Positions 1 to 33,724 of a stretch of 33,724 nt of DNA are shown piece after piece. The stretch is from Granulosicoccaceae bacterium (GTDB taxonomy: Bacteria; Pseudomonadota; Gammaproteobacteria; CALCKW01): the NCBI GenBank assembly GCA_049607125.1, contig JBMYWE010000001.1, positions 1-33,724 on the forward strand. Reading direction: 5' to 3'. Every line of letters starts with the position of its first letter. Positions within the stretch are counted from its first letter, which is position 1. Made by a program: the position numbers and the translations under genes. The notes under the pieces are model-generated. The model saw only the letters and a program-made list of their open reading frames with translations. It was not told the DNA's origin and made no database searches.

Positions 1-705
1 CTTGACCAGATGCAGGCACTCAGCGATCAGTACATTGGTAGTTTGCCGAAGTCTCAGCGCGAGTATCAGGCGCCGGGGCTGAAAGCTAGCGCCAAGCGCC
101 AGCGCATTGTGCATCGTGGTAACCAACCCACCCGTGCCGATATGTTCTTCTACTATGTGCAAAGTGCTTCCAATGAGCTAGAGCGTTTTGACGCCGAGTT
201 ACTGCTGATGCGCGAAGTGTTGGCTCAGCGTCTCTGGCATGTGCTGCGTGAGCGCGAGGGTTTGGGTTATGACGTCAGTTTGCAACTGCGACGACGCGCT
301 TTTCTACGAGGCGGCAGCAGCTTCACGGTTGGCATGGTGTGTGATCCAAATTATGCCCCCGAGGTGCGCCGCAGGGTAGATGAGGTGCTGCTGTCGCTGC
401 TGGTCAACGGGATAGACGAGCTGGAACTGGCGCCCCTGCGCAGCCGCTTGTCAGCGGACTACAGCGAGTTGTTGCGCGATAATGCGACGCTACTGGCGGA
501 GTGGGCCAACCAACGTGAGCGCGGGCGCAGCATAGCGCAAGTGCTGCACACGGTGGCCGAGATTGAAGCGGTTGACGCAAAGCGCTTACAACAGTATGCA
601 CGCTTGTTTTTTAAAGAGACCGGCTTTTTGGAAGTGAACGTGGTGCCAGGCTTGTCGGCTGATCTAGGCGCTGAACAAGCGGCCTTGGTGCAACCAACTC
701 GTTAA
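1..705 (+). CDS. Peptidase M16 (insulinase/pitrilysin)-like protein, C-terminal part; 5' end lies outside the window
   Basis: Frame 1 is open from base 1 (CTT GAC CAG ATG) to TAA at 703-705. The segment LREREGLGYDVS...GGSSFTVGMVCDP resembles the non-catalytic C-terminal half-domain of M16 peptidases. Confidence 0.55.
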   Translation, partial: LDQMQALSDQYIGSLPKSQREYQAPGLKASAKRQRIVHRGNQPTRADMFFYYVQSASNELERFDAELLLMREVLAQRLWHVLREREGLGYDVSLQLRRRAFLRGGSSFTVGMVCDPNYAPEVRRRVDEVLLSLLVNGIDELELAPLRSRLSADYSELLRDNATLLAEWANQRERGRSIAQVLHTVAEIEAVDAKRLQQYARLFFKETGFLEVNVVPGLSADLGAEQAALVQPTR

Positions 706-728
706 GGCTAATCGGGGGCGCTTAATTG

Positions 729-944
729 CTACTCCGTTTTTTGCGTATCAGGTTTCTTCTTTTCAGCTCGAACTAAACGCCAAACCAAAGCGAAGGGTGA
801 CAGCGCCATCACCAGTCCAATGCCGATCCAGATGCGTTTGTCGCTATAGTGCAAGGCCAACCACACCAGCCCCACAAGTGTGAGTGATGCCAAGGTCGCA
901 ATTAACACACCCGCGGTTGAGATTCCGCTTTGATGTTTCATCAA
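729..944 (-). CDS. Small membrane protein (two predicted TM helices), last gene of the receiver/sensor operon
   Basis: 71 aa with two hydrophobic stretches (GVLIATLASLTLVGLVWLAL and IWIGIGLVMALSPFALVW) and a Lys-rich tail. Its ATG overlaps the stop of the upstream sensor gene as ATGA (941-944). Confidence 0.6.
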   Translation of the reverse strand: MMKHQSGISTAGVLIATLASLTLVGLVWLALHYSDKRIWIGIGLVMALSPFALVWRLVRAEKKKPDTQKTE

Positions 945-2989
945 GCGCTTGCCTTTTGTTGTTCAGACAGCGCTTTTTGCAGTTTGGGCAGGCTGCGAAT
1001 GCCCTGAGAGTGTAGCCGGGTCAGCATGCGATTAAACACCCGGGCAATTAACTTAACCTGGTCGGTGGTGTCGTCTATGTCTGTCTCTATCCCCAGGCGG
1101 CTGGCAACGCGATACAGGCTATAGGTGGTGTCTTCAGGGAACAACAACGCAGCGATCGCAGCGGTGTCCAGCAAGCCCGCCTGTGAAATCAATTGCCTGT
1201 CAGCGGCTCCCAGCTGGCCCATAAGCAGATTGGCGTCGTGGGTGATAAAGGCACCGTTGCGGCTGAATTCGCTCAAGGCACTCGGGCCTTGCTCTTGTTG
1301 TTGTGGGCTAAGGGTTGAATGTTTGAGTTGTTTTTGCGCCAGCGCCTGGGGTTTTCCCCCTGCCAGAAGCAAGGCGACCAGGGTGCTCTCTGCACGGGCC
1401 ATATCAGCTGCCGATAGACGCTCGGAACCCACAGCGAGTACTGTGAAGTACTGGTGTTGTAATAATGGTTCTTTGTCGGATGCGGAAGTATCTGCTTTGG
1501 GACTAAAGTCAAACTTGCTGTTGGGTACTTCAAATTCGGCACCTGTTGGTGCCTCGCTCAAGGGCAGAGCAATCCGCAGGCGTTGCCCGTTTGATTTCGG
1601 ATCTTCTAACCATGCGCGGCCCGCGTGACGTTCTATCAATTCAACGAGCGCTCTTCCGCCGACAGCCACGCTCTGGCGAGTCGAAGTGGCCAGCGAACGA
1701 AAATCTTCTTGGCGCAGCACCCCCTCTCCCCAGTAGAGGTCGATCAGGAGCAGTCCGTGGCGCCTGTCGGTTTCTGCGTTCAATCCAAGTTTGTCCATTT
1801 CCCAGTCCGCCTGCAGAGCAGCCATGCAGTTGGCTATCGCTTTTGCAAGTGAAAAGCTATCGGCTTCTAGCCATAGACCGGCCTCGGGCACCGTGTCGAT
1901 TGGAGGCGCCATTTGATGTTGGCTGTGCAGCTGTTGTTGCACCGCACGCAGTAAATCGCGCGCGAGAATTGGCTCCAGCGGCCAGGTATGGGCCAGTTGG
2001 TCGGCTCGCTGGAAACTCAGGCGTTCGAGGTGGTCACAGTGGCGCGCGGTGTCGCGGCCTAGCGCGGTGAGTAGGCTGCGTTGATGGCGAGCCGCAGATG
2101 GGTCGCGCTGCAAGCTGTCGATACCGGTGCGCAGCCGGGTGAGCAAATTGCGGGTTTCGCGGTTGAGGCCGTGCAACAATTTATCGCGCTGATTGCCTTG
2201 GCTGTGCTGGGCTTCTATGTCGTCCAGTGCCAGTACAAAGCCTTCGATCTGGTCGTCTTCGGGATTCACAGCAGTGGCTAGGCGCACTCGCACCATGCGG
2301 CCATTGCGGCTCATGGCACTGAGTGTGGTGTGTGGTGCACGCGTCCCGCTTTGCAGTCTTTCGCGTACAATGGTCAATGCATGGGCAATCAGCTCGGCGT
2401 CCAATAGGGCAAAAATAGACTCTCCCAGCGCGCTCTGAGCAGCTTGGTGGTCTGTTGACTTTCCCAGCAAGCTGCGGGCTATGCCGTTGGCAAGGAGTAT
2501 TCGGCCCTCAAGGTTACAAACCATCACGCCTTGCGATATTTGATTGAGCAGGGCGGTGAGGCGAACCCGTTCGCGCGCGCGGGTAGCGGTGCTGTCGCTC
2601 AGTTCGCGGTCTAAGATGGAGCGGCGTTGCTGCACGCTGGCCATCAAGGCGTTGGTATTGCTCAGCAGTGTGTGCTCTTCGGGGCTGAGGTCGCTGTCTA
2701 GTGCCAGCGCCTGGCCGTCGGCTTCTAGCGCTTCGCGCAATCTTCGGTTGACGCGCGCTAGACTGTGCAGATGGCGTTGGTAGAAGCGGCCAAAAAACAA
2801 CACCGGTACCACCAGACCCACGCCTGCCAGAATCAGCATCAATGGCAAGCGTGGCTCCAGCACGTGCCGTAGCTGCTGTTTCTCAAAGGCGTTGAGATCT
2901 AGCCAGAGCATCAGTGATGGCAACAGCCCTACTAGGGCGATGGTCAACAGGGCACCGAGCAGAAGCTGTACCAATCGATTGTTTAGCAT
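941..2989 (-). CDS. Membrane sensor protein: 2 TM, linker, PAS-like domain, histidine-kinase-like core, and a C-terminal degenerate DnaQ/DEDD-exonuclease-like domain
   Basis: 682 aa. The N-terminus has two hydrophobic helices. PAS-like segment: ISQGVMVCNLEGRILLANGIARSLLG. Candidate H-box: KLLHGLNRETRNLLTRL. HATPase-like remnants: AKAIANCMAAL, DLYWGEGV, VGGRALVELIERHAGRAWLE...RLRIALPL. The tail has the layout of ExoI/II/III motifs (FTVLAVGSE, AFITHDANLL, LLDTAAIA...YSLYRVASRLGIE..DDTTDQVKLIARVF) but the acidic and His catalytic residues are replaced. Confidence 0.7.
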   Translation of the reverse strand: MLNNRLVQLLLGALLTIALVGLLPSLMLWLDLNAFEKQQLRHVLEPRLPLMLILAGVGLVVPVLFFGRFYQRHLHSLARVNRRLREALEADGQALALDSDLSPEEHTLLSNTNALMASVQQRRSILDRELSDSTATRARERVRLTALLNQISQGVMVCNLEGRILLANGIARSLLGKSTDHQAAQSALGESIFALLDAELIAHALTIVRERLQSGTRAPHTTLSAMSRNGRMVRVRLATAVNPEDDQIEGFVLALDDIEAQHSQGNQRDKLLHGLNRETRNLLTRLRTGIDSLQRDPSAARHQRSLLTALGRDTARHCDHLERLSFQRADQLAHTWPLEPILARDLLRAVQQQLHSQHQMAPPIDTVPEAGLWLEADSFSLAKAIANCMAALQADWEMDKLGLNAETDRRHGLLLIDLYWGEGVLRQEDFRSLATSTRQSVAVGGRALVELIERHAGRAWLEDPKSNGQRLRIALPLSEAPTGAEFEVPNSKFDFSPKADTSASDKEPLLQHQYFTVLAVGSERLSAADMARAESTLVALLLAGGKPQALAQKQLKHSTLSPQQQEQGPSALSEFSRNGAFITHDANLLMGQLGAADRQLISQAGLLDTAAIAALLFPEDTTYSLYRVASRLGIETDIDDTTDQVKLIARVFNRMLTRLHSQGIRSLPKLQKALSEQQKASA

Positions 2990-3345
2990 GTTGATGGGTC
3001 CAAGTGCTGTTGGATAGTCTGGAGTAGTGTGTCGGTAGCGAAGGGTTTGCGTAGCACGGCGTCTACCCCCTGTGCTTCAAGTTGGGCGGCGAGGCTTGCC
3101 TGCCAGTTACTGCTGAGATAGAGCAGGCGACAGGACGGCAGTCGTCGCTTGAGATGCTGGCACAGGTTTGCTGCTTCTTCCGCGTTGGCGTCATCTATCA
3201 GAATTAAACTGGGCTGAAGTTCAACGGACTGGCGCAATAGTTGACCCGTTTGGCTGGGGTGAGCGATCTCGTACTGATGCGCCAGGATGTTGGCCAGAGC
3301 TTGTGCAAGTACCAAGTCGTCCACGGCAAGTAGTATTTGAGTCAT
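2983..3345 (-). CDS. Single-domain CheY-like response regulator (receiver only)
   Basis: 120 aa with an acidic pair (AVDD), a phospho-acceptor context (LILIDD), YLSS, and a conserved Lys-Pro (LRKPF). There is no output domain. It overlaps the sensor gene start by 7 nt (ATGCTAA, 2983-2989). Confidence 0.85.
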   Translation of the reverse strand: MTQILLAVDDLVLAQALANILAHQYEIAHPSQTGQLLRQSVELQPSLILIDDANAEEAANLCQHLKRRLPSCRLLYLSSNWQASLAAQLEAQGVDAVLRKPFATDTLLQTIQQHLDPSTC

Positions 3346-3815
3346 ATATCGCTCTTGTCTCTACGCTTCAGTCTTGCTTTGCGCGACAAATTTGCGCTCT
3401 CAAATAGCAAGTCCTCACCCTTTGTGCATTTTCTCGAGCTCGGCGACTCGAAAGCGAGCCCTGAGCAATCTCTGTTGACTTCGAAAAACAATAGCTAACA
3501 TCCTGTTAAACAGACGAAAAACCTACACCTCGCGGGTGTGGACTCAGGTGTGTTCGCCAGCTGTTTAGTGTGCGACTAATCGCTCGCATCTGCAACAGCG
3601 AGATCGGAATTGGGCTGGGCATGGACGAGAAAGTTCCTCTGCGTTCTACTTTATTTGTCGATTGCACAATTAAATGACGGAACACTATGTAACTGTTTGG
3701 TTTTAGATGAGATTGTCGATAACTCTTACGGGGCATGGACTCGATCGCATCGTGACATTGAGCTTTTACCGCTCCATCCGGCGAGTGACAAAACAGACTT
3801 TCTGAGAGAAAAACA

Positions 3816-5030
3816 GTGATTTCAAATCGACGCAAATTCTTGCTTAAGTCAGCGGCTGGCTGCGCAACGCTGGGCAAGTATGGAGTTGCTTCAGGTCTGT
3901 TGAATATGAGTCTTAGCGAGAGAGCTGAGGCCCGGTGTGCCGACGCTTACAAAGCGTTGGTCTGTGTTTTTTTAGCAGGTGGCAATGACTCTTTTAATAT
4001 GCTGGCGCCGCTTAGCTCGAACGAGTACCGAGACTACGCCAGTGCACGCGCGCATTTGGCCTTGCCAAGCTCTGGTCCAGGTGCTCTATTGCCGGTCAGT
4101 CCCATCAACGCCGATGGACGCAGCTTCGGTATTCACCCCGGCATGCCCGAGTTGCAGGGATTATTTGACAGTGGTGCGGTAGACTTTTTTAGCAATGTGG
4201 GCACGCTGGTTGAGCCCACGACGCCGCAGCAGTTTAAGCGTGGCGCTACAGCTGTACCCGAGCAGTTGCTCGCGCACGCCGACCAGACTATGCAGTGGCA
4301 GACTTCAATGCCTCAGATGGGGGTGAGCAGTGGTTGGGCTGGACGTCTGGCTGATCTGTACCCGAGCGGCTCGGGCCCCGGCCGCTTGCCATCGATGCTT
4401 ATCTCTTTGAGTGGCCAGCCTGTTTTCATGCTGGGCAAGCACGCTAAGGCCCGCCCGCTCATGACGTCTATAGATTCGGCCACTCAGGATGAGGCGGGTA
4501 TTAGCTGTCGCTCGGATTTCCCCTCCACGGCACTTGGTTCTCAGCTCGAGACAATTGCGCGCACCATCGAGCATGGCCGCCGTCTTGGCTTGCGTCGGCA
4601 AGTGTTTTTTGTGCAGATGGCAGGCTGGGATCATCACCACGGGTTGCTACACAGGCAGTCTCAGATGCTGCCTGTTTTGAGTCAGGGTCTGGGTGCTTTT
4701 TGGGCCGCTTTGGGGAAACTCGGTTTGCAAGATAACGTCACCACTTTTACCGCCTCTGAATTCGGGCGCTCGCTGCATTCTCGTGCCAGCGGCTCTGAGC
4801 ACGGATGGGGCGGGAACCAGATTGTTATGGGAGGGGCCAGTGTGGGTAAAAGCTTGCACGGCGTATACCCCGAGACGCTGCGACTTGGCTCCGGCCAGGA
4901 CATCAGCGGTGCGGGTAGCTTGTTGCCCACGACCTCCACGGATCAATACTTTGCCCAGCTTCTGCGATGGTACGGGGTGAGCGACAGCGATCTGCAGGTT
5001 GTTTTGCCGAATTTGTCAAATTTCAGTTGA
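3816..5030 (+). CDS. DUF1501 family protein with a twin-arginine (Tat) signal peptide
   Basis: GTG start. The N-terminus SNRRKFLLKSAAGCATLG is Tat-like. Hallmark DUF1501 segments are present: ALVCVFLAGGNDSFNMLAP and SEFGRSLHSRASGSEHGWGGNQIVMGG. Confidence 0.85.
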   Translation: MISNRRKFLLKSAAGCATLGKYGVASGLLNMSLSERAEARCADAYKALVCVFLAGGNDSFNMLAPLSSNEYRDYASARAHLALPSSGPGALLPVSPINADGRSFGIHPGMPELQGLFDSGAVDFFSNVGTLVEPTTPQQFKRGATAVPEQLLAHADQTMQWQTSMPQMGVSSGWAGRLADLYPSGSGPGRLPSMLISLSGQPVFMLGKHAKARPLMTSIDSATQDEAGISCRSDFPSTALGSQLETIARTIEHGRRLGLRRQVFFVQMAGWDHHHGLLHRQSQMLPVLSQGLGAFWAALGKLGLQDNVTTFTASEFGRSLHSRASGSEHGWGGNQIVMGGASVGKSLHGVYPETLRLGSGQDISGAGSLLPTTSTDQYFAQLLRWYGVSDSDLQVVLPNLSNFS

Positions 5031-5037
5031 CGGGCTC

Positions 5038-6483
5038 TCAGCCAAAATAGCCGTGTAGATAAAACACGCCGGGCTGCCCTCGGCGCTCAAACACCCAATA
5101 GCGAAGCCCTTGCGCGTCGCGTGCGGTGTAGTAGTCTCGCCGTACATCTGGCTCTTCCCACCAGCCACTTTCCAGACGTTCGGGCCCTGATTCCAATCGC
5201 AGGTTATGCGGGGCGGGCCGAGGTTCGGGCAGTAACCACAGTGGTCGTGGCAGCGTCACTATGGGCACCTTTGTGGCGTTGCTGTTCTGGCCGAGTGGGA
5301 ACTCTTGCCCCGCGCACTCGGGGCGGTGATCATCGCGCAGGCCGAGCTGGAAGACACGTTGTTCGCCCAGTCGTGCCGCTATTTGTTCTAGCACTTCGCG
5401 GTGACCTCGATGCCCAGCGCCAGATTTGTCAAATAGGTCTGCGCCGTCTCGCACCACCGATAGCAGCTCGTCGGCGCTTAGTTGTAGAGCGCGCACGGGC
5501 TCGGGCAGTTGTAGCTGTTCAAGCTGCTGGCGCGCCACGCGCAGTAGCCGTGTGGCGTCGCCGCTGGGCTCTAGCAGTCGAACCGGCAGACGGGTGGGCT
5601 CTAGCCGCGGGTGTTGTAGCTCTAGCGCGATTTGCTTGACGCCGCAGTCTCGGGCAATCAGCTGTGCCGCCAGTGTCTCGATCAAGCGTCTTAGCGGAAA
5701 CACCAGAGAGGCGGTGTTCTCCACTTCTTGCAATAGTTCTAGGCGTTGCTCGAATCGTTCTGGTGGTTGGAAGGGTGGCTGTGGGTCGTCGGCCAAGCCG
5801 CGCAGTCGATCGAGGGTGTCACAGCAGCTGGGTCCAAAGCGTCGAGCAAGCGCATCGCGCGGCAGTTGTAGCAGTTGCCCGGTGCTGCGCAGCCCTGCTT
5901 GGCGCAGGCTTTGACGGGTTTTCTCGTCCAGTAGCAGAGCGTCGATCGGGGCTTCATTTAGGGCCACCTCAAGGGCGGTGCGATCGAGTAGATCGGGGCC
6001 TCTGAGTCTAGCCATCAAGCGCGCCGCCAGTGGTGTGGGTGCCACCCCGAGGCGGTGGCGGTAGCCGATCTCCTCGAGGCCCTGTTGCAGTTGCTCACGC
6101 AGGGCAGGCAAGCCTCCGAACAACCGCAGACTGGCGCCCACTTCTAGCAGTAGCGCGGCGGGTGGAGTTAGGCTGAGTTGTGAGGAGAAACGATAAGCCC
6201 AGAGCGCCAGCTGCTGCAACAGCTCGTGTTCGCGCTGTTCATCGTAGGCTTGTAATTGCAAGTCTGGTTGGAGTGCCATGGCGGTGGCCACTGGTTGCTG
6301 TGCTCGCACGCCAGCGGCGTGCGCCTCGCGGTTGGCGCTGTGGATCCAGCGCTGGCTGCCGTGGCTGGCCACCAGTGCCCGTGCCGGCTGCTCGCCAGCA
6401 TTGCAGGCCAAGCTGTCGAGCAGCAGGGCGGGCAGACCGATACACAGCCAGAGGGTTGCTGGGGCGTTGCTGTCAAGGCTCAT
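5038..6483 (-). CDS. imuB: ImuB, the Y-family-polymerase-like subunit of the SOS mutagenesis cassette
   Basis: 481 aa. The N-terminus TLWLCIGLPALLLDSL and the C-terminus LRYWVFERRGQPGVFYLHGYFG are typical of ImuB. It lies downstream of imuA and behind a LexA box. Confidence 0.85.
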   Translation of the reverse strand: MSLDSNAPATLWLCIGLPALLLDSLACNAGEQPARALVASHGSQRWIHSANREAHAAGVRAQQPVATAMALQPDLQLQAYDEQREHELLQQLALWAYRFSSQLSLTPPAALLLEVGASLRLFGGLPALREQLQQGLEEIGYRHRLGVAPTPLAARLMARLRGPDLLDRTALEVALNEAPIDALLLDEKTRQSLRQAGLRSTGQLLQLPRDALARRFGPSCCDTLDRLRGLADDPQPPFQPPERFEQRLELLQEVENTASLVFPLRRLIETLAAQLIARDCGVKQIALELQHPRLEPTRLPVRLLEPSGDATRLLRVARQQLEQLQLPEPVRALQLSADELLSVVRDGADLFDKSGAGHRGHREVLEQIAARLGEQRVFQLGLRDDHRPECAGQEFPLGQNSNATKVPIVTLPRPLWLLPEPRPAPHNLRLESGPERLESGWWEEPDVRRDYYTARDAQGLRYWVFERRGQPGVFYLHGYFG

Positions 6484-6896
6484 GGTCTATGCCCTGTCGG
6501 TTCAATGTGCTTGTTGGGTTTTTCATCAGGGCAAACGGAGCACCGACTGGGCCGTTGTTTGACTGCACGTCCCGGGTTGCTGTCCCGAACTGTGCGCTCT
6601 GAACTGCGCGTCCCGAACCGAAGTCGAGCCCACATAGAACACTGACCGAGGTTCGACTTTAGTCGAACAAAGTGTGCTGTCCGGCGGTGAAGACGTTCGA
6701 ATGAATTCGAACCCACAGTCAGAGTCTGTATCAGGCTTTGGTGGAGTGAGTGAGTGCGGCGTTTAACTGCCAGTGGCCTTTGTGGGTTCGATTTTAATTG
6801 GACAAAACATGCTGTCCGGCAGCCAGTACATTTGCAGGAATTCGAATCTACATAGAGCAATGCCAGACTGGGGGCTTGCAGGTACTCACCCGTCAC
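6480..6896 (-). CDS. Hypothetical very basic, Cys-containing repeat protein lying exactly between imuA and imuB (coding status unproven)
   Basis: 138 codons are open. The GTG start overlaps the imuA stop (GTGA, 6893-6896) and the TGA stop overlaps the imuB ATG (ATGA, 6480-6483). Two 26-residue internal repeats differ largely at synonymous codon positions. I recognise no family, and third-position GC is lower than in the neighbouring genes. Confidence 0.45.
   Translation of the reverse strand: MTGEYLQAPSLALLYVDSNSCKCTGCRTACFVQLKSNPQRPLAVKRRTHSLHQSLIQTLTVGSNSFERLHRRTAHFVRLKSNLGQCSMWARLRFGTRSSERTVRDSNPGRAVKQRPSRCSVCPDEKPNKHIEPTGHRP
6639..6716 (-). repeat. Repeat unit B of the imuA-imuB spacer (encodes VGSNSFERLHRRTAHFVRLKSNLGQC in the ORF frame)
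   Basis: The core at 6650-6685 (ggttcgactttagtcgaacaaagtgtgctgtccggc) matches 6785-6820 at 29 of 36 positions. It contains the hairpins GTTCGAC-TTTA-GTCGAAC (6651-6668) and GTTCGAAT-GA-ATTCGAAC (6695-6712). Confidence 0.8.
6774..6851 (-). repeat. Repeat unit A of the imuA-imuB spacer (encodes VDSNSCKCTGCRTACFVQLKSNPQRP in the ORF frame)
   Basis: The core at 6785-6820 (ggttcgattttaattggacaaaacatgctgtccggc) is a direct repeat of 6650-6685, offset by 135 nt (45 codons). Confidence 0.8.
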
Positions 6897-7570
6897 ACCA
6901 GCACCTCGTTGGCCGCGTGTGGCCAGTGGTGGGCGGGTGTATGAGCCGGTGGCGTGTCATCCTCGAGCTGTAACTGGCCGGGGTTACTACCACGACACTT
7001 GAGTACCTGCAATTGCTGTTGTCGCCACAGCAAACGCAGTGCGGCGGGTGAGGACTGCTCGGCGCTGTGTTCGGGGCGATAGGCCATTGCCCAACAGCCG
7101 CCGCCCGTCTCGGCAGCCAACTGCAGACGACGCAGTTGGGTGGGGGTGGCGCGCGGCAGCCACACCAGCACGACCGCAAAACTGCCGCTGCGCAGTAGTT
7201 GCTCGGCGGACCAGAGCGCGTCTTTGCCGTCTGGGCTGGCCTTGTCCTCGGGGCTGATCACCCACAGCTGTGACAATACGACTCCCGCCGCAGCCAGTGC
7301 CGGTGGGTAGGGCGGTGCTGGAGGGGCGACCAGCGCCACTCGTTCTCCGCGGGTTGTCTGCTGTGCCAGTGCGGGTGTGAGCAAGGACAGCTCGCCGCCG
7401 CCTAGCCCGGGGACATGCAATTCAGTCAGAGCGCCCAGCGGCCAACCACCACCGGGCAAAAAGGCGTCCAGCCGCGCCTGCCCGGTAGGTGCAGTGCGCT
7501 GAGCGACTGGGTGTTGATGGCCGCGCCACAGCAGTGGCTGGCCCTGAAGTAGTTGATCAAGTGAAGCCAT
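6893..7570 (-). CDS. imuA: ImuA (RecA/SulA-like protein of the SOS mutagenesis cassette)
   Basis: I place the start at the ATG at 7570-7568 (MASLDQLLQGQPLLWRG...). The segment LDAFLPGGGWPLGALTEL is the characteristic ImuA motif. The longer tracked ORF (to 7738) would read through the LexA box and promoter. Confidence 0.85.
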   Translation of the reverse strand: MASLDQLLQGQPLLWRGHQHPVAQRTAPTGQARLDAFLPGGGWPLGALTELHVPGLGGGELSLLTPALAQQTTRGERVALVAPPAPPYPPALAAAGVVLSQLWVISPEDKASPDGKDALWSAEQLLRSGSFAVVLVWLPRATPTQLRRLQLAAETGGGCWAMAYRPEHSAEQSSPAALRLLWRQQQLQVLKCRGSNPGQLQLEDDTPPAHTPAHHWPHAANEVLV

Positions 7571-7582
7571 ACACAGAGTATA

Positions 7583-7602
7583 TACTGTAAAAATAAACAG
7601 TA
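7583..7602. promoter_or_regulatory. LexA (SOS) operator in the imuA / GNAT divergent intergenic region
   Basis: TACTGTAAAAATAAACAGTA is a perfect CTGT-N8-ACAG palindrome with an AT-rich spacer. It ends 12 nt upstream of the imuA ATG. Confidence 0.85.
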
Positions 7603-7687
7603 AATATTTTTGCTTAAATAGACTGTTGTCTGGTCGGATGGCTATGCGAAGATGCAAGAGGTGCCACCGAGCAAGAAGAAACGAAGC

Positions 7688-8173
7688 ATGATCAGCACAA
7701 GAACCCTGACAGCGGCAGATCAAGCACACTTGTGGCATTGGCTACACCTGGCCTTGTGGGACCCGCCGCCCGCCGGACTGCGTCCTATCCGTGTCTTGAA
7801 CGAGCCGGGAACTCGAATCTATGCCGAGCACTGGGGGCGCCCCGGAGATTTGGGTTTACTGGCCCAAAAGCAAGGAAAAAACATAGGTGCATGCTGGATG
7901 AGATGCCTGCCCGAGAGTGAAGGTTTAGCCTTTGTCGACGCGCAGACTCCGCAATTGGGTATTTCACTGGAAGAGGTTCACCGAGGCAGGGGCTATGGAG
8001 AGCAGCTGATGCGGGCGACTCTGCGTGCCGCCAAACAAGCCGGTTACCGCCAAGTCTCCCTGACGGTGCACCCAGAGAACCCCGCGCAAAGAGCCTATCG
8101 CCGCTGCGGGTTTGAAAGCATCGGTACTCGCCAGCATTACCAGTTGATGTTAGTTAAGCTGCCCTCGCGCTAA
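7688..8173 (+). CDS. GNAT family N-acetyltransferase
   Basis: The acetyl-CoA binding motif HRGRGYGEQLMRATL and the C-terminal NPAQRAYRRCGFESIG are present. The start could be ATG 7688 (MISTRTL) or ATG 7652. Confidence 0.8.
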   Translation: MISTRTLTAADQAHLWHWLHLALWDPPPAGLRPIRVLNEPGTRIYAEHWGRPGDLGLLAQKQGKNIGACWMRCLPESEGLAFVDAQTPQLGISLEEVHRGRGYGEQLMRATLRAAKQAGYRQVSLTVHPENPAQRAYRRCGFESIGTRQHYQLMLVKLPSR

Positions 8174-8447
8174 TTTGGCAACAACGTCACCCACTCAGGG
8201 GTAGCTACCTCCAGTAGCATCTCTCAGTCGGATCACCGTGTCCGAATATCAAAACCGCTCTCCCACCAGATCTTAGCGGCATGCGTAACTGCGATGTATC
8301 ACTTGAACGCTACAAGTCGTGTGAAAATTTCAAATAGGACAAAAAAAACGATCGTCACTTGATCCTGACAGAAAGCTGCTTAATGATGAGTCAATCACCA
8401 AATTCGCAAAAATGGTGAATCAACTTTGGTACAGGCGGGAGAAAGTC

Positions 8448-8741
8448 GTGAATCAATTTGTAACAGGTGCTATCTCACTCGCGTTGCTGTTCGGTGCAAC
8501 GTCAGCACTCGCATGCACGCTAGACACTGATTGCGACATAGGCAGCCAATGCGTAAAAAGTGACGAAGGTATTTATGGTGCCTGCGTGGGTGGGTTGTTT
8601 CCGGGTAACAGCGAAAAAGACCCTATACATGCCATCAGTGGGGGCAACAGCAGTTACGGCAACAGCTGCACGTTCGACATAGACTGTGACACAGGGTCAC
8701 GCTGTGTTAAAAATGGCGGTGTGTTTGGCGCCTGTCTGTAA
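8448..8741 (+). CDS. Secreted cysteine-rich mini-protein with two tandem 4-Cys modules
   Basis: GTG at 8448 is preceded by GGGAGA; the alternative ATG at 8412 is in frame. The signal peptide FVTGAISLALLFGATSALA ends in A-L-A. The two modules are CTLDTDCDIGSQCVKSDEGIYGAC and CTFDIDCDTGSRCVKNGGVFGAC. Confidence 0.6.
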   Translation: MNQFVTGAISLALLFGATSALACTLDTDCDIGSQCVKSDEGIYGACVGGLFPGNSEKDPIHAISGGNSSYGNSCTFDIDCDTGSRCVKNGGVFGACL

Positions 8742-8748
8742 GTCTCAA

Positions 8749-9117
8749 ATGAGTGATGCGCTGAGAACAACCGAAATAAAGGCATTTGTGCCAGCAAAAG
8801 ATTTTGCTCTGAGTAAGGCTTTTTACGCCGACATAGGTTTTACGCAAGCCAGTGAAGGTGGCGGGGTGGCCTATTTTCATCGCGGTAGCAGTAGCTTTTT
8901 GTTGCAAGATCACTGTGTCTTAGCGCATGCAGAAAGCCTTTGCATGCACCTGTTGGTGGAAGATGTCCACGCTTGGCACCGGCATCTGCTTGAGCGTCAA
9001 ATTGTCGAGAAATATTCTGTTAAATTGACTGACCCCATAGAGCAGCCTTGGCGCATGATCGACTTCAGCCTGACAGACCCAAGTGGTGTTTGTTGGCGCA
9101 TTGCACAGAATATCTAG
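8749..9117 (+). CDS. VOC (glyoxalase / bleomycin-resistance / dioxygenase) superfamily protein
   Basis: ATG at 8749 lies 7 nt after the stop of the Cys-rich gene. Family-typical segments: IKAFVPAKDFALSKAFYADIGF, MHLLVEDVHAWH and EQPWRMIDFSLTDPSGVCWRIAQ. Confidence 0.75.
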   Translation: MSDALRTTEIKAFVPAKDFALSKAFYADIGFTQASEGGGVAYFHRGSSSFLLQDHCVLAHAESLCMHLLVEDVHAWHRHLLERQIVEKYSVKLTDPIEQPWRMIDFSLTDPSGVCWRIAQNI

Positions 9118-9381
9118 TGGATTATCAAGAAAATAAATTAGGATTCAGCGGATGTCGAAAAAACGCTAAAACCAAGTCCACTGGCCCCCTTATAAATCGA
9201 AGCAGATAATAAGCTCTGTTTGACAACTGCCCTTCGGAAGCTTTTTTGCAGCCCTGTCGCTTTCGAGCCGTGCAGGCTTATAGCTCTTGAACCTAACCCG
9301 TTATGCCCTTCGAGTACTGCCTAACGAGAATCCAGCAACAACAGCTCTAAACTCGTCATCGTCCCCAAACAGGCCATTAGC

Positions 9382-9741
9382 ATGCTAGATCACTTCAATA
9401 TTCCCGTCAGCCATATTGAGCACAGTAATCGGTTGTATCGACCACTGTTAAGCTTGTTGGGAATGCAAGAGCTGTATCGAGATGAGTATGTCATCGGCTA
9501 TGGCGACTCACATTGGGTGTTTGGCTTGGAGCGTGTCGATCATCCCATCAACCCTCTGCATTTTGCGCTGCGTGCCTCCTCAAACGCGCAAGTCGCTCAG
9601 TTCTACAATTTGGCTCTTGAGCATGGCGCGCGCGACAACGGAGCTCCAGGCCTACGAGCAGAATATGGCGCGCATTACTTTGCTGCCTATGTACTCGACC
9701 TCGACGGCCACAATCTCGAAGTAGTGCATCGCGGCGAGTAA
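9382..9741 (+). CDS. VOC (glyoxalase/dioxygenase) superfamily protein
   Basis: 119 aa. MLDHFNIPVSHIEHSNRLY...HFALRASS...YGAHYFAAYVLDLDGHNLEVV is a typical single-module VOC fold. Confidence 0.8.
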   Translation: MLDHFNIPVSHIEHSNRLYRPLLSLLGMQELYRDEYVIGYGDSHWVFGLERVDHPINPLHFALRASSNAQVAQFYNLALEHGARDNGAPGLRAEYGAHYFAAYVLDLDGHNLEVVHRGE

Positions 9742-9747
9742 AAACAC

Positions 9748-10125
9748 TCACCATGCGATGGCGTAGCTCAGACCTACAATCAGAGCAAAACCCAGCAACA
9801 GCAGCAAGGTTTTGTTGCTGTGTTGAGCAATACTCGGTGCCTCGAGAGTAGTTTGCTCCGAGGTGTAGGCGTCAATGTGCTCCATCGCCGCTTCAAAATC
9901 TTGCTCTTCCACATACACCTGAGCCAAATCTGTAGGCGCCAGATCTCCCACGCCACCTTGTAGAAAATGACCGCCAACATGGGAGCTGATGCCGTGTGAT
10001 TCCAGAAGACCAGCCACTATATGGGCATCGGTAAGATTGGCGGCGCGGTAGGCGATAATCACAGGCTTAAGTCCAATGAAGGCGGGCGGATTTACATGAT
10101 GCGGCACTTCACTCAGTCCTCGCAA
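9748..10125 (-). CDS. DUF2007-like (putative signal-transducing) domain protein with a C-terminal TM anchor
   Basis: VIIAYRAANLTDAHIVAGLLESHGISSHV...VYVEEQDFEAAMEHI resembles DUF2007. The C-terminal LLLLLGFALIVGLSYAIAW is hydrophobic. The start is uncertain: TTG 10125, GTG 10107 (GAGGA 9 nt upstream) or GTG 10062. Confidence 0.6.
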   Translation of the reverse strand: MRGLSEVPHHVNPPAFIGLKPVIIAYRAANLTDAHIVAGLLESHGISSHVGGHFLQGGVGDLAPTDLAQVYVEEQDFEAAMEHIDAYTSEQTTLEAPSIAQHSNKTLLLLLGFALIVGLSYAIAW

Positions 10126-10306
10126 GACCGAAATCGCTGCCGAGTAGCGTATTTCTGAACCAGAGGTCGCGTATTTCGGCCTTTAAAACACCGACGTCGA
10201 CCGCAGAATATCTCTGTCGCCGCTCATCAAGAGCACGACTGACGTGCCGCCGCAGTGCCAAGTGGTGTTGAGGGCAGGCTGTCACAACTTGATAAAGGAG
10301 ACCCAC

Positions 10307-10657
10307 ATGGGTATCAAACGATTGATTGCTATCGCTGCATTGGCTCTTTCACTGGGCACCGCCGCGCAGGCCGACACACCGTTCGGTCACATCAGCGCCG
10401 CTTCGCAGCACTCTGCACAGGCATCTGCACACGCAAGTGCTGCGGGTGTCAAAGGGGTATCGGCGGTGGTAGCCGTGCCGTTTCTGGCCGTGGGCAGCGT
10501 GGGTGCTGTCAGCCAACAAGTGGGAGAAGCGGCCTTGCAGCTTGCCACAAAACCGCTGCCTATCGGCGATGAGGTAGTGCATCAGCGAGTGCCAAAAGCG
10601 GCAGCTCAACCAGCAAAAACCCCTTCACCGGACTTGGCATTGAGGAGTAATCACTAA
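10307..10657 (+). CDS. Small secreted/membrane-associated Ala-rich protein
   Basis: ATG at 10307 is preceded by AAGGAG. The signal peptide is MGIKRLIAIAALALSLGTAAQA. There is an internal hydrophobic stretch, GVSAVVAVPFLAVGSVGAV. The stop overlaps the next gene's ATG (TAATG at 10655-10659). Confidence 0.6.
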   Translation: MGIKRLIAIAALALSLGTAAQADTPFGHISAASQHSAQASAHASAAGVKGVSAVVAVPFLAVGSVGAVSQQVGEAALQLATKPLPIGDEVVHQRVPKAAAQPAKTPSPDLALRSNH

Positions 10658-11466
10658 TGCAGAGTTTTTTGAAAAGATGCGTGTTGGTGTTTGCCATGGT
10701 GGTGGCGATGGTGTCTGCCACTCACGCGTGGGCTGGGAGCAGCCAAGCTGCTGGCTCGCCAGCATTGGCGGCTGAGCGAGTAGCCAGTTTCTCAAAGCAA
10801 GTGGAGCGTGAGTTGGCTGATAGTGGTGCCAGAGTAGCTATATTGGCACGCACAGGTCGTCCACGCAGCGAGCTACCACAAGGTGTTCGCTACACCCATG
10901 TGGGTCTGGCGGTCTACTCGGCCTTGACTCTGGATAATGGAGAGGTGCAGCCTGGATACGCTATCTATAACTTGTATCAGCAGCCACATCGGCAAGATCG
11001 CAGTCAGTTAGTGCAGGACTATCCCTTCGATTTCTTTGCACCGGTGCCGCTGCTCCGCGCAGGCGTTATTGTCCCAACGCCTGAGTTACAGCAGCGTCTA
11101 CTACAAGTAATCACCGGTCCAGTCTATCGGCGGTTACATAACAATAGATACTCGGTGATTGCCAACCCCCATAACAACCAAAGGCAAAACTGTACTGAGT
11201 TTGTGTTGAATGTAGTGCAAGCTGCGTTGTATGCGCGTGATGATATGGCCTATATCAAGCATAGTTTGCGAGATCATTTCCGACCCACAAAGCTGAACAC
11301 AAGCCCGCTAAAGCTAATGGCTGGCGCTGTATTCAGTGAAGGCATCAGTTTGCGGGATCAGGGTGCTCAAGTACACACGGCTACTTTTGGCAGCATAGCG
11401 GACTACTTCAGGCGCTATGGTTTAGAGCAGGAGGTAATGCACCTAGACGAAGAGCTGCAGAGTTAA
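10657..11466 (+). CDS. Secreted protein with a His...Cys motif pair reminiscent of permuted NlpC/P60 (LRAT-like) thiol hydrolases/acyltransferases
   Basis: The signal peptide ends in THAWA. YTHVGLAVY (His81) is followed about 100 residues later by QNCTEFVLNV (Cys179); compare the LRAT/H-Rev107 pattern HxxIY ... NCEHFV. It is translationally coupled to the upstream gene. Confidence 0.65.
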   Translation: MQSFLKRCVLVFAMVVAMVSATHAWAGSSQAAGSPALAAERVASFSKQVERELADSGARVAILARTGRPRSELPQGVRYTHVGLAVYSALTLDNGEVQPGYAIYNLYQQPHRQDRSQLVQDYPFDFFAPVPLLRAGVIVPTPELQQRLLQVITGPVYRRLHNNRYSVIANPHNNQRQNCTEFVLNVVQAALYARDDMAYIKHSLRDHFRPTKLNTSPLKLMAGAVFSEGISLRDQGAQVHTATFGSIADYFRRYGLEQEVMHLDEELQS

Positions 11467-11515
11467 TTTGAGCGAGGGTGGGCGCCTACCTCGGTGGGCG
11501 CCCTAACTTAGGCAA

Positions 11516-12841
11516 ATGACGCCAATGGTGTTGCAAAGAAGAACGATTCGCATTACGATGGTCGTAAATGGAAATGAGACCTTCGCTATGTGCCAATTGT
11601 TAAAAGCTGACGAAGATCAAATGCGATCAGCAGTACAGCCGCTGCCAGTGCCTACGGCAGCCAAGCCCACTGCTGCACAGCGTCGGCGGTTAAAGCTCTG
11701 GGAGCTGCCTGAATCGCGCCATTGCATGATTATCGGCACTTGCCTGAGCGTTGCCGAGGCGAGGGGCCAGCTTGAGCGTGTCGGTTTAGATGTCCGGCAT
11801 CTGAGCGATTATCAAATTCACACCTACGCGGTGCAGACAGCGGGTGAGAAAAAAAACAAACTAGCGCTGCGCCTGCAGCGATTGCTCGATAGTAAGTACG
11901 CCTCTGAAATTCGTCGATTTTCACAAGCAACCACTGTAGAGGAACTATCAGCTCTGTGGTATCAAGCCGCACGAGAAGGGCTGATTGCCGGTTCCGTCTG
12001 GGCTGTTTCAACTCACCCCTGCTTGGATGAGAGCTTGAGCTACGATGTTTTTGGTGAGGTACACATGATGTCACACCTGCAAGGCGCGAGCGGAAGGCGC
12101 AAGAACTCGCAGCTCAAAAAGACCAAAGCACGCGTGACAGAGCTAGAAAATGAACTGGCAGCTGTGCGTGCAGCAGAGCAAAAGCGGCGCGATCGGGAAC
12201 TCGCCCGAATCGTGTCACTCAATCAGGAGCTCAGCGAACTGCGAATTTCCAAGGCCAAACACGGCCAGCGCTCGGCCATGGCCACGGCAGCGCAAAAGTC
12301 CAGTAAAGAGCTTGTTCGCCAGCGACAATTGGCTGTGGTACAGAGTGAGCGAGTAGAGCGCCAAGCCGAAGAGATACAGCGACTCAAGCAGGATCTGCTC
12401 GACCTAGGTGAGCAGCTGGAGCAACAGCAGAGCGTGAATGTTCAGCTGGAGCAAGCAATCGAAAACCTACTGCCGTGTGGCGCCTCATCCAAGCAGTGCG
12501 AAACTGACTTGCGAGGGCGCTGTATATTGTACTTGGGCGGGCACAACCACCTGTGCCAACGGTTTAGGTCGATAGTCGAGTCAAAGCAGGGAGAGTTCCT
12601 GCATCACGACGGTGGCAAAGAGCAACAGCTCAATCATTTGCAGGGTCTTTTACACCGAGCAGATGCCGTATTTTGTCCTACAGAACGTATTAGCCACAAT
12701 GCCATGAACAAGGCGCGCAAACTGTGTAAGGAGAATCCTGATAAACCCCTCGTCTTTCTAGAACGCCCCAGTATCAGTGCTTTTATTAGTGGTTTGAGCA
12801 AGCTGCCCCGTGGAGCGAAAACAGCTGCACAAGCCGATTGA
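11516..12841 (+). CDS. DUF2325 domain protein with a long central coiled coil
   Basis: The C-terminus ILYLGGHNHLCQRFRSIVESKQGEFLHHDGGKEQ...ADAVFCPTERISHNAMNKARKLCK matches the DUF2325 pattern. The N-terminal part has RRRLKLWELPESRHCMIIGTCL...VWAVSTHPC...HMMSH. The middle is rich in heptad-like Q/E/R/L. The start codon is uncertain; several in-frame ATGs lie between 11516 and 11621. Confidence 0.75.
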   Translation: MTPMVLQRRTIRITMVVNGNETFAMCQLLKADEDQMRSAVQPLPVPTAAKPTAAQRRRLKLWELPESRHCMIIGTCLSVAEARGQLERVGLDVRHLSDYQIHTYAVQTAGEKKNKLALRLQRLLDSKYASEIRRFSQATTVEELSALWYQAAREGLIAGSVWAVSTHPCLDESLSYDVFGEVHMMSHLQGASGRRKNSQLKKTKARVTELENELAAVRAAEQKRRDRELARIVSLNQELSELRISKAKHGQRSAMATAAQKSSKELVRQRQLAVVQSERVERQAEEIQRLKQDLLDLGEQLEQQQSVNVQLEQAIENLLPCGASSKQCETDLRGRCILYLGGHNHLCQRFRSIVESKQGEFLHHDGGKEQQLNHLQGLLHRADAVFCPTERISHNAMNKARKLCKENPDKPLVFLERPSISAFISGLSKLPRGAKTAAQAD

Positions 12842-12887
12842 CAATATGGGTTTAAAAGGAGGTTTCGATGAACCTCCTAGACTTGAT

Positions 12888-13598
12888 CTAGCGCTTGTAC
12901 CCGCCGCGAACCTTGTCTCCGCGAGAACGTATGAAGTCTTCAGCATTCGCCTCGATCGCTGTACGCAATTCGTCGTTTGCTTCGATAACGGTGCTGGCCA
13001 GCTCGAACTGGGCCATGCGCGTTTCGCGGGCAGTCTCGCGAATAAGGCGGATCTCGCTGTGCTCGGCGCCTGCCTCTCGCGCTTCGGCCACTTGTTCTCT
13101 CACTGCATCGAGCGCCAATTGGTTGGCCACTAAACTTGCGGCTTGTTGTTCACTGGCCGCTGCGAGCAGCAGGGCGAAGTTGTCATCGATGCGCAAGGCG
13201 TTGACCACCAAGTGGTGCGCATCATGTTCGGCTTCTACATGCGCCTCTACGCTAGCCTGTAACTCGGCATCGTTGTCGACTAGGGCTTGCACGTCGCTGC
13301 GCAGCGTTCGGCGTGCGAGCTTGAGCGCGTTGTGGGCAACATCGATAGCTGCTTGGTCTTGGGTGTCGGCATCGACCAGTGCAACCAGGGTCTCACGCAG
13401 TGTCTCAAGATTGTCTAGCTGTGCTCGCAGGTTAGCAGCGTTGCTGTCGTCGACGGCGGCAATAACCAGCTCGACGGCGGTGGTCGAGTGGTGGTGATGG
13501 TGTGCGCCGTCACGCTGAGAGCCAGCATGAGCGCTGAAGCTGAGCAGTGCGCTTGCCAAGCCAAAGGCGATTAGTGTTTTTCTCATGCCGAGTTTCAT
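12888..13598 (-). CDS. Secreted, acidic, all-helical protein with an N-terminal penta-His tract
   Basis: ATG at 13598 has GGAG 6 nt upstream. The signal peptide is MKLGMRKTLIAFGLASALLSFSAHA, and the mature N-terminus is GSQRDGAHHHHHS. The rest is A/E/D/L-rich and helical. I recognise no family with confidence. Confidence 0.7.
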   Translation of the reverse strand: MKLGMRKTLIAFGLASALLSFSAHAGSQRDGAHHHHHSTTAVELVIAAVDDSNAANLRAQLDNLETLRETLVALVDADTQDQAAIDVAHNALKLARRTLRSDVQALVDNDAELQASVEAHVEAEHDAHHLVVNALRIDDNFALLLAAASEQQAASLVANQLALDAVREQVAEAREAGAEHSEIRLIRETARETRMAQFELASTVIEANDELRTAIEANAEDFIRSRGDKVRGGYKR

Positions 13599-13842
13599 GG
13601 GGATCTCCAATATCGTTTGATTTTTCGCAGCAATTAGATTTGCGATGAGCTGATTATTGGAGACAAATAGGAGGATTCAGAGAGGGTTTTACCGAGCTTT
13701 ACACTGGGATGTCGAAAGACGCTGTAAAACGCCGCCTTTCCATCAATATGAAGGGATTGTGCAGACAGGTTCAACGCCTTCATCGGGCGGTGAGTGCAGA
13801 GGTAACCAAGAGAAGCAGAGTGCCTCTCTTGTATATGGTGCT

Positions 13843-14973
13843 CTAGCCGGCGCTGGCAGTCAGTGCTTGCTTGAATCGCTCAACAGTGGCATCGACATCG
13901 GCGAGCTTGTCGAGGCCGAATAGGCCTATACGAAAAGTTTGGTAGTCGGCGGGTTCGTTGCAGCGCAGCGGCACACCGGCGGCGATTTGCACCCCAGCAG
14001 CGGCAAATTTTTTGCCGTTGTGTAAATCCACGTCGTCGGTATAGACCACCACCACACCTGGCGCTTCAAAACCTTGGGCAGCAACAGATTGGTAGCCAGA
14101 TTCTGCCAATACGGCACGTATCTTCTGGCCCAATTCAATTTGCTTGGCTTTGACGTTGTCTAGCCCTAGTGCCACTGTCTCAGCAGCGACATCGCGGAAT
14201 TGACGCAGTGCGTCGGTGGGCATGGTGGCGTGATAGGCGTGACCGCCGCCGGTATACGCCTGCATGATCTGATGCCATTTTTTCAAGTCGCAGGCGAAAC
14301 TGCTGCTTTCGCTTTGATCCATGGCGGTCAGTGCGCGTTCGCTGAGCATGGCCAAACCTGCGCAGGGGGGACCACTCCAGCCCTTTTGCGGAGCGCTAAT
14401 TAGAACGTCAACGCCCAGTGCTTGCATGTCGACCCAAACCGTACCTGAAGCGATGCAGTCCAAAATAAACAGGCCGCCGACAGCGTGGGTTGCTTCAGCC
14501 ACCGCTTGGATGTAGTCATCGGGCAGCATCATGCCGGAAGACGTTTCTACGTGCGGGGCAAACACTACCTGAGGTCGTTCAGTTTGGATGGTTTCTATCA
14601 CTTCAGCTAGATCGACCGGAGCGAAAGGCTGTTGGTGCCCGGGGCTGGCCTGACGAGCGCGCAACACGGTGCTGTGCGAGGCGATGTGTCCGGCATCGAG
14701 AATTTGGGTCCAGCGAAAACTAAACCAGCCATTGCGGATGATCAGCGTGTGCTTTTCATCGGCGAATTGACGGGCAACTGCCTCCATAGCGAAAGTGCCG
14801 CTGCCGGGGACAATCACTGCTGCTTGCGCGTTGTAGACATCGCACAGGGTACTGTGCAGGTCGCGCATCACCCCTTGAAATTCTTGCGACATATGGTTGA
14901 GTGAGCGATCGGTGTAGACCACCGAAAATTCGAGCAGTCCGTCCGGGTCGACGTCGGGCAACAGGGCTGGCAT
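13843..14973 (-). CDS. Class V (AGXT-type) PLP-dependent aminotransferase
   Basis: 376 aa. Characteristic segments are VYTDRSLNHMSQEF, GGLFILDCIASG and the PLP-lysine context ISAPQKGWSGP. Confidence 0.85.
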   Translation of the reverse strand: MPALLPDVDPDGLLEFSVVYTDRSLNHMSQEFQGVMRDLHSTLCDVYNAQAAVIVPGSGTFAMEAVARQFADEKHTLIIRNGWFSFRWTQILDAGHIASHSTVLRARQASPGHQQPFAPVDLAEVIETIQTERPQVVFAPHVETSSGMMLPDDYIQAVAEATHAVGGLFILDCIASGTVWVDMQALGVDVLISAPQKGWSGPPCAGLAMLSERALTAMDQSESSSFACDLKKWHQIMQAYTGGGHAYHATMPTDALRQFRDVAAETVALGLDNVKAKQIELGQKIRAVLAESGYQSVAAQGFEAPGVVVVYTDDVDLHNGKKFAAAGVQIAAGVPLRCNEPADYQTFRIGLFGLDKLADVDATVERFKQALTASAG

Positions 14974-15078
14974 GCTGTGGCATCCTTGAGATGTAAAAGA
15001 GCGATGATGCCACAGCCTGCGCTACTGTGATATATCATCTGCCGTTTTGTCTGATACTGTTGTCGGTATTGTTTCCCC

Positions 15079-16701
15079 ATGACGCTAGTTCAACCGCTCG
15101 ATTTACCCAGCGATTTTCCATTGCCGGAGGGTTTTGATAGTCCTTTTTGCAACGCACCTGCCGAGCTGGCTCAGCTGGCGGCTGAGCAGATGCAATGTTC
15201 TCTGACGACACGAGATTGGCAGGGGCATAACTTCTTCAACCGTGGCGCCGGGCATATGTTTGGTGTTTTGGTGGTTAGCACCGCCCAAGGCAAAATTGGC
15301 TATCTGCAAGGATTTAAAGGCCAGCTAGCCGAGCGTTGGCAGTGGCCGCAATTTGTGCCTCCCGCTTTTGATCAGTCGCGACGCGCGTCGTTTGAAGCCC
15401 AATATTTACATGATTTGTCGGAGCTTTGTGCGCGTAGACAGGCGCTGGAGTCAGACCCAGATTTTGTCTGCGCCCGTCAGCAGCTCGAGCAAGGGCAGCG
15501 CCGGTTGCAGCAGCAAACGGCACAGTTGCAAGCCCAGTTGGTACTGCGCAAAGCCGCCCGCCGAATTGCCCGTGAAGAGGCGGATGATCAGACCCTCGCT
15601 CGCTTGCAAAGAGAGGGGGAGGCGGATGCGCGGTTGCGGGCTGAAGACAAAAGACAAGCGCGTGAAAAACGACACCGGTGGGAGTCGGCGGTGGCTGTCT
15701 ATGCCCAGCAAATCGACAGCTTGCTCGTCAGAGAGGCGGCGTTACGGCAGAGCTACCGAGAGAGGCTTCAACAATGCTATCAGCTCTACAATGGACAGGG
15801 CGAGCAGTCCGATTTATCGACAATCTTTGCAGGCAGGGCGCCGTTGGATGGTGTCGCTGACTGTGCCGGCGCGAAGTTGCTCAACTACGCCTACGCGCAA
15901 CGGCTAAAACCACTGGCGATGGCGGAGTTTTGGTGGGGCGCAGAGCCCGCTGACGAAGTGCGACACCACCGCCACTTTTACCCCAGCTGCCGTGGTCGCT
16001 GTAGGCCACTGTTTTCCTTTATGTTGTCGGGTTTGCCCGCCGGGCGGCAACCTAGGCATCTGCAAGCTTTCAAAGACGCGCGCGCACCGGATGTGGTGTA
16101 TCAAGATCGCCATTTGATTGTCGTCAACAAGCCCGCCGAGCTCTTGTCTGTGCCGGGGTTGGCGATGATCGACTCGGTGCAGAGCCGCCTGCAGCAGCGC
16201 CACCCGGATCTCCCCGAGCTGCAGCTTGTACACCGTTTGGATCAGTCTACGTCTGGATTACTGTTATTGGCCAAGACGCGACGTGATCACAAAGCGCTGC
16301 AGCGCCAATTCAGTGAGCGAACGATCAGCAAGGAATACATTGCCTTACTCGACGGTGAGGTGCTTGGGGAGCAGGGCGAGATCAGCCTGCCCCTGCGTGT
16401 GGATTTGGAGGATAGACCGCGTCAGTTGGTGTGCGATCAACACGGCAAACCCGCATTGACACGCTGGCGGGTATTGGCGCGCGAGGGCGGGCGTACTCGT
16501 GTGGCATTGATGCCCGTGACCGGGCGCACGCACCAATTGCGAGTGCACATGGCCCACGCGCTGGGATTGTCAGCCCCCATTGTCGGCGACGAATTGTATG
16601 GCAAGCCCGGCGATCGCTTGTATCTGCACGCGCAGTCGTTGGCTTTTATTCATCCGGGGACGGGTGAACGAGCGCGCTTCTCTGTACCTGCTCCTTTTTG
16701 A
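15079..16701 (+). CDS. RluA-family pseudouridine synthase with an N-terminal extension of about 335 aa
   Basis: The C-terminal 200 aa carry VVNKPAELLSVPG, the catalytic HRLDQSTSGLLLLAK, and THQLRVH. The N-terminal 335 aa are not part of the canonical enzyme. Confidence 0.85.
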   Translation: MTLVQPLDLPSDFPLPEGFDSPFCNAPAELAQLAAEQMQCSLTTRDWQGHNFFNRGAGHMFGVLVVSTAQGKIGYLQGFKGQLAERWQWPQFVPPAFDQSRRASFEAQYLHDLSELCARRQALESDPDFVCARQQLEQGQRRLQQQTAQLQAQLVLRKAARRIAREEADDQTLARLQREGEADARLRAEDKRQAREKRHRWESAVAVYAQQIDSLLVREAALRQSYRERLQQCYQLYNGQGEQSDLSTIFAGRAPLDGVADCAGAKLLNYAYAQRLKPLAMAEFWWGAEPADEVRHHRHFYPSCRGRCRPLFSFMLSGLPAGRQPRHLQAFKDARAPDVVYQDRHLIVVNKPAELLSVPGLAMIDSVQSRLQQRHPDLPELQLVHRLDQSTSGLLLLAKTRRDHKALQRQFSERTISKEYIALLDGEVLGEQGEISLPLRVDLEDRPRQLVCDQHGKPALTRWRVLAREGGRTRVALMPVTGRTHQLRVHMAHALGLSAPIVGDELYGKPGDRLYLHAQSLAFIHPGTGERARFSVPAPF

Positions 16702-16799
16702 CAGAGCGATGCATGGATGTATCTTGTCGCTGGCGGTGCTAGATTAGCAGCGCGCCCTTTTGTACCGCTGCTGGTAAGTTTTACAGACGAGGAAAGTGA

Positions 16800-17441
16800 A
16801 TGGCTTCGGAATCGCCCGTATTAACTGACAATAGCGTGCTCAGCCGGCTCGATCAGGCGCTCGAATGCCTGGAAAAATACTTGGCGTTGCTCGGCGGAGT
16901 CGCCGTATTCGTTTTGATGTTGTTGGCGGTGACGAGTGTCGCCGGACGACAGCTGTTTAACCAGCCACTCGCGGGCTATGTGGATTGGATAGAGCAGGCG
17001 ATGCCGGTGATCGCTTTTCTAGGCATCGCCTATTGCCAGCGCTTGGGTGGGCATATTCGCATGGATATGCTGATAGGCAGACTACGCGGCCGAGCGTTGT
17101 GGTGTTTGGAATTACTGGGTTGTCTGCTCACACTGCTGCTGATGTTGTTGCTGGTGTGGGGTACTTGGGCGCATTTTGACCGCTCCTTTGATTTTGCCGC
17201 TCCACTGTGGAGTCGTGACTCGAGCCTGGATATACGCCTGCCGCTCTGGCCGGCCAAGTTACTGGTGCCGGTGGCTTTTGCCGTGCTCAGTGCGCGGCTG
17301 GTGCTGCAGTGCGTTGGCTACGCGCGTGCCCTAGTGTCTGGGGAGCGCCACCCCGTCGCTGTACCGCTGATCGAAGACGCCGCTACGTTGGCCGAGCGCG
17401 AGGCGCAGGCCACGCTTAGTACCCGCGAGTCTCAGCCATGA
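16800..17441 (+). CDS. TRAP transporter small permease (DctQ-type)
   Basis: 213 aa with four hydrophobic helices. The segment LALLGGVAVFVLMLLAVTSVAGRQLFNQPLAGYVDWIEQAMPVIAFLGIAYCQRLGGHIRMD is typical. It overlaps the large-permease gene as ATGA (17438-17441). Confidence 0.85.
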   Translation: MASESPVLTDNSVLSRLDQALECLEKYLALLGGVAVFVLMLLAVTSVAGRQLFNQPLAGYVDWIEQAMPVIAFLGIAYCQRLGGHIRMDMLIGRLRGRALWCLELLGCLLTLLLMLLLVWGTWAHFDRSFDFAAPLWSRDSSLDIRLPLWPAKLLVPVAFAVLSARLVLQCVGYARALVSGERHPVAVPLIEDAATLAEREAQATLSTRESQP

Positions 17442-18841
17442 GCAGTATCGAGATAGGCCTGTACGTCACGGGCGTTATGATGGTGTTGGTGGTGCTTGGC
17501 ATGCGTGTGGCGTTTGCCGCGGCGACAGCAGGTTTGGTTGGTTTGGTGTGGATATTCTGGGCCAAAAAGGCATTTGCCGCCGATCAGTTTTTCTGGGCGC
17601 TCACGGTCGCCACCAAAATTGCCGTTCAAGTGCCACATTCTAAAGTCTCCAGTCAGGCACTCTCTTTGATTCCCACTTTTATCCTCATTGGGTATCTGGC
17701 CTACCACGCGGGGCTGACCAAGGCTTTGTTCGAGGCTGCCAAGCGCTGGGTGGGTTGGTTGCCGGGTGGCCTGGGCGTCTCGACCGTCTTTGCCACAGCG
17801 GGCTTTGCCGCCGTGTCGGGGGCATCGGTCGCCACCTCGGCGGTGTTTGCCCGTATCGCCATTCCCGAAATGCTGGCGGTGGGCTACGATCGCCGTTTTG
17901 CTGCGGGGGTAGTTGCGGCGGCTGGCACGCTGGCCTCCTTGATTCCACCTTCAGCCATCTTGGTCATTTACGCCATCATCGTCGAACAGGATGTAGGTAC
18001 GTTAATTCTGGCGGGTTTTATCCCTGGGGCATTCTCCGCAGTGGTCTACGGCGCACTGGTGATCGGTATGGCGATGCTTTACCCCAAGCTCGGCCCCGCC
18101 GTGGGAGGCTACAGCTGGTCCGAGCGTTTTAAATCCCTTCCAGGCGCTTTGCCCATTGTCTTTGTGGTAGTGGTGATTATCTTTTTTATCTACAACCCCT
18201 TTGGCGGTGATGCGTGGGGAACGCCCACCGAGGGCGGGGCCATCGGAGCTTTTGTCGTCTTTTTGGTGGCGTTGGCGAGGGGCATGAAATGGCCCGACTT
18301 AAAGGCGGCTTTGCTGGAGACTGCCAAGCTCTCGGTGATGATTTTCAGCATAATCTGGGGCGTGTTGATCTACGTTCGATTCCTCGGCTTCGCTGACCTG
18401 CCATCGGCTTTCTCTGAATGGATAACTTCTCTTGATCAAAGCCCCATGCTCACCTTCGTTTGCATCTTGCTGGCCTATGCGGTGCTTGGCATGTTTATGG
18501 ATGCCATTGGTATGCTGTTGTTGACATTGCCCATCGTCTTTCCAGCAGTGATTGCATTGAACGGCGGAGAGAGCGTGAGTGCTGGCGATAGTGCGTTTGG
18601 CATGACAGCGACAGGCTGCGCTATATGGTTCGGTATCGTGGTGGTGAAGATGGCTGAGCTGTGTCTTATTACGCCGCCCATCGGGCTCAATTGTTTTGTT
18701 GTCGCAGGGGTGCGCGAGGATATCTCAGTACAAGATGTCTTTCGGGGTGCCGCACCCTTTTTTATCGCCGACGCCCTGACCATTGCGGGCCTCGTTGCTT
18801 TCCCACAAATTGTTTTGTATCTGCCCTCTTTGTTGAAATAG
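17438..18841 (+). CDS. TRAP transporter large permease (DctM-type)
   Basis: 467 aa and polytopic. DctM-like segments include GGLGVSTVFATAGFAAVSGASVATSAVFARIAIPEM and LITPPIGLNCFVVAG. Confidence 0.9.
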   Translation: MSSIEIGLYVTGVMMVLVVLGMRVAFAAATAGLVGLVWIFWAKKAFAADQFFWALTVATKIAVQVPHSKVSSQALSLIPTFILIGYLAYHAGLTKALFEAAKRWVGWLPGGLGVSTVFATAGFAAVSGASVATSAVFARIAIPEMLAVGYDRRFAAGVVAAAGTLASLIPPSAILVIYAIIVEQDVGTLILAGFIPGAFSAVVYGALVIGMAMLYPKLGPAVGGYSWSERFKSLPGALPIVFVVVVIIFFIYNPFGGDAWGTPTEGGAIGAFVVFLVALARGMKWPDLKAALLETAKLSVMIFSIIWGVLIYVRFLGFADLPSAFSEWITSLDQSPMLTFVCILLAYAVLGMFMDAIGMLLLTLPIVFPAVIALNGGESVSAGDSAFGMTATGCAIWFGIVVVKMAELCLITPPIGLNCFVVAGVREDISVQDVFRGAAPFFIADALTIAGLVAFPQIVLYLPSLLK

Positions 18842-19319
18842 TGCGATCGGTTGATGTGGTTTTTATCAAAGCATGCCAAATAGCACGAAAAGACAGAAAA
18901 TCGTCCGAAAAGCAATAAAACTGCGCTCGAATACGAGGCTGAGACCATTGCTGAATTCGCACTGAATGCTGGCTCATCAAGTAATTTTTGAATATTGCAT
19001 CGCGTGAGCAAACCGTTTTTCCAAATTGTTTTGTAACAATGAGGTTACACGCTGCCATAATGCACTCTATTGCTGTCATGAAGTACTAATTCTCTTGCTT
19101 TATTACGGATTTGTATTAAAGAAATACTCTTCATTGTCGCGCGGAGACGTTATCATTTTCCAACGAACAACTAATATCAATAGTGGTTCGCAAAGAATAC
19201 AAATTGGCTGTACCAAATTCGAGACGAATGTTCGTTGCTACAGCTAGGTGATCGGGTTTGCTCGATCAGAGTGGGGTCTAGCTTAGGAGCCCAAAGGGGA
19301 TAACCCCCGAGGAGAGAAA

Positions 19320-19637
19320 GTGGCGTATTTGTTCCGATTCGTGTTGTTGTGTATACCATTGCTGGGTGCGGTTGCCGCCACAGCAGAGGCACAGCGCATT
19401 GATCGATCGGGTGACGTCGAGGAAACATCTGTTGCGGCCCAAGCCCAGCCTGAGATGGTGTTGGCGCTCAATGCTGCGACTACCGTAATTCCTGCAACCA
19501 CTGCGACTGATGCCATTGTGAGTGATCAGCTTATCTCTGCACGAGATGTGGTGAGTGGTGCAGGGGCTGCCGGTGCTGGCTTACCGGTTTGTCTGGCGTT
19601 GGTGTTGTTAGTCACACTTATACGCCAACGCAGCTAA
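19320..19637 (+). CDS. Small secreted protein with a Gly/Ala-rich, TM and basic C-terminal tail (sorting-signal-like)
   Basis: GTG start with GGAGAG upstream. The signal peptide is FRFVLLCIPLLGAVAATAEA. The C-terminus is SGAGAAGAGLPVCLALVLLVTLIRQRS. A strong terminator follows. Confidence 0.55.
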   Translation: MAYLFRFVLLCIPLLGAVAATAEAQRIDRSGDVEETSVAAQAQPEMVLALNAATTVIPATTATDAIVSDQLISARDVVSGAGAAGAGLPVCLALVLLVTLIRQRS

Positions 19638-19668
19638 TATCGAACAGAGTTTTTGATCGTCCACCGAG

Positions 19669-19695
19669 AACGCCCGCGCTAGTGGGCGTTTTTTT
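19669..19695 (+). terminator. Rho-independent terminator
   Basis: AACGCCC-gcgctagt-GGGCGTT forms a 7-bp GC-rich stem and runs into a stretch of 7 T (19689-19695). It starts 31 nt after the stop of the 19320-19637 gene. Confidence 0.7.
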
Positions 19696-19792
19696 ATGGG
19701 TGCACAAAACACACTTTGTCTGTGCGGATTGAAGGCCGCCACCCCGCTTGTCCCTGGGAATACTCTATTCCCTTGCTGTGTGCAGGCTAGGG

Positions 19793-21688
19793 CTAGAACA
19801 ATAGGTTCAACATTGTCAGTGAGACCAGCAAAAAAAGAATAGTCATAATGCCGCCTGAGCGGATAAAGTCGACAACGCTATAGTTGCCCGGTCCCATGAT
19901 CAGTGCGTTGACTTGGTGGGTTGGAATCAAGAAAGAATTGGATGTGGAGATAGCCACGGTCAGCGCAAAAAGTGCGGGGTCAGCGTCCGCCGCCAGTGCG
20001 ATGTTGACCGCCAGCGGCACCAGCAAGACAGTCGCTCCTACATTTGACATAACCAGCGTAAAAACGGTGGCAAGGGCTGCAACAGCAACTTGAAGCCACA
20101 ACACGGACATACCACCCATGGCCCCAACCACCAAATTGGCAATCCACTCGGCGGTACCGGTGTTTTGCACAGCTTGGCCCAGAGGTATCAAGCTCGCCAA
20201 CAAAAACACCGTATTCCAGCCGATGGCTTTATAGGCCTCGTCGATGCTCAACACACGGCTGAGAATCATGCCGGTCGCTCCGATCAGCAAGCACAGCGAA
20301 AGCCGGATGTCGGAGAACAACACCAGCGCGAGTGCGATGGAGAAAAACACCAGCGCAAATACTGTCTTCTCGGGTCGAAAGGTGTCGTGCGGGTAGTTAG
20401 AGGTGACCACCACGTAGTCGTTGCGGTGGTTTTCTTCCAGTCGAACTAGTGAGTCCCACGCTGTGTGGCAGACCAGTGTGTCCCCCGCCTGTAGTTGCAT
20501 CAAACCGACGTCCTCGCGCGACGCGTTGGTCTCTTCTTGTTCGGCGCATGAGCGGCTATACGAATGCCCGCTGCGTGACAAGGCCAATACTGACAGACCG
20601 TGGTTTTTGCGGATGCCGATATCGCGCGCGGTGCGGCCAATGACGGCGGAGTCGGGCGGGATAACAATCTCGGCTATACCAGACTTGTCCGTACTGAGAT
20701 CTTCGGCAAAGGTGCTGCCAGTGGGGTCGAGTTCGATGCCGGTTTGCTCGGCAAACATCTCCAACTGCATGCCATTGGCGATGACAGCCAGACGGGCGGG
20801 GGCTTCGACCAGTATGTCGCCCGGTGGCTCCATACGGGTGCGACCACGGAAGTGAATGCCGATGATGTCGATGCCGTATTCGGCAACCAGTTCCAGTACA
20901 CCTCGACCGACCAGTGGACTACCCGGCTTGACGATCACTTCATGTATACGAGGCGTGAAGGAATAAATGCGTTGGTAATACTCCAGTACGTTGCGCGGGT
21001 TGGCGGGTTTGGCCTCTTCGGTGCGCAATATCCAGCGACCGGCGACAACGAAGTAGACAATGCCGGTGGCCAGCAGCGCCAAGCCAATAGGGGTGACATC
21101 GAAGAGCTCGAAGGTGCGCATGCGCTCGTCTTCGGGCAGCGTTTTGTTGACGCCGAGGATTAAGTCGTTGAGCAAGATAAGCGGTGAAGACCCCACCATG
21201 GTCACAGTACCGCCGAGGATGGCGCAAAAGCCCATGGGCATCAGCAATCGAGAAACAGGCACGCCTGTTCTGCTACTGATACGCGAGACCACGGGTAAAA
21301 ATAGCGCAGCGGCGCCGACGTTTTGCATAAACGACGAGATAATGCCCACCGTGCCGCTGATAATTGGGATAAGCCGATTTTCGGTACTACCGCCCACTTT
21401 GACTATGCCCTTGGCGACACGGTTCATCAGACCCGTTTGGTCTAGTCCGGCGCCAATTATCATCACAGCGATTATCGAGATAACAGCGTTGCTGGAGAAA
21501 CCATCAAAAAGGTGGTTGAGGTCAGCGAGCTTGTCCAGCCCCGGCAGCTCACTGAGTACCCCCAGCAACACCATCACCAGTAGTGCGGCGAGATCGACAC
21601 GGACAATTTCAAAGGCGAACAGGAATACCGTAAAGGCCAGCAGCGCTAACACCGCCACCATATCGATACTCAGGCCGAGATTTTCCAT
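19793..21688 (-). CDS. SLC13/DASS-type anion permease with two central TrkA-C (RCK-C) domains
   Basis: I place the start at ATG 21688 (MENLGLS). The protein has polytopic N- and C-terminal halves. Two soluble TrkA-C-like segments are present: VKPGSPLVGRGVLEL...IIGIHFRGR and VIPPDSAVIGRTARDIGIRKNHGLSVLALSRSG. Confidence 0.85.
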   Translation of the reverse strand: MENLGLSIDMVAVLALLAFTVFLFAFEIVRVDLAALLVMVLLGVLSELPGLDKLADLNHLFDGFSSNAVISIIAVMIIGAGLDQTGLMNRVAKGIVKVGGSTENRLIPIISGTVGIISSFMQNVGAAALFLPVVSRISSRTGVPVSRLLMPMGFCAILGGTVTMVGSSPLILLNDLILGVNKTLPEDERMRTFELFDVTPIGLALLATGIVYFVVAGRWILRTEEAKPANPRNVLEYYQRIYSFTPRIHEVIVKPGSPLVGRGVLELVAEYGIDIIGIHFRGRTRMEPPGDILVEAPARLAVIANGMQLEMFAEQTGIELDPTGSTFAEDLSTDKSGIAEIVIPPDSAVIGRTARDIGIRKNHGLSVLALSRSGHSYSRSCAEQEETNASREDVGLMQLQAGDTLVCHTAWDSLVRLEENHRNDYVVVTSNYPHDTFRPEKTVFALVFFSIALALVLFSDIRLSLCLLIGATGMILSRVLSIDEAYKAIGWNTVFLLASLIPLGQAVQNTGTAEWIANLVVGAMGGMSVLWLQVAVAALATVFTLVMSNVGATVLLVPLAVNIALAADADPALFALTVAISTSNSFLIPTHQVNALIMGPGNYSVVDFIRSGGIMTILFLLVSLTMLNLLF

Positions 21689-21809
21689 ACACTTGTCCTG
21701 TGTGCTCTTGCAAACCAATCGTGCTTGCTGAGCTTTTTTTTGTCCTAGTAACTCTAGCTTGTCAGCCCGAGCTTTGGTGTATCCAGCTGGCGCTTGTACT
21801 CGACGCCAG

Positions 21810-22586
21810 TTAGGTTTTGGCTAGCGATCGGCGCATCAGATATTCGTAGAGCGTCGGCGACAGCCGTGCTATCCAATAGCTGAACACCGCCACTCGGCCC
21901 AGCGATAGGCGCTCAGCACGCGCTGCGATAGCGCGCACAATACGCACGGCTGCCTGATCTGGGCTCATTGGATCTATGGCGTCGTCGGCAGCTCCCGGGC
22001 GCTGGATGTCTGTCTTCGCATTCAAAGAGCCTGGGTTGGTGGCGATGAACGACGGATAGACCACCAGCACGTGCACACCGTGTTCGCGCTCTTCAGCGCG
22101 TAGAGTGTCAAAAAAACCGTTCATGGCGTGTTTGCTGGCGCAGTAGACCGAGCGCTTACTCAGCGGCGCAAAACCCGCGACACTTGATATGGCCACGTGC
22201 GAGCCACCGCTCTCGCGCAGTGCGGGCATAGCTGCGATAGCGCATAGGGCTGCGCCACGAAAATTGACAGCCATCACTTGGTCCAAAGTGTCGGCTGAGA
22301 GTTCAGGTGCGGCCGATATCTGCGTGATGCCAGCGTTGTTGATAAGGATATCTATGCGACCGTGCTGCTCTATCAGCCGTGCAAAGCAGAGGCGAATCGC
22401 CGTCGCATCGCGAATATCGAGCTCAGAGCAGAAGAGCGTGCCATCACCGAGCCGCGTTTGGAGGTGTTGCAGGCCGAGCGGGTCGTGATCAAGAGCGACA
22501 ACAGTGGCGCCTTGTTCGGCGAAGCACCGACACAGCGCCTGTCCGAGCCCACCGGCAGCTCCGGTGATAACTACTACCCGGTTCAT
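21810..22586 (-). CDS. Classical short-chain dehydrogenase/reductase (SDR)
   Basis: TGAAGGLG cofactor motif, NNAG, and the catalytic YCASK. The ATG overlaps the upstream stop (ATGA, 22583-22586). Confidence 0.9.
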   Translation of the reverse strand: MNRVVVITGAAGGLGQALCRCFAEQGATVVALDHDPLGLQHLQTRLGDGTLFCSELDIRDATAIRLCFARLIEQHGRIDILINNAGITQISAAPELSADTLDQVMAVNFRGAALCAIAAMPALRESGGSHVAISSVAGFAPLSKRSVYCASKHAMNGFFDTLRAEEREHGVHVLVVYPSFIATNPGSLNAKTDIQRPGAADDAIDPMSPDQAAVRIVRAIAARAERLSLGRVAVFSYWIARLSPTLYEYLMRRSLAKT

Positions 22587-23542
22587 GAGATTAAACCGAC
22601 GTGCTTGGCCCAGCGGTTAAAGGCCTGCTTGGAGCTATGCCTCGGGGTATAGGGGAAATGAGTCTTGAGTTTGTCGTTGCTGAGTACGGGGCGGAATTGT
22701 AGAAAGCAAAGTTGCTCGGGCCCGTATCGACTGATACGTAGGCTTGAGCCAACAGCGAGCAGGGCGCTGAGCAGCCAAGCTGGCAGAGCTAAAGTCTGTT
22801 TGCCCAGTAAATGTGCCAATTGTTCGATGCTCAACCACCCGTCGCCGCAGACGTTGAATACGCCTGTTGGGCTCTGCGCCACTGCACGACTCAAAATGTC
22901 CGCGAGGTCCTCGTCCCAGATAAAGACAAACGGGCTGTCGTGGCCATGCACGGCGAGCAAACGACGCTTGTGGAACAACGCTGTGATTTGATTGTCGACA
23001 CTCTCACCCAGTACGGTACCAACGCGCAGGATCACTTGCTCGAGTTGAGGGTGCTGATCGCGCGCCTGTGACAGCAGCTCCTCGACCAGCCGCTTGTGCG
23101 CGGCGTAGCTAAACTCGCGGTTACCCCGCAACTCGTGGTGCTCTTTGAGCGGTAGAGGGTTGTCGGCGTGATAGCCATAGGCTGCCCCACTTGACGTGAC
23201 AACTAGGCGTTTGCATTGGTGTTCTATGCAGGCTTGTATTATATTCTGAGTGCCCACCACATCTACCTGGTAGGCTTGATCTCTGGTGGTGTTGGCGCCG
23301 GGGGTGACAATCGAGGCAAGGTGTACCACCGCAGTCGGACGGTGTTTGGTGAACAGCTGTTTTATCTGGGATGTATCGCAGACATCGAGCGCATCGCTGA
23401 CGAGATCAGGATGGTCGGAGGCGAAGCTGGGTGCGGATAGGTCGGTGGCGATGACCGTGAGCTCGCTTGTGTACGCCAGTTGGCGCTGCAATTGTCTGCC
23501 GATCAATCCATTGGCCCCAGTAATCAGTACTCGCTCACTCAT
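22583..23542 (-). CDS. NAD-dependent epimerase/dehydratase family (extended SDR) protein
   Basis: I place the start at ATG 23542 (MSERVLITGANGLIGRQL), which overlaps the BASS gene stop as ATGA (23539-23542). An SSGAAYG and YAAHK catalytic context is present. Confidence 0.85.
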   Translation of the reverse strand: MSERVLITGANGLIGRQLQRQLAYTSELTVIATDLSAPSFASDHPDLVSDALDVCDTSQIKQLFTKHRPTAVVHLASIVTPGANTTRDQAYQVDVVGTQNIIQACIEHQCKRLVVTSSGAAYGYHADNPLPLKEHHELRGNREFSYAAHKRLVEELLSQARDQHPQLEQVILRVGTVLGESVDNQITALFHKRRLLAVHGHDSPFVFIWDEDLADILSRAVAQSPTGVFNVCGDGWLSIEQLAHLLGKQTLALPAWLLSALLAVGSSLRISRYGPEQLCFLQFRPVLSNDKLKTHFPYTPRHSSKQAFNRWAKHVGLIS

Positions 23543-24444
23543 GCTGGCCGTCCGTCGCTCGCGCGGAAAAGCTGCGCTGCCGTGAAGCCCGCGATAATGT
23601 GCCAAATGCCCCACCAAGCGGCGATCACAGCCATGCCGCCAAGACCGTCAAAAAAAGAGAAGATCAACACCAGTCCAAGTCCTGAGTTCTGGATACCCGT
23701 CTCAAGAGTGACGGTGCGCTGGTCGGTGCGGGAAAGCCCAGCGAGTTTGGCCAGCGACAGTCCTGTAATAAGTGCCAAGAGGTTGTGCGCCAATACCAAT
23801 ACAAAGACAAGGCTTACATAGGATTTAAAATTCTGCCAATTGCCCAGCAGCGCGGCGAGCACAAACACGCCGAAAAACACCAGCGAAAAGCTTTGTATAG
23901 GGCGCTTTAGCTTGACCGCGAGCGCGTGTTGACGTTCGTTTAATGCGATCCCGGCCGCCATCGGTAGAATGAGCAAAATAAGCAGAGTGAGTGCCATTTG
24001 CACTGGGTCGAGTCGGGTGTTTAACACCAGTTCAGCGCTTGGAGGGTAGAGCGAGCCCCAAAAGCTTAAATTTAAGGGCGTCATCACCACGGCCAACACA
24101 GTGGCCAGGCTTGTCAGACTCACCGACAGCGCAGTATTACCAGCCGCGCGGTGGCTGAAAAAGTTGGAGACGTTGCCGCCTGGACAGGCGGCAATCAATA
24201 TCAAGCCGAGTGCGATTGAGGCCTGCGGTGCACTCAGCCAGACAAGTACAAAGGTCAAGCAGGGCAGCGCTACAAACTGTGAAAAGACGCCGACCAACAC
24301 CGGCTTGGGGGTCTGCAACAGGCGTCTAAAGTCGACGATCTTTAGGTCTAGAGCCACGCCGAACATCACCACGCCCAGAGAGGCGTTTAGCACCATCAAG
24401 CTAGTTTGACTGAAGTTGATAACCGCTGAGTCAATATCGATCAT
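23539..24444 (-). CDS. Bile acid:Na+ symporter (BASS/SBF) family transporter
   Basis: 301 aa and polytopic. ALDLKIVDFRRLLQTPKPVLVGVFSQFVALP and ACPGGNVSNFFSHRAAGNTALSVSLT are typical of the family. Confidence 0.85.
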   Translation of the reverse strand: MIDIDSAVINFSQTSLMVLNASLGVVMFGVALDLKIVDFRRLLQTPKPVLVGVFSQFVALPCLTFVLVWLSAPQASIALGLILIAACPGGNVSNFFSHRAAGNTALSVSLTSLATVLAVVMTPLNLSFWGSLYPPSAELVLNTRLDPVQMALTLLILLILPMAAGIALNERQHALAVKLKRPIQSFSLVFFGVFVLAALLGNWQNFKSYVSLVFVLVLAHNLLALITGLSLAKLAGLSRTDQRTVTLETGIQNSGLGLVLIFSFFDGLGGMAVIAAWWGIWHIIAGFTAAQLFRASDGRPA

Positions 24445-25796
24445 GCACTGGTTTCTTCGGACCTAAAGGCCTTGAGATGCTGCTTGACTGCCTTGCGGTA
24501 GGTGTCCTTGTGAACGTAATAAGCCATACGAGGTAGTTTGAGGTAGTCAACACCGCCGCGCATATCGCTGAAATGACCTGCTTTTGTGCTGGCAAATTCC
24601 CGAGCGGTTGCACTGTTCTGCTGCCGCCCTCGAATATAGCACGCCACCAACTCAGCTTGTTCGTGCCGCCCTTGCCAGCCCAAGCCAGAGGCCTCCACCA
24701 TGCCGAGCACAAACAGATCGTCGCGACTGGGGTGAAAGCAGTTGAGGTATAGGTGGGGAGCGTCGTTTTGCCAGTTGAGCAATTCGCGGTCGATAAAGGG
24801 GTAGTCGAGCCTATAGCCGGTGGCAGTGACAATTACGTCGTAATCGTCTTGACTGCCGTCTTTGAAGTGTACTGTCTGGCCTTCCAGATAATCGATATCG
24901 GGGCGGACTTGCACATCACCATGGCCCAAGTGAAACAATACCAGTGAATTGACGATAGGATGACTTTCGTAGAGGGCGTGGTCTGGCGAGGGAAATCCGA
25001 ACCGAGTAGGATCTCCGACAAAGGCTCTCAGCAGTAAGCTATCGACCTTGCGTTTGAGTTTTATCGGTAGTTTTACTAAACCGCCCAATGTGTCGGCTGG
25101 CTTGCCAAAGAGGTACTTGGGCACAAAATGATAACCGCGCCGAACCGAAAGATCAGCTTTGCTGCCGTGGTTCGCAGCGTCCACCACAATGTCGCAGCCC
25201 GAGTTGCCAGCGCCCACCACCAACACGCGTTTGTCGCGAAATTGCTCAGGGCTCTTGTATCGGGCGGCGTGAATGAGTTCGCCGTCAAATTGACCTTCCA
25301 ATATAGGTTTGTTGGGGGCGGCGAGCGTCCCGTTGGCTATTAGCAGTCCGGCAAATAGCTTTTTGTGGGCTTGGCCATCGGCGTCGGTCCAGCTGACTTG
25401 CCAGCCATTATCTACCGGCTCAGCGGCGTCGACGCAACAGCTAAAGTGATAGTGCTCTCGCAGGCGGTAGTGCTCTGCAAAACGCTGAAAATACTGTAAT
25501 AGCAGGTCGTGACGAGGGTAGTCTGGCGTGTCCTCTGGCATTGGGAAATCGCTAAACTCGGTGGTGGTCTTGGAGGATATCAAGTGCGCGGTTTTATACA
25601 CTGTTGAGCGCTTGGCCGATATATCCCAAAGGCCGCCGACATCGGTGTGTGCCTCAAAGCCCTCGAAGGGTATTTGCTGTTCGCGCAAATTCTTGGCCAT
25701 GGCCAATCCCATTGGCCCTGCGCCGATCAATGCCCAAGGGAGTTCTGCGTTGTGCAAAGGTGCCGAGCCCATGACGTTTCTCGTCGGTGCATGCAC
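24441..25796 (-). CDS. Flavin-containing monooxygenase (class B FMO)
   Basis: Two dinucleotide motifs (GAGPMG and GAGNSG) plus the FMO-identifying motif FxGxxxHxxxY (FDGELIHAARY). The stop overlaps the BASS gene ATG (ATGA, 24441-24444). An alternative start is ATG 25772. Confidence 0.85.
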   Translation of the reverse strand: MHAPTRNVMGSAPLHNAELPWALIGAGPMGLAMAKNLREQQIPFEGFEAHTDVGGLWDISAKRSTVYKTAHLISSKTTTEFSDFPMPEDTPDYPRHDLLLQYFQRFAEHYRLREHYHFSCCVDAAEPVDNGWQVSWTDADGQAHKKLFAGLLIANGTLAAPNKPILEGQFDGELIHAARYKSPEQFRDKRVLVVGAGNSGCDIVVDAANHGSKADLSVRRGYHFVPKYLFGKPADTLGGLVKLPIKLKRKVDSLLLRAFVGDPTRFGFPSPDHALYESHPIVNSLVLFHLGHGDVQVRPDIDYLEGQTVHFKDGSQDDYDVIVTATGYRLDYPFIDRELLNWQNDAPHLYLNCFHPSRDDLFVLGMVEASGLGWQGRHEQAELVACYIRGRQQNSATAREFASTKAGHFSDMRGGVDYLKLPRMAYYVHKDTYRKAVKQHLKAFRSEETSA

Positions 25797-25893
25797 GGCG
25801 TATTTTGTGACCGTGCTTCAAATGACAAGAGTGCACTATATCACATAGCGCGGCAGCAAAGCCTGCATTGCCAGGTGTATGGCGAGCGTGTGT

Positions 25894-25925
25894 CAAAAGA
25901 CCGCGAGCTAGAGCGCTTGCTGCGG
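25894..25925 (-). terminator. Possible weak terminator after phnA
   Basis: On the minus strand, CCGCAGC...GCTCGCGG forms an imperfect hairpin (4+3 bp with one bulge) followed by TCTTTTG. It lies 16 nt after the phnA stop. Confidence 0.3.
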
Positions 25926-25940
25926 ATAATGATTCGGTTT

Positions 25941-26516
25941 TTAACCTTGTTTTTTGACGTACTGTGTGAGTATGACAATGCGTTGGCTGTTGACTCGTCC
26001 TTCGATCTGTTCGGCGTTTTCGGGCACGAGTGAAATTCCGCGAACAGCGGTGCCACGCTTGGCGGTAAAGTTGGCCCCTTTGACGGGCAGGTCTTTGATC
26101 AAGATAACGGTGTCTCCAGCTGCTAGAGCAGCGCCGTTACTATCGCGGTGCACTGTTGTGTCATCGCCATCTTCATCCAATCCAGCTTTGGCCCAGTCCA
26201 AGAGTTGGTCGTCCAGATAGAGCATTTCGAGTAAGTCCTGAGCCCAGCTTTCACCCAGTGTATTTAGCATACGCCACGCGGCTACTTGCACGGGGGGGTG
26301 CTCACTCCACATAGAGTCGTTTAAACAGCGCCAGTGGTTATTATCGGTAGCGCCGGGGTTTTCCAGCCCGGCGCGGCAGGTGGAGCAGGCTAACAAGCTG
26401 TGTTCGGCTGTCTCGTCGCTGTGGGGAGCGACGGCATAGACAGCGAGTTCATCGCTGACGCCGCATAGCTCGCATCGCTGGCCGCTGCGCGCTTGCAGTG
26501 TTTCAAGGGCTGTCAT
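25941..26516 (-). CDS. phnA: PhnA-family protein (long form with an N-terminal zinc ribbon)
   Basis: CELCG...CSTC zinc-ribbon cysteines are present. The C-terminal domain DSNGAALAAGDTVILIKDLPVKGANFTAKRGTAVRGISLV...IEGRVNSQRIVILTQYVKK is characteristic of PhnA/YjdM. Confidence 0.85.
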   Translation of the reverse strand: MTALETLQARSGQRCELCGVSDELAVYAVAPHSDETAEHSLLACSTCRAGLENPGATDNNHWRCLNDSMWSEHPPVQVAAWRMLNTLGESWAQDLLEMLYLDDQLLDWAKAGLDEDGDDTTVHRDSNGAALAAGDTVILIKDLPVKGANFTAKRGTAVRGISLVPENAEQIEGRVNSQRIVILTQYVKKQG

Positions 26517-26708
26517 GGGGTATTCCCTATAGGGTATCTCGTCAAAACTTGTGTCAGGCTAAAGTGAGCAGTTGATACTTTTGGGGTGTAAGGGTGCAGT
26601 GATCAGCCGCCTTTGTACACGGCGAAGTTTAACTTAAATCGGTCGTTTATTCGGAAAAACCCGAACAGACAAACGATAGACTCAACAGCTCATGATCAGG
26701 AGCACTCA

Positions 26709-27140
26709 ATGAAAACACAAGTTATTCTGGAACTGCCCGATGTGAAACGGGCGCTAGATGCTGCCGAACGAGAAGCGTTGGCCAACCAGTGGTCTGTCAC
26801 CATCGCGGTGTGCGATGCTGGCGGTGTGCCTCTGGGCATGCTGCGCATGGACGGCGCACCGGTGATGAGTGCGATGGTTGCACCTGAAAAAGCGCGTACC
26901 AGTGTGTTGACTGGAAAGTCCAGTGGTGTGTTTGAGCAGATGGTTAATCAGGGGCGCTACGCCGCTTTGTCTATGCCGGTGGTTCCGCTTGAAGGGGGAG
27001 AGCCCATCCTAATCGACAATCAGGTAGTGGGTGCAGTGGGAGTCAGCGGTGTCAAAGCGGGTGAAGACGCGCAAGTCGCCCGCGCCGGCGTGGCGGCAAT
27101 CTTGGCCACGTGTGAAAATTGTGAGCCTTGCTGTTGTTAG
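26709..27140 (+). CDS. GlcG/HbpS-like (DUF336) protein with a Cys-rich C-terminal tail
   Basis: ATG at 26709 has CAGGAG upstream. WSVTIAVCDAGGVPLGMLRMDGA...APEKARTS...PLEGGEPILIDNQVVGAVGVSG matches the GlcG family. The last 10 residues are TCENCEPCCC. Confidence 0.8.
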   Translation: MKTQVILELPDVKRALDAAEREALANQWSVTIAVCDAGGVPLGMLRMDGAPVMSAMVAPEKARTSVLTGKSSGVFEQMVNQGRYAALSMPVVPLEGGEPILIDNQVVGAVGVSGVKAGEDAQVARAGVAAILATCENCEPCCC

Positions 27141-27198
27141 CTTCTAGTGGCGGTGTGTTTGGTTCCTAAACGATACTCCAACGACGAGTTGCTGCTAT

Positions 27199-28119
27199 TT
27201 AGCTCTGTGCTCGGGAGAGGGTTTCGCGTGAGGCCTGTAGATAACTCGAACACAGTTCCTCAAGGTGCGGTTTCAAGATGAGATGTACATGGGGCAAACG
27301 ATGAAATGGCACACTGGCCAAGGCGTGGTGTTCGGCGTGGAAGCACATGTTCCAATTGAGTTGTCTCATCACCGGCATGGCCATCACTGTGCGGGTATTG
27401 CGCAGCATGTCTTCCACCTCGGCGCAGCCGCCGTGCTCGCTCAAGCGGATCACTCGCATCAGTGGCTCGGCGATCATTCTCGGCAGTATCCAATACCACC
27501 ACAGCAGCGCTAGGGCGCCCAGGCACCAGGCCAGTGCAATGACGAGGGCGTAGGCAAGCAGCATTAGGCTCACTTCGCGCCTTGCGGCGCGCATGCCGCG
27601 CTCACCCAGGAAGTGGCGCTCTAATTCATTGAAGCGGCCAGCGGGGTAGCGAAGGAAGGTAGAAAACAGGCTGATAAAATAGGGAATGGCAGAACAATAC
27701 AAGAACCACCCTACACGCGATTTGCTATGCGGAATGAACTCGCTGTCCTGTTCGGGTAGATTGGTGAATAAATGGTGTTGGCGGTGTTCGAGTACAAAGT
27801 AATCGAAGGGCAGCCAGACGATAAAACCACTAAACCAGCCGAGTAGTCGATTGTGTTGGCGCGAGCGAAACACGGTGAAATGTGCCGCCTCGTGAAAGGG
27901 TGCAAACCAGTGCACCAACACCGTGCCATGCAGTAACAGGGCGAGTGGCCAGAGCACTGTTTCACCGCTGAGCCACAGCAGCGTAGCGCTGGACCCCGTG
28001 GCCAGCAGGTGGCCAGTGAAGTAGAGCAGCCCTGGGCCATCGCAGCGTTTACTCAAATGGGGCATGGCGTCGCCAACGAGTTCACGGGCGCGCGAGCGGG
28101 AGGGGGCGGTCGCTTTCAT
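27199..28119 (-). CDS. Membrane fatty-acid-desaturase family protein
   Basis: Three His boxes: HEAAH, EHRQHH and HAEHH. Several TM helices are present. The first ATG is at 28119; the tracked TTG at 28260 lies only 15 nt from the divergent yaiI start and is unlikely. Confidence 0.8.
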   Translation of the reverse strand: MKATAPSRSRARELVGDAMPHLSKRCDGPGLLYFTGHLLATGSSATLLWLSGETVLWPLALLLHGTVLVHWFAPFHEAAHFTVFRSRQHNRLLGWFSGFIVWLPFDYFVLEHRQHHLFTNLPEQDSEFIPHSKSRVGWFLYCSAIPYFISLFSTFLRYPAGRFNELERHFLGERGMRAARREVSLMLLAYALVIALAWCLGALALLWWYWILPRMIAEPLMRVIRLSEHGGCAEVEDMLRNTRTVMAMPVMRQLNWNMCFHAEHHALASVPFHRLPHVHLILKPHLEELCSSYLQASRETLSRAQS

Positions 28120-28275
28120 AAAGTTTGGCTCATGGGTGGTGTGAATAGCTTGGCTAGAAAGCTCATTTGAATGCGGAAAAAGATGTGCCTCATAAGCTTG
28201 TGCAGACTTCCGTGAGTCAACTGAAGATTCTAGGTTAGACTCCCCGCAGCGATCAAACAATCACTGGGGTTTCAA

Positions 28276-28743
28276 TTGAGCGAAGCACAACAGACGAGCT
28301 TTCGCATTTGGGTAGATGCCGACGCCTGCCCGGGTGTGGTCAAAGAGATACTGTTTAAAGCAGCGGAGCGCAAACAAGTGCCGCTGACACTCATTGCCAA
28401 TCAGCCCATTCGCGTGCCGCGCTCGAAATGGATTAAGAGTGTACAGGTAGCCAGTGGTTTTGACGTGGCCGATAACGAGATTGTCGCCCGTTGCGGCGTC
28501 GGCGATTTGGTGATCACGGCCGACATCCCACTGGCGGCCGAAGTGATGGACAAAGGGGCGATGGCGCTCAACCCGCGCGGTGAGCTCTATTCTGTGCAGA
28601 CGATCAAACAAAAGCTCAGCATGCGCGATTTCATGGAAACTCTTCGCTCTAGCGGAGTGCAGACAGGTGGGCCACCGCCTCTGAGTCAGACGGATCGGCG
28701 TGAGTTCGCCAATCAGCTGGATCGGGTATTGGCAAAAATTTAA
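28276..28743 (+). CDS. yaiI: UPF0178 (YaiI/YqxD, DUF188) family protein
   Basis: [33 protein letters not shown]...[10 protein letters not shown]...[28 protein letters not shown]...[18 protein letters not shown] is collinear with E. coli YaiI as I remember it. TTG start with GGGG 7 nt upstream. Confidence 0.9.
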
Positions 28744-28782
28744 TACTTTGCCCTTGGAGTAAGCGGACATCGCCTCGGCGAA

Positions 28783-29610
28783 TTAGTCACTGGCGGATTG
28801 CTCTTCCTTCAGGCTGATTTGAAATTTCTTTTTTCCGCTCTTACCTGCAATCATCAGCACGACGGGCCCCTCGTCACCTTCGTTGAACCAAATGTGCGTG
28901 CCAGCGTCGGCCTTGGCCACTTTGATGTGTCGGGCGATATAGTGAGCACCACCAATTTCCATGGACTGGGTGCCCAGATCGACGATAGGGGAATTGATGA
29001 CCTGCAGACCTTCGTTGTCTATTAATTGCAGCGAACCGGGTATGCGACCCGCGCGCTTGAGATAAAATGGCAGGGCGTTTAAGGAGGTGACAAATCGCGC
29101 CTCGGGGTCCAGTGAGGCCTGCGGCTGCGAGGATTCTTGGGTGCCGGCATTGTCGAGCAACTCTTCGGTCAGACTTTGAATCTCCGCCATGGCAAGCGGG
29201 TCTGAGCTCAGAATTTTTTTATCCAGCGCCGCCAATTTTTTTTTCAAGGGTTCGCCGAGTTCGCCTAAATCGCGACCACTGCCGCTGGCACCGTACTCGT
29301 CGGTGCTCAGCTGACTCCACCAGGTGCGGTTGTCGGCGGTGACGCGGGTCTGTATCGCCTGTGTGTTGCCCTTCGGGTTGAGCTGTTCGACACTGATACC
29401 GTGCATCTCAAAGCTGCTGAACCAGCCCTTTTTTTCTACCTTAGTTGTTTGTACCAGCATCGAGCCTTGCTTGTTGTCTATTTGGCGCAAGCTCTGTTCA
29501 CCAATGATTTTGCTATTGAGCAGCATGTCGTAGTGCCAGGTTTTTTGCGCAAACACAGCTTGGCTGGCGAGTATTAGGCTGAGCCACAGGCCGAGACGGA
29601 TGGGCAGCAT
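28783..29610 (-). CDS. Secreted hypothetical protein
   Basis: The signal peptide is MLPIRLGLWLSLILASQAVFA. The ends look beta-rich and there is a central acidic/low-complexity insert. It starts 51 nt downstream of the decarboxylase gene on the same strand. I recognise no family. Confidence 0.65.
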   Translation of the reverse strand: MLPIRLGLWLSLILASQAVFAQKTWHYDMLLNSKIIGEQSLRQIDNKQGSMLVQTTKVEKKGWFSSFEMHGISVEQLNPKGNTQAIQTRVTADNRTWWSQLSTDEYGASGSGRDLGELGEPLKKKLAALDKKILSSDPLAMAEIQSLTEELLDNAGTQESSQPQASLDPEARFVTSLNALPFYLKRAGRIPGSLQLIDNEGLQVINSPIVDLGTQSMEIGGAHYIARHIKVAKADAGTHIWFNEGDEGPVVLMIAGKSGKKKFQISLKEEQSASD

Positions 29611-29661
29611 AGGGTTCCTTCAATAGCGATTTAACAAACCGCCATTGTACGCCAAGTGGGC

Positions 29662-30819
29662 TCAGACAAATACGATCTGTGGTTCAGGAAAGCCATTGAA
29701 TTGCGTGGTACAAGCATGGCAGTAAGCGCCTGTGTGTCCAATAAAAAGTTCGTCATCTGCCTGCAGATTGGCGGGTAGGGCGCGCCGACGACTGAGGGTG
29801 TCGATGCTGTCGCAGGTCGGGCCGGCGATGGTCCACATCTGCTCGTTACCCTTATTGGCGCAATGAATGGGCAGGGCATAGTGATCGGCGAGTTCCATCA
29901 GTCCATTGTAGTAGCCCGTGTCTAGGTAGAGCCAGGGCTGTTGTTGACGCACGGCCGTTCCGACGACTCGAGTGCATAGGCATCCTGCTGAGGCGACTAG
30001 GTTTCGTCCGGGTTCAGCGATCACTTTGATGTGGGAGGGAACGTCAGCCAGAACGCTTTCGATTTGCGCGCCGAGCGATTCGATGCTTGGCACCGAGTCA
30101 TTGAGTGGGGTTGGATAGCCCCCGCCTAAGTTGAGTAGCTCGGGTTTAAAGCCCAAGGTACGCATTTTTTCAAAGCACTGAAGAGCGTCTGTTATGGCGT
30201 CGCGCCAACTCTGTGCCTGCAAGCATTGAGACCCCACGTGAAAGCTCACGCCGGCCAATTGCATATGATAATCCTTGCAGGCTTGCATGACCTCGTCGAC
30301 CTCGCCGTCGGTGCAACCAAACTTCCCTGCCAGCGGCAGTACGGCGCCTGCGTTGCTGGTGGCGATGCGCAGGTAGAGTTTGGCCGCCGGGTGTATCTCC
30401 GCCAACTTTTGTACTTCGGCGACCGAGTCCACCACAAACCACTGCACGCCTTGGTGAGCAGCTTGCCTGATGTGGTCGCGCGATTTGATTGGGTTTGAAT
30501 AATACAAAGAGCTCGGCGCGATGCCCTGATCGCGCAATAGCTTTAGCTCATGGGCAGAGGCAATCTCAAAACCGATGCCTTCCTGCGCAAGTAATTGCAG
30601 CACACGCGGATGCGGGTTGGCTTTAACGGCGTAGTGTGCCTGAACGCGCGGCATGGCGGCTTTAAAGCGTCGGGCGTTGCTGATGAGCTCTGATTCGCTC
30701 ATGCACAACATCGGCTCCGCATGGCCTCGCATGGCTAGCTGTTGTTGGGCTAGTTGCTGCGGTGTGCTCGTTTGAACAGGTTTGGGGAAATTGGGCTGGC
30801 TGTAATTCGGGTGGCGCAT
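29662..30819 (-). CDS. Type III (alanine-racemase-fold) PLP-dependent decarboxylase, ornithine/lysine decarboxylase type
   Basis: PLP-lysine context HYAVKANPHP, plus FHVGSQ, LNLGGGYP, EPGRNLVASAG and GPTCDSID. Confidence 0.85.
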   Translation of the reverse strand: MRHPNYSQPNFPKPVQTSTPQQLAQQQLAMRGHAEPMLCMSESELISNARRFKAAMPRVQAHYAVKANPHPRVLQLLAQEGIGFEIASAHELKLLRDQGIAPSSLYYSNPIKSRDHIRQAAHQGVQWFVVDSVAEVQKLAEIHPAAKLYLRIATSNAGAVLPLAGKFGCTDGEVDEVMQACKDYHMQLAGVSFHVGSQCLQAQSWRDAITDALQCFEKMRTLGFKPELLNLGGGYPTPLNDSVPSIESLGAQIESVLADVPSHIKVIAEPGRNLVASAGCLCTRVVGTAVRQQQPWLYLDTGYYNGLMELADHYALPIHCANKGNEQMWTIAGPTCDSIDTLSRRRALPANLQADDELFIGHTGAYCHACTTQFNGFPEPQIVFV

Positions 30820-30894
30820 GGATTGTCCCCTAGAGAGCGGTATAACAAAGAGTCTAGTGGGGTAAGGTGGCAGAAATTAGTTGAATAATTATAG

Positions 30895-30947
30895 ATATGT
30901 TATGTTGTTTTTAACATATTGATAAGTCTTATTGACAATATGATAAG
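30895..30947. promoter_or_regulatory. Candidate Lrp/AsnC operator array in the decarboxylase / lrp-like divergent region
   Basis: This is an AT-rich spacer. It holds the inverted repeat ATATGTT-N11-AACATAT (30895-30919). It also holds a direct repeat, ATATTGATAAG (30916-30926) and ATATGATAAG (30938-30947), about two helical turns apart. Confidence 0.3.
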
Positions 30948-31003
30948 AATTGCTTTCAAAGAGCTATGCGCATTACTGACGGGTGCGCTTGATGAGGTGT
31001 GTG

Positions 31004-31429
31004 ATGGAAGACTTAGACCAGGCGCTCCTGGCGTTGTTGCAAGCAAATGCCCGCACCAGCGTAGCCGAGTTATCGCGTCAGCTTAAAGTGAGTCGAGCGA
31101 CAGTGCAGGAGCACATCAACCGACTTGAGCGGCGACAGATTATTCAGGGCTACACTTTGCGCTACCACCCCGAGCACCGACAGCGACAAGTTTGTGCCTA
31201 CGTGATGGTTGAAGTGGATGCCAAGCGCAATGCCGCGATAGTGCGGCAAATTCAAGCCATTGCTGAGGTTGAGCAATTGCAGACCATCAGTGGCAGTTTT
31301 GACTTGATGGCCTTCGTTCGCACCGACAGCACGCAAGCACTAGATACGGTGATCGACCGCCTCGGTGAGTTGGAGGGGGTGGACAAAACACTCAGTAGTG
31401 TGGTTTTGGCGACCAAGTTTCAGCGCTAG
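31004..31429 (+). CDS. Lrp/AsnC family transcriptional regulator
   Basis: MEDLDQALLALLQANARTSVAELSRQLKVSRATVQEHINRLERRQIIQGYT is the HTH, followed by a RAM/ACT-like C-terminal domain. I place the start at ATG 31004. Confidence 0.9.
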   Translation: MEDLDQALLALLQANARTSVAELSRQLKVSRATVQEHINRLERRQIIQGYTLRYHPEHRQRQVCAYVMVEVDAKRNAAIVRQIQAIAEVEQLQTISGSFDLMAFVRTDSTQALDTVIDRLGELEGVDKTLSSVVLATKFQR

Positions 31430-31496
31430 TGTTCTGTTGGCGATGGCTGCGATATCGCACGTCAGGCGAATCAGCCTCATTTCGGGTGTGGCAGAG

Positions 31497-32594
31497 CTAG
31501 TCTTCCGCGCCCAAGTCTCTTCGCACTCGCTTAGAGCTCTTGTTACTCCGGCTGAAAAAACGTAGCCAAGTGACCTCGCTAGCCTGCTTGTATTCAATTT
31601 GTTGGTTGGATTGCACATGGCTCAGCCCCAAGTGATGGCGCAGTGAAGCAATGCGCTGTTTGAGCGAGACATCCGCCTCATTTAAGACAAATTCGGCTTC
31701 TAGAGTGGCGTCTTGAGCCTGTTGTTTCTCTCCGTAGGCTAGCTGGTAACACGCTAGGGCGACTAGGTACTGTGACATGGCGTAATCGCTCGCATCGGCT
31801 CCCATTTGGGAGGCTCGATCCAATGATCGCCGCGCGCTGCGGCAATCGGGTTGGCTCTTGTCTAGAGCCGCGCGGGCCGCATAGACAGGAACCAGAAACT
31901 GGTTCACCGTATCGAACTTCAGTCGGCCTTTCTCCAATTGCTTGAGCAGCCACTGATAACCTGACTTCTCTCGCCCTTGGCCAGTCAGTCGATAACAGTT
32001 GAGTCGAATAAAGTTTGCCATCTGCAATTCGATCTCGATCTGCAAAAAGCGAGCGATATTGAAATTGATACGTGCGAATTTTAGCGCGAGCTGGTGTTGG
32101 CCCATACGATTGCAGACAAATACGGCTGTACTAAATACCGTTGTGTGCGACTCGCACAATTGTTCAGAGAGAATCCATTCAAAAGCCTGCGTCAATTGTT
32201 CCAACGCGTGCTCGAAATTTCCTGCACAAGCGCCGTTGCGAGCTGTCGTGCAGAGCAGGTTGATGGACGCGCCCAAATGTTCTGTGGACAACAACGCGGC
32301 CGCCGATTGAAAGCATGCTTGGTAGTTTTCGTAGCCTGCAAACAGTGTTAAGTAGTGCCGTTCACAGCTTGCTAGCTGCAGTTTCTGGGCAGCTGTTAGT
32401 TCTGAAGAGTTTTGCAGCTCTCGCAATTGAAGGTGTGCTTCTTGCCAGTTTCCCGCCGATGTCTTTGTGGCGGCTATTGCCTCGGCCTGCAACACTGTCA
32501 ATGATTGCGGTCCACGAGTTAGCTCGAGCAAAGCGCTCACTTCAGGCAATAACTTGGCAGAGTTTGGAGACATAGTGGAACCTTGAATGCGCAT
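31497..32594 (-). CDS. Helical-repeat (TPR-like) protein of unknown function
   Basis: 365 aa, all-helical, with recurring A/L/Y/Q-rich helix pairs (for example YQACFQSAAALL, HQLALKFARINFNIARFL, YAMSQYLVALACYQLAYGEKQQA). No DNA-binding or catalytic motif is visible. An alternative start is ATG 32573. Confidence 0.6.
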   Translation of the reverse strand: MRIQGSTMSPNSAKLLPEVSALLELTRGPQSLTVLQAEAIAATKTSAGNWQEAHLQLRELQNSSELTAAQKLQLASCERHYLTLFAGYENYQACFQSAAALLSTEHLGASINLLCTTARNGACAGNFEHALEQLTQAFEWILSEQLCESHTTVFSTAVFVCNRMGQHQLALKFARINFNIARFLQIEIELQMANFIRLNCYRLTGQGREKSGYQWLLKQLEKGRLKFDTVNQFLVPVYAARAALDKSQPDCRSARRSLDRASQMGADASDYAMSQYLVALACYQLAYGEKQQAQDATLEAEFVLNEADVSLKQRIASLRHHLGLSHVQSNQQIEYKQASEVTWLRFFSRSNKSSKRVRRDLGAED

Positions 32595-32775
32595 TCATGT
32601 ATGCGACCATAGCAACTGGCGCGCGCATATGTAATCGATTTTTTATGACAAAAGCTCGTCTGAGTATGATCTTACTTCAAATCTCTGTGAGCTAACGGTT
32701 TCTAGTGCCTCGGTACTTGCCGAACTCACCATTTTTACTCAGTATGGTTCCAAAACTACTGTTCATATCGGCTAA

Positions 32776-33724
32776 ATGAAAGAACCAAACGAAGTAGCCT
32801 ATCTGGCTCTGATTGATCGACTGCGTCTCGAGGCCGACAGCGAATTACCCAAGGGGCGGCAACTGTACCTCAAACTCTATGATGCAATCAGCCATGGCGT
32901 GCCGGGCCGCTATGCTTTGCTGCCGCCCACCCGTCTGTTGTCACAGAGCTTGGGCGTGGGGCGCAACACCGTCACGCAGGTCTACGAGCAGTTGGCCAGT
33001 GAGGGTTTGGTTGAAGGCCGTGGTCGGGCAGGCACGCAGGTGATCTATGCGGGTGCAGTGCCCGTCAACACGCAAGTGCAAGCTCAGCTTGCGCCTGCTG
33101 TGCGCGAGCTGGCGGTCGTCAATCGTCCTGTGCCGTTAAGCCCAGGGGAGCCCGATGCCACATTGTTTCCGCAACGAGACTGGGCGCGAGCCCTGGCTCA
33201 GTCGGCACGCGATGAACGAGATCGATGGGGCTATGTCCGAGATGCCGGCCATCCAGCGCTTCGCGACAGTATCACTCGCTACTTAGCCCAGTATCGCGGG
33301 CTGCAAGTACAAAGTAAGCAGGTCATCATCACGGCGGGTACCCGACAAAGCCTGATTCTGGCCGCCGCCATGTACGGGTCGGCGGGGGATACTGCTTGGG
33401 TAGAGGAGCCGGGTTATCTGGGTGCGGTGTCTGCTTGGCGTGCCCAGGGTCTGAATCTGCAGGCCTGCCCGGTGGATACTGAGGGGTTATCTATACCTTC
33501 GCGCTCAAGTCCCAGGCTTATTTACACCACACCATGCTTTCATTATCCCCTAGGTATTACCCTGTCGGCTCAGCGCAGGCAGACGTTAGTGCAGCGCGCA
33601 GCCCATTGCGGGGCAGTCATTTTCGAAGACGACTACGACAGTGAGTTCAGAGATCAAGTGCAGCCGCGGCCGGCGCTTGCCAGTGAATCGACAGCGGCGG
33701 TTTTGCACGCAGGCACCTTCTCTA
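32776..33724 (+). CDS. MocR/PdxR-type regulator (GntR HTH fused to a fold-type I aminotransferase-like domain); 3' end outside the window
   Basis: This gene is not in the supplied ORF track because no stop codon falls inside the window. My translation from ATG 32776 reads MKEPNEVAYLALIDRLRLEADSELPKGRQLYLKLYDAISHGVPGRYALLPPTRLLSQSLGVGRNTVTQVYEQLASEGLVEGRGRAGTQV... It continues ...SPGEPDATLFPQRDWARALA...GHPALRDSITRYLAQYRGLQ...IITAGTRQSL...YTTPCFHYPLGITLS and is open to base 33724. Confidence 0.85.
   Translation, partial: MKEPNEVAYLALIDRLRLEADSELPKGRQLYLKLYDAISHGVPGRYALLPPTRLLSQSLGVGRNTVTQVYEQLASEGLVEGRGRAGTQVIYAGAVPVNTQVQAQLAPAVRELAVVNRPVPLSPGEPDATLFPQRDWARALAQSARDERDRWGYVRDAGHPALRDSITRYLAQYRGLQVQSKQVIITAGTRQSLILAAAMYGSAGDTAWVEEPGYLGAVSAWRAQGLNLQACPVDTEGLSIPSRSSPRLIYTTPCFHYPLGITLSAQRRQTLVQRAAHCGAVIFEDDYDSEFRDQVQPRPALASESTAAVLHAGTFS

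What the first reader, a model, noticed from the sequence alone, without database searches (positions are those of the whole stretch)
729..3345. Receiver, sensor and mini-membrane-protein operon whose sensor ends in a catalytically degenerate DnaQ-like exonuclease domain
Three overlapping minus-strand genes form this operon: a stand-alone CheY-like receiver (2983-3345), a 682-aa membrane sensor (941-2989) and a 71-aa two-TM protein (729-944).

The sensor has two TM helices, a PAS-like module and a kinase-like core. The core has a plausible phospho-acceptor His (LLHGLNRETRNLL) but eroded ATP-lid G-boxes (DLYWGEGV, and GGRAL instead of GxGLG).

Its last ~175 residues (about nt 944-1477) follow the order and spacing of the three DEDD exonuclease motifs:
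- ExoI position: FTVLAVGSE, where vvlDxETTG is expected, so Asp and Glu are replaced.
- ExoII position: AFITHDANLL, compared with HNAxFD.
- ExoIII position: LLDTAAIA...YSLYRVASRLGIE..DDTTDQVKLIARVF, where H-x4-D is expected.

An inactive exonuclease fold fused to a two-component sensor is not an architecture I know to be characterised. It could act as a nucleic-acid, nucleotide or protein-interaction module. The only receiver in the locus has no output domain, so the output of the pathway is unknown.
Basis: partly seen in the sequence, partly recalled or inferred. Interest (0 to 1): 0.62.

Follow-up and report, generated by a model that had tools for sequence, protein, structure and literature searches.

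The report
Doubly dead kinase–exonuclease membrane sensor operon
A marine bacterium encodes a membrane signalling protein that keeps the folds of a histidine kinase and of a DnaQ-type exonuclease but has lost the catalytic residues of both, so it probably signals by binding partners rather than by catalysis; its relatives with an intact exonuclease form a large, unstudied family.

Summary
The three overlapping minus-strand genes are real: a receiver (2983-3345), a 682-aa membrane protein (941-2989) and a small two-helix membrane protein (729-941).

The large protein reads 2 TM, HAMP-like coil, PAS, histidine-kinase-like core, DnaQ-like tail. The tail is a true homologue of DEDDh exonucleases. 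All five catalytic residues are gone, yet it is under purifying selection.

The canonical H-box position is Arg, in a strictly conserved RETRNLL motif. N, G1 and G2 boxes are also absent, so the core is a pseudokinase.

The protein is a lineage-specific (Granulosicoccaceae) derivative of a large uncharacterised family of ~710-aa proteins. Of 171 proteins examined, 158 keep DEDDh. These relatives usually sit after a single-domain receiver and before a DUF294 nucleotidyltransferase, in clusters with a transporter-like histidine kinase and an acetate-type symporter.

The dead-tail clade has lost those neighbours. It lies instead beside SOS mutagenesis genes (imuA-imuB, lexA, dnaE2).

Most likely mechanism (inferred): a scaffold that docks, and perhaps dephosphorylates, its partner receiver and binds a partner through the dead tail.

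Verdict: the finding is real, mostly correctly read and not described in the literature I could search. Interest is moderate to high.

The parts
2983..3345 (-). Single-domain CheY-like receiver, 120 aa, overlapping the sensor start by 7 nt.
   Evidence: PF00072 scores 31.2 bits against a cut-off of 30.2. The equivalents of CheY D57, T87 (Ser here) and K109-P110 are kept. The acidic pair is DD in the window but SD, GD or PD in close relatives. A ~122-aa receiver lies directly upstream of the sensor homologue in 62 of 78 evaluable loci.
2774..2989 (-). Sensor residues 1-72: two transmembrane helices joined by a loop of about 17 residues. There is no periplasmic sensor domain.
   Evidence: Model helices 2-29 and 48-89, plus the hydrophobic sequence itself. 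Identity within the clade is 67-83%.
2540..2773 (-). Sensor residues 73-150: HAMP-like helix-loop-helix and coiled coil.
   Evidence: Model helices 48-89 and 103-150 with a loop at 90-102. The active homologue P0016 has a sub-threshold Pfam HAMP hit at 79-118, 23.4 bits against a cut-off of 25.
2216..2539 (-). Sensor residues 151-258: PAS domain.
   Evidence: TIGR00229 scores 30 bits against a cut-off of 22.9. Five Pfam PAS models give E 2e-4 to 4e-3. The model shows a PAS fold.
1982..2215 (-). Sensor residues 259-336: DHp-like two-helix hairpin. The H-box reads R277-E-T-R-N-L-L, with His replaced by Arg. This is the most conserved domain.
   Evidence: The VicK alignment puts the phospho-acceptor His opposite R277. 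RETRNLL is invariant in all 12 clade members, while H273 is Gln in two of them. Identity within the clade is 72-88%.
1553..1981 (-). Sensor residues 337-479: CA-like (GHKL-like) alpha/beta domain without N, G1 or G2 boxes.
   Evidence: Alignment to VicK and the family consensus. There is no Pfam HATPase_c hit. Foldseek matches histidine kinases.
1457..1552 (-). Sensor residues 480-511: poorly conserved linker containing a conserved D-F motif (D494, F495).
   Evidence: Low pLDDT at 486-506. Identity within the clade is 31-47%. D494 and F495 are invariant or nearly invariant across the family.
944..1456 (-). Sensor residues 512-682: DnaQ-like (DEDDh-derived) pseudo-exonuclease domain.
   Evidence: Profile-profile probability 96.6%, E 5.7e-10. 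Foldseek matches PolC exo (E 1e-5, TM 0.60), RNase T, epsilon and DinG exo. The catalytic signature is '--LDQ' against DEDHD. dN/dS is about 0.24, and identity is 58-67%, similar to the CA-like domain.
729..941 (-). Small protein with two transmembrane helices: 70 aa from the ATG at 941 (71 aa from the TTG at 944). Its start overlaps the sensor stop.
   Evidence: The ORF is and the TGATG junction. The protein is conserved (59-69% identity) directly after the sensor gene in L001, L004, L086, L088 and L090. It is absent where the sensor is 40% identical and in L085.
3346..3815 (.). Intergenic region upstream of the receiver, presumed to hold the operon's promoter.
   Evidence: No sigma-70 consensus match and no LexA box were found. 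In relatives this position is the imuB-receiver spacer.
5038..7600 (-). Context: LexA box (7585-7600), imuA (6893-7570) and imuB (5038-6483), the SOS mutagenesis genes that flank the module throughout the clade.
   Evidence: imuB hits PF00817. imuA is homologous to the L001 gene. CTGT-N8-ACAG occurs once in the window. Synteny is shown.

Best explanation
**What it is**

The operon encodes three products:
- a single-domain receiver;
- a membrane-anchored HAMP-like/PAS/pseudo-histidine-kinase/pseudo-exonuclease protein;
- a small two-helix membrane protein.

The large protein belongs to a big uncharacterised family of ~710-aa 'PAS-pseudokinase-DEDDh exonuclease' proteins. It is a Granulosicoccaceae-specific derivative of that family.

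**What is shown computationally**
- The kinase-like core lacks the phospho-acceptor His, which is Arg in a conserved R-E-T-R-N H-box. It also lacks all ATP-binding boxes, so it cannot autophosphorylate.
- The tail keeps the DnaQ fold but none of the five DEDDh residues, so it cannot act as a DEDD nuclease.
- Both domains are nevertheless under purifying selection.
- The receiver partner is inherited with the sensor across the family.
- In this clade the usual DUF294 nucleotidyltransferase, transporter-type kinase and acetate-type symporter neighbours are gone.

**What is inferred**
- The protein works as a dimeric signalling scaffold.
- The DHp-like helices dock the partner receiver and read, or reset, its phosphorylation state. 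The retained Asn at His+4 is the residue that HisKA kinases need for phosphatase activity.
- Membrane, HAMP and PAS input, possibly modulated by the small membrane protein, would be relayed to the dead tail.
- The tail would then bind, rather than cleave, a nucleic-acid 3' end, a nucleotide or a protein partner.
- The kinase that phosphorylates the receiver is encoded elsewhere.
For: **Family membership and dead tail**
- Full-length hits to PF00929-bearing proteins, E 1e-48 to 1e-17.
- The alignment shows FDTETTGL, HNAAFDMRFL and GRHTALGDA in relatives, against FTV..LAVGSE, THDAN--LL and DDTT-DQ here.
- 158 of 171 proteins have DEDHD. Only P0001-P0012 are degenerate.
- hhalign probability 96.6%.
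- Foldseek matches to DnaQ-like folds.

**Pseudokinase**
- VicK alignment.
- Column counts: the His position holds E 89, R 19, D 15 and H only 5.
- No N, G1 or G2 box in the family consensus.
- RETRNLL is invariant in the clade.
- Asn/Thr at His+4 is required for HisKA phosphatase activity (PMC3510030).

**Selection**
- The DHp-like domain is the most conserved. The tail is about as conserved as the CA-like domain and much more than the linker.
- Tail dN/dS is about 0.24, and pN is 0.26-0.31 against pS 0.67-0.76.

**Partner receiver**
- Immediately upstream in 62 of 78 loci.
- Phospho-acceptor Asp, Ser/Thr and Lys-Pro are kept.

**Loss of partners**
- A DUF294 gene lies directly downstream in 56 of 74 other loci and in 0 of 9 Granulosicoccaceae loci.
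- The window holds no kinase, DUF294 or SSF gene.

**Precedent**
- The DivL pseudokinase reads the phosphorylation state of the single-domain regulator DivK (PMC4211667, abstract).
- NifL is a structural match, E 1.6e-10.
Against: - No binding, phosphatase or phosphorylation data exist.
- Docking of the receiver on the DHp-like helices was not modelled, because no multimer prediction was available.
- The receiver's acidic pair is eroded in close relatives (SD, GD, PD), so phosphorylation may not be the relevant signal in the clade.
- No ligand or partner of the dead tail is identified.
- There is no clear transcript evidence. Only sparse contigs from one run of uncertain type cover the gene.
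- The function of the intact exonuclease in the parent family is itself unknown (PMC9927547 and bioRxiv 10.64898/2026.09.07.749794 report unknown function for the related stand-alone pair).
Confidence: 0.6

Rival explanations
1. SOS-mutasome accessory. In Granulosicoccaceae the receiver and pseudo-exonuclease sensor have been recruited to the ImuA-ImuB-DnaE2 translesion system. The dead epsilon-like domain would bind DnaE2, ImuB, the beta clamp or a primer 3' end, and so gate or localise error-prone synthesis in response to a membrane or PAS signal.
For: **Synteny across the clade**
- imuA-imuB lies directly upstream in the same orientation in L001, L004, L006, L086/L087 and L088. In the window a DUF1501 gene is inserted between them.
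- lexA lies directly upstream in L084.
- dnaE2 with its own LexA box lies directly downstream in L007, and just beyond the M16 peptidase gene in L006.
- This holds down to 40% sensor identity.

**Specificity**
- None of the 76 loci outside the family carries SOS genes.
- The change of context coincides with loss of the nuclease residues and of the DUF294 partner.
Against: - Synteny within one bacterial family may simply be inherited.
- LexA boxes lie only before imuA, lexA and dnaE2, never before the receiver.
- The spacers between imuB and the receiver are 200-375 nt long.
- In the window an opposite-strand gene separates the two units, and L085 lacks SOS neighbours.
- The tail derives from a non-replicative exonuclease family linked to carbon-metabolism clusters.
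- No clamp-binding or DnaE-binding motif was identified.
Confidence: 0.13
2. The protein is a working, if atypical, sensor kinase that autophosphorylates on H273 and phosphorylates the adjacent receiver. The tail is an accessory module.
For: - The overall fold is that of a histidine kinase.
- H273 lies one helical turn from the canonical position.
- The receiver has an intact phospho-acceptor Asp.
Against: - H273 is Gln in P0011 and P0012, and Gln or Arg in most of the family.
- There is no N-box Asn, G1 or G2 box.
- There is no Pfam HisKA or HATPase_c hit.
Confidence: 0.06
3. Dedicated phosphatase or sink. The pseudokinase is catalytic only as a phosphatase for the receiver, through the E278/N281 H-box remnant. 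The tail is a structural remnant with no binding role.
For: - RETRN keeps the HisKA acidic residue at His+1 and the Asn at His+4.
- Asn/Thr at His+4 is required specifically for phosphatase activity (PMC3510030).
- The DHp-like domain is the most conserved.
Against: - The tail is under purifying selection comparable to the CA-like domain, which argues for a role of its own.
- Whether HisKA phosphatase activity survives a His-to-Arg change here is untested.
Confidence: 0.15
4. Decaying relic. The gene is a non-functional remnant on its way to loss.
For: - Every catalytic function is lost.
- One relative (L006) has the gene split into two ORFs.
Against: - The full-length ORF is intact in 12 distinct protein clusters.
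- dN/dS is well below 1 in every domain.
- The operon structure and the small downstream gene are conserved.
Confidence: 0.04

Closest known systems
WalK/VicK-type HAMP-PAS-DHp-CA sensor histidine kinases (PDB 4i5s, 9a5d)
   Same: Same order of TM, HAMP-like, PAS, DHp and CA-like domains. These are the best sequence and fold matches for residues ~136-478.
   Different: No phospho-acceptor His and no N, G1 or G2 box. An extra C-terminal DnaQ-like domain. No Pfam HisKA or HATPase_c hit.
DivL of Caulobacter (pseudo-histidine kinase, reverse signalling) and NifL
   Same: Kinase-fold proteins that have lost kinase chemistry. They act by binding a partner: DivL binds the single-domain regulator DivK~P (PMC4211667), and NifL binds NifA (Foldseek 9qq6). 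Here too the partner is a single-domain receiver.
   Different: No sequence-level orthology. DivL has Tyr at the His position, this protein has Arg. DivL keeps an ATP-binding domain. Neither DivL nor NifL carries an exonuclease-like domain. Binding was not tested here.
DEDDh (DnaQ-like, PF00929) exonucleases: Pol III epsilon, PolC exonuclease domain, RNase T, DinG exonuclease domain
   Same: Same fold and the same order of motif-bearing segments. Relatives in the same protein family have strong PF00929 hits, E 1e-32 to 1e-35.
   Different: None of the D, E, D, H, D residues is present. The window protein has no PF00929 hit at E<=1.
The uncharacterised ~710-aa PAS-pseudokinase-DEDDh exonuclease family (e.g. 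Dechloromonas agitata L017 6968-9136). NCBI calls one member 'exonuclease domain-containing protein' and JGI calls others 'DNA polymerase-3 subunit epsilon'.
   Same: Homologous over the full length. Same domain order. The His is lost family-wide. A receiver gene lies immediately upstream.
   Different: Those proteins keep DEDDh. They are followed by a DUF294 nucleotidyltransferase and sit with an SSF-type kinase and an acetate-type symporter. The window protein has none of these.
PP_0354/PP_0353 of Pseudomonas putida (cNMP-CBS-DUF294 nucleotidyltransferase plus RNase_T-like exonuclease, targets of MxtR/ErdR = CrbS/CrbR)
   Same: The parent family sits in clusters that also contain this pair (L017: 661-aa cNMP-CBS-DUF294, then a 221-aa exonuclease, then SSF). 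It is itself paired with a second DUF294 gene.
   Different: The stand-alone exonuclease is only distantly related to the sensor's tail, E 1e-6 to 1e-11. Its function is also unknown (PMC9927547; bioRxiv 10.64898/2026.09.07.749794). Nothing of this pair is present in the window.
Catalytically inactive exonuclease-like domains in A-family polymerases (Pol nu 4xvk, Pol theta 8efc, mycobacterial Pol I 6vdd)
   Same: They appear among the Foldseek matches of the tail. From general knowledge, they are examples of a DnaQ-like fold kept as a structural module without nuclease activity.
   Different: They are fused to a polymerase, not to a signalling protein. The similarity is weaker than to PolC or RNase T.

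Membership tests
Sensor histidine kinase (HisKA + HATPase_c) | Phospho-acceptor His at the H-box of DHp helix 1 | tested here: not met
   The VicK His aligns with R277. This column is Arg in all 12 clade members. Across 171 family proteins it is E, R, D, A or Q, with His in only 5.
Sensor histidine kinase (HisKA + HATPase_c) | ATP-binding N, G1 and G2 boxes in the CA domain | tested here: not met
   AIANCMAALQ, DLYWGEGV and GGRAL stand in place of N..NA, DxGxG and GxGxG. The family consensus also lacks them.
Sensor histidine kinase (HisKA + HATPase_c) | DHp four-helix-bundle and CA alpha/beta fold | tested here: met
   Model secondary structure. Foldseek E 1e-19 to 1e-7 to WalK, VicK, YF1, HK853 and CpxA.
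Sensor histidine kinase (HisKA + HATPase_c) | Pfam HisKA or HATPase_c above the gathering score | tested here: not met
   No hit at E<=1.
DEDDh / DnaQ-like exonuclease (PF00929) | RNase H-like DnaQ fold | tested here: met
   Tail model pLDDT 82. Foldseek matches PolC, RNase T, epsilon and DinG exo, probability 1.0, TM 0.48-0.60. hhalign probability 96.6%.
DEDDh / DnaQ-like exonuclease (PF00929) | ExoI Asp and Glu (D-x-E) | tested here: not met
   These residues are either deleted or replaced within FTVLAVGSE. There is no D-x-E in residues 505-545.
DEDDh / DnaQ-like exonuclease (PF00929) | ExoII Asp (HNAxFD) | tested here: not met
   THDAN--LL. The column holds Leu, or Thr in P0012.
DEDDh / DnaQ-like exonuclease (PF00929) | ExoIII His-x4-Asp | tested here: not met
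   DDTT-DQ. His is replaced by D, N, T, S or E, and Asp by Q or I.
PAS-pseudokinase-DEDDh exonuclease family (unnamed) | Full-length homology with the same domain order | tested here: met
   E 6.5e-48 at 98% coverage to P0013. Clade members P0011 and P0012 are among the top 150 profile hits.
PAS-pseudokinase-DEDDh exonuclease family (unnamed) | Single-domain receiver gene immediately upstream | tested here: met
   Window gene 2983-3345 overlaps the sensor start. The same holds in 62 of 78 loci.
PAS-pseudokinase-DEDDh exonuclease family (unnamed) | DUF294 nucleotidyltransferase gene immediately downstream or in the cluster | tested here: not met
   0 of 9 Granulosicoccaceae loci against 56 of 74 others. 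There is none in the 33.7-kb window.
PAS-pseudokinase-DEDDh exonuclease family (unnamed) | Intact DEDDh active site | tested here: not met
CheY-like receiver (PF00072) | Pfam score above the cut-off, and phospho-acceptor Asp, Thr/Ser and Lys present | tested here: met
   31.2 bits against 30.2. The D57, T87 (Ser) and K109-P110 equivalents are present.
CheY-like receiver (PF00072) | Acidic Mg-binding pair (D12, D13) | tested here: inconclusive
   The window has VDD, which fits the pair after a one-residue shift of the MAFFT alignment. Relatives have SD, GD or PD.
DivL-type reverse-signalling pseudokinase (functional analogy) | Binds its single-domain regulator according to the regulator's phosphorylation state | not testable with these tools
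   This needs binding assays or a multimer prediction. The only support here is the conserved gene pairing and the conserved H-box remnant.

The most novel reading that the evidence does not exclude
In Granulosicoccaceae, a signalling protein whose kinase and exonuclease domains are both catalytically dead has been recruited, with its receiver, into the imuA-imuB-dnaE2 SOS mutagenesis cassette. Its epsilon-like pseudo-exonuclease domain would act as a signal-controlled, membrane-anchored binding partner of the mutasome (DnaE2, ImuB, the clamp or a primer end). This would make damage-induced mutagenesis conditional on an environmental or membrane cue. More broadly, the parent family would define a new two-component output: a receiver-controlled exonuclease working against a DUF294 nucleotidyltransferase.
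Probability: 0.12. Interest if true: 0.8.

Novelty: new variant of a known kind. Interest (0 to 1): 0.57.

Why it matters
- **Pseudoenzyme retention.** Two different enzymes in one polypeptide have both lost catalysis, yet both are kept under purifying selection. This is a useful natural case for studying how signalling scaffolds evolve from enzymes.
- **An unstudied family.** It draws attention to a large, widespread and unstudied family: a pseudokinase fused to a live DEDDh exonuclease, paired with a receiver and a DUF294 nucleotidyltransferase. That family lies in the same acetate and short-chain-acid clusters whose DUF294-exonuclease pair (PP_0354/PP_0353) is strongly regulated by MxtR/ErdR but has no known function. 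Comparing live and dead versions could show what the exonuclease binds.
- **A testable SOS link.** The tight, lineage-wide linkage of the dead version to imuAB, lexA and dnaE2 gives a concrete, if low-probability, lead to a regulator of SOS mutagenesis.

Tried and rejected
- **Chance resemblance of the tail to DnaQ.** Rejected. See full-length homology to PF00929 proteins, hhalign at 96.6% and Foldseek.
- **H273 as phospho-acceptor.** Rejected.
- **The sensor's tail replaces the PP_0353-type exonuclease next to DUF294.** Rejected. Dechloromonas and Azonexus loci carry both, plus two DUF294 genes.
- **Anti-phage defence system.** No PADLOC hit for any of the three window proteins.
- **SOS regulation of the operon.** There is no LexA box upstream of the receiver in the window or in relatives. 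Read-through from imuAB is impossible in the window because of the opposite-strand DUF1501 gene.
- **Promoter and terminator scan of 600-3900.** No sigma-70 match. The terminator-like hits are uninformative.
- **Transcript evidence.** Only one run of uncertain type, with a few low-depth contigs on the sensor gene. Not usable.
- **Literature searches.** I searched for DUF294/exonuclease/acetate, pseudokinase/exonuclease/PAS, RNase_T/PAS/DEDDh, CrbS/exonuclease and DUF294 alone. None describes this architecture. The DUF294 hits were a word-start artefact (DUF2946).
- **The search for related loci with the full 15-sequence alignment.** It failed because the alignment was too diverse. A reduced alignment worked.
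- **dS is close to saturation**, so the dN/dS values are rough.

Full report
**1. The observation**

Three minus-strand ORFs are present exactly as described:
- a 120-aa protein at 2983-3345;
- a 682-aa protein at 941-2989;
- a 71-aa ORF at 729-944.

The first two overlap by 7 nt. The sensor stop and the small gene's start overlap. The junction reads GCT TGA TG, so the likely start is the ATG at 941 in a TGATG overlap, as in the relative L001.

The 120-aa protein passes the Pfam receiver model narrowly, at 31.2 bits against a cut-off of 30.2.

**2. Anatomy of the 682-aa protein**

An AlphaFold2 model built on 15 homologues (mean pLDDT 75) gives this layout:
- two N-terminal membrane helices (2-29 and 48-~70) joined by a ~17-residue loop;
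- a helix-loop-helix and coiled coil up to residue 150;
- a PAS fold at 154-257;
- two long helices at 258-335;
- an alpha/beta domain at 339-478;
- a disordered linker;
- a beta-beta-beta-alpha-beta-alpha domain at 514-681.

PAS is supported by TIGR00229 above its cut-off and by several near-threshold Pfam PAS models.

The middle part is homologous to WalK/VicK-type kinases. phmmer to 4i5s gives E 3e-8 over residues 136-478. Foldseek gives E 1e-19 to 2e-15.

**3. The kinase-like core is a pseudokinase**

- In the VicK alignment the phospho-acceptor His of SHELRTPL lies opposite R277 of N-R-E-T-R-N-L-L.
It is Gln in P0011 and P0012 of the same clade. Across 171 family proteins that column holds Q 53, R 38 and H 21.
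- The canonical His column holds E 89, R 19, D 15, A 11, Q 9 and H only 5, one of which is an ordinary kinase.
- N, G1 and G2 boxes are missing, both here and in the consensus of 76 relatives.
- Pfam HisKA and HATPase_c give no hit.
- The H-box remnant RETRNLL is invariant in all 12 clade members. It keeps the acidic residue at His+1 and the Asn at His+4. In HisKA kinases, Asn/Thr at His+4 is the residue required for phosphatase but not kinase activity (PMC3510030).
- The DHp-like domain is the most conserved part of the protein, at 72-88% identity within the clade.

**4. The tail is a dead DnaQ-like domain**

*Homology*
- Alone, the sequence gives only a weak PolC exonuclease-domain hit, E 1.5e-5.
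- The protein is homologous over its full length to ~710-aa proteins with strong PF00929 domains (E 1e-32 to 1e-35).
- In the alignment those proteins show FDTETTGL, HNAAFDMRFL and GRHTALGDA. The window protein shows FTV..LAVGSE, THDAN--LL and DDTT-DQ.
- A profile of the dead tails matches a profile of the active tails with probability 96.6% and E 5.7e-10 over 178 columns.
- A tail-only model (pLDDT 82, pTM 0.79) matches the PolC exonuclease domain (E 1e-5, TM 0.60), RNase T, Pol III epsilon and the DinG exonuclease domain.

*Loss of the active site*
- All five catalytic positions are lost. The signature is '--LDQ' here against DEDHD.
- The N-terminal half of the tail aligns ambiguously. One alignment deletes the ExoI loop. 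Another keeps the first three strands, with substitutions at FTVLAVGSE and a ~22-residue deletion after strand 3. The second agrees better with the model. No D-x-E is available either way.

*The tail is not decaying*
- Its identity within the clade (58-67%) equals that of the CA-like domain (57-69%) and exceeds that of the linker (31-47%).
- Non-synonymous divergence is 0.26-0.31 against synonymous 0.67-0.76.
- dN/dS is about 0.24 against L004, although dS is close to saturation.

**5. The family**

- A profile search of 1.84 billion cluster representatives found 2,026 proteins at E<=1e-30. The best 150 (all E<=5e-178) are nearly all full-length at ~700-740 aa, with a few shorter entries covering only part of the profile.
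- Of 171 proteins in hand, 158 keep DEDHD. The 12 that do not are exactly the window's clade. The remaining one is a plain kinase without the tail.
- In a scan of one genome per species, the window's clade was found only in four Granulosicoccaceae MAGs, at 60%, 65%, 40% and 39% identity. The live-exonuclease proteins among the best 80 loci came mostly from Rhodocyclaceae, including Dechloromonas, Azonexus and Accumulibacter.
- The window sequence occurs in seawater, alga and biofilm metagenomes.
- No curated Pfam or NCBIfam model covers the family. Source names are generic: 'exonuclease domain-containing protein' and 'DNA polymerase-3 subunit epsilon'.
- I found no paper describing it.

**6. 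Conserved partners in the family**

- A ~122-aa stand-alone receiver lies immediately upstream in 62 of 78 evaluable loci. The exceptions are mainly Accumulibacter, where the gene is followed by a phosphofructokinase instead.
- In Rhodocyclaceae the receiver has all canonical residues.
- It is preceded by a ~905-920-aa genuine HisKA/HATPase_c kinase whose long N-terminal membrane part resembles SSF transporters. This was found in 60 loci.
- A DUF294 nucleotidyltransferase gene starts right after the sensor-exonuclease gene in 56 of 74 evaluable loci.

The order in Dechloromonas agitata (L017) is:
1. kinase
2. receiver
3. sensor-exonuclease
4. DUF294-only protein (359 aa, overlapping the preceding stop)
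5. cNMP-CBS-DUF294 protein (661 aa)
6. 221-aa exonuclease (identified through a weak match, E 4e-6, to the family's exonuclease-domain profile; no Pfam hit)
7. SSF symporter

The soil contig L002 carries DUF485 and an ActP-like symporter.

Genes 5 and 6 correspond in architecture to Pseudomonas putida PP_0354/PP_0353. [quoted passage not shown]

So the parent family belongs to a recurrent pairing of a nucleotidyltransferase with an exonuclease, in which sensory domains are attached to one partner or the other.

**7. What changed in the window's clade**

*Lost*
- None of the kinase, DUF294 or symporter genes occurs in the 33.7-kb window.
- None occurs next to the gene in nine Granulosicoccaceae loci.

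*Retained or gained*
- The receiver is retained. It keeps the phospho-acceptor Asp, Ser/Thr and Lys-Pro. Its acidic pair is DD in the window but SD, GD or PD in relatives.
- A small two-helix membrane protein follows the sensor in the subclade with at least ~60% identity: the window, L001, L004, L086, L088 and L090. It is absent in L085 and in the 40% subclade.

*New neighbours: SOS mutagenesis genes*

| Locus | Arrangement |
|---|---|
| L001, L004, L006, L086/L087, L088 | imuA-imuB directly upstream, same orientation |
| Window | the same, with an opposite-strand DUF1501 gene (3816-5030) between imuB and the receiver |
| L084 | lexA directly upstream |
| L007 | dnaE2 directly downstream |
| L006 | dnaE2 just beyond the convergent M16 peptidase gene |
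| L085 | a divergent MASE1 kinase upstream instead of SOS genes |

- LexA boxes precede imuA, lexA and dnaE2, but never the receiver.
- No SOS gene lies near the gene in 76 loci outside the family.

**8. Most likely mechanism**

*Shown by computation*
- There is no kinase chemistry and no DEDD nuclease chemistry.
- Both domains are under purifying selection.
- The receiver is a conserved partner.
- The H-box remnant is strictly conserved.
- The nucleotidyltransferase partner has been lost.

*Inferred*
- The protein is a dimeric scaffold.
- Its DHp-like helices dock the receiver and sense, or possibly reset through N281, its phosphorylation state. This parallels the way the pseudokinase DivL reads DivK~P (PMC4211667).
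- Its tail binds, rather than cleaves, a partner.
- The small membrane protein may modulate the transmembrane part. That is inferred from translational coupling only.
- The receiver's kinase is encoded elsewhere.

I give about 0.9 to the identity statement and about 0.4 to the docking-scaffold mechanism, and 0.6 for the explanation as a whole. Rivals are listed separately. The most interesting is a role with the ImuAB-DnaE2 mutasome, at about 0.13.

**9. Novelty and verdict**

Kinase-fold pseudoenzymes and inactive exonuclease-like domains are both known. Their fusion is not described anywhere I could search, and neither are the receiver pairing and the lineage-specific death of the nuclease with a switch of genomic context.

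I rate it a new variant of known kinds. It is of moderate to high interest, mainly as an entry point to a large unstudied family and as a possible link to SOS mutagenesis.

Noticed in passing
window 6484-6892: About 409 nt separate imuA (6893-7570) from imuB (5038-6483), whereas the two genes overlap in the relative L001. The spacer holds two 68-nt direct repeats (6650-6717 and 6785-6852, 74% identical) and a 23-nt inverted repeat built around GGTTCGAAT-like cores. It looks like a small repeat or MITE-like insertion inside the SOS operon.
   Followed up: partly
window 7585-7600: The only perfect CTGT-N8-ACAG in the window (TACTGTTTATTTTTACAGTA on the gene strand) lies 15 nt upstream of the imuA start. 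It is a typical LexA box. Equivalent boxes precede imuA, lexA or dnaE2 in L004, L086, L084, L007 and L006.
   Followed up: yes
window 3816-5030 (+): A DUF1501 gene with a twin-arginine-like N-terminus (RRKFLL) lies on the opposite strand between imuB and the receiver. This is seen only in the window. In L001, L004, L086 and L088 imuB is followed directly by the receiver.
   Followed up: partly
L006 1571-3646: In this Granulosicoccaceae MAG the sensor homologue is split into two ORFs (1571-3043 and 3083-3646). This is either a real disruption or an assembly error.
   Followed up: no
L007 2738-6229; L006 6614-7142: dnaE2 (a 1042-aa ORF starting MQYAELHCHSPFSF) with its own LexA box follows the dead-tail sensor directly in L007. 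In L006 it follows the convergent M16 peptidase gene. In the 40% subclade the receiver-sensor pair therefore sits between imuB and dnaE2.
   Followed up: partly
L017 3798-14900 (Dechloromonas agitata): Two DUF294 nucleotidyltransferase genes and two DnaQ-like exonuclease genes lie in one cluster. Sensory domains are attached to the exonuclease in one pair (TM-PAS-pseudokinase) and to the transferase in the other (cNMP-CBS). This pattern suggests opposing add and remove activities on a common substrate.
   Followed up: partly
L057 6926-11551 (Candidatus Accumulibacter phosphatis): In Accumulibacter the live-exonuclease family member has no upstream receiver and no DUF294 neighbour. It is followed by an 803-aa tandem phosphofructokinase.
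   Followed up: partly
L085 5645-7666 (-): In one 61%-identical relative a MASE1/HATPase_c kinase is transcribed divergently from the receiver-sensor pair, in place of imuAB. It is a candidate cognate kinase for the receiver in that genome.
   Followed up: no
window 10-705 (+) and relatives: An M16-family peptidase gene (~905-954 aa in relatives; only its C-terminal part lies in the window) converges on the operon in every Granulosicoccaceae locus examined except L007. It is the most constant neighbour of the module.
   Followed up: no

Follow-up and report, generated by a model that had tools for sequence, protein, structure and literature searches.

The closest described counterparts of the locus reported here are the mycobacterial interspersed repetitive units (MIRUs), which lie within operons between genes and are polycistronically transcribed (Supply et al. 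1997, via the review of Delihas 2011, PMC3184786). The ends of the MIRU ORF overlap the flanking genes, filled sites show tetranucleotide direct repeats, and the MIRU is missing from the homologous site in M. leprae (PMC3184786). Many cases have been reviewed in which a repeat insertion left the frame open and the host gene or operon working (PMC3184786). The REP/REPIN/BIME elements, the Rickettsia palindromic elements (RPEs), and the imuA-imuB(-dnaE2) cassettes are the further systems with which the locus was compared.

The window (the whole stretch of DNA analysed, 33,724 nt) is an entire contig from the metagenome-assembled genome (MAG) of a Granulosicoccaceae bacterium. As in the imuA-imuB(-dnaE2) cassettes, bona fide imuA and imuB stand behind a LexA box. 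imuA (6893..7570, minus strand) encodes 225 aa from the ATG at 7570 to the TGA at 6895-6893; the alignment with relatives showed this ATG, and not the start of the 281-aa ORF, to be the true start. The gene was identified by NCBIfam NF033429 (ImuA_translesion, 1e-55), and its product aligned end to end with those of four relatives, the C-terminus ...HHWPHAANEVLV corresponding to their ...HHWPRAANEQLPL. imuB (5038..6483, minus strand, 481 aa) was identified by Pfam IMS and IMS_C, and both gene identities given earlier were upheld. The imuB product matched one MAG protein at NCBI with 100% identity, and its relatives were 56-81% identical. When the N-termini were compared, MSLDSNAPATLWLCIG paired with V/MSAPPxLWLCIG of the relatives, and imuB had four extra codons (LDSN). 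Both proteins of the window are full length. The dN/dS values were 0.10-0.18 for imuA and 0.06-0.12 for imuB, so that purifying selection acts on both as it does in the relatives.

The pattern CTGT-N8-ACAG matched once across the whole window, at the LexA (SOS) box TACTGTTTATTTTTACAGTA (7583..7602, minus strand) just 5' of imuA. This box overlaps a sigma-70-like promoter, TTTACT-16-TATACT, at 7604-7577. The same scan of the window gave no second LexA box in the DNA between imuA and imuB, and no terminator-like site was found there. Judged from the sequence, a single transcript from the LexA-boxed promoter through imuA and the intervening DNA to imuB is plausible.

The locus differs from the cassettes by an ORF between imuA and imuB, where none of the eight related loci has a third cistron. 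In that related set (eight loci in nine records, ImuB 56-81% identical to that of the window), imuA and imuB overlapped by 4 nt or were 2-3 nt apart in 8/8 loci, with no insert, which bore out the earlier statement that the two genes are normally adjacent or overlapping. An ORF in the same frame, for which the preliminary description had proposed to search the related loci, was present in none of the eight, and tblastn of the ORF against these loci gave chance-level matches only (E >= 3).

The pass-through ORF, listed exactly as described before (138 codons, 6480..6896, minus strand, GTG start), fills the imuA-imuB gap. At its start, the GTGA at 6896-6893 overlaps the imuA stop with the ORF GTG; at its end, the ATGA at 6483-6480 overlaps the imuB ATG with the ORF TGA. 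Both overlaps could be read in the sequence as previously reported. The GTG sits where relatives have the imuB start, with a GAGGT Shine-Dalgarno-like motif 6 nt 5' of it (6907-6903), and a weak AGGG motif lies 8 nt 5' of the imuB ATG. The product has a pI of 10.7, CxC..C and CxxC motifs, and 24 R+K, 8 D+E, and 7 Cys, the counts given before being correct. The ORF is coupled at both ends because the 409 nt between imuA and imuB are enclosed by the ancestral RTGA overlap in two copies. Since each of the two overlaps repeats the 4 nt that imuA and imuB shared ancestrally, the double-ended coupling, which had been put forward in favor of a gene, is not independent evidence for one. An ORF138-ImuB fusion split by a sequencing frameshift was also considered and was rejected, since the ImuB N-terminus (MS...LWLCIG) aligns with the ImuB start of the relatives.

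The lineage-specific insert comprises 409 nt (6484..6892) between the GTGA and the ATGA, and its right boundary could shift by as much as about 18 nt owing to the LDSN extra codons of imuB. Its GC content was 0.50-0.56, with a fall to 0.50-0.52 as compared with 0.63-0.69 in the flanks. Two repeat units of about 72 nt, unit A (6645..6717) and unit B (6780..6852), share the core TGCTGTCCGGC. They align over 68 nt (6650-6717 and 6785-6852) with 74% identity and a spacing of 135 nt, which confirms the internal repeat described earlier. Unit A forms two 7-bp hairpins around the core, GTTCGAC-TTTA-GTCGAAC and GTTCGAAT-GA-ATTCGAAC, which are those named previously; the ends of unit B, TGTGGGTTCGA... 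and ...TCGAATCTACA, pair over 11 bp. A third, more diverged unit (6545..6634) has the core TGCTGTCCCG and the tail GAAGTCGAGCCCACA and contains a 14-nt tandem repeat, GTCCCGAACTGCGC x2.6. It is located 97 nt from unit A and therefore does not share the frame of the other two units. The half-site GTTCGA/TCGAAC occurred at 12.2 per kb in the insert versus 0.51 per kb elsewhere in the contig.

The insert contains inverted arms, one pair of 19 nt (84%) and one of 23 nt (78%); the DNA fold z of the units was only -2.2 (A) and -0.95 (B), and the fold of the whole insert was not significant on either strand (z = -0.6). The alternative offered in the preliminary description, a structured element inserted without breaking the frame, is broadly retained for the lineage-specific insertion and the open frame, with no significant structure in the insert as a whole. 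No terminal inverted repeats were found at the ends of 6484-6892, all pairs being internal; together with the whole-insert fold, this does not fit a MITE. The flanking tetranucleotides GTGA and ATGA match in 3/4 bases, and the junctions of relatives use either one. The idea that the 5' end of imuB had been duplicated as a long target site was rejected, since 153/500 shuffles equalled or surpassed the alignment of the two flanks. Because GTGA and ATGA differ in one base and the longer duplication is non-significant, a transposition-type origin is unproven.

As in the MIRUs, repeat units measuring tens of bases are set between two operon genes, with co-transcription that is plausible here from the promoter and from the lack of a terminator-like site. 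In both loci an ORF across the repeat overlaps the upstream stop and the downstream start, and the homologous site is empty in relatives (here in 8/8 loci). The tetranucleotide direct repeat of the MIRUs may have its counterpart in GTGA/ATGA, with 3/4 bases. However, the MIRUs belong to another phylum and have no known sequence relation to this insert. Their units are near-identical and head-to-tail, whereas those found here are diverged (74%) and spaced 97 and 135 nt apart. Moreover, MIRUs are defined by dispersal to many loci, and the insert is known here from one 33.7-kb contig.

REP elements follow a GT[AG]G tetranucleotide rule. Short imperfect palindromes after a GT(A/G)G-like tetranucleotide (TGTGGGTTCGAATTC, TGTAGATTCGAATTC) give the insert some resemblance to the REP/REPIN/BIME elements of Proteobacteria, as do inverted pairs about 26 nt apart in an intercistronic region that is probably transcribed. 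The stems here, however, are AT-richer and weak (7 bp; fold z as given for units A and B), no other copy was found in the 33.7 kb or in 170 kb of related loci, and no RAYT gene is in view. With the RPEs and other repeats fused in frame to genes, the insert shares a frame that stays open after a repeat insertion; RPEs interrupt coding sequences, and the host protein incorporates them, whereas the present insert is intercistronic with a separate ORF.

Searches for known elements gave the following results. Rfam returned nothing at gathering thresholds and noise only at E <= 10, and ARAGORN returned nothing. A tRNA-derived element was considered for the T-arm-like GGTTCGAA and was rejected on these two negative results. 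Nothing similar to the insert was found elsewhere in the contig, in the 170 kb from related loci, in plasmids, or in phages, and there were no further copies of the units in the 33.7-kb contig. A terminal-repeat pattern scan of metagenomes yielded convergent tRNA gene ends only. A core pattern fitting both units had 0 matches in the genome, metagenome, and viral collections, which lack the source genome. A looser core pattern had 81 matches in scattered taxa of the genome collection, likewise without the source genome, and none in the viral collection; the median identity of the 81 matches outside the fixed positions was 26%, i.e., chance level.

We favor, with a probability of roughly 0.55, a lineage-specific repeat insertion at the imuA/imuB RTGA overlap whose open frame acts as a ribosome bridge to imuB. 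About 409 nt of repeat-bearing DNA, without a native coding signature, would have been inserted exactly at the 4-nt RTGA overlap in this Granulosicoccaceae lineage, so that RTGA would come to stand on both sides, the left GTGA combining the imuA stop with a GTG and the right ATGA combining the imuB start with a TGA. Since the spacing of the two copies sets the left GTG and the right TGA in one frame that has no intervening stop, a 138-codon ORF results. The LexA-boxed promoter would then give one imuA-insert-imuB mRNA. Ribosomes ending imuA would restart at the overlapping GUG, helped by the GAGGU 6 nt upstream, read across the insert, stop at the UGA that overlaps the imuB AUG, and restart at that AUG. 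Such a restart would leave imuB translationally coupled to imuA despite the insertion, and the basic, Cys-rich peptide would be a by-product, not a mutasome subunit. The promoter, the LexA box, the overlaps, and the Shine-Dalgarno motifs enter this mechanism as sequence-level evidence. If the bridge reading is true, the locus is a clear natural example of a coupled gene pair surviving an insertion, in which the duplicated stop/start overlap and the open frame keep the SOS mutagenesis operon working. The locus is also a caution against annotating pass-through frames as new proteins.

A tentative alternative, which we consider possible, is that the inserted DNA is only a spacer, neutral or mildly harmful, with a coincidentally open frame, and that imuB is expressed from its own ribosome-binding site or an internal promoter. 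Incidental translation of the ORF is allowed under this alternative, with nothing dependent on it. A stop-free frame of this length arose in 1.8% of dinucleotide shuffles, and the remaining five frames contain 3-6 stops each; the openness is somewhat beyond chance, unusual and not overwhelming for a finding that was picked as an ORF. Because both overlaps derive from the ancestral RTGA, only phase (1/3) and openness need explaining. Their joint probability is about 0.6%, which counts against a coincidental frame and is nevertheless not negligible, since an open frame was the very reason for choosing this finding. A neutral-decay simulation is more favorable to the spacer: after an in-place duplication and about 13% substitution, the frame was still open 15% of the time. 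The lack of a coding signature in the ORF fits a spacer as well. Moreover, imuB may not need coupling, given its own weak AGGG motif and a sigma-70-like site, CGGACA-16-TAAAAT, inside the insert (6818-6791). On the other hand, translation of the ORF is hard to avoid, since its start has a good GAGGT at 6 nt and occupies the position of the relatives' coupled imuB start. In addition, the strong purifying selection on imuB implies that its expression must have been preserved.

A bolder form of the bridge reading, which we rate as rather unlikely, is that the GTTCGA-palindrome unit of about 70 nt belongs to an undescribed Granulosicoccaceae family of intercistronic mobile repeats that targets the 4-nt stop/start overlaps of coupled genes and is tolerated only if a bridging ORF is regenerated. 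If true, it would be a gammaproteobacterial counterpart of the MIRUs, found here within an operon for SOS mutagenesis. A variant that goes further still has the bridging peptide itself turned into a modulator of ImuA-ImuB.

The preliminary description had raised the prospect that the mutasome has a new subunit or regulator, small and basic. For this to hold, ORF138 would have to be a lineage-specific orphan gene whose Cys-containing product acts with or on ImuA-ImuB, which we judge very unlikely. The open ORF with its good Shine-Dalgarno-like motif and coupled geometry within an SOS operon speaks for such a gene, together with an openness beyond simple chance, a spacing of units A and B (135 nt) that is a multiple of three, and the CxC..C and CxxC motifs. 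Nevertheless, the ORF is absent at 8/8 related loci, no homologue was found apart from a doubtful RCC1 match, and its composition is not gene-like. GC1/2/3 of the ORF was flat (0.57/0.53/0.50), whereas GC2 dipped markedly (0.41-0.54) in the other contig genes checked, and the order in imuA and imuB was GC1>GC3>GC2. The codon-usage log-likelihood ratio (LLR) was -0.164 bits per codon, below the minimum of +0.077 over 108 same-length windows of real genes of the contig. The codon usage and the GC phase of the ORF are non-coding-like, and the native gene signature is lacking. A young or horizontally acquired orphan gene could likewise have foreign codon usage and no homologues.

Selection on the repeats gave the orphan gene no support either. 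The pN/pS ratio, which refers to the internal repeats only and to no orthologue, was 0.75 in the ORF frame versus 0.52-1.03 in five control frames. The five synonymous codon differences pointed out earlier are real, but the argument for constraint drawn from them fails, since they stand beside 14 nonsynonymous ones and the ratio is no lower than in the control frames. The third, weaker echo, which had also been taken as protein-level constraint, turned out to be a DNA copy out of frame with the other two. Because the residues conserved between repeats map onto the palindromes and TCGAAC half-sites, a DNA-level explanation suffices. The structure prediction proposed before, run on the ORF product alone with AlphaFold2 in single-sequence mode, gave a pLDDT of 32 and no confident fold, which is weak evidence against a gene. 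The addition of a component to the ImuA-ImuB-DnaE2 mutasome by this locus is not supported.

A further suggestion on the origin of the insert, that an RCC1-like (beta-propeller repeat) gene supplied it as a fragment, captured in frame and since decayed, arose from the homologue searches and is highly doubtful. No family match for the ORF product was found in Pfam or NCBIfam, as the preliminary description had anticipated, and a word-indexed search of 5.8 billion protein clusters gave no homologue. An exhaustive phmmer search of 1.84 billion representatives gave two matches only, both RCC1-repeat proteins: P0121, matched in 8 stretches (E = 4.4e-8), and P0122, matched in 4 (E = 6.5e-4). These E-values are significant because near-identical repeats of one target were counted several times. 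ORF residues 58-108 could be aligned with one complete RCC1 repeat, the alignments spanning 48-51 residues and having at most one gap, with the shared pattern VGSxSF..I....H.L.LKS.G.CW.W.....G...SSP. With a repeat HMM built from P0121 and P0122, the ORF scored 11.4 bits versus a maximum of 6.6 over 5,000 shuffles; among 2,376 six-frame segments scored with the same two-protein HMM, it scored 11.1 bits and the next best 5.1. Such a fragment would account for both the repeat of roughly 45 residues and the open frame. However, about 11 bits per repeat (29 bits in BLASTP) falls far short of significance for a search of a whole database, only two of many RCC1 clusters were matched, and Pfam RCC1 (PF00415) did not match the ORF even at E <= 10. 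The repeat period is 45 aa here versus 50-52 aa in the two matched proteins, the ORF lacks a coding-type GC phase, and the codons for VGSNSF and LKSN are exactly those of the hairpins and TCGAAC half-sites in the DNA. We therefore regard the two RCC1-repeat matches as doubtful.

A further difference from the imuA-imuB(-dnaE2) cassettes is that dnaE2 is not adjacent in this clade; the genes after imuB encode a response regulator and a PAS protein. Finally, although the window makes up an entire contig of 33.7 kb from a MAG and this contig occurs only once in the collection, an assembly artefact is scarcely credible, for intact gene ends bound the insert precisely with no imuA or imuB sequence lost, the flanks are not exact repeats able to mislead an assembler, and the internal repeats are diverged (74%), as in real, aged sequence.

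The 33,724-bp contig, which is the window in full, comes from a metagenome-assembled genome named Granulosicoccaceae bacterium at NCBI, and its ImuB is the sole member of its own protein cluster. On the minus strand, a promoter-like site and a LexA box of perfect gamma type (TACTGTTTATTTTTACAGTA, 7583-7602) overlap each other upstream of imuA (225 aa; NCBIfam ImuA_translesion, 1e-55), whose true start, ATG at 7570, was set by alignment to relatives. It is followed by ORF138, the 138-codon open reading frame at 6480-6896, and by imuB (5038-6483; Pfam IMS and IMS_C domains). The mechanical imuA ORF (6893-7738, minus strand, 281 aa) is too long by 56 codons, and the extension takes in both promoter and LexA box. 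The dN/dS of the window's imuA and imuB against relatives was 0.06-0.18, a range equal to that among the relatives; therefore, both genes are still functional. Since synonymous sites are saturated, a date for the insertion described below is not obtainable.

Related imuAB loci were taken from the closest ImuB relatives in a 15-billion-protein collection (nine records, eight distinct loci; ImuB identity to the window 56-81%). In six of the eight loci, imuA and imuB overlapped by 4 nt (GTGA; ATGA in the locus L005), and in the remaining two they were spaced by 2-3 nt; intervening sequence was present in none of them. The ImuA C-terminus of the window (...HHWPHAANEVLV) aligned to the very end with that of the relatives (...HHWPRAANEQLPL), and the ImuB N-terminus (MSLDSNAPATLWLCIG) aligned with V/MSAPPxLWLCIG. 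Therefore, the extra 409 nt (6484-6892) falls exactly where the stop and start codons overlapped ancestrally, and it is now flanked by the overlap motif on either side. We consider it very likely that this is a lineage-specific insertion rather than a conserved mutasome subunit. The GTGA at 6896-6893 and the ATGA at 6483-6480 were read in the sequence exactly as claimed in the preliminary description, which took the coupling at both ends as evidence for a gene. An insertion that duplicated or regenerated the RTGA junction would be expected to leave such coupling, so that this main argument changes weight; what is left to explain is that the phase of the two RTGA copies is right, for which the chance is 1/3, and that they have no stop between them. 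Four N-terminal codons of the window's imuB, LDSN (CTTGACAGCAAC; imuB codons 3-6, 6466-6477), have no counterpart in any relative; they directly adjoin the insert, and the 9-mer GACAGCAAC at these codons recurs inside the insert (around 6567-6575). They may have come with the insert, or be chance.

In the insert lie three diverged units, each about 70 nt long and all oriented alike: the third unit (6545-6634), unit A (6645-6717) and unit B (6780-6852). The core TGCTGTCC(G/C)G is present in each, and units A and B, which are better preserved, run from GGTTCGA... to ...TCGAACC. The units are separated by spacers, and the insert also holds a short 14-nt tandem repeat. The density of the half-site GTTCGA/TCGAAC is 12.2 per kb for the insert versus 0.51 per kb for the remaining contig. 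The repeat noticed earlier (68 nt, 74% identity, 135-nt spacing), the two 7-bp hairpins, which belong to unit A (fold z = -2.2), and the GC dip across the insert were all confirmed; in unit B, the ends pair over 11 bp (z = -0.95). The fold of the whole insert was not unusual on either strand (z = -0.6). Thus, of the suggestion that a structured element had inserted without breaking the frame, the insertion and the open frame stand, but the structure of the insert as a whole does not. Terminal inverted repeats are absent from the ends of the insert, which is therefore not a classical MITE. No Rfam family or tRNA matched it, and no similarity to it was found in the contig, 170 kb of related loci, plasmids or phages. 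A further unit copy was absent from the 33.7-kb contig, which disfavours a very abundant family but not a modest one. The core pattern fitting both local units had no match in GTDB representative genomes, JGI metagenomes and IMG/VR, and the source genome thus lies outside these collections. A looser pattern gave no viral matches and only chance matches in the genome collection; a terminal-repeat pattern in metagenomes matched convergent tRNA gene ends only. A promoter-like sigma-70 site (CGGACA-16-TAAAAT, 6791-6818, minus strand, 9/12 matches only) lies within unit B. It could drive LexA-independent imuB transcription; one chance site in this AT-richer stretch is also plausible.

At the sequence level, there is one LexA-controlled promoter, upstream of imuA, and the insert has no terminator-like site. 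The ORF138 GTG, preceded by a GAGGT motif 6 nt upstream, sits where the relatives have the translationally coupled imuB start, and the ORF138 UGA overlaps the imuB AUG. After finishing imuA, ribosomes would restart on the overlapping GUG, cross the insert, halt on the UGA and restart on imuB; ORF138 would then be a bridge keeping the imuA-imuB coupling, and its peptide a by-product. A stop-free frame arose in 1.8% of shuffles that kept dinucleotide composition, and each of the five remaining frames contains 3-6 stops, which mildly supports selection on openness. Nevertheless, coincidence stays a serious rival, because 15% of frames remained open in a neutral-decay simulation at the divergence implied by the repeats, and because imuB also comes with its own weak ribosome-binding motif. 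We assign insertion combined with a translated bridge a probability of roughly 0.55.

A minor rival is that the insert originated from an RCC1-repeat gene. In an exhaustive phmmer search against 1.84 billion representatives, ORF138 had two matches, both RCC1-repeat beta-propeller proteins (P0121, E = 4.4e-8 over 8 stretches; P0122, E = 6.5e-4 over 4 stretches), with residues 58-108 aligned to one RCC1 repeat over 48-51 residues with at most one gap. With a repeat HMM made from the two proteins, ORF138 scored only 11.4 bits, which exceeded all 5,000 shuffles, and ranked first among 2,376 six-frame segments (11.1 bits); the score corresponds to a p of roughly 2e-5, for an RCC1-like family alone. 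However, the library-wide phmmer E-value arises because a single weak resemblance was counted once per near-identical repeat, the Pfam RCC1 model did not match ORF138, and the codons of the RCC1-matching motifs VGSNSF and LKSN lie in the DNA hairpins and TCGAAC half-sites. For these reasons, and given the 11.4-bit score, the homology is not regarded as established.

By every test run, ORF138 does not look like a gene. Its GC at codon positions 1/2/3 was 0.57/0.53/0.50, whereas the other contig genes checked had a marked position-2 trough (0.41-0.54), with GC1>GC3>GC2 in imuA and imuB. Its codon-usage log-likelihood, trained on 20 contig ORFs, was -0.164 bits per codon, whereas the lowest score among 108 equally long windows of real genes was +0.077. 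The reported residue counts (R+K, D+E, Cys) were correct. The codon differences between the two repeat copies were 5 synonymous and 14 nonsynonymous, and the earlier argument from synonymous differences fails a frame control (pN/pS 0.75 for the ORF frame against 0.52-1.03 for the five others). The 'third echo', read as protein-level constraint, is a copy at the DNA level; it lies 97 nt from the second unit and is thus out of frame with both others. Pfam (even at E <= 10) and NCBIfam gave no match, and no homologue came up among 5.8 billion clusters in a word-indexed search. A single-sequence AlphaFold2 model had a pLDDT of 32, weak evidence taken alone. The proposed new mutasome protein is not supported, since ORF138 lacks gene-like codon usage and GC phase and a credible homologue, and since none of the eight related loci has an ORF between imuA and imuB. 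What remains is a lineage-specific repeat insertion at the stop/start overlap, with a probable pass-through ORF.

The closest described analogue of such a locus is the mycobacterial MIRU. MIRUs are 40-100-bp repeats between operon genes, with polycistronic transcription, ORF ends overlapping the neighbouring genes, tetranucleotide direct repeats at the filled sites, and a homologous site in M. leprae without a MIRU (Delihas 2011, PMC3184786). The present locus resembles MIRUs in lying between cistrons, in having an overlapping ORF and in the site being empty in relatives. However, the flanking tetranucleotide repeat is matched here at 3/4 bases only, the units are diverged and spaced whereas MIRUs are near-identical tandem copies, and MIRUs are defined by dispersal whereas these units are known from one locus on a 33.7-kb contig. 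Because of these differences, the locus is filed as working like a MIRU-type intercistronic repeat, but as a member of no named family. Less close analogues are REP/REPIN doublets and Rickettsia RPEs.

Directly after imuB, all eight related loci have a response regulator and then a PAS protein, with a gap after imuB of roughly 100-380 nt. In the window, a solitary DUF1501 gene (3816-5030, plus strand, Tat-like signal) separates imuB from the response-regulator gene (2983-3345), with about 470 nt of AT-rich DNA (GC 0.45-0.50) upstream of it; the region spans 3346-5037, and no DUF1800 partner gene is visible. The gene and the AT-rich DNA are a second lineage-specific insertion at the imuAB locus. 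In this clade, dnaE2 does not follow imuA-imuB; the response regulator and the PAS-domain protein of about 680 aa are in conserved synteny there (window 941-6483; L001-L009). L009 alone shows a dnaE2-like gene (1095 aa; PHP, DNA_pol3_alpha), about 5 kb downstream, past a peptidase M16 gene. On the promoter side of imuA, the window encodes a small Cys-rich repeat protein, CTLDTDCDIGSQCVK...CTFDIDCDTGSRCVK (8412-8741, plus strand). Relatives have similarly placed small genes of 98-187 aa upstream of imuA (L002 8507-8803, L003 8344-8907, L005 652-948), and those of L002-L004 bear faint DX / Dickkopf-like Pfam marks.
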